This document shows positions 1 to 5,003 of a stretch of 5,003 nucleotides of DNA, piece after piece. Positions within the stretch are counted from its first letter, which is position 1. Each line of letters begins with the position of its first letter. Under the pieces are notes generated by a model that did no database searches, was not told the origin of the DNA, and worked only from the letters and a program-made list of their open reading frames with translations. Origin of the DNA: a virus (Duplodnaviria > Heunggongvirae > Uroviricota > Caudoviricetes). The DNA lies in the IMG/VR virus record IMGVR_UViG_2681813273_000013; one strand, written 5' to 3'. The position numbers were made by a program, and so were the translations under genes.

Positions 1-173
1 TGTCAGTTATCATCTTCGGTTACGGTTATCGGCAGAACGCCCTGCCGCTGACAAGAGCTTATTTGCCTGACCAATCTACTCCACATGATAGATAACTATC
101 ATTTATAGCATTTGGCTTATTAGCCTTTATTTTTCATTGAGTTGCAAACAATAAGCTCGTCAAAAACAGTAAA

Positions 174-240
174 ATTAACTACACCATTAACTACACCGTT
201 CCACGAACAATATCGAACAACCACGAACAAAGATCAACAC
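174..240. repeat. Tandem direct repeats: 2 x 12 bp ATTAACTACACC (174-185, 186-197), then 10-bp-phased CGAACAA units (204-210, 214-220, 224-230; degenerate TCAACAC at 234-240)
   Basis: Read directly from sequence; exact 10-bp periodicity; lies in a region with no convincing ORF. Confidence 0.6.
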
Positions 241-420
241 GCTTTAATCGTTATCATTTTCCGGCTATCAGTCATGAAACCAGTTATCGGCATCAGGCCC
301 ACCAGCGTGAAGCGTTTTTCATTTTTCGCGGGTATAAAAAATCGATGGGGCTGGCAGTCCGGAAGACGTCAGGGTACAGAGATTTGACCCGCCCCTCCCT
401 GTGCATGCGCACAATAAGTA

Positions 421-446
421 ACCGAAGGCGGAATTCCGCCCTCGGT
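421..446. repeat. 26-bp near-perfect palindrome ACCGAAGGCGGAATTCCGCCCTCGGT centred on GAATTC (one mismatched pair)
   Basis: Reverse complement matches itself except A426/C441. No T-run on either side, so not a canonical intrinsic terminator. Confidence 0.6.
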
Positions 447-570
447 ACTCACATATGAGAAACGATATTTCTTCCACCGATACCCTTTATTTGGGTATCG
501 CGAGTAAGCCCCAAAATCTGGGTGTTACTCTTACTACCCAAACTACGGGTAGTTTCCGTAGTTTCATAGT

Positions 571-592
571 CGAGTTGCAGATCTGCAACTCG
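571..592. repeat. 22-bp perfect palindrome CGAGTTGCAGATCTGCAACTCG, part of a cluster of stem-loops spanning 478-645
   Basis: Exact self-complementarity. Flanked by hairpins at 478-500 (8-bp stem CGATACCC/GGGTATCG), 543-561 (CTACGG/CCGTAG), 606-621 (AGTGCA/TGCACT) and 624-645 (CGGTAA/TTACCG). Confidence 0.6.
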
Positions 593-639
593 CCACCAGT
601 TGCTAAGTGCATTTTTGCACTTTCGGTAATATCAACCAG

Positions 640-921
640 TTACCGCCGTAAGTGCTCCGGCTTCCTCCACTGGTAAGTATTTTTCGCGCTCTCCCTCCGT
701 TGTTGAGAACGGCGACGGTATGCCAGCAACTCAAGAACTCTGGTTCGTATGTTGCGCATATCCACGCCGTTAAGCTCAATACCGTCACGGCGCATTACCT
801 CATCCACCACACGCGCATAATTTTCAGCGGTCACGCTGTCCGGTTGCATGGCCTGTTCGTCAACCTGCTGGCTGATTCCGGCGACGCGGCGGATTAATCC
901 CAGTATTTCGGCTTCTGTCAT
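640..921 (-). CDS. Hypothetical protein, 93 aa, function unknown
   Basis: ATG start with a G-rich RBS-like stretch (GGGGG) a few nt upstream; composition more protein-like than the overlapping plus-strand ORF 652-897; same strand as neighbouring genes. No recognisable motif. Confidence 0.4.
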   Translation of the reverse strand: MTEAEILGLIRRVAGISQQVDEQAMQPDSVTAENYARVVDEVMRRDGIELNGVDMRNIRTRVLELLAYRRRSQQRRESAKNTYQWRKPEHLRR

Positions 922-955
922 TGTGCCCCCATCGCGCTGGTTAAGAAAACAAGCT

Positions 956-977
956 CAGATTTTTTGTAAAGAATCTG
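956..977. promoter_or_regulatory. Inverted repeat CAGATT-N10-AATCTG, about 35 nt upstream of the 93-aa ORF start; candidate operator
   Basis: 6-bp arms read from sequence, in an AT-rich intergenic region between terminator 1152-1175 and the ORF start at 921. No clean -35/-10 could be assigned. Confidence 0.3.
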
Positions 978-1057
978 TCACGCTAAAAGATGTTGAACAA
1001 AAATTAACCACAATCATCATCTTTTTTGCATCAACTACATTAAAAACAACAGGTTAC

Positions 1058-1151
1058 ACACATGATGATGATGACGATAAAACCACAAAAATGCGCTTTT
1101 TTCCGCGCCGACCCGCCCCGTGGACAGGCCCCCCCCACCAGGAGGACCCGC
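1058..1151. repeat. Copy A of a ~95-bp non-coding repeat with GC-rich core CCCGCCCCGTGGACAGGCC (1112-1130)
   Basis: Aligns with 3636-3727 at roughly 85% identity with small indels; contains a purine/pyrimidine trinucleotide tract, a GCGC-T6CC-GCGC hairpin, the 19-nt identical core and CCACCAGGAG. The indels break any shared reading frame. Confidence 0.8.
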
Positions 1152-1175
1152 AAAAAAGGCGGCTGCTGCCGCCTT
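1152..1175 (-). terminator. Rho-independent terminator for the capsid gene (minus strand)
   Basis: Minus strand reads AAGGCGGC-agca-GCCGCCTT followed by a T-run, beginning 4 nt after the stop codon at 1180-1182. Confidence 0.75.
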
Positions 1176-1179
1176 GTTC

Positions 1180-1938
1180 TCATGAAGAAATCGCTCTGAC
1201 CATTCCGCGATAATCCAGAGCAGCAACGCCAGCATCAATGCGGACCTTCCAGGCCACACCGTCAACAATAAAGCCCTCCTGCTGCTCAAGGTAAGGCTCG
1301 TCATTACCGTCAAGATAAGCCACCTCAATTGTGTCCGTTCCCTGTGCTGAAAGCATGTACCATTGCTTATCACTGACTTCATCAAGGCGGGGATCGACAA
1401 TAATATCCAGTTGTTTGTGGTACGGGTTATATGAACCACTGTTTGTATCGGCACCGAAAGGCGTGGTTGAGTTAACCATTTGCAACGCTCTGTCTTCCAG
1501 AGCCGCAGGAACAAGAAGGAATTTTGGCACAATATTCAGCACCTCACCGTTTTCATCCCTCTGTGTGCGCATTGCACGGCGTGCAATGCCAAGCCCTGTA
1601 GTGCTGACTCCGTTATCAATATCATTTCCGTGTTTTTTGCTGAACAGCGGTATACCGTCAGAAAGCTTTGTGTTTCCTGTCAGCACCAGATGAACCAGAT
1701 TACCCACCGTTCTGGCGGCTGCTCGCCCCATTGCCTGTGGGATAACTGTTAACTGATTCAGGTCATCGTTAATAATCGCCTGTCGGGTAATGCTGAAAAT
1801 ATTTCCGTAAGTTGCCAGCGCGATTGGTTCGCCACGGTCACTGGTGGTGATGTATTTATATTCCGCGCCTTCCGGCACTTTGTTTAATGTAGAGAAGCCA
1901 TTCAGGCCAACACGACGTGCCTCATGGAAGTTTGACAA
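1180..1938 (-). CDS. Major capsid protein, HK97-fold-like, C-terminal ~250 aa; probably lacks its own N-terminus
   Basis: Position directly after a prohead protease; segments such as ATYGNIFSITRQAIINDD resemble my recollection of the HK97 gp5 pattern (S-x-R-Q-x-hydrophobic-x-DD). The only in-frame start is a TTG with a weak RBS, and 252 aa is short for this fold. Confidence 0.65.
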   Translation of the reverse strand: MSNFHEARRVGLNGFSTLNKVPEGAEYKYITTSDRGEPIALATYGNIFSITRQAIINDDLNQLTVIPQAMGRAAARTVGNLVHLVLTGNTKLSDGIPLFSKKHGNDIDNGVSTTGLGIARRAMRTQRDENGEVLNIVPKFLLVPAALEDRALQMVNSTTPFGADTNSGSYNPYHKQLDIIVDPRLDEVSDKQWYMLSAQGTDTIEVAYLDGNDEPYLEQQEGFIVDGVAWKVRIDAGVAALDYRGMVRAISS

Positions 1939-3047
1939 TGAACCTTTTTTCGTCCACTGGCGGAACGTTTCGCCGCTGTGTTCACGGATTTTTCAGCACC
2001 ACCAGCAAGGATATAAGTAAAATCGCTGCTGCTGTGGGTGAATGCCGCGTTTACTATCTGCGAGCGTGTGCTGTAGCTGCCTGTGCTTATGCCGCGATGG
2101 GTTAATGATGCCTGTGCCATATCGAAAAGGCTCATCATGGCGTAAGGGTTGCCGCGTTCTGCCTGTTCATGTCCCAGACGCGCATTAAGCCCCTGACGCA
2201 TTGCATCGCCGGTTATGTTGCCGTTATCCGTGTACGCGTAGTAAAGATTTGCGGGGGTGGTTTTGTTTGTCGGTGTCGATTCTTTACCCATAGTGAGTAA
2301 AAGGCGTTCGCGTGCATCCTCAACGCTACAGCCTGAATCAGCAAGACAACTTATAGCCAGGTCGTTATATCTTCCATTGAACGTGCCAAACAATTCACGT
2401 ATCCCGTTGAGTCGTTCCTGTTCTCCGCTGCCAGTTTTCTGGCTGATCATGCTTTTAATATTTTCCGGCATATTCGAAAAATCTCCGATTCGTTTTGATT
2501 CAATTCTGGCCATTGCTGTAATCGCGGGTATAACCTCATCTGCGAAGCCATTAGCCTTACACTCATTGCCATCCATCCAGGTTTCCGCCTCCATCATGGC
2601 GGTGATTTCCTGTTTGCTCCTGCCCGTTCTTCCGGCGTAGGTTTCCGCCATCGTGTCGCCCAGCTTGTCCATCAGGTCAGCAAAGCGGCGAACGTCGCCC
2701 GACACTCCGGCAGTAACACCACGGGGGGCATGTATCATCATCATCGCGTTTTCAGGCATAACGATGTGATCGCCACACATGGCAATAAACGAGGCCATAG
2801 AAGCCGCCATGCCTTCAATGTGTACAATTTTCTTTGCCGGATGATTTTTCAGGGCGTTATAGATAGCCAGCCCTTCAAAGATGTCGCCACCAGGTGAATG
2901 GATGCGAAGATGGATTTCAGGCACATTACCGCACGCGTTGATCTCGTCAGTAAGTGCCGATGCTTTTACACCGTACCCGCCGATCTCGTCATAAATGCGT
3001 ACATGTACAACATCAGCCATAGCCTTAATGGAAAACCATGTTTTCAT
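1902..3047 (-). CDS. ClpP-family (S14) prohead serine protease, with a C-terminal extension that looks like scaffold plus capsid N-terminal region
   Basis: Motifs HSPGGDIFEG (ClpP NSPGG), GMAASMASF (catalytic Ser in GxAASM) and MMMIHAPRG (catalytic His) in the N-terminal ~190 aa. ATG start overlaps the upstream ORF stop as ATGA. Terminates 36 nt into the capsid ORF, in a different frame. Confidence 0.85.
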   Translation of the reverse strand: MKTWFSIKAMADVVHVRIYDEIGGYGVKASALTDEINACGNVPEIHLRIHSPGGDIFEGLAIYNALKNHPAKKIVHIEGMAASMASFIAMCGDHIVMPENAMMMIHAPRGVTAGVSGDVRRFADLMDKLGDTMAETYAGRTGRSKQEITAMMEAETWMDGNECKANGFADEVIPAITAMARIESKRIGDFSNMPENIKSMISQKTGSGEQERLNGIRELFGTFNGRYNDLAISCLADSGCSVEDARERLLLTMGKESTPTNKTTPANLYYAYTDNGNITGDAMRQGLNARLGHEQAERGNPYAMMSLFDMAQASLTHRGISTGSYSTRSQIVNAAFTHSSSDFTYILAGGAEKSVNTAAKRSASGRKKVHCQTSMRHVVLA

Positions 3048-3238
3048 AGCCAGGCTCCTAACGTTGCCCTGTACCAGTATTCAACCGCGCTTCTCGCAAT
3101 CTGCCCTTTCGTGGGTACTGGCATTCCAGGGTGATGACTTTTAATGAACTGCTGATAGCGTTCGAGCTTCTCCATAGTTCCGGCGTCTATGTGCACTGTT
3201 GCACTTTTATCCGGTTTTCTGCTGTTGTTCTCTGGCAT
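3044..3238 (-). CDS. Small hypothetical protein, 64 aa, possibly a ribbon-helix-helix DNA-binding protein
   Basis: Start chosen at the third in-frame ATG (3238) because GGAGG lies 7 nt upstream; the track ORF begins at 3271 with no RBS. Stop overlaps the protease start. Predicted strand-helix-helix pattern (TVHIDAG / MEKLERYQQFIK / KGQIARSAVEYWYRA) is inference only. Confidence 0.45.
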   Translation of the reverse strand: MPENNSRKPDKSATVHIDAGTMEKLERYQQFIKSHHPGMPVPTKGQIARSAVEYWYRATLGAWL

Positions 3239-3313
3239 AAGTCTGCCTCCGTTATGATTAACGGGCATCATTATTGATCGATAAAACTGGTAAATAAATC
3301 ATTTTCTATCTAA

Positions 3314-3339
3314 AAATCAGATTATGTGTTTTCTGATTT
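3314..3339. promoter_or_regulatory. Inverted repeat AAATCAGA-N10-TCTGATTT, about 80 nt upstream of the 64-aa ORF start; candidate operator
   Basis: 8-bp perfect arms read from sequence in an AT-rich region; a weak possible minus-strand promoter (ATGACA, ~16 nt, TAATCT) overlaps it. Confidence 0.3.
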
Positions 3340-3379
3340 TTGTCATACCAGCAAAAGAATTGACTAATTATTGCCACGC

Positions 3380-3626
3380 NNNNNNNNNNNNNNNNNNNNN
3401 NNNNNNNNNNNNNNNNNNNNNNNNNNNNNNNNNNNNNNNNNNNNNNNNNNNNNNNNNNNNNNNNNNNNNNNNNNNNNNNNNNNNNNNNNNNNNNNNNNNN
3501 NNNNNNNNNNNNNNNNNNNNNNNNNNNNNNNNNNNNNNNNNNNNNNNNNNNNNNNNNNNNNNNNNNNNNNNNNNNNNNNNNNNNNNNNNNNNNNNNNNNN
3601 NNNNNNNNNNNNNNNNNNNNNNNNNN
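3380..3626. other. Assembly gap, 247 N
   Basis: Run of n characters. ORFs in the track that cross it (3324-3644, 3364-3714, 3371-3655) are artefacts. Confidence 1.
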
Positions 3627-3635
3627 AACTTAAAC

Positions 3636-3727
3636 TGGTGGTGATGGTGACATAAAAATCAAAAAATACGCCTTTTTCCGCGAACCGCCCGCCCCGTGGA
3701 CAGGCCACCCCCACCAGGAGTACCTAC
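3636..3727. repeat. Copy B of the ~95-bp non-coding repeat (core at 3688-3706)
   Basis: Aligns with 1058-1151 at roughly 85% identity. The left end abuts the N gap, so the copy may be truncated by the assembly. Confidence 0.8.
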
Positions 3728-3750
3728 AAAAAAGCCGGATTGCTCCGGCT
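3728..3750 (-). terminator. Rho-independent terminator for the SSB-like gene (minus strand)
   Basis: Minus strand reads AGCCGGA-gcaa-TCCGGCT followed by T6, 15 nt after the stop at 3766-3768. Confidence 0.75.
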
Positions 3751-3765
3751 TCTGTCACTCGTTGC

Positions 3766-4188
3766 TTAAAACGGTATGTTATCCCCGTACGGATCATCAT
3801 TCCCCGCCTGTTGTTTGGCCCTGTTCAGTGCATCAGTGGCCTGCCCCTGTTGGCCTTTTTTACCGCCCGGTCGCGCCGTTCTGGCACTGATTACACTGTC
3901 TGCGATAACCTGCCAGCCCTGCCGCGTTTCTCCGTTCTGGCCTGTCCACTGGCTTACCTGCATGTTACCCGCCACGCTCACCAGCTCGCCTTTCTGGTGC
4001 TTTGCCAGTGCGTCAGCCTGTCTGCCAAACGCCAGGACGGATAACCATATCGTCGCCGTTCCGTCATCTGCCTGGCTGCACGGCAGGGGAACCGCCATAC
4101 TCGCCATCGTCATTTGCGTACCCTTGCTGGTGGTCTTTAACTGCGGGTCAGCCACCAGCCGCCCGTAAGCCGCTATCTGTGCTGTCAT
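3766..4188 (-). CDS. ssb: Single-stranded DNA-binding protein (SSB family), 140 aa
   Basis: Pattern G-R-L-x-x-D-P at the N-terminus, W...FG...KG...V..G....W.G..R in the middle, Gly/Gln-rich linker, and an acidic C-terminal tail DDPYGDNIPF resembling the canonical DDDIPF. Start ATG overlaps the upstream ORF stop as ATGA. Confidence 0.75.
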   Translation of the reverse strand: MTAQIAAYGRLVADPQLKTTSKGTQMTMASMAVPLPCSQADDGTATIWLSVLAFGRQADALAKHQKGELVSVAGNMQVSQWTGQNGETRQGWQVIADSVISARTARPGGKKGQQGQATDALNRAKQQAGNDDPYGDNIPF

Positions 4189-4430
4189 GCTGTCTGCTCT
4201 CCGGTTTTAACGTTGATGGTTGTCACCTGTTCCGCTTCGGCAATCTCCCGTTCTGTCAGCGTGGCAAAGTTTGCCGCCGTCGTGGTCATGAATGCGCTTA
4301 TCAGTTCGGGATGTGCTTTCGCGTATCCTTCCCCGGCGTTGCGGTCGATGATTTTTATCGCCACCCTCAGCCAGTGTTCTGTCAAATCAAGGGCGTGAGA
4401 TTGTGGTTTTTTGGCGTGCTTCGTTGTCAC
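4185..4430 (-). CDS. Hypothetical protein, 81 aa, translationally coupled to the SSB-like gene
   Basis: GTG start with GAGG 8 nt upstream; stop overlaps the ssb start; protein-like composition; no recognisable motif. Confidence 0.45.
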   Translation of the reverse strand: MTTKHAKKPQSHALDLTEHWLRVAIKIIDRNAGEGYAKAHPELISAFMTTTAANFATLTEREIAEAEQVTTINVKTGEQTA

Positions 4431-4474
4431 AGGCTTTACCTCACAGCAATAAAATAAAATTTTTGCATTTTAAC

Positions 4475-4702
4475 CCTTCACCTGTTCACCTTTTGCAATT
4501 TTCCCTTTTTATTCATGATGTTAATGGGTTAACAGTTTCACAAAAACTATTCACCAACTGTTCACCACTGTTCACCCTTAAAGCTCAATAAAGAATCAAA
4601 AAGGTGAACAGTGAATAGTTTGGTGAACAGTTCATAAATAACTGTTCACCCTATAATATACTGATATAAAAGACATTTATTGCAGGGTGAACAGTGGTGA
4701 AC
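4475..4702. repeat. Iteron array of octamer TGTTCACC / GGTGAACA; resembles the P4 alpha-binding type I iterons of ori/crr
   Basis: Perfect TGTTCACC at 4482, 4558, 4568, 4642; perfect GGTGAACA at 4602, 4621, 4685, 4695; degenerate copies at 4475 (CTTCACC), 4547 (TATTCACC), 4610 (GTGAATAG). Seven copies extend to the 10-mer ACTGTTCACC. AT-rich context. The identity with P4 iterons is from memory of the literature, not a search. Confidence 0.75.
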
Positions 4703-4733
4703 AGTTATTCCATAAGTTTAATTTTTTCCATCG

Positions 4734-5003
4734 TCATTTGTGACCTATTGCACATGATGGCATCCAGTCTTCTGAATCCTCTGTCAGGGTCACATTTGAA
4801 CGCAAACCGTGCTTCGTTTTCCGTTTCATATACTCCCTGCCATATTCCGCCATTGCCCCCGGCATATCTTTACCGAAGCGCGTCAGTGTTACAGGTTTAC
4901 CGAATCCGTGTGCCCTCATATATGCCAGATAGGCGTGATAAAGATACCTGCGCGGACTGAACGGAATAATTTCGGCATTACCCACTAACAGACCATCACA
5001 CAT
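4734..5003 (-). CDS. 3' end of a gene truncated by the window edge; candidate C-terminal origin-binding domain of a P4 alpha-like primase/helicase
   Basis: Open frame runs to the window edge (the ATG at 5001-5003 may be internal); composition more protein-like than the overlapping plus ORF 4694-4960. The alpha assignment is inferred only from the iterons just downstream, mirroring the P4 alpha-then-crr layout. Confidence 0.4.
   Translation of the reverse strand: MCDGLLVGNAEIIPFSPRRYLYHAYLAYMRAHGFGKPVTLTRFGKDMPGAMAEYGREYMKRKTKHGLRSNVTLTEDSEDWMPSCAIGHK

Follow-up and report, generated by a model that had tools for sequence, protein, structure and literature searches.

Two lambda-type cos sites of different cosB type in a PICI-type satellite of Escherichia coli

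The stretch of DNA analysed here (the window, 5,003 nt in full) contains a non-coding element that occurs twice, each time adjoining a terminator hairpin, which raises the question of what this element is and what a second copy could do for its carrier. The initial annotation had considered an operon-junction regulatory module, a small RNA or a recombination or packaging signal, and its claim of two copies sharing an identical 19-nt core is borne out by exact matching, alignment and repeat detection. The core CCCGCCCCGTGGACAGGCC has exactly two occurrences in the window (1112-1130 and 3688-3706), and 200 shuffles yielded none, even with up to two mismatches, with 0 expected by chance. Aligned pairwise, the copies agree in 80% of about 150 columns, a stretch that takes in CCACCAGGAG and several 1-nt indels, and repeat detection groups them as family D1 (1054-1175 and 3630-3751).

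The repeated element is a lambda-type cos DNA-packaging site, present as copies A and B in a PICI-type satellite of E. coli, as judged from its sequence and from its place in related phages. Of the earlier suggestion of a recombination or packaging signal, packaging therefore stands, and the explicit exclusion of cos falls in view of the lambda-type cosQ, cosN, spacing and Rz-terS position. Read on the minus strand, each copy follows an upstream terminator after 2 nt and runs from cosQ over 21 nt to ACG/GGGCGGG (the slash marks the nick), followed by a GC hairpin, a trinucleotide tract and an IHF-like site:

960..1149, minus strand: cos copy A, complete (cosQ-cosN-cosB), VT1-Sakai type, from nhmmer and identity to phage cos
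1143..1149, minus strand: cosQ heptamer GGGTCCT of copy A, identical to lambda cosQ
1107..1121, minus strand: cosN of copy A, ACG/GGGCGGGTCGGC, by homology
1093..1108, minus strand: GCGC-A6-GCGC hairpin directly right of cosN in copy A, from alignment
1061..1078, minus strand: trinucleotide tract ATCGTCATCATCATCATG of copy A, (TCA)4 class, +41 to +58 from the cohesive end
1044..1056, plus strand: IHF-like site AAACAACAGGTTA of copy A, 12/13 matches to WATCAANNNNTTR
1013..1021, plus strand: second (TCA)3 tract of copy A, inverted relative to the first (inverted repeat I15)
3627..3725, minus strand: cos copy B as far as visible (cosQ variant, cosN, hairpin, tract and the first part of the IHF site), 1720a-02/CP-1639 type
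3719..3725, minus strand: cosQ variant AGGTACT of copy B, 21 nt before cosN
3683..3697, minus strand: cosN of copy B, ACG/GGGCGGGCGGTT, from alignment
3635..3652, minus strand: trinucleotide tract GTCACCATCACCACCAG of copy B, (CCA/TCA) class, at the R3 position

A cos profile (nhmmer) matches copy A at 1150..1076 (E = 1.4e-16) and copy B at 3725..3652 (E = 5.7e-17). Copy A shares 90-92% identity with the VT1-Sakai and Stx2 phage cos regions, and its cosB is 84% identical to that of VT1-Sakai, or 85% (71/84) when measured on the near-identical contig L152. The extent of 1058-1151 first given for copy A proved too short, as homology to phage cos continues to about 960. The nick region ACGGGGCGG is invariant in an alignment of 11 cos sites including lambda and is unchanged in both copies, lambda, CFT073 phage 4, VT1-Sakai, 1720a-02 and CP-1639. 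Among the cos sites compared, differences in cosN are limited to bp 7-12, matching the pattern of lambda-like phages, and the two copies differ from each other only at bp 8-12, in the half of cosN that is commonly variable among such phages (PMC4669245). The predicted 12-nt 5' cohesive ends are 1118..1107 for copy A, with the nick placed by homology, and 3694..3683 for copy B. A GCGC-loop-GCGC hairpin, earlier ascribed to both copies, is present with 4 bp in copy A, while copy B retains CGC...GCG only.

Right of the hairpin the sites have the architecture of a cosB, in that the tract (+41 to +58) is succeeded by an IHF consensus (+59 to +76) and by a second, inverted tract, and TerS would be expected to bind there. 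The tract of copy A lies at the lambda R3 position (placed after PMC9026076) and is the proposed TerS-binding element. B-type, cdtI-type, mEp460 and Kluyvera cos sites match the IHF consensus perfectly at this position, and the second (TCA)3 tract, R2-like by position (compare lambda R3-I1-R2), is kept in VT1-Sakai.

The same element occupies the canonical cos position in phages. In VT1-Sakai, 1720a-02, CP-1639 and an O157:H7 prophage it lies between Rz and a gene whose 158-aa product scores as a small terminase (phrog_141, E = 6e-66), with terL coming next; in 11 prophage loci from eight genera the core profile matches about 4.5 kb upstream of the capsid gene, again where cos is expected. The records of phages cdtI and Tritos, as deposited, begin exactly at GGGCGGG (GGGCGGGAGCGT), and that of mEp460_4F5, as deposited, was opened 5 nt upstream of this point. 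A 12-nt 5' overhang GGGCGGCGCGCT has been inferred for mEp213/LLS, phages of the same head type (PMC12315714). These lambdoid phages with a fused protease-capsid gene (VT1-Sakai, Stx2, 1720a-02, CP-1639, mEp460, cdtI, Tritos) carry the direct sequence homologues of the island's element, yet each has one cos only, with terS-terL after it and a GATAAnnATTATC palindrome before it, whereas the island cos sites are preceded by a terminator.

Lambda cos itself resembles the copies in GGGTCCT (copy A), in ACG/GGGCGG, in a GC hairpin right of cosN (CGCGGGTTTTCGC, at the same place as the hairpin of copy A), in the succession of a protein-binding element (about +42 to +58), an IHF-type site and a second, inverted element, and in location, since the phage homologues lie just upstream of terS. 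It differs in that its cosQ and cosN are 20 nt apart instead of 21 nt and in that lambda R3 shows no sequence relation to the trinucleotide tracts that form the R elements of the copies; the core is only about 52% identical to that of lambda, and cosB less than 32%.

The hairpins next to the element had been taken as fused to it and described as different in sequence but alike in position and strength:

1152..1175, minus strand: intrinsic terminator of the protease/major-capsid fusion gene, stem AAGGCGGC and GCCGCCUU, then U6
3728..3755, minus strand: intrinsic terminator of the ssb gene, GAAGCCGGAGCAAUCCGGCUU, then U6

The description of the stems is accurate (GGCGGC/GCCGCC versus GCCGGA/TCCGGC, with folding energies of -15.3 kcal/mol, z = -3.3, for the capsid gene and -15.4 kcal/mol, z = -4.2, for ssb), and each terminator ends 2 nt before the cosQ of its copy. 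However, they are not part of the element, as the phage copies have no terminator there; both simply end the upstream transcription units, ssb and the capsid gene. The capsid-gene terminator also follows the capsid gene in the island loci L002, L090, L091 and L092, and the ssb hairpin precedes the ssb-adjacent cos in L002 and L090-L093 as well as cos1 of the E. coli PICI EcCICFT073.

Lying between transcription units and beside terminators, the element could be thought of as a small RNA or a cis-regulatory RNA at operon junctions, and a 14/15 inverted match of the core is present inside ssb (3938-3952), but we regard this reading as very improbable. The match to ssb is lost in A-type copies, which read CCTGAACACGG, the pattern of conservation is that of cos as a DNA site and extends to phages, between Rz and terS, a search of Rfam returned no relevant family up to E = 10, and no promoter-like site was found in the flanks of the element. 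Structure prediction on both strands, one of the checks proposed with that idea, gave weak folding (z = -1.6, -0.1, -1.55 and -0.97) and unlike structures for the two copies. Another proposed check, a search with the core for further copies and their contexts, revealed that the element is not specific to the island. Of 5,426 complete E. coli genomes, 955 to about 2,000 contain related copies, a range that reflects the choice among three different queries, and one genome can have them at up to 7-12 places. Such numbers could recall a generic intergenic repeat of the REP, BIME or ERIC kind, or an attachment or recombination site, readings that are hardly credible given that every inspected copy sits in a prophage or satellite at the cos position and not among chromosomal genes, and that the island ends elsewhere, with chromosomal flank from about 285. 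Sites of this type, of which an EHEC genome may hold up to a dozen, are almost never annotated and can be mistaken for conserved non-coding RNAs.

The window represents the right end of the satellite, which is inserted at clpS-cspD. A homologous island (L002) is annotated with int, an HTH regulator of alpA type, an Icd-like protein, primase, ssb and a capsid gene, and the features by which PICIs are recognised are all found: int, an alpA-type regulator, pri-rep with an adjacent ori, a size of about 10 kb and few or no virion genes, the capsid/protease gene being the sole one of virion type. Iterons (GGTGAACAG) at 4470-4720 adjoin the 3' end of the primase gene. The genes around the two cos copies are as follows:

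3766..4188, minus strand: satellite ssb gene, upstream of copy B (Pfam SSB, E = 3.9e-16)
1180..3047, minus strand: ClpP-like prohead protease/major capsid fusion gene, between the cos copies, frameshifted in the window
640..921, minus strand: 93-aa gene downstream of copy A (phrog_1561, function unknown)

The intact capsid homologue of L002 matches Pfam Phage_capsid_4 and CLP_protease; in the window a 13-nt deletion at about 1984 causes the frameshift, so this copy of the island may be decaying. The best phage relatives of the capsid gene (51-52% amino acid identity) are the phages whose cos sites are copied. The 93-aa gene is the last gene in 6/6 E. coli islands examined and takes the place held by terS in phages and by rpp or terS in some islands, and the gene after copy B encodes 75 aa (phrog_4934). 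Neither copy is followed by an ORF of 135-153 aa with an HTH, as would be expected of rpp, which at cos sites of the EcCICFT073 cos1 type comes about 100 nt after cos, and no rpp or terS gene was found in the island.

The two copies differ mainly in cosB. Across all copies compared, cosQ-cosN is 83-97% identical, while the cosB arms are 81-84% identical within an A group and 88-91% within a B group, and 51-58% identical between the groups. The arm of copy A is that of VT1-Sakai-type Stx phages with a (TCA)4 tract, and the arm of copy B that of 1720a-02/CP-1639-type phages with a CACCATCACCACC tract. The visible part of the copy B cosB is identical to 1720a-02 at 26/28 positions versus 17/28 for VT1-Sakai, and the full cosB, taken from L152, at 78/83 (94%) versus 44/84 for copy A. 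The TerS proteins of VT1-Sakai and 1720a-02 are identical at 34/66 positions in residues 1-66 and at 88/92 in residues 67-158; the two phage groups thus differ in the N-terminal DNA-binding domain of TerS and hardly elsewhere. Moreover, when phages of Serratia, Rahnella, Pasteurellaceae, Morganella, Yersinia and E. coli are compared, the class of the tract changes together with the N-terminal sequence of TerS.

On these grounds the two copies probably act as cos sites of the satellite that each match a different helper TerS specificity, with no adaptor protein involved; we infer the nick positions and the binding of TerS to the tract from homology and co-variation. Once the island is induced and replicated, the TerS of a helper would bind the arm with the matching tract, while IHF would bend the adjacent site. 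TerS would then set TerL on cosN, staggered nicks after ACG would create a 12-nt 5' end starting GGGCGGG, and packaging would proceed towards the 93-aa gene and round the concatemer, both copies being oriented so that it would follow the direction of the island genes, until the head is full and a second cut is made at a downstream cosQ-cosN. With two arms, the same island could be packaged by helpers of either specificity. Against this, termination in lambda-like phages is independent of cosB (PMC4669245), so that packaging could start at one copy and be cut at the other, which would leave ends that differ at bp 8-12.

Alternatively, only one copy may package the island, the other being a passenger brought in by modular recombination with the capsid cassette or with a unit of ssb, terminator and cos. 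Only one cos, located after the capsid gene, is present in relatives from Kluyvera, Yersinia, Buttiauxella, Moellerella and Rahnella. The ssb-adjacent unit of terminator and cos turns up with a cos of B type (L002), cdtI type (L092) or A type (L093), and the same terminator stands before cos1 of EcCICFT073, which suggests a mobile unit. We nevertheless find this rather unlikely, because cosQ, cosN, tract and IHF site are kept in both copies in the 23/23 IMG/VR loci of the same island type that have room for both (both copies are also present in L002, L090, L091 and L092), because each is 85-94% identical to the cosB of a living phage lineage where a dead site would be expected to decay, and because the island is seen inside helpers of both types. 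The extra cos might also serve mainly as a decoy that titrates or misdirects the helper terminase and lowers helper yield. Interference with helper packaging is common in PICIs (PMC6739421), Rpp, known as the factor by which E. coli cos PICIs interfere, is absent from the island, and a replicating island would present many helper-type cosB sites; however, a functional cos on a replicating island would serve transfer anyway and the roles are not exclusive, so a mainly decoy function seems improbable.

That a satellite can have two cos sites is already known. Those of the archetype island EcCICFT073 are both experimentally functional (PMC6092414, PMC6739421), but its transfer went up when cos2 was deleted (PMC6092414). 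A second cos therefore need not be an advantage, a result that lends some weight to the passenger explanation. EcCICFT073 is a satellite of the same family, resembling the island in int, an alpA-like HTH gene, primase, ssb, the capsid gene and a 93-aa last gene, and in two lambda-type cos sites with conserved cosQ and cosN (PMC6092414, PMC6739421, PMC9026076); besides sharing the terminator hairpin, its cos1 has an R3 region (GGTGACACCACCACCAC) similar to the copy B tract. In contrast, its sites are inverted and flank rppA (25529 on the plus and 26340 on the minus strand of L006), whereas the island has its sites in direct orientation on either side of the capsid module, with about 2.5 kb between them; the cosN/cosB of EcCICFT073 are of the lambda-like class, with a core only 51-56% identical to the window copies. 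The cosB of EcCICFT073 differs from that of the helper, which is why Rpp is needed there, while the island has neither rpp nor terS and both its arms are phage-like, at the 85-94% identity given above. Direct copies, absence of rpp and helper-like cosB thus set the island apart. SaPIbov5, SaPIbov4 and 11capE are, like the island, satellites without terS that carry a copy of a helper cos (PMC5052747, PMC10111431), although SaPIs have Gram-positive hosts and unrelated sequences. For SaPIbov4, two putative cos sites have been reported (PMC6092414). The helper-embedded PICI 11capE has a 258-bp, 90%-identical stretch in common with its helper at the cos location (PMC10111431, PMC5052747); relatives of the island are likewise embedded in helper late genes, yet the description of 11capE mentions a single shared cos stretch. 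In the literature searched, no description was found of two cos copies paired with two helper specificities.

Returning to the reading of two helper-matched sites, the lineage as a whole might keep a portfolio of complete cos sites from lambdoid helpers, Stx-converting phages among them, of different TerS classes, which would allow several helper types to package one satellite and make Rpp unnecessary, with the tract as specificity determinant read by the wing and helix of TerS; we put this forward tentatively, at a little short of even chances. It would account for the A and B copies here, for a cdtI-type and mEp460-like pair in a sister lineage and for the three cos sites of an EcCICFT073-like island, and it draws on the finding of this island type inside A-, B- and cdtI-type prophages. 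Islands are inserted in terL of prophages with A-type cos and TerS (L091/L094, L114, L121) and of one with B-type cos and TerS (L097). In L112 and L125 the island lies inside a cdtI-type helper whose cos type it lacks, so helper and island cos do not match in every case. New sites would probably be copied by recombination within the conserved cosQ-cosN and the GGTTGTTTTTTGTTC flanks. Cos sites decide which helpers can mobilise a satellite, and Shiga-toxin-converting phages of EHEC are among the candidates here. Should each copy serve its own terminase specificity, a second cos would be a simple, protein-free widening of helper range, and the pairing of tract class with TerS domain would provide a natural data set for the recognition code between TerS and cosB.

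The distal part of copy B is masked in the window:

3380..3626, no strand: 247 N in a row, covering the distal cosB of copy B and, upstream of the 75-aa gene, intergenic DNA

Contig L152, 100% and 99.9% identical to the window on either side of the run, fills it with 188 nt, so the number of N is not the true length, and the fill begins with the remainder of a perfect IHF site (TAAGTTATTGATA). The island copies have only 19 exact bases in common, too few to break an assembly. The break may possibly have been caused by prophage cos copies, as a phage cos region of which a genome can hold several matches the hidden stretch at 94% identity, and cos sites may break other short-read assemblies. Prophage cos sites in Rahnella, Morganella, Yersinia and Pasteurellaceae regularly have the cosQ variant AGGTACT of copy B, and in related islands the cosQ of copy B reads AGGTACT or GGGTCCT. 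E. coli B-type phages have GGGTCCT where copy B has AGGTACT, a point against the reading of two helper-matched sites.

The 19-nt core CCCGCCCCGTGGACAGGCC is present at 1112-1130 and 3688-3706 and at no third place in the window, and a chance test with 200 shuffles gave zero matches to it. An alignment of the regions around the two cores spans about 150 columns, of which 80% are identical, and contains several 1-nt indels, and a repeat search puts both copies, called A and B here, in a single family, which bears out the repeat described in the initial annotation. The genes of the window lie on the minus strand throughout. The features surrounding the copies are:

1-285: chromosomal DNA upstream of clpS; the rest of the window is the right end of the island, between clpS and cspD
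640-921, minus strand: 93-aa gene (phrog_1561), in the place of terS
1180-3047: protease/major-capsid fusion gene, split into ORFs of 381 aa and 252 aa
3044-3271, minus strand: 75-aa gene (phrog_4934), which precedes the capsid gene in islands with a protease-capsid fusion
4470-4720: dense direct and inverted array of GGTGAACAG iterons, adjoining the 3' end of the primase gene on its downstream side
before copy A, minus strand: hairpin and U6 run, folding at -15.3 kcal/mol (z = -3.3)
before copy B, minus strand: hairpin and U6 run, folding at -15.4 kcal/mol (z = -4.2)

In minus-strand orientation the sequence of copy A is terminator-U6-GC-GGGTCCT-(21 nt)-ACG, continuing with GGGCGGGTCGGC GCGGAAAAAAGCGC, and its counterpart in lambda is GGGTCCT-(20 nt)-ACG|GGGCGGCGACCT CGCGGGTTTTCGC; a pattern with the 20-nt spacing of lambda has no match in the window, where the spacing is 21 nt. 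The blocks conserved in an alignment of 11 sequences are GGGTCCT/AGGTACT, ACGGGGCGG and then a CGCGG hairpin. According to DNA searches of phage records, the element of VT1-Sakai, 1720a-02 and CP-1639 has the Rz lysis gene on one side and, on the other, a 158-aa gene and then the large terminase gene, and the 158-aa product is a small terminase (TerS) by score (phrog_141, E = 6e-66). In 11 prophage loci, which come from Erwinia, Serratia, Rahnella, Morganella, Yersinia, Pasteurella and Actinobacillus, a profile of the 77-nt core has a single match, upstream of the capsid gene by about 4.5 kb, which is the canonical cos-terS-terL-portal-capsid layout. Furthermore, the records of phages cdtI and Tritos start exactly at GGGCGGGAGCGT, and a 12-nt 5' overhang GGGCGGCGCGCT has been inferred for mEp213/LLS, which have the same fused protease-coat heads (PMC12315714). 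Given the conserved blocks, the position between Rz and terS, the profile matches, the record starts and the mEp213/LLS overhang, the element is best read as a lambda-type cos site made up of cosQ, cosN and cosB. Of the functions considered initially, it is the packaging signal that fits, and the exclusion of cos made at that time is overturned by the blocks, the spacing and the Rz-terS position. The element is of an ordinary, already understood kind, the cos packaging site of a phage satellite.

A small RNA had also been considered. This reading is unsupported, because a search of the whole window against Rfam with E up to 10 found nothing on the element and because neither copy, on either strand, folds better than shuffled sequence or has a significant or common structure apart from the terminators. 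The only Rfam matches are to plant and animal microRNAs on the GGTGAACAG iterons and are spurious. A 14/15 inverted match of the cos core (1117-1130, 3693-3707) lies inside the ssb coding region at 3938-3952. Antisense pairing between core and ssb was rejected, as the match is like the other chance inverted matches of the window and is lost in A-type copies, which read CCTGAACACGG; it is probably due to chance.

The initial claim of terminators with different stems but like strength also holds, their stems being unlike in sequence and their fold energies nearly equal. The promoter/terminator scanner did not list these minus-strand terminators, which were confirmed by folding, and its promoter scan found none near either copy. 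In the islands, the capsid unit and the ssb unit have their transcription terminated by the hairpins, 2 nt short of cosQ. The ssb-side hairpin is constant whatever cos type comes next and also stands before cos1 of EcCICFT073; because it is unchanged across cos types, cosQ is the left boundary of an exchangeable cos module. Phage cos sites in the 11-sequence alignment lack a terminator upstream of cosQ and have the palindrome GATAAnnATTATC there instead, so that in the satellites a terminator stands in place of the phage palindrome. The palindrome is conserved directly upstream of cosQ in lambda (L004, 550-570) and in the compared records L001, L005, L007 and L008, and it presumably resembles a Fur box.

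The cosQ of copy B (3719-3725) is AGGTACT instead of GGGTCCT. A decayed site was considered and rejected, as AGGTACT is a regular cosQ in prophage and satellite cos sites of several genera, namely Rahnella, Morganella, Yersinia, Moellerella and Pasteurellaceae (loci L015, L019-L022, L024, L026, L039, L044, L052, L056 and L081). Related E. coli islands have either AGGTACT or GGGTCCT at copy B, and GGGTCCT is the form in the E. coli B-type phages. Among lambda-like phages, high conservation has been described for cosQ (PMC4669245), and the AGGTACT of copy B, set against the GGGTCCT of the E. coli B-type phages, is a difficulty for the proposal, though it is normal elsewhere. In the right half of cosN (e.g., 1107-1112 and 3683-3688), the stretch from GGGCGG to CGCGGAAAAA differs in length (3-6 nt) and sequence among close cos sites.

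The two copies part company in cosB. The E. coli copies and the phages all have 83-97% identity from cosQ to the hairpin. In the cosB arm, copy A, its equivalent in L002 (the homologous island of E. coli O111:H8) and VT1-Sakai are 81-84% identical among themselves, copy B of L002, 1720a-02 and CP-1639 are 88-91% identical, and identity across the two groups is 51-58%. Copy A matches VT1-Sakai at 71/84 positions in cosB, and copy B, with the gap filled from the near-identical contig L152, matches 1720a-02 at 78/83 and copy A at 44/84. The TerS proteins of VT1-Sakai and 1720a-02 follow suit, with 34/66 identical residues in the DNA-binding domain (residues 1-66) and 88/92 in the remainder, a pattern known for lambda's and 21's packaging specificities (PMC4669245). 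The capsid fusion of the island, too, is most similar (51-52%) to these same cos-matching phages.

When positions are numbered from the base that begins the predicted cohesive end, the trinucleotide tract lies at +41 to +58, where lambda has R3 and where R3-PICI has been proposed (PMC9026076). An IHF consensus comes next, at +59 to +76; it has one mismatch in A-type sites and is perfect in those of B-type, cdtI-type, mEp460 and Kluyvera. Copy A contains a second, inverted (TCA)3 at 1013-1021, and its tract, IHF site and inverted (TCA)3 mirror the R3-I1-R2 order of lambda. Across phages the tract falls into the classes (TCA)4, CACCATCACCACC, (GCA)3 and (GGC)3, each found with particular TerS N-terminal sequences: for instance, ...APGSN.K.KLY accompanies (TCA)4, the CCA class has ...GGHESNLKLY, and (GCA)3 and (GGC)3 occur with a second TerS family. 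Since tract class co-varies with the TerS N-terminus, we propose the tract as a candidate TerS recognition element.

The island follows the Gram-negative PICI plan, as judged from the 90%-identical island L002, whose gene order is integrase, HTH regulator, Icd-like protein, DUF4222 protein, primase, 81-aa gene, ssb, 64-aa gene, ClpP-like protease/major-capsid fusion and 94-aa gene. The GGTGAACAG array is presumably its replication origin. Compared with the intact 1890-nt capsid genes of L002 and the related island L090, the fusion gene of the window lacks 13 nt at about 1984 and another 9 nt close to its 3' end (about 1197); either the gene is a pseudogene or the assembly is in error. The 93-aa protein is always encoded by the last gene, adjoining the last cos, in 6/6 E. 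coli islands examined, and neither it nor the 75-aa protein has a Pfam match. Islands with a lambda-E-type capsid have an ORF of similar size, possibly unrelated, in the place of the 75-aa gene.

Of 31 IMG/VR loci whose capsid gene is 92-100% identical, 23 extend far enough on both sides to hold the two sites, and all of these (23/23) carry a B-type cos upstream of the capsid gene, at about 545 nt, and an A-type cos downstream, at 33 nt. L002, L090 and the related islands L091 and L092 likewise have one cos on either side, and in the sister lineage that includes L092 (capsid about 62% identical) these are a cdtI-type (GGC)3 cos upstream and a mEp460-like cos downstream. Kluyvera, Yersinia, Buttiauxella, Moellerella and Rahnella harbour relatives with one cos, which comes after the capsid gene. 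In 5/6 of these loci a terS/rpp-like ORF is next; in the Moellerella locus none is evident. The stretch where the ssb 3' end joins cos was found, at a coverage of at least 80%, in 397/5,426 complete E. coli genomes, and the capsid-cos A junction in 150/5,426. The EcCICFT073-like island L093 has three cos sites (2706-2779, 3575-3647 and 6013-6087), and in some related islands (L093; L132/L133) one of the three is inverted and the cosB arms are of three different kinds.

In several loci the same type of island lies inside the large-terminase gene of a lambdoid prophage, at TerL residue 330-337 approximately, the 'helper-embedded PICI' configuration of Mageeney et al. (PMC10111431). The embedding prophages are:

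L091/L094, L114, L121: prophage with A-type cos and TerS
L097: prophage with B-type cos, its TerS sharing 99% identity with the 1720a-02 TerS
L112, L125: prophage with cdtI-type cos and TerS

Embedding in A-type and B-type prophages therefore associates the island naturally with both phage types whose cos it bears, and the correspondence between island cos and helper is not strict, because L112 and L125 are embedded in cdtI-type prophages.

The published archetype EcCICFT073 likewise has two cos sites. Both are functional, cos1 being needed for transfer by lambda and phi80, and have lambda-like cosQ and cosN with no recognisable phage cosB (PMC6092414); the cosB of cos1 is recognised by a heterodimer of Rpp and the helper TerS (PMC6739421). 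In CFT073 (L006), cos1 at 25529 (+) lies 101 nt upstream of the 144-aa rppA, and cos2 at 26340 (-) is inverted relative to it. The gene order of EcCICFT073 is as in L002, but its capsid gene is lambda-E-type, and whereas its cos sites are inverted, those of the window are direct. Unlike in EcCICFT073, they flank the capsid module, and both cosB arms copy phage arms. Nor is there an rpp or terS, in contrast to EcCICFT073; next to either copy these genes are absent from the window, L002, L090 and L091 and present in L092 and L093. The island is thus of a known kind, a PICI with two cos sites, and lacks both defining features of the Rpp-dependent type; it would work more like cos SaPIs and 11capE, which carry the helper's own cos. 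In a literature search that was incomplete, no account was found of PICI cos copies matched to different helper specificities, and a modest novelty would lie in an island without Rpp having two copies that correspond to two specificities of helper terminase, a point that leaves the category of the element as it is.

Sequence homology, position, architecture, conservation, co-variation and helper association are shown by these comparisons, and the following course can be envisaged. The helper TerS would bind the tract, IHF would bend the cos DNA, and terminase would nick after ACG, leaving a 12-nt 5' end, with packaging proceeding towards the 93-aa gene; helpers of one class would use one copy and those of another class the other. 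Given nicks spaced 12 nt apart, different copies and helpers would have mutually incompatible cohesive ends. Further difficulties for the proposal are that terminase could start at one copy and make its cut at the other, leaving ends mismatched at bp 8-12, and that a second cos reduced transfer in EcCICFT073 (PMC6092414).

The N run cuts copy B and hides the distal part of its cosB. Contig L152 (IMGVR_UViG_2690316346_000015), with 100% and 99.9% identity on the two sides of the gap, has 188 nt (its positions 1378-1565) in place of the 247 N. That the repeat broke the assembly, as initially suggested, does not hold for the two island copies themselves, which are too divergent, with an exact common stretch of only 19 bases; prophage copies of cos that are nearly identical and lie at other places in the genome might have done so. 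The stretch 1-4497 of L152 starts exactly at the last base of the window, and the contig runs on into a second, tandem satellite, which has a third cos and a separate capsid gene with 62% identity.

What the first reader, a model, noticed from the sequence alone, without database searches (positions are those of the whole stretch)
1902..1995. Protease and capsid ORFs are joined only by a -1 shift at an A_AAA_AAG heptamer
On the minus strand the protease ORF reads ...GGA CGA AAA AAG GTT CAT... and stops at 1902. The capsid frame (-1) is closed just upstream by a TGA inside GGT GCT GAA, and its first possible start is a TTG at 1938. The only window connecting the two frames therefore contains A_AAA_AAG (plus 1944-1950), the heptamer I recall as the efficient -1 slippery site of E. 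coli dnaX. A -1 slip there would give ...SGRKK-GSLSNFHEARRVGLNG..., a ~620-aa protease-scaffold-capsid polyprotein. Three explanations fit: a homopolymer indel error in a draft assembly, a genuine inactivating frameshift in a decaying prophage, or programmed frameshifting that sets the ratio of protease-only to protease-capsid product. I see no strong stimulatory stem-loop 5-9 nt downstream, which weakens the third.
Basis: partly seen in the sequence, partly recalled or inferred. Interest (0 to 1): 0.6.

Follow-up and report, generated by a model that had tools for sequence, protein, structure and literature searches.

The report
Capsid gene broken by 13-base deletion
The split between the "protease" and "capsid" reading frames is an ordinary 13-base deletion that inactivated a single fused protease-scaffold-capsid gene of a small phage satellite in Shigella sonnei; the slippery AAAAAAG just downstream is an ancestral Lys-Lys coding run and not a programmed frameshift signal.

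Summary
On the minus strand a 381-aa ORF ends at 1902, the capsid frame is closed by TGA at 1995-1993, its first start is TTG at 1938, and an in-phase A_AAA_AAG lies at 1950-1944. The window is Shigella sonnei DNA (99.9-100% identical to Ss046 and other assemblies). The gene belongs to the known "ClpP-like prohead protease/major capsid protein fusion" family (NF045540, the Gifsy-2 tripartite capsid gene type). It sits in a Gram-negative PICI satellite next to clpS. Intact homologues, including a 626-aa S. sonnei allele, are single ORFs with the same six-A run, read there as ACG AAA AAA GGT (T-K-K-G). The window instead lacks 13 nt (G CTT GCN GGN TGG) at 1984|1983, 33 nt upstream of the heptamer. 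Restoring them gives a protein 626/626 identical to the intact S. sonnei protein. The truncated product is recorded on at least 1000 contigs, the cap of that count, including complete genomes, so this is not an assembly error. A -1 slip at the heptamer would replace 15 conserved, confidently modelled residues with 11 out-of-frame ones. No significant stimulatory structure exists. Verdict: an ordinary pseudogene-forming deletion in a decaying satellite, of low interest.

The parts
1180..3047 (-). Disrupted ClpP-like prohead protease / scaffold / major capsid protein fusion gene, a pseudogene of 1868 nt (the intact allele would be 1881 nt and 626 aa)
   Evidence: NCBIfam NF045540 matches both pieces, at 442.7 and 368.8 bits, each below the 475 cut-off. 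The intact S. sonnei protein P0243 scores 863.2 bits. E. coli homologues are annotated as one 629-aa CDS.
1902..3047 (-). 5' ORF of 381 aa. Residues 1-355 equal the intact protein (protease, scaffold-like linker and first part of the capsid domain). Residues 356-381 are an out-of-frame tail, followed by the TGA stop.
   Evidence: identical to P0243 for the first 355 aa, then NTAAKRSASGRKKVHCQTSMRHVVLA.
2532..3005 (-). ClpP-like head maturation protease domain (aa 15-172)
   Evidence: NF045542 at 202.9 bits against a cut-off of 120; Pfam CLP_protease at 3.7e-33. The modelled homologue's N-terminal domain matches solved ClpP structures.
1183..2060 (-). Major capsid protein domain (Phage_capsid_4), interrupted by the deletion
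   Evidence: Pfam PF25209 covers aa 330-623 of the intact homologue (8.1e-55) and profile positions 43-262 in the window's 252-aa ORF (1.5e-49).
1983..1984 (-). Junction of the 13-bp deletion. The lost sequence is G CTT GCN GGN TGG, which encodes L356 A357 G358 W359 plus one base. This is the true point where the frame changes.
   Evidence: Alignments to L001/L002 and to the 97.4%-identical intact allele L012. Restoring 13 nt gives 626/626 identity to S. sonnei P0243. The junction is present in L003-L010.
1944..1950 (-). A_AAA_AAG heptamer. It is ancestral coding sequence, read ACG AAA AAA GGT (T370 K371 K372 G373) in the intact gene. Only the upstream deletion puts it in slippery phase.
   Evidence: The same GGACGAAAAAAGG occurs in intact L001, L002 and L012. 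It is replaced by RS/RT codons in the subfamily at 62-63% identity.
1993..1995 (-). TGA that closes the capsid frame upstream of the junction. It lies out of frame in the intact gene.
1180..1938 (-). 3' ORF of 252 aa from TTG, equal to the C-terminal 252 residues of the intact protein. The capsid frame is already in register from E360 at 1982.
   Evidence: the capsid-frame reading matches P0243 from residue 360 to 626.

Best explanation
The two ORFs are the halves of one gene, a tripartite ClpP-like protease / scaffold / HK97-type major capsid fusion carried by a Gram-negative phage-inducible chromosomal island (PICI) inserted between cspD and clpS. In most sequenced Shigella sonnei, including this window, a 13-bp deletion at 1984|1983 shifts the frame within the capsid domain. 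Translation then runs 26 out-of-frame codons to the TGA at 1902, giving a 381-aa protease-scaffold stub. The remaining capsid sequence has no proper start. The AAAAAAG run is ordinary Lys-Lys coding sequence inherited from the intact gene, and it falls into slippery phase only because of the deletion. Shown: the deletion, its presence in many independent assemblies, the intact sister allele, and the family assignment. Inferred: the broken gene is non-functional and tolerated because PICI capsid genes are dispensable and the island is decaying.
For: (1) E. coli homologues (143 genomes with at least 80% coverage; 341 genomes in the local search) are single CDSs annotated 'ClpP-like prohead protease/major capsid protein fusion protein'. 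One search returned 2540 related proteins with E <= 1e-10; the complete entries among the best 120 listed are 626-638 aa. (2) Nucleotide alignment shows the same six-A run in intact genes and a 13-nt gap in the window 33 nt upstream. (3) S. sonnei itself holds an intact 626-aa allele (P0243 on 113 contigs, longest 5.03 Mb; P0246 on 4 contigs) beside the 381-aa form (at least 1000 contigs, including the 4,825,265-nt Ss046 chromosome). The window gene with 13 nt restored is 626/626 identical to P0243. (4) The junction is identical in 8 independent loci that are 99.87-100% identical to the window, and the exact truncated protein is indexed in 2904 blocks. (5) Family scores: NF045540 gives 863.2 bits for the intact allele, against 442.7 and 368.8 bits for the pieces, with a cut-off of 475. 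(6) The same island shows other decay: the primase is split by an IS3-family element, and an IS21 element is inserted in Ss046. (7) According to PMC10111431, citing PMC6092414, 21 of 29 reference Gram-negative PICIs carry a capsid gene that is not needed for helper-assisted transfer.
Against: No expression or protein data exist, so loss of function is inferred. The deleted allele is the majority allele in sequenced S. sonnei, which could reflect selection rather than clonal hitch-hiking. The heptamer is among the most slip-prone in E. coli, so a trace of full-length-sized product is physically plausible. I could not fetch the DNA of the intact S. sonnei allele, only its protein, so the exact deleted bases come from E. 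coli alleles and the protein.
Confidence: 0.93

Rival explanations
1. Programmed -1 ribosomal frameshifting at A_AAA_AAG sets a ratio of protease-scaffold to protease-scaffold-capsid product.
For: The heptamer is in the correct phase inside the only overlap of the two frames. A_AA.A_AA.G is one of the three most efficient motifs in E. coli when stimulators are present (PMC4066793).
Against: Intact homologues and the intact S. sonnei allele carry the same run inside one continuous ORF, so the two-frame layout is a recent derived state caused by a 13-bp deletion. The slip product would replace L356-T370 (15 aa, including the near-invariant L356, G358, E364 and T370) with 11 unrelated residues, in a segment modelled as helix and strand at pLDDT about 90. 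There is no significant downstream structure (z = -0.9 and -1.7). By eye there is no Shine-Dalgarno-like GGAGG/AGGGAG 8-15 nt upstream. Without stimulators, heptamers gave only 2.1-10 times a 0.055% background. The heptamer is absent from the subfamily at 62-63% identity.
Confidence: 0.02
2. The frame break is a sequencing or assembly artefact (homopolymer or other indel error) of a draft genome.
For: The window comes from a draft, with a 247-N gap at 3380-3626.
Against: The A-run length is the same in intact and broken alleles. The lesion is a 13-nt deletion, not a homopolymer change. It is identical in 8 loci from different assemblies, including two complete chromosomes, and the exact product is on at least 1000 contigs.
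Confidence: 0.01
3. The truncation is functional. The 381-aa protease-scaffold stub, with or without a trickle of slip-restored fusion, is kept because it interferes with or remodels helper-phage capsid assembly, and the deleted allele rose in S. sonnei by selection.
For: The stub keeps the whole ClpP-like domain and the helical linker. The deleted allele outnumbers the intact one by roughly 9 to 1 or more in the collection. S. sonnei carries a lambdoid prophage with a paralogous 675-aa ClpP-capsid fusion that could be a target (L007).
Against: There is no evidence of selection. S. sonnei is a heavily sampled young clone, so allele counts reflect sampling and clonal descent (own knowledge). 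The island's primase is also broken by an IS, which would prevent the satellite's own replication. Another E. coli strain shows a different, independent internal deletion of the same gene, as expected for neutral decay.
Confidence: 0.04

Closest known systems
Gifsy-2-type tripartite capsid gene / NCBIfam NF045540 'ClpP-like prohead protease/major capsid protein fusion protein' (Effantin et al. 2010, Virology 402:355, as cited in PMC8538268)
   Same: Same domain order in one ORF: a ClpP-like protease, then a helical scaffold-like linker, then a capsid domain (Pfam Phage_capsid_4). The intact S. sonnei allele scores 863.2 bits against a cut-off of 475.
   Different: The window copy is split by a 13-bp deletion, and each piece falls below the family cut-off. 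It sits in a roughly 10-kb satellite rather than in a full phage head module.
Capsid-gene-bearing Gram-negative PICIs (EcCICFT073 type; PMC6092414, PMC10111431)
   Same: The E. coli counterpart has int, AlpA, a D5-type primase and unidirectional genes, and is about 10 kb. The window has iterons downstream of pri at 4543-4719. A capsid homologue is common in such islands and is reported as dispensable for transfer.
   Different: EcCICFT073 carries a lambda E-like capsid gene plus a decoration gene, whereas this island carries a protease-capsid fusion. The S. sonnei copy is degraded: IS in the primase, deletion in the capsid gene.
E. coli dnaX programmed -1 frameshift (A_AAA_AAG with an upstream SD-like element and a downstream stem-loop)
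   Same: Identical heptamer in slippery phase.
   Different: There is no SD-like stimulator and no significant downstream hairpin. The two-frame arrangement is not conserved in homologues, and the trans-frame product would lack conserved residues.
Pseudogene formation and IS expansion in Shigella genomes (own knowledge)
   Same: A small out-of-frame deletion and IS insertions in a mobile element of a recently emerged clone.
   Different: Nothing distinctive.

Membership tests
ClpP-like prohead protease/major capsid fusion (NF045540) | N-terminal ClpP-related head maturation protease domain | tested here: met
   NF045542 at 202.9 bits against a cut-off of 120; Pfam CLP_protease at 3.7e-33 on window 1902-3047.
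ClpP-like prohead protease/major capsid fusion (NF045540) | C-terminal major capsid domain (Phage_capsid_4 / Mu gpT-like) | tested here: met
   PF25209 at 1.5e-49 on the 252-aa ORF. The domain begins at aa 330 in the intact homologue.
ClpP-like prohead protease/major capsid fusion (NF045540) | Both domains in one continuous ORF scoring above the curated cut-off of 475 bits | tested here: not met
   The window pieces score 442.7 and 368.8 bits. The intact S. sonnei allele P0243 scores 863.2 and the E. coli homologue 889.8. The window therefore holds a disrupted member, a pseudogene.
Programmed -1 ribosomal frameshift site (dnaX/IS type) | X_XXY_YYZ heptamer in phase within the overlap of the two frames | tested here: met
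   CG[A AAA AAG] at 1950-1944.
Programmed -1 ribosomal frameshift site (dnaX/IS type) | Stimulatory element: a downstream hairpin or pseudoknot 5-9 nt away and/or an upstream SD-like sequence | tested here: not met
   Fold z-scores of -0.9 and -1.7. The only sizeable stem in the 101-nt fold starts 13 nt after the heptamer. No GGAGG/AGGGAG upstream by inspection. Pseudoknots were not modelled.
Programmed -1 ribosomal frameshift site (dnaX/IS type) | The two-frame architecture and motif are conserved among homologues | tested here: not met
   Nearly all homologues examined are single ORFs; the one split E. coli copy (L011) is an independent internal deletion. The motif is absent in the subfamily at 62-63% identity, and the intact S. 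sonnei allele differs only by the 13 nt.
Programmed -1 ribosomal frameshift site (dnaX/IS type) | A trans-frame product is made and is functional | not testable with these tools
   Needs a reporter assay or mass spectrometry. The predicted product loses the near-invariant L356, G358, E364 and T370.
Gram-negative PICI | int, alpA and pri in one orientation, about 10-20 kb, at a fixed chromosomal site | tested here: met
   Met for the E. coli counterpart L013: Phage_integrase, Phage_AlpA (7.9e-18) and a D5_N/DUF5906/Pox_D5 primase, about 10 kb between cspD and clpS. The S. sonnei copy sits at the same clpS flank, but its int/alpA end was not read.
Gram-negative PICI | Replication origin (iterons) just downstream of pri | tested here: inconclusive
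   Repeated TGGTGAACAGTT-type units and inverted repeats lie at window 4543-4719, directly downstream of the primase C-terminal fragment. Function was not tested.
Gram-negative PICI | Induction and packaging by a helper phage | not testable with these tools
   Experimental property.

The most novel reading that the evidence does not exclude
The 13-bp deletion allele, the majority allele in sequenced S. sonnei, might not be neutral. It would produce a protease-scaffold stub plus a small amount of a 622-aa fusion made by unstimulated slippage at the fortuitously in-phase A_AAA_AAG ('translational correction' of an indel). This mixture would alter capsid assembly of a resident lambdoid helper that carries a paralogous fusion gene.
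Probability: 0.03. Interest if true: 0.5.

Novelty: already known. Interest (0 to 1): 0.08.

Why it matters
It matters little beyond correct annotation. The locus should be called one frameshifted pseudogene of a protease-capsid fusion gene in a degraded PICI, not two genes and not a recoding site. It also shows that a textbook slippery heptamer inside an ORF overlap can be a by-product of an upstream indel, and that comparison with an intact allele settles such cases. The intact/deleted polymorphism could serve as a lineage marker within S. sonnei.

Tried and rejected
(1) The phage collection (megablast) gave no match for the gene; only E. coli chromosomes did. (2) A search with the 252-aa ORF returned mainly partial proteins and no full-length close relative. 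Its top hit P0121/L012 nevertheless supplied a 97.4%-identical intact junction. (4) The sequence search of solved structures and the Foldseek search of the full-length model returned only ClpP hits, with no capsid structure listed. The capsid assignment therefore rests on Pfam and NCBIfam. (5) An Rfam scan of the S. sonnei locus, including the stretch masked by N in the window, found nothing credible; the single miRNA hit scored 32 bits against a gathering score of 150. (6) A lambda cosN search in L003 with up to 2 mismatches found nothing. (7) Transcriptional slippage on the A6 run was considered and set aside, because the run is the same length in the intact in-frame alleles and six A's is short for that mechanism (own knowledge).

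Full report
**Observation**

On the minus strand the window has a 381-aa ORF (3047..1902) and a 252-aa ORF (1938..1180, TTG start). The sequence around the join reads ...GGT GGT GCT GAA AAA TCC GTG AAC ACA GCG GCG AAA CGT TCC GCC AGT GGA CGA AAA AAG GTT CAT TGT ... GCC TGA.

- The stop of the first ORF is at 1904-1902.
- The second frame is closed upstream by TGA at 1995-1993.
- The run AAAAAAG is at 1950-1944, in the phase CG[A AAA AAG] needed for a -1 tandem slip.
- A slip there gives a 622-aa product.

**What the gene is**

- The first ORF carries a ClpP-like head maturation protease domain. Pfam CLP_protease gives 3.7e-33 and NF045542 gives 202.9 bits against a cut-off of 120.
- The second ORF is the C-terminal five-sixths of a Phage_capsid_4 domain (1.5e-49, profile positions 43-262 of 262).
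- Both pieces match one NCBIfam model, NF045540 'ClpP-like prohead protease/major capsid protein fusion protein'. They score 442.7 and 368.8 bits, each below the 475-bit cut-off.
- In E. coli complete genomes, 143 genomes hold the whole region at about 89.6% identity. There it is one 1890-nt CDS with that name.
- A shorter query found 341 genomes, again annotated as the fusion.
- A protein search returned 2540 relatives with E <= 1e-10. The complete entries among the best 120 listed are 626-638 aa.
- This is the gene type described for Salmonella phage Gifsy-2 as a 'tripartite capsid gene' (Effantin 2010, cited in PMC8538268).

**Where the frame really breaks**

Aligning the window gene with two intact E. 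coli genes shows that they carry exactly the same GGACGAAAAAAGG, with six A's. The window lacks 13 nt (GCTTGCAGGCTGG) between ...AAATCCGT and GAACACAGC, which is window 1984|1983 and 33 nt upstream of the heptamer.

A closer intact allele, L012 from an E. coli draft, is 97.4% identical in nucleotides and has no amino-acid change over the part of the capsid ORF it covers. It shows the same picture, with GCTTGCCGGATGG present and six A's.

In the intact gene the run is read ACG AAA AAA GGT (T-K-K-G). It comes into slippery phase only because of the upstream deletion.

**Source and population**

The window is 99.87-100% identical to eight Shigella sonnei loci, including the complete chromosomes CP000038.1 (Ss046) and CP010829.1. 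All eight carry the same junction and the same A-run.

The exact 381-aa product is indexed in 2904 blocks of the assembly collection. The cluster look-up records it on at least 1000 contigs, named 'putative protease/scaffold protein [Shigella sonnei Ss046]'.

The same 90% cluster holds an intact 626-aa S. sonnei fusion: P0243 on 113 contigs (longest 5,032,769 nt) and P0246 on 4 contigs. The window gene with 13 nt restored translates to a protein identical to P0243 at all 626 positions. The 5' ORF equals P0243 residues 1-355 and the capsid frame equals residues 360-626.

The only difference is therefore the loss of L356-A357-G358-W359 plus one base. This rules out an assembly or homopolymer error. 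It also shows that the deletion is a derived allele segregating within S. sonnei.

**Could the heptamer rescue the gene?**

A -1 slip would yield ...AEKSV-NTAAKRSASGR-KKGSL... in place of ...AEKSV-LAGWEHSGETFRQWT-KKGSL..., so 15 residues are replaced by 11 unrelated ones.

- In a 52-sequence alignment reaching down to about 42% identity, L356, G358, E364 and T370 are at least 90% conserved.
- The motif V-L-x-G-W-x-x-S-G-E-T-F-x-x-W-T is kept in the subfamily at 62-63% identity. That subfamily has RS/RT instead of KK and hence no A-run.
- An AlphaFold model of a 629-aa homologue (mean pLDDT 73.9) places 343-360 in a helix, 366-369 in a short helix and 371-375 in a strand. Block pLDDT is 91 and 90 for residues 351-370.
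- RNA folding of the 80 nt after the heptamer (z = -0.9) and of 101 nt around it (z = -1.7) shows nothing beyond shuffled controls. The only sizeable stem starts 13 nt downstream.
- No SD-like element lies upstream.
- In E. coli reporters, heptamers without stimulators gave only 2.1-10 times a 0.055% background (PMC4066793).

Any read-through product would therefore be rare and probably misfolded.

The coincidence is also not striking. In the repaired gene, 6.2% of positions hit by a 3n+1 deletion would meet this in-phase AAAAAAG before a stop.

**Context**

The E. coli counterpart is an island of about 10 kb between cspD and clpS. It contains an integrase, AlpA (7.9e-18), an Icd-like protein, DUF4222, a D5-type primase, SSB, a 64-aa ORF, the fusion gene, a 93-aa ORF and PerC, nearly all in one orientation. 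This is the organisation of Gram-negative PICIs.

The S. sonnei copy shows further decay. Its primase is split by an IS3-family element (L003 2893-4049), and Ss046 has an IS21 element downstream (L004 8459-10428). An E. coli strain (L011) has an independent, larger internal deletion of the same gene.

**Conclusion**

The feature is a real frame break, but it is a 13-bp inactivating deletion in a known fused protease-capsid gene of a degraded satellite. The A_AAA_AAG is inherited coding sequence and there is no evidence for programmed recoding. I rate it as already known in kind and of low interest.

The residual novel reading is a functional protease-scaffold stub with trace slip-corrected fusion. 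I give it about 3%.

Noticed in passing
window 3380-3626: A run of 247 N. In other S. sonnei assemblies the flanks are joined by only 188 nt (L003 5481-5668). That stretch is AT-rich intergenic DNA with small hairpins such as GGCGCAAAAAAAAGCGCC, lying between the SSB gene and the small ORF upstream of the fusion gene (75 aa from the first ATG in the window, called as 64 aa in the related loci). The N run is thus a gap or mask of the wrong length. Rfam finds nothing credible there.
   Followed up: partly
window 1054-1175 and 3630-3751 (L003 5335-5580 and 7860-8100): A repeated intergenic module follows both the SSB gene and the capsid gene. The two copies are 71% identical over 122 nt in the window and about 240 nt can be aligned in L003. 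It consists of a terminator-like hairpin with a T run, then a conserved CTCCTGGTGGGGG.GGCCTGTCCACGGGGCGGG...GCGGAAAAAGCG block, then TTTTTGTTCGAC...TTTACAAAAAA. Its function is unknown; it may be a transcription-control cassette of the island.
   Followed up: partly
window 4543-4719: A cluster of direct and inverted TGGTGAACAGTT-like repeats lies immediately downstream of the primase C-terminal fragment. This is the position where PICI replication origins (iterons) are described.
   Followed up: no
window 4734-5003; L003 1304-4373: The window's Pox_D5 ORF is only the C-terminal fragment of the island's primase. In S. sonnei the primase is split by an IS3-family insertion (HTH_Tnp_1 + rve, L003 2893-4049). 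The window starts just past it, and several draft contigs break there.
   Followed up: partly
L007 4801-9161; L011 5218-7104: In one S. sonnei draft and in E. coli JNEC-KY179 the island abuts a lambdoid prophage head module. That module begins with an N-terminally truncated terminase gpA gene, followed by a portal gene and, in L007, a paralogous 675-aa ClpP-capsid fusion (L011 ends within the portal gene). The layout resembles the 'helper-embedded PICI' configuration of PMC10111431 and points to a candidate helper.
   Followed up: no
L011 3307-4313: E. coli JNEC-KY179 carries an independent internal deletion of the same fusion gene. It is annotated as a 91-aa ClpP fragment plus an N-terminally incomplete capsid pseudogene. 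This gene is therefore lost repeatedly.
   Followed up: partly
L008 5143-7610: In one S. sonnei draft an integrase gene and an IS1 element lie between the island's 93-aa ORF and clpS, unlike the other assemblies. This suggests an IS-mediated rearrangement or a second element.
   Followed up: no

Follow-up and report, generated by a model that had tools for sequence, protein, structure and literature searches.

The window, by which we mean the whole 5,003-nucleotide stretch that was analyzed, runs from the end of a P4-alpha-type primase/helicase gene through a replication origin, a gene for an 81-aa protein, ssb, a cos site, a 64-aa gene, a capsid fusion gene, a second cos site and a 93-aa gene to an att core and host chromosomal DNA (Table 1). 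An earlier reading made from the sequence alone (here, the sequence-only reading) had described P4-type replication signals and an SSB directly before the capsid gene, co-oriented and with no portal or terminase gene, and every one of these elements was found, on the minus strand. The interval 3044 to 5003, to which that reading had assigned the layout, does not reach the capsid genes, which fall outside it.

Table 1. Features of the window, from its primase end to its host end
Feature	Position	Strand	Basis
P4-alpha-type primase/helicase, C-terminal fragment (origin-binding part)	5003..4734	-	Pfam Pox_D5, E=2.4e-11
Replication origin, eight exact P4 type-1 iterons TGTTCACC in inverted groups	4483..4703	.	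exact motif match
81-aa gene	4185..4430	-	phrog_1231, E=8.5e-50
ssb, single-stranded DNA-binding protein, 140 aa	3766..4188	-	Pfam SSB, E=3.9e-16
cos copy B, preceded by ssb terminator	3627..3751	-	phage homology
cos copy B: terminator	3751..3728	-	
cos copy B: degenerate cosQ, AGGTACT	3725..3719	-	
cos copy B: cosN core	3695..3678	-	
cos copy B: cosB-like flank, running on into the gap	3658..3635	-	
Run of 247 N	3380..3626	.	188 nt of real intergenic DNA in S. sonnei
64-aa gene, overlapping the protease start	3044..3238	-	phrog_4934, E=2e-42
ClpP-like prohead protease/scaffold/HK97-fold major capsid fusion gene, pseudogene here	1180..3047	-	Pfam, NCBIfam and alignment
Protease part, ORF	3047..1902	-	CLP_protease, E=3.7e-33
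Capsid part, ORF	1938..1180	-	Phage_capsid_4, E=1.5e-49
cos copy A, preceded by capsid-gene terminator	1054..1175	-	phage homology and alignment with lambda cosQ/cosN
cos copy A: terminator	1175..1152	-	
cos copy A: cosQ, GGGTCCT	1149..1143	-	
cos copy A: cosN core	1119..1103	-	
cos copy A: cosB-like flank; phage homology extends to roughly 955	1082 to ~1054	-	
93-aa conserved PICI gene	640..921	-	phrog_1561, E=2e-53
att core ATGATAGTTAT, right-hand island boundary at cspD-clpS	92..102	-	exact match
Host chromosome flank, upstream of clpS	1..91	.	clpS directly after in L001, L002 and L091

The probable origin-binding gene end proposed for the window edge proved to be the C-terminus of the primase, which matches Pox_D5 and aligns with P4 alpha at residues ∼690 to 771 (51% identity). 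The origin adjoins the 3′ end of the primase gene, a position like that of crr in P4. Its iterons are divided evenly between the strands (four on each); 0.28 would be expected per window, and none of 200 shuffles reached eight. In both P4 ori and crr, this octamer, TGTTCACC, has the annotation "ori type 1 repeat", and this identity, together with 48 to 51% identity to P4 alpha, bears out the P4-type assignment of the replication signals. The origins tested in PICIs are likewise located directly 3′ of the primase gene (PMC6092414). Downstream, the stop codon of the 81-aa gene overlaps the start of ssb, with which it is cotranscribed, and a small gene occupies the matching position in EcCIIHE3034. 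The SSB protein exceeds the cutoff of TIGR00621, at 61.5 bits.

The island between cspD and clpS

In which organism does this element reside? Five independent Shigella sonnei assemblies (L091, L092, L094, L095, and L096), among them the complete Ss046 genome (CP000038.1), carry it, and S. sonnei assemblies match the window except for one mismatch. At least 80% of the window is present in 71 complete Escherichia coli genomes, and the gene order is common to the window and both of the genomes inspected from this set (L001 and L002). The host-flank end of the window was matched in 5,425 of 5,426 complete E. coli genomes. A second copy of ATGATAGTTAT lies at the int end in L001, L002, and L008; in L001, ∼10.2 kb separates the att cores, compared to 44 to 47 kb for the phages. 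EcCIIHE3034 and EcCI18098 have the identical att core and site (Table S1 in PMC6092414). The intact E. coli relatives, of ∼10.2 kb, read int, alpA, icd-like, DUF4222, primase, ori, 81-aa gene, ssb, cos, 64-aa gene, fusion gene, cos, and 93-aa gene.

Beyond the window, the islands in L091 and L092 encode a 412-aa tyrosine integrase and an AlpA-type regulator of 69 aa (PF05930, Phage_AlpA); the AlpA gene in L001 matches phrog_2790 (E=1.6e-17). The product of the 93-aa gene is 78% identical to that of the final gene of EcCIIHE3034, and searches of Pfam, NCBIfam, and PDB with this protein gave no match. The 10-kb flanks of the two S. sonnei islands hold only host genes (macB, cspD, clpS, clpA, infA, aat, and cydCD), and neither the islands nor these flanks contain terminase, portal, tail, or lysis genes of a lambdoid prophage. 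We are confident that the window comes from a Gram-negative PICI (phage-inducible chromosomal island) of the EcCI family, located at the cspD-clpS att site in S. sonnei, and covers its right-hand ∼5 kb; this confidence covers the explanation as a whole, including the working model of the intact relatives described below.

A scaffolding misjoin across the gap had been raised as a possibility. It is refuted by all five S. sonnei assemblies, where 188 nt of noncoding DNA, alike in each, connect the identical flanks. This DNA consists of the remainder of the cosB-like region of cos copy B and hairpins, with no called gene and no Rfam match.

The S. sonnei copy has decayed. An insertion sequence (HTH_Tnp_1 plus rve) separates the two parts of the primase gene upstream of the window in L091 and L092, IS1 adjoins int, and the capsid fusion gene is frameshifted. 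Of the earlier suggestion of a mosaic, decaying prophage, the decay is thus borne out by these three lesions, and the mosaic prophage gives way to a PICI. The S. sonnei copy is probably immobile.

Phage-type cos sites and a satellite-specific capsid fusion

A 122-nt repeat, overlooked in the sequence-only reading, occurs once after ssb and once after the capsid gene and constitutes two lambda-type cos sites, identified in part by alignment with lambda cosQ/cosN. Copy A, which follows the capsid gene, shares 92% identity with Stx phages across ∼100 nt; in its full S. sonnei sequence, a 200-nt match to Stx2_95 (88.5% identity) begins at cosQ and stops 42 nt short of terS, and the matched site in that phage lies between Rz and terS. 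Copy B, after ssb, is 88% identical to phages 1720a-02 and CP-1639, and its full sequence gives a 161-nt match to 1720a-02 (90.7% identity) that stops 39 nt short of terS. Against phage intergenic DNA between Rz and terS, the two copies gave E=8e-34 and E=2e-28. EcCIIHE3034 also has a cos site at the matching position after ssb. Between the two phage groups, TerS diverges chiefly over its N-terminal ∼60 residues and is nearly identical over its C-terminal ∼100.

Judged by these matches, each copy reproduces the full cos region of a different lambdoid/Stx phage subgroup, with a presumed cos function; the cos ends of the Stx2_95- and 1720a-02-type phages are themselves predicted from position and similarity to lambda. 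In both S. sonnei copies, the length of the cosN core differs by 1 to 2 nt from that in these phages, and for this reason the copies may be uncut. Co-oriented cos sites 2.6 kb apart could give subgenomic cuts if one terminase recognized both. Two cos sites have been found experimentally to be functional in EcCICFT073 (PMC6092414).

The protease and the capsid protein had been read as two genes. Alignment to L001 and L002 revealed a single protease/scaffold/major capsid protein fusion gene, split in the window by a 13-bp deletion near position 1984. The intact E. coli protein has 629 aa and matches NCBIfam NF045540 at 892 bits; the exact frameshifted product was found in S. sonnei Ss046 (CP000038.1) and in 2,904 collection blocks. 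The fusion gene is ∼52% identical to those of the Stx, mEp460, and cdtI phages, and its top phage matches are the same phages whose cos is copied. Fusion homologs with at least 57% identity all lie in a satellite context; those with 53% identity or less and readable upstream flanks are preceded by portal and, in most cases, also terminase genes. The satellite alleles form one clade with a common deletion in the linker after the protease domain, and their catalytic motifs (Ser and His) are retained. Comparison of the capsid halves of S. sonnei and E. coli gave a dN/dS of 0.12.

Each of the six satellite-context loci has a homolog of the 64-aa gene immediately before the fusion, and no phage-context locus has one there; the gene is specific to satellites carrying the fusion gene. 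An AF2 model of its product, which the sequence-only reading had put forward as a possible DNA-binding protein, is of moderate confidence, has an extended N terminus followed by two helices and gave no fold match. Loci of Kluyvera, Yersinia, Buttiauxella, Moellerella, and Rahnella show the arrangement int/alpA/(primase)/64-aa gene/fusion again. In Kluyvera (L011) and Rahnella (L078), the relatives are inserted within the fusion gene of the helper itself, near codons 98 to 112.

How might the intact relatives use these parts? A lambdoid helper phage would induce the island, which would then excise. By homology, the P4-alpha-type primase/helicase is expected to bind the TGTTCACC iterons just downstream of its own gene, and replication would proceed with the island SSB. 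Because the island has full helper cos copies (cosQ, cosN, and the TerS-binding flank), the helper's own terminase would package it. With one cos copying the Stx2_95/VT1-Sakai type and the other the 1720a-02/CP-1639 type, two helper subgroups could mobilize the island without the Rpp adaptor on which EcCICFT073 relies. The fusion gene, the only structural gene of the island, is homologous to the head gene of the helper. On the helper portal, its product most likely joins the helper capsid protein in mixed assemblies or takes its place, so as to form or resize capsids fitting the small genome and to interfere with the helper; SaPIbov5 Ccm is the precedent. In EcCICFT073, deletion of the capsid or decoration gene did not relieve lambda interference, and packaging took place in full-size heads (PMC6092414); given these results, it is not established that E. 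coli PICIs resize capsids.

The fusion gene could instead serve mainly for antiphage interference, as a decoy whose product spoils the assembly of helper heads, rather than supplying material for satellite particles. Interference with the helper is common among PICIs, the capsid homolog Ccm of SaPIbov5 blocks phage reproduction (cited in PMC6092414), and the linker/scaffold deletion in the satellite alleles could make mixed assemblies aberrant. However, strong purifying selection has conserved the catalytic motifs and the entire capsid domain, which fits a fully functional head protein. We consider a mainly decoy role unlikely, while giving it some weight; decoy and head-building roles are not mutually exclusive.

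Relation to known satellites

The layout of a replication module followed by late genes is the standard organization of Gram-negative PICIs: in EcCI PICIs, a "late zone" with capsid genes captured from the helper normally comes directly after primase, ori, and SSB (PMC6092414; 10.1101/2022.07.18.500453). We compared the island with the EcCI type (Fillol-Salom 2018) and with the SatelliteFinder PICI model. A tyrosine integrase lies at one end, with an att site bearing direct-repeat cores, and an AlpA-type regulator lies beside int. The primase-replicase gene, interrupted by an insertion sequence in S. sonnei, has an iteron origin immediately 3′, and a capsid homolog gene is present as the fusion, frameshifted in this copy. 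Tail, holin, portal, and head-tail connector genes are absent, and the ∼10.2 kb of the L001 island, against 44 to 47 kb for the phages, agrees with the PICI size of about one-quarter to one-third of the helper. No small terminase homolog or Rpp was found: tblastn with helper terS gave no match in the E. coli-type islands, and the annotated islands of L001, L002, L091, and L092 have neither gene and carry helper-type cos sites instead. Helper terL, W, and portal likewise gave no tblastn match in the satellite parts of any locus. Four of five PICI core components correspond to "Type B" of SatelliteFinder, which makes up 74% of its PICI calls. The expectation of a phage satellite and not a normal phage held.

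Could the layout be accidental, the debris of an ordinary lambdoid prophage that lost its portal, terminase, tail, and lysis genes and kept a capsid gene? The insertion sequences and the frameshift in the S. sonnei copy would suit such a remnant, as would the phage origin of the cos sites and the fusion gene. Yet the ∼10-kb att-bounded architecture recurs intact in E. coli, and the int/alpA/(primase)/64-aa gene/fusion layout recurs in loci of five other genera. The satellite-only fusion clade, with its common deletion and dN/dS of 0.12, also argues against decay from a prophage, and the integrase, AlpA, and P4-type primase are satellite and not lambdoid genes. We regard this origin as very improbable.

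The sequence-only reading had named a cfPICI as one possibility; such an element makes and packages its own capsids and takes only tails from the helper. The island resembles cfPICIs of the EcCIEDL933 type in having its own protease, scaffold, and major capsid protein (here in one gene) and in the int-alpA-primase left half common to cfPICIs and PICIs, but it is only ∼10 kb and lacks terL, terS, portal, HNH, and head-tail adaptor and connector genes. Portal, terL, adaptor, connector, and HNH genes are absent from the island and from 10 kb on either side; terL, portal, adaptor, and connector, the features separating cfPICIs from PICIs, are also missing from the annotation of L001, L002, L091, and L092, making a cfPICI hardly credible. 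Equally poor is the case for a P4-like variant with sid/psu/delta swapped for a capsid gene: the primase (48 to 51% identity to alpha), the identical octamer 3′ of its gene like crr, the AlpA/Vis-like regulator (45%), and the tyrosine integrase (23%) recall P4, but sid, delta, psu, epsilon, and the cI region have no tblastn homolog (E≤1e-3; only alpha, int, and ORF88/AlpA-like do), a search for CI/C4-type (C4/isrK) RNA by Rfam E-value scans, covering the window and the S. sonnei island in full, returned only spurious miRNA matches on iteron palindromes, cos and the capsid gene (a gene absent from P4) point to lambdoid siphoviruses as helpers and not to P2-like phages, and the gene order is that of EcCI PICIs.

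The closest counterparts of this PICI are the E. coli PICIs EcCIIHE3034 and EcCICFT073 (Fillol-Salom 2018, 2019). They share with it the series int, alpA, YlcI, icd-like, DUF4222, P4-type primase, iteron ori, small ORF, ssb, cos, small ORF, capsid gene(s), and 93-aa gene, a length of ∼10 to 11 kb, and more than one cos site; EcCIIHE3034 also has the same att site, att core, and order from int to ssb. The differences are in the late zone, which in these PICIs holds a lambda E-like capsid gene and a D-like decoration gene, whereas that of the window holds the ClpP-protease/scaffold/capsid fusion, and in the small ORF before the capsid gene, which is unrelated to the 64-aa gene. They also have an Rpp ("terminase small subunit") gene, which the window's island lacks. 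In EcCICFT073, cosQ/cosN are lambda-like and cosB, which Rpp-TerS reads, is specific to the PICI; the window has the helper's whole cos, including the TerS-binding flank.

The zones described for helper-embedded satellites (Integration, Bro, Replication with primase/SSB/ori, and Late; Tommasini, Mageeney & Williams, bioRxiv 2022, 10.1101/2022.07.18.500453) fit the window. The Kluyvera and Rahnella relatives match the configuration of group C:CLP_protease:110 in that study and do qualify as helper embedded; both have a satellite-clade fusion gene and a 64-aa gene as in the window, with a downstream cos in Kluyvera. Their integrases are 40 to 41% identical to that of the window's island. Helper-embedded satellites sit in a late gene of the helper, whereas the window's island is chromosomal, between cspD and clpS, and was rejected as a member.

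SaPIbov5 similarly carries a helper cos instead of its own terS and encodes an HK97-fold capsid homolog, Ccm (PMC6092414), but it is Gram positive and unrelated in sequence, and Ccm is a capsid homolog alone and not a protease-scaffold-capsid fusion. Functional evidence for the combined cos and capsid-homolog strategy comes from SaPIbov5 only; for the window's island, the strategy is read from sequence.

Taken with these comparisons, the layout of the window is normal for a known PICI family, in a copy broken by insertions and a frameshift. More tentatively, the intact relatives may constitute a distinct hijacking variant among Gram-negative PICIs, one that has no Rpp or terS, in which a satellite-specific polyprotein with a shortened linker would build satellite-sized heads on the helper portal, and whose helpers would include Shiga-toxin-converting phages.

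Gene content, contiguity and class of the island

All genes of the window are carried on the minus strand. The sequence-only reading had described P4-type replication signals and ssb directly upstream of capsid genes, and this co-oriented layout is present, as evidenced by the Pfam matches, eight iterons and a match to P4 alpha. The range given for it (3044-5003) did not hold for the capsid genes, which fall outside it. The iteron, TGTTCACC, occurs in eight exact copies in the window (0.28 expected; 0 of 200 shuffles gave eight), and this octamer is the "ori type 1 repeat" annotated in ori and crr of phage P4. The ORF at the window edge was 51% identical to residues 690-771 of P4 alpha. The statement in the sequence-only reading that crr follows alpha in P4 was also correct: the P4 annotation puts crr directly downstream of alpha. 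Rfam miRNA matches at 4469-4707 were artefacts of inverted iterons.

Table. Coordinates of features in the window
Feature	Position	Strand	Match or sequence
Primase/helicase, last 89 codons, running off the window edge	5003..4734	-	Pfam Pox_D5, E=2.4e-11
Iteron field	4483-4703		
81-aa ORF; stop overlaps ssb start	4430..4185	-	
ssb	4188..3766	-	Pfam SSB, E=3.9e-16
Terminator, then ~120-nt element (copy B), 3' of ssb	3630-3751 (copy B)	-	
Putative cosN core of copy B	3678-3695		GGGCGGGCGGTTCGCGG
Run of N	3380-3626		
64-aa ORF; overlaps protease ORF start	3238..3044	-	
ClpP-type protease ORF	3047..1902	-	E=3.7e-33
HK97-type capsid ORF	1938..1180	-	Phage_capsid_4, E=1.5e-49
Second terminator and second ~120-nt element (copy A), 3' of capsid ORF	1054-1175 (copy A)	-	
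Putative cosN core of copy A	1103-1119		GGGCGGGTCGGCGCGG
93-aa ORF	921..640	-	
Non-coding DNA, ~640 nt, 3' of 93-aa ORF			
Imperfect inverted repeat, 33-nt	481-551		
Terminator-like palindrome, perfect stem	421-446		
att core	92-102		ATGATAGTTAT

Are the two halves of the window truly contiguous? Outside the gap, the window was identical to Shigella sonnei contigs except for one mismatch. The gap flanks were joined by the same 188 nt in five independent assemblies, a complete genome among them, and the scaffolding mis-join that had been considered is therefore refuted. These 188 nt contained no called gene and gave no Rfam match. The chromosome CP000038.1 (4,825,265-bp) is presumably that of S. 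sonnei Ss046.

The S. sonnei island reads int, IS1, alpA, several small genes, DUF4222, the N-terminal part of the primase, an IS with HTH_Tnp_1 and rve, a C-terminal primase fragment, and then the 81-aa gene, ssb, the 64-aa gene, protease, capsid and the 93-aa gene. Within 10 kb lie macB, cspD and yljB on one side and clpS, clpA, infA, aat and cydCD on the other, and a second copy of the att core is found at the int end.

The right end of the island differs among genomes. The DNA separating the att core from the 93-aa gene (window 103-640) carries no coding sequence in this copy and varies among relatives, and E. coli matches begin at window 285, 399 or 426. One draft S. sonnei assembly (L094 4423-4801; GCA_900160285.1 FUCV01000007.1) has the same island and the same frameshifted product, with phage genes instead of clpS after the 93-aa gene: the 3' part of terL, then W and portal, followed by a fusion gene of phage type (675-aa) and tail genes. 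This junction falls at about window 426, and similarity to the window stops near the palindromic terminator; a rearrangement beside the prophage of a candidate helper, or a chimeric assembly, could explain it. In another S. sonnei-type assembly (L095 5362-6148), the right end is duplicated, and the second copy (787-nt, 99% identical, with another 93-aa gene) is located beyond clpS. The E. coli O111:H8 7-58 72A locus (L001 1-11900) carries a second integrase-bearing island on the far side of clpA, with a gene for a large AAA-domain protein, a TOTE conflict-system primase pseudogene, YfjI/DUF3987 and IS1.

EcCIIHE3034 and EcCI18098 are E. coli PICIs at cspD-clpS, 10.5-10.8 kb in size (Fillol-Salom et al. 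2018, Table S1; PMC6092414), and their att core in that table is exactly the ATGATAGTTAT of the window. EcCIIHE3034 and the window's island have a common gene order of int, alpA-like HTH, YlcI, Icd-like, DUF4222, primase, small ORF, ssb, small ORF, capsid gene(s) and a final 93-aa gene. By megablast, at least 80% of the window was present in 71 complete E. coli genomes at ~91% identity, and both of the two that were inspected had the same site and gene order. Examples of intact islands are those of E. coli O111:H8 7-58 72A (NZ_CP077499 3783303-3793580) and of strain 2017.17.03CC. Four of the five components of the SatelliteFinder PICI core (PMC10085698) are found in the island (int, regulator, primase-replicase and capsid morphogenesis); terS is missing. 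Gram-negative PICIs and helper-embedded satellites are organized in four zones, namely, Integration, Bro, Replication (primase, SSB and mapped ori) and Late (captured helper late genes) (Tommasini, Mageeney and Williams, bioRxiv 10.1101/2022.07.18.500453), and the junction noted in the sequence-only reading is the Replication/Late boundary of this plan. We conclude that the island very probably belongs to the EcCI family of PICIs and has decayed in S. sonnei.

Three other classes were considered. A P4-like satellite would account for the homologs of P4 alpha, int and AlpA-like ORF88; these are the only P4 genes with homologs in the island, and the reading was ruled out because homologs of sid, delta, psu and epsilon were not found there. 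A cfPICI would account for the capsid gene and was ruled out by the absence from the island of the defining portal, terL, head-tail adaptor and connector (SatelliteFinder, PMC10085698). A prophage was ruled out because portal, terminase, tail and lysis genes are absent from the island and from 10 kb on either side. The observation holds up but is of an ordinary kind: the island adds a new member, in decayed form, to a satellite family already described, and the layout is the norm of that family.

A repeat matching helper cos sites

The two ~120-nt elements form a 122-nt direct repeat with copies 71% identical, each beginning directly after its terminator on the minus strand. Copy A, after the capsid gene, reads GCGGGTCCT...CCACGGGGCGG..CGCGG and aligns to lambda cosQ (GGGTCCT) and the cosN region (TTACGGGGCGGCGACCTCGCGG) with lambda spacing kept. 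A search of the copies against 50,697 phage records revealed that copy A matches Stx2_95, Stx2_112808, VT1-Sakai and relatives (92% over ~100 nt, E=8e-34), and that copy B, after ssb, matches phages 1720a-02 and CP-1639 (88%, E=2e-28). The matched phage stretch lies between the Rz/endopeptidase gene and terS; it is either non-coding or overlapped by nothing more than a small hypothetical ORF. The interval between Rz and terS is the canonical position of cos in lambdoid phages. We rejected the alternative that the repeat is a structured RNA, for instance an immunity element like P4 CI/seqA: there was no Rfam match, and the alignment to lambda and phage cos explains it.

With the gap filled from S. 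sonnei, homology extended over 200 nt for copy A (88.5%), stopping 42 nt before terS of Stx2_95, and over 161 nt for copy B (90.7%), stopping 39 nt before terS of 1720a-02. Because homology reaches to ~40 nt before terS, both copies take in the whole TerS-binding side, and it is mainly in this flank that they diverge from each other. Between the two phage groups, TerS differs most in the N-terminal ~60 residues and is nearly identical in the C-terminal ~100; by analogy with lambda TerS, the N-terminal ~60 residues are the likely DNA-binding domain (PMC9026076). On this sequence evidence, the repeat is a pair of putative cos sites of helper type. The cosN cores of both copies are 1-2 nt off the phage core length (GGGCGGGCGGCGCGG in Stx2_95 and 1720a-02), and core length also varies in VT1-Sakai and in copy B of the E. 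coli island. We consider it moderately likely that these helper groups package the island through cos.

How does this arrangement compare with those of described PICIs? EcCIIHE3034 (locus L008) carries three cos-like sites, at 7556(+), 9997(+) and 10881(-) of that locus; a Stx/mEp460-type cos lies directly after ssb, and two lambda-type cos with the exact GGGCGGCGACCT core lie on either side of the gene for Rpp (a packaging adaptor in EcCICFT073), one of them inverted. In EcCICFT073, two cos sites are functional by experiment (PMC6092414). Thus, multi-cos PICIs are already known, and the reason for two cos sites in PICIs has been posed as an open question (PMC6739421). What is particular to the window's island type is a cos that copies the helper's full cos, with no Rpp. 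In some E. coli relatives, an additional gene for a PerC-family regulator and a small ORF separate ssb from copy B (18772-19177 in L002, the second E. coli relative inspected); Table S1 of PMC6092414 lists perC among the accessory genes of PICIs.

Lineage and decay of the fusion gene, and the small proteins

Protease and capsid had been taken for separate genes. In E. coli relatives, however, both ORFs are one 629-aa [quoted passage not shown] (NCBIfam NF045540, 892 bits versus a cutoff of 475; phrog_133). Alignment to two E. coli alleles revealed that a 13-bp deletion near window 1984 shifts the frame in S. sonnei, and a further 9-bp in-frame deletion lies near the 3' end. The frameshifted 381-aa product was exact in 2904 assembly-collection blocks, including CP000038.1; with a deletion of 13 bp, and with thousands of S. 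sonnei records sharing the identical product, sequencing error is ruled out. The S. sonnei island also has three independent IS insertions (2603-3300 and 6893-8049 in L091 and 12459-14428 in L092, both S. sonnei-type assemblies): IS1 separates int from alpA, an IS3-family element interrupts the primase gene and, next to the 93-aa gene, Ss046 alone carries an IS21-family element. The IS insertions and the frameshifted gene bear out the earlier suggestion of a decaying element.

The late modules of EcCIIHE3034 and EcCICFT073 consist of a lambda E-like capsid gene, a D-like decoration gene and Rpp (annotated terminase small subunit), whereas the window's island type has the protease/scaffold/capsid fusion and lacks Rpp. 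The best phage matches of the fusion protein (~52% identity) are the same phages whose cos is copied. A homolog scan with one genome per species yielded 77 distinct loci, and the 48 with near-full-length matches were examined. All six homologs with at least 57% identity (two Kluyvera, Yersinia artesiana, Buttiauxella, Moellerella and Rahnella victoriana) had a homolog of the 64-aa gene upstream, most of them together with alpA, int or a P4-type primase. Among homologs of at most 53% identity with a readable upstream flank, a portal gene precedes, and in most a terminase does too. Satellite alleles grouped together in a neighbour-joining tree, with a mean identity of 71% among themselves versus 57% to phage alleles. 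They have in common a ~25-35-residue deletion directly after the protease domain, covering a Pro/Ala-rich linker and the next helix, and both catalytic motifs, that of Ser (AASMAS) and that of His (MMIH), are retained. Comparison of the capsid half from S. sonnei with that from E. coli O111 gave a dN/dS of 0.12, indicating strong purifying selection on the gene before the S. sonnei deletion. These comparisons indicate that the fusion gene is a satellite lineage and not debris.

The satellites of Kluyvera genomosp. 1 and Rahnella victoriana are inserted in the helper's own fusion gene: phage codons 1-~110 precede int, and the phage gene resumes at codon ~98 downstream of the satellite. This configuration fits the published helper-embedded group C:CLP_protease:110 (10.1101/2022.07.18.500453). 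The partners are phages with a fusion-type head, directly identified by these insertions.

The fusion gene is also mosaic (window 1180-3047 versus L001 16367-18256). DNA identity to the E. coli O111 island was 92-100% in the protease/scaffold half and 73-89% in the capsid half, and the change near the 13-bp deletion suggests a recombination breakpoint at the scaffold/capsid boundary.

The 93-, 64- and 81-aa proteins gave only chance-level matches to PDB sequences. The 93-aa protein was 78% identical to the product of the last gene of EcCIIHE3034, and similarity to mEp460 gp06, encoded after the phage fusion gene, was not found. For the 64-aa protein, the homolog search yielded only six sequences, all close and from E. 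coli, and no similarity was found to the 68-aa ORF at the same place in EcCIIHE3034. Its AF2 model (pLDDT 70.6, moderate quality) has an extended N-terminus and then two helices, without a Foldseek match in the PDB; the model is compatible with, and not proof of, a ribbon-helix-helix fold. That this protein binds DNA is a guess.

Proposed packaging and its meaning

Our results at the sequence level comprise a P4-type origin together with the origin-binding end of its initiator, ssb, two complete cos sites of helper type, a head polyprotein of the satellite clade, the boundaries and the integration site of a PICI, and decay of the S. sonnei copy. We propose that a lambdoid helper with a fusion-type head would induce an intact relative, with the iterons serving as the presumed replication start of intact islands. 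The helper's TerS/TerL would pick whichever cos matches and package island concatemers. On the helper portal, the island polyprotein may form or resize heads and/or disturb helper assembly. SaPIbov5, with a helper cos and Ccm, is a precedent for the intact relatives. A role of the fusion gene in capsid size is a tentative and somewhat doubtful part of this scheme; in EcCICFT073, deletion of the capsid or decoration gene leaves interference, and full-size heads are packaged (PMC6092414).

A capsid gene that immediately follows a P4-type replicon, without portal or terminase in between, is the normal architecture of Gram-negative PICIs, neither an assembly artefact nor an odd prophage. The dual helper-type cos without Rpp and the satellite-specific capsid polyprotein clade tied to Stx-type lambdoid phages are each testable and modestly new. 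Two cos sites, each fitting another helper subgroup, offer a directly testable explanation of multi-cos PICIs, and the satellite-only polyprotein clade is a natural system for the effect of scaffold and linker on capsid size. The S. sonnei copy illustrates how a satellite decays in a pathogen that is rich in IS and is reducing its genome. Stx1- and Stx2-converting phages are among the candidate helpers, so intact islands of this type, in STEC O111 as in other E. coli, could influence the yield of Stx phages and the transfer of genes.

What the first reader, a model, noticed from the sequence alone, without database searches (positions are those of the whole stretch)
4475..4702. Bidirectional array of ACTGTTCACC iterons with an embedded TATAAT
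Eight perfect and three degenerate copies of one octamer fall within 230 bp, in alternating orientation blocks: direct 4482-4575, inverted 4602-4628, direct 4642, inverted 4685-4702. This matches the P4 type I iteron bound by the alpha protein at ori and crr (from memory). A TATAAT at 4651-4656 abuts an iteron, and the array lies just upstream of the 81-aa/ssb operon start, so iteron binding could couple replication initiation to transcription of that operon.
Basis: partly seen in the sequence, partly recalled or inferred. Interest (0 to 1): 0.55.

Follow-up and report, generated by a model that had tools for sequence, protein, structure and literature searches.

The report
Replication origin of a phage satellite
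The repeat array is the replication origin of a phage-inducible chromosomal island (a phage satellite common in E. coli), built from the same 8-base binding sites as the satellite phage P4 origin, so it is real but an ordinary example of a known kind of element.

Summary
TGTTCACC is the annotated 'ori type 1 repeat' of phage P4. The 12 sites form a dyad of two roughly 105-bp units, each colinear with the P4 ori core. The array starts about 30 bp after the stop of a gene whose C-terminus matches the solved P4 alpha origin-binding domain (1KA8, E=2e-22). The same 12-site layout follows this gene in many Enterobacterales. The octamer changes in concert there (TGTCTACC, TGTCCGCC, TGTCCACC, TCTCTACC), together with one loop of the protein's winged helix. 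The downstream genes vary. The array is colinear with the tested ori of the E. coli island EcCICFT073 and with the region in EcCIRM13514, both catalogued in 2018. I conclude it is a PICI origin bound by its own Rep. The proposed TATAAT link to the 81-aa/ssb operon is not supported: the hexamer is on the wrong strand, has no -35 partner and is not conserved. The origin is a single cluster, not a split ori plus crr as in P4. The Rep has no recognisable primase domain. This is an already known kind, of low interest.

The parts
4734..5003 (-). 3' end of the Pri-Rep (P4 alpha-like) initiator gene. It encodes the C-terminal winged-helix origin-binding domain. The gene continues beyond the window.
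   Evidence: The 89-aa translation hits PDB 1KA8, the P4 alpha origin-binding domain, at E=1.9e-22. The full-length homologue in L001 is 50% identical to P4 alpha residues 320-776. Pfam finds D5_N, DUF5906 and Pox_D5.
4603..4703 (.). Rep-proximal origin unit with six iteron positions: 4603-4610 (-), 4612-4619 (-, degenerate), 4622-4629 (-), 4643-4650 (+), 4686-4693 (-) and 4696-4703 (-).
   Evidence: Searches give the sites. The unit is colinear with the P4 ori core at 9310-9413, and the 43-bp and 10-bp spacings are identical.
4651..4685 (.). A+T-rich inner spacer (77% A+T) of the proximal unit and a candidate melting or helicase-loading region.
   Evidence: Composition is. The 43-44-bp iteron-to-iteron distance is kept in most relatives and in the P4 ori.
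4577..4602 (.). Central A+T-rich spacer (77% A+T) and centre of the dyad, at about 4589.
   Evidence: Its length and sequence vary among relatives, and it is almost absent in Serratia.
4475..4576 (.). Rep-distal origin unit, an inverted copy of the proximal unit. Its iteron positions are 4475-4482 (+, degenerate), 4483-4490 (+), 4529-4536 (-, degenerate), 4548-4555 (+, degenerate), 4559-4566 (+) and 4569-4576 (+).
   Evidence: The reverse complement aligns colinearly with the proximal unit and with the P4 ori core. The whole stretch 4466-4712 folds as one long imperfect hairpin, z=-6.7.
4491..4528 (.). A+T-rich inner spacer (71% A+T) of the distal unit. It carries the conserved motif TTAAC-N4-ATGAAT, at 4511-4525 read on the - strand.
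   Evidence: The motif is conserved across iteron variants in alignment A4.
4440..4472 (.). Distal A/T-rich flank (79% A+T) between the last iteron pair and the next gene. It is conserved as AAATTTTAATTTTAT-like sequence in relatives.
4185..4430 (-). 81-aa gene downstream of the origin. It is a cargo or accessory gene, not part of the origin.
   Evidence: It hits PHROG 1231 at E=5e-49. It is present in EcCICFT073 and EcCIIHE3034, partly in EcCIRM13514, and absent from the 12 non-E. coli relatives examined.
3766..4188 (-). Single-stranded DNA-binding protein gene, which overlaps the end of the 81-aa gene.
   Evidence: Pfam SSB at E=4e-16 and PHROG 44.

Best explanation
The array is the vegetative replication origin of a phage-inducible chromosomal island (PICI) of the EcCICFT073/EcCIRM13514 type. 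It lies directly 3' of the island's initiator gene (Pri-Rep).

Rep is a P4 alpha-like SF3 helicase with a C-terminal winged-helix origin-binding domain. That domain recognises the octamer TGTTCACC, and the wing loop probably reads the central bases.

Twelve sites form two inverted P4-ori-type units. In Rep sense the layout is: two sites, a 35-bp A+T spacer, one opposed site, three sites, then the mirror image. Most spacings are near multiples of a helical turn (10, 21, 43 bp).

Inferred steps: Rep molecules bound to opposed sites assemble hexamers over the A+T-rich spacers, melt them and start bidirectional replication once the island is induced. The second unit probably does the job that the distant crr does in P4.

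What is shown: the sites, their architecture, the homology to P4 ori and to the tested EcCICFT073 ori, and the covariation between protein and DNA. What is inferred: binding, the melting site and helicase loading.
For: 1. There are 8 perfect octamers against 0.28 expected.
2. The octamer is identical to the annotated P4 'ori type 1 repeat'.
3. Each half aligns colinearly with the P4 ori core, with the same 10-bp and 43-bp spacings.
4. The adjacent gene product matches the solved P4 alpha origin-binding domain and the alpha helicase.
5. The same 12-site layout follows the Rep stop codon in Klebsiella, Citrobacter, Raoultella, Pluralibacter, Serratia, Kluyvera, Enterobacter and Symbiopectobacterium.
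6. The octamer changes at all homologous sites together: TGTCTACC, TGTCCGCC, TGTCCACC, TCTCTACC. In the closest clade the Rep origin-binding domain differs essentially only in the wing loop, which gains 5 residues plus substitutions.
7. Within the TGTTCACC group, iteron columns are more conserved than spacer columns: 0.84 against 0.65, p=2e-8.
8. The island holds only one cluster.
9. Downstream genes vary while the link between Rep and the array does not.
10. The array is colinear with the intergenic region of EcCICFT073. The rep-ori segment of that island drives plasmid replication, and deleting its ori impairs it (PMC6092414, Fig. 2 and the Replication section).
11. EcCIRM13514, a PICI named in that paper, carries the same TGTTCACC array.
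Against: No binding or replication experiment exists for this exact sequence. Rep has no recognisable primase domain, so how priming happens is unknown. The position of DNA melting is not established, and the central spacer is poorly conserved. I could not view Fig. 2a of the 2018 paper, so I do not know whether it draws this iteron allele.
Confidence: 0.9

Rival explanations
1. The array is mainly a transcriptional operator and promoter region. Rep binding at the iterons would control a promoter (the TATAAT at 4652-4657) for the 81-aa/ssb operon and so couple replication to transcription.
For: A perfect TATAAT lies one base from an iteron. The array is upstream of the 81-aa/ssb genes. No terminator separates rep from them, so the region is probably transcribed.
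Against: The TATAAT is on the + strand and points away from the - strand operon. It has no -35 partner, and the scan found no promoter on either strand inside the array. The hexamer is not conserved; relatives have ATTAAC, TTTAAC or similar there. Ten of 15 relatives keep the array without the 81-aa/ssb genes, and EcCICFT073 and EcCIIHE3034 have those genes behind a different iteron allele. A TATAAT in 77% A+T sequence is unremarkable.
Confidence: 0.05
2. The array is only a crr-like cis-acting enhancer, as in P4. The true start site (ori) would then lie elsewhere in the island.
For: The array occupies the position of P4 crr, just downstream of the alpha-like gene. Its left end aligns with the left part of the crr 120-bp unit.
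Against: No second TGTTCACC cluster exists anywhere in the 21-kb locus L001 or in the 16.5-kb vB_KppS-Ant genome. Both halves align better with the P4 ori core than with crr, showing the same '3 + 1 opposed + spacer + 2' layout. For EcCICFT073 the cloned rep plus downstream ori segment sufficed for replication (PMC6092414).
Confidence: 0.04
3. The repeats are a structural palindrome (cruciform or hairpin RNA) with a role unrelated to Rep binding, for example a terminator, a recombination site or a small RNA.
For: The stretch 4466-4712 folds as a long hairpin, z=-6.7. It gives weak hits to miRNA-precursor models.
Against: The Rfam scores of 24-38 bits are far below the gathering thresholds of 97-249 bits. 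The symmetry is one of site orientation, not of spacer sequence. What relatives conserve is the octamer and its spacing, and the octamer covaries with the protein's wing loop. No terminator-like site was found.
Confidence: 0.01

Closest known systems
Replication origins of Gram-negative phage-inducible chromosomal islands: EcCICFT073 and EcCIRM13514 (Fillol-Salom et al. 2018, ISME J, PMC6092414)
   Same: The position is the same, directly 3' of pri-rep. There are two sets of iterons around A+T-rich DNA. The island context is the same in the 96.8%-identical homologue L001: int, small HTH gene, Icd-like, DUF4222, primase-family Rep, origin, small gene, ssb, capsid genes. The 12-site layout is colinear with the EcCICFT073 intergenic region. 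The array is nearly the same sequence as that of EcCIRM13514.
   Different: EcCICFT073 uses TGTCTACC-type octamers, and its Rep is only 48% identical. This element carries a ClpP-protease/capsid fusion gene instead of the EcCICFT073 capsid and decoration genes. Function was tested for EcCICFT073, not for this allele.
Satellite phage P4 ori (type I repeats, X51522 positions 9310-9413) and the alpha protein
   Same: The octamer TGTTCACC is identical. The unit layout is the same: three sites, one opposed site, a 43-bp A+T spacer, two sites 10 bp apart. The initiator has a homologous SF3 helicase and winged-helix origin-binding domain.
   Different: P4 has one ori unit plus a separate crr about 4.7 kb away, and a terminator between alpha and crr. 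Here two ori-type units sit head to head in one 230-bp cluster with no terminator. P4 alpha has Zn-ribbon and Toprim primase domains, which this Rep lacks. Outside the repeats no nucleotide similarity was detected by blastn.
P4 crr (two 120-bp direct repeats, X51522 positions 4291-4590)
   Same: The position relative to the initiator gene is the same. The octamer is the same. Two adjacent sites are followed by a T-rich spacer of the same length.
   Different: crr units are direct repeats with a different site order (2, spacer, 3 opposed, 1). The window has inverted units with the ori-type order.
SaPI and other Gram-positive PICI origins (iterons flanking an A+T-rich region, 3' of pri/rep). The comparison rests on the introduction of PMC6092414 and on my own knowledge.
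   Same: The logic is the same: the origin lies just after the initiator gene, and iteron specificity is matched to the Rep allele.
   Different: The iteron sequences and the Rep family are unrelated. No sequence comparison was made here.

Membership tests
Gram-negative PICI replication origin | Located immediately 3' of the pri-rep gene | tested here: met
   The array starts about 30 bp after the Rep stop at 4734. The position is the same in EcCICFT073, EcCIIHE3034 and EcCIRM13514.
Gram-negative PICI replication origin | Two sets of iterons flanking A+T-rich DNA | tested here: met
   Six sites lie on each side of the 77% A+T centre at 4577-4602, and each unit has its own A+T-rich spacer.
Gram-negative PICI replication origin | Island context: int, alpA-like HTH, pri-rep, integrated at a chromosomal att site, about 10-12 kb | tested here: met
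   This was seen in the 96.8%-identical homologue L001, between mppA and pgrR. The window itself covers only the right part of the island. The small HTH gene was not confirmed as AlpA; Pfam gave only a weak HTH_17 hit.
Gram-negative PICI replication origin | Homology to an experimentally validated PICI ori | tested here: met
   The array is colinear with the EcCICFT073 rep-ssb intergenic region. The function of that region is reported in PMC6092414.
Gram-negative PICI replication origin | Rep-dependent autonomous replication of the fragment | not testable with these tools
   This needs a plasmid maintenance assay.
P4 ori/crr system | Type I octamer TGTTCACC repeated in both orientations | tested here: met
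P4 ori/crr system | Unit architecture of the P4 ori core | tested here: met
   Alignments A1 and A3 show the spacings 43 and 10 preserved.
P4 ori/crr system | Bipartite origin: ori plus a distant crr made of two 120-bp direct repeats | tested here: not met
   There is a single cluster per island, made of inverted units.
P4 ori/crr system | Initiator with Zn-ribbon and Toprim primase, SF3 helicase and winged-helix origin-binding domain | tested here: not met
   The helicase and origin-binding domain are present. The Zn-ribbon and Toprim are absent, and the N-terminal 140 aa have no Pfam match.
P4 ori/crr system | Other P4 hallmark genes (sid, delta, psu, epsilon, cnr) | tested here: not met
   None is annotated in L001. 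The DUF4222 gene that occupies the cnr position shows no similarity to P4 ORF106.
Sigma-70 promoter for the 81-aa/ssb operon | -35 and -10 hexamers on the strand of the operon, conserved in relatives | tested here: not met
   The TATAAT is on the opposite strand, the scan found no site in the array, and the hexamer is not conserved.
DnaA-dependent iteron origin (plasmid type) | DnaA box next to the iterons | tested here: not met
   No TTATCCACA match with up to 2 mismatches lies between 4364 and 4977.

The most novel reading that the evidence does not exclude
This PICI uses exactly the P4 octamer and the P4 ori unit, and its origin-binding domain is homologous to that of alpha. P4 alpha and this PICI Rep might therefore fire or block each other's origins when both satellites share a cell. 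The wing-loop insertions and substitutions that accompany each iteron switch would then be a specificity cassette that diversifies to escape such cross-talk. That cassette would amount to a readable recognition code for building orthogonal rep-ori pairs.
Probability: 0.25. Interest if true: 0.45.

Novelty: already known. Interest (0 to 1): 0.18.

Why it matters
It matters little beyond annotation. The 230-bp array can be labelled as the rep_origin of a PICI found in about 12% of complete E. coli genomes (669 of 5426). RefSeq records leave this stretch unannotated.

Two results from the comparison could be useful. First, the 12-site dyad layout is kept while the octamer switches. Second, the switch coincides with changes confined to the wing loop of the Rep winged helix. 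That gives a concrete hypothesis for how origin specificity is encoded, and for possible cross-recognition with P4.

Tried and rejected
- blastn of 4400-5003 against 50,697 phage records found only vB_KppS-Ant, not P4. The P4 similarity is limited to the repeat units and had to be shown by direct alignment.
- A literature search for the bare octamer returned only primer matches. Two classic P4 papers (PMC372931, PMC413647) are not held. P4 biochemistry is therefore cited from the GenBank annotation, from PMC2777425 and from my own knowledge.
- Rfam hits to plant and animal miRNA precursors over the array are rejected as artefacts of the long dyad, because they score far below the gathering thresholds.
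- The P4 cnr-like hypothesis for the DUF4222 gene upstream of rep is rejected. It has no similarity to P4 ORF106.
- No DnaA box is present in the array.
- There is a single IHF-consensus match in the proximal spacer. It is only partly conserved and not above chance for the whole window, so I leave it as a lead.
- The central spacer is downgraded as the conserved melting site, because it is nearly absent in the Serratia relatives.
- Accession NC_011745.1 (EcCIED1a) is not in the collection.

Full report
**Observation.** The window has exactly eight perfect TGTTCACC octamers, and all of them lie between 4483 and 4703. They start at 4483, 4559, 4569 and 4643 on the + strand and at 4603, 4622, 4686 and 4696 on the - strand. 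Dinucleotide-preserving shuffles give 0.28, and none of 200 reached eight. Seven copies are also perfect as the 10-mer ACTGTTCACC. Four degenerate copies fill the remaining positions: 4475-4482 (+), 4529-4536 (-), 4548-4555 (+) and 4612-4619 (-). The region is 63-72% A+T, against roughly 40-48% in the flanking genes.

**Anatomy.** I read the array in the sense of the neighbouring gene, which is the - strand. The twelve positions run as follows: two sites 10 bp apart, a 43-bp step across an A+T-rich spacer to one opposed site, 21 bp to a block of three sites, a 26-bp A+T-rich centre, then the mirror image. The array is therefore a dyad of two roughly 105-bp units centred near 4589. The stretch 4466-4712 folds as a single long imperfect hairpin, z=-6.7. 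That fold also explains the meaningless sub-threshold Rfam hits to miRNA precursors.

**Relation to P4.** GenBank record X51522 annotates TGTTCACC as the 'ori type 1 repeat' in both crr (4291-4590) and ori (9310-9413) of phage P4. The stretch 4590-4735 aligns colinearly with the P4 ori core, with the 43-bp and 10-bp spacings identical. The reverse complement of the distal half aligns the same way. The crr units align only over the part that holds 'two sites plus spacer'. Outside these units blastn detects no similarity to P4.

**The initiator.**
- The - strand ORF that ends at 4734 is the 3' end of a longer gene. Its 89 residues match the solved origin-binding winged-helix domain of P4 alpha (1KA8, E=1.9e-22).
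- The full-length homologue in E. coli RM10410 (L001, 96.8% identical DNA) has 605 aa. It is 50% identical to alpha residues 320-776, which cover the SF3 helicase and the origin-binding domain.
- Pfam finds D5_N, DUF5906 and Pox_D5 but no Zn-ribbon or Toprim. The N-terminal 140 residues match no Pfam family.
- The alpha domain order (primase, SF3 helicase, winged helix) is described in PMC2777425. That alpha binds the type I repeats is my own knowledge (Ziegelin et al. 1993; Yeo et al. 2002).

**Comparative evidence.**
- Seventy-two loci encoding relatives of Rep were fetched from one genome per species. In Klebsiella, Citrobacter, Raoultella, Pluralibacter, Serratia, Kluyvera, Enterobacter and Symbiopectobacterium the same 12-site layout starts within about 15-40 bp of the Rep stop codon. 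E. ruysiae carries the same iteron type after Rep, but with a different site order.
- The octamer differs between lineages and changes at all homologous positions together. It is TGTCTACC in E. ruysiae, K. georgiana and E. hormaechei. It is TGTCCGCC in two Serratia, TGTCCACC in S. oryzae and TCTCTACC in Symbiopectobacterium. Proteus has a TGTGCACC/TGTTCACC mix, with only a partial array within the 340 bp examined.
- Within the closest clade the Rep origin-binding domain is almost invariant except for the wing loop (KRKTKHG-LRSN in the window). In every lineage with a TGTC-type octamer this loop carries a five-residue insertion and substitutions. This covariation between protein and DNA is the strongest computational evidence here that the domain reads these sites.
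- Within the TGTTCACC group, iteron columns are more conserved than spacer columns: mean pairwise identity 0.84 against 0.65, Mann-Whitney p=2e-8.
- Two non-iteron features are also conserved regardless of iteron type. One is TTAAC-N4-ATGAAT inside the 35-bp spacer. The other is an AAATTTTAATTTTAT-like tract beyond the last site pair.

**Identity of the element.**
- In L001 the gene order is int, small HTH gene, BRO-N, Icd-like, DUF4222, primase-family Rep, the array, 81-aa gene, ssb, ClpP-protease/capsid fusion. The island is inserted between mppA and pgrR.
- This is the layout of the prototypical E. coli PICI EcCICFT073, fetched using the coordinates in Table S1 of PMC6092414. Its rep-ssb intergenic region has the same 12-site dyad with TGTCTACC-type octamers. 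Its Rep is 48% identical over the full length.
[quoted passage not shown] It reports four Pri-Rep alleles in E. coli. It also shows that the EcCICFT073 rep-ori segment supports plasmid replication, with loss when rep is mutated and a significant reduction when ori is deleted.
- EcCIRM13514, another island named in that table, has the same TGTTCACC array as the window.
- EcCI042 has a RepA-family helicase and different repeats (AAGTGAGG) at the same place.
- Arrays similar to the window occur in 669 of 5426 complete E. coli genomes.

**One cluster, not two.** P4 needs ori and a distant crr. Here L001 (21 kb) and the related induced element vB_KppS-Ant (16.5 kb) have a single cluster and no second one. 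No terminator separates rep from the array, whereas P4 has t-alpha there. No DnaA box is present.

**The promoter idea.** The TATAAT is at 4652-4657 on the + strand. It would direct transcription into the end of rep, not toward the 81-aa/ssb genes on the - strand. It has no acceptable -35, and the scan found no promoter in the array on either strand. Relatives have ATTAAC, TTTAAC, TGTAAC or similar at the homologous position. Ten of 15 relatives with the array lack the 81-aa/ssb genes in the next 2 kb. EcCICFT073 and EcCIIHE3034 carry those genes behind a different iteron allele. The array therefore belongs with Rep, and the downstream genes are most simply expressed by read-through from the rep operon. 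That last point is an inference.

**Mechanism.** Rep probably binds the twelve sites through its winged helix. Most spacings are near whole helical turns (10, 21, 43 bp). Opposed sites bracket the two 35-bp A+T-rich spacers. I infer that hexamers of the SF3 helicase domain assemble and open the DNA there, as at papillomavirus and SV40 origins. I also infer that the second inverted unit replaces the looping partner that crr provides in P4. How primers are made without a recognisable primase domain is open.

**Verdict.** The element is a PICI origin of a kind already described and functionally tested in a close relative. The proposed coupling to a TATAAT promoter is not supported. Novelty is 'already known' and interest is low. 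One caveat remains: the figure that maps iterons in the 2018 paper is not held, so I could not confirm that this exact allele was drawn.

Noticed in passing
window 3380-3626: A run of 247 N (masked sequence) lies between the 75-aa gene and ssb. The homologous stretch in L001 is about 9739-9928, is unannotated, and gave only sub-threshold Rfam hits.
   Followed up: partly
window ~1051-1178 and ~3627-3740: A direct repeat of about 115 bp, roughly 80% identical, brackets the protease/capsid gene. On the - strand each copy begins with a GC hairpin (GGCGGC-AGCA-GCCGCC) plus a T run, like a terminator, followed by a G-rich tract. No Rfam family matches.
   Followed up: partly
window 1180-3047 (- strand): The ClpP-like prohead protease/major capsid fusion is one 629-aa ORF in L001. 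In the window it is split into two overlapping ORFs (1902-3047 and 1180-1938), which suggests a frameshift, a pseudogene or a sequencing error. This part of the window is only 89% identical to L001, with 28 gaps.
   Followed up: no
L001 11019-12836 (Rep; only its 3' end is in the window, at 4734-5003): The PICI Rep lacks the Zn-ribbon and Toprim primase domains of P4 alpha. Its N-terminal 140 aa or so have no Pfam match, yet they are much better conserved with the EcCICFT073 Rep than the helicase and origin-binding part. This suggests a mosaic protein and leaves the priming mechanism open.
   Followed up: partly
window 4705-4740: The Rep reading frame ends differently in the window (…SCAIGHK, stop at 4734) and in L001 (…SCASVTNDDGKN, stop about 16 bp closer to the last iteron). 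This points to a small indel near the 3' end.
   Followed up: no
window 4654-4666 (- strand): A single IHF-consensus match (TATCAGTATATTA) sits in the proximal A+T spacer and overlaps the TATAAT. A similar match is present in EcCIRM13514, and Klebsiella is one mismatch away. It is not above chance for the whole window.
   Followed up: partly
window 4511-4525 and alignment A4 columns ~222-236: The spacer motif TTAAC-N4-ATGAAT is conserved across lineages whatever the iteron sequence, and a similar TTAAC is present in the P4 ori. It may be a second recognition element or part of the unwinding region.
   Followed up: no
L078 5725-5924 (EcCI042): At the same position another E. coli PICI has a RepA-family helicase followed by a different repeat (AAGTGAGG). 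This illustrates replacement of rep and ori together as a module.
   Followed up: no
L040 and L041 (Enterobacter, Kluyvera): These true P4-type alpha genes are followed by a hairpin terminator and a crr-like TGTTCACC cluster, as in P4. That contrasts with the terminator-less dyad of the PICI clade.
   Followed up: no
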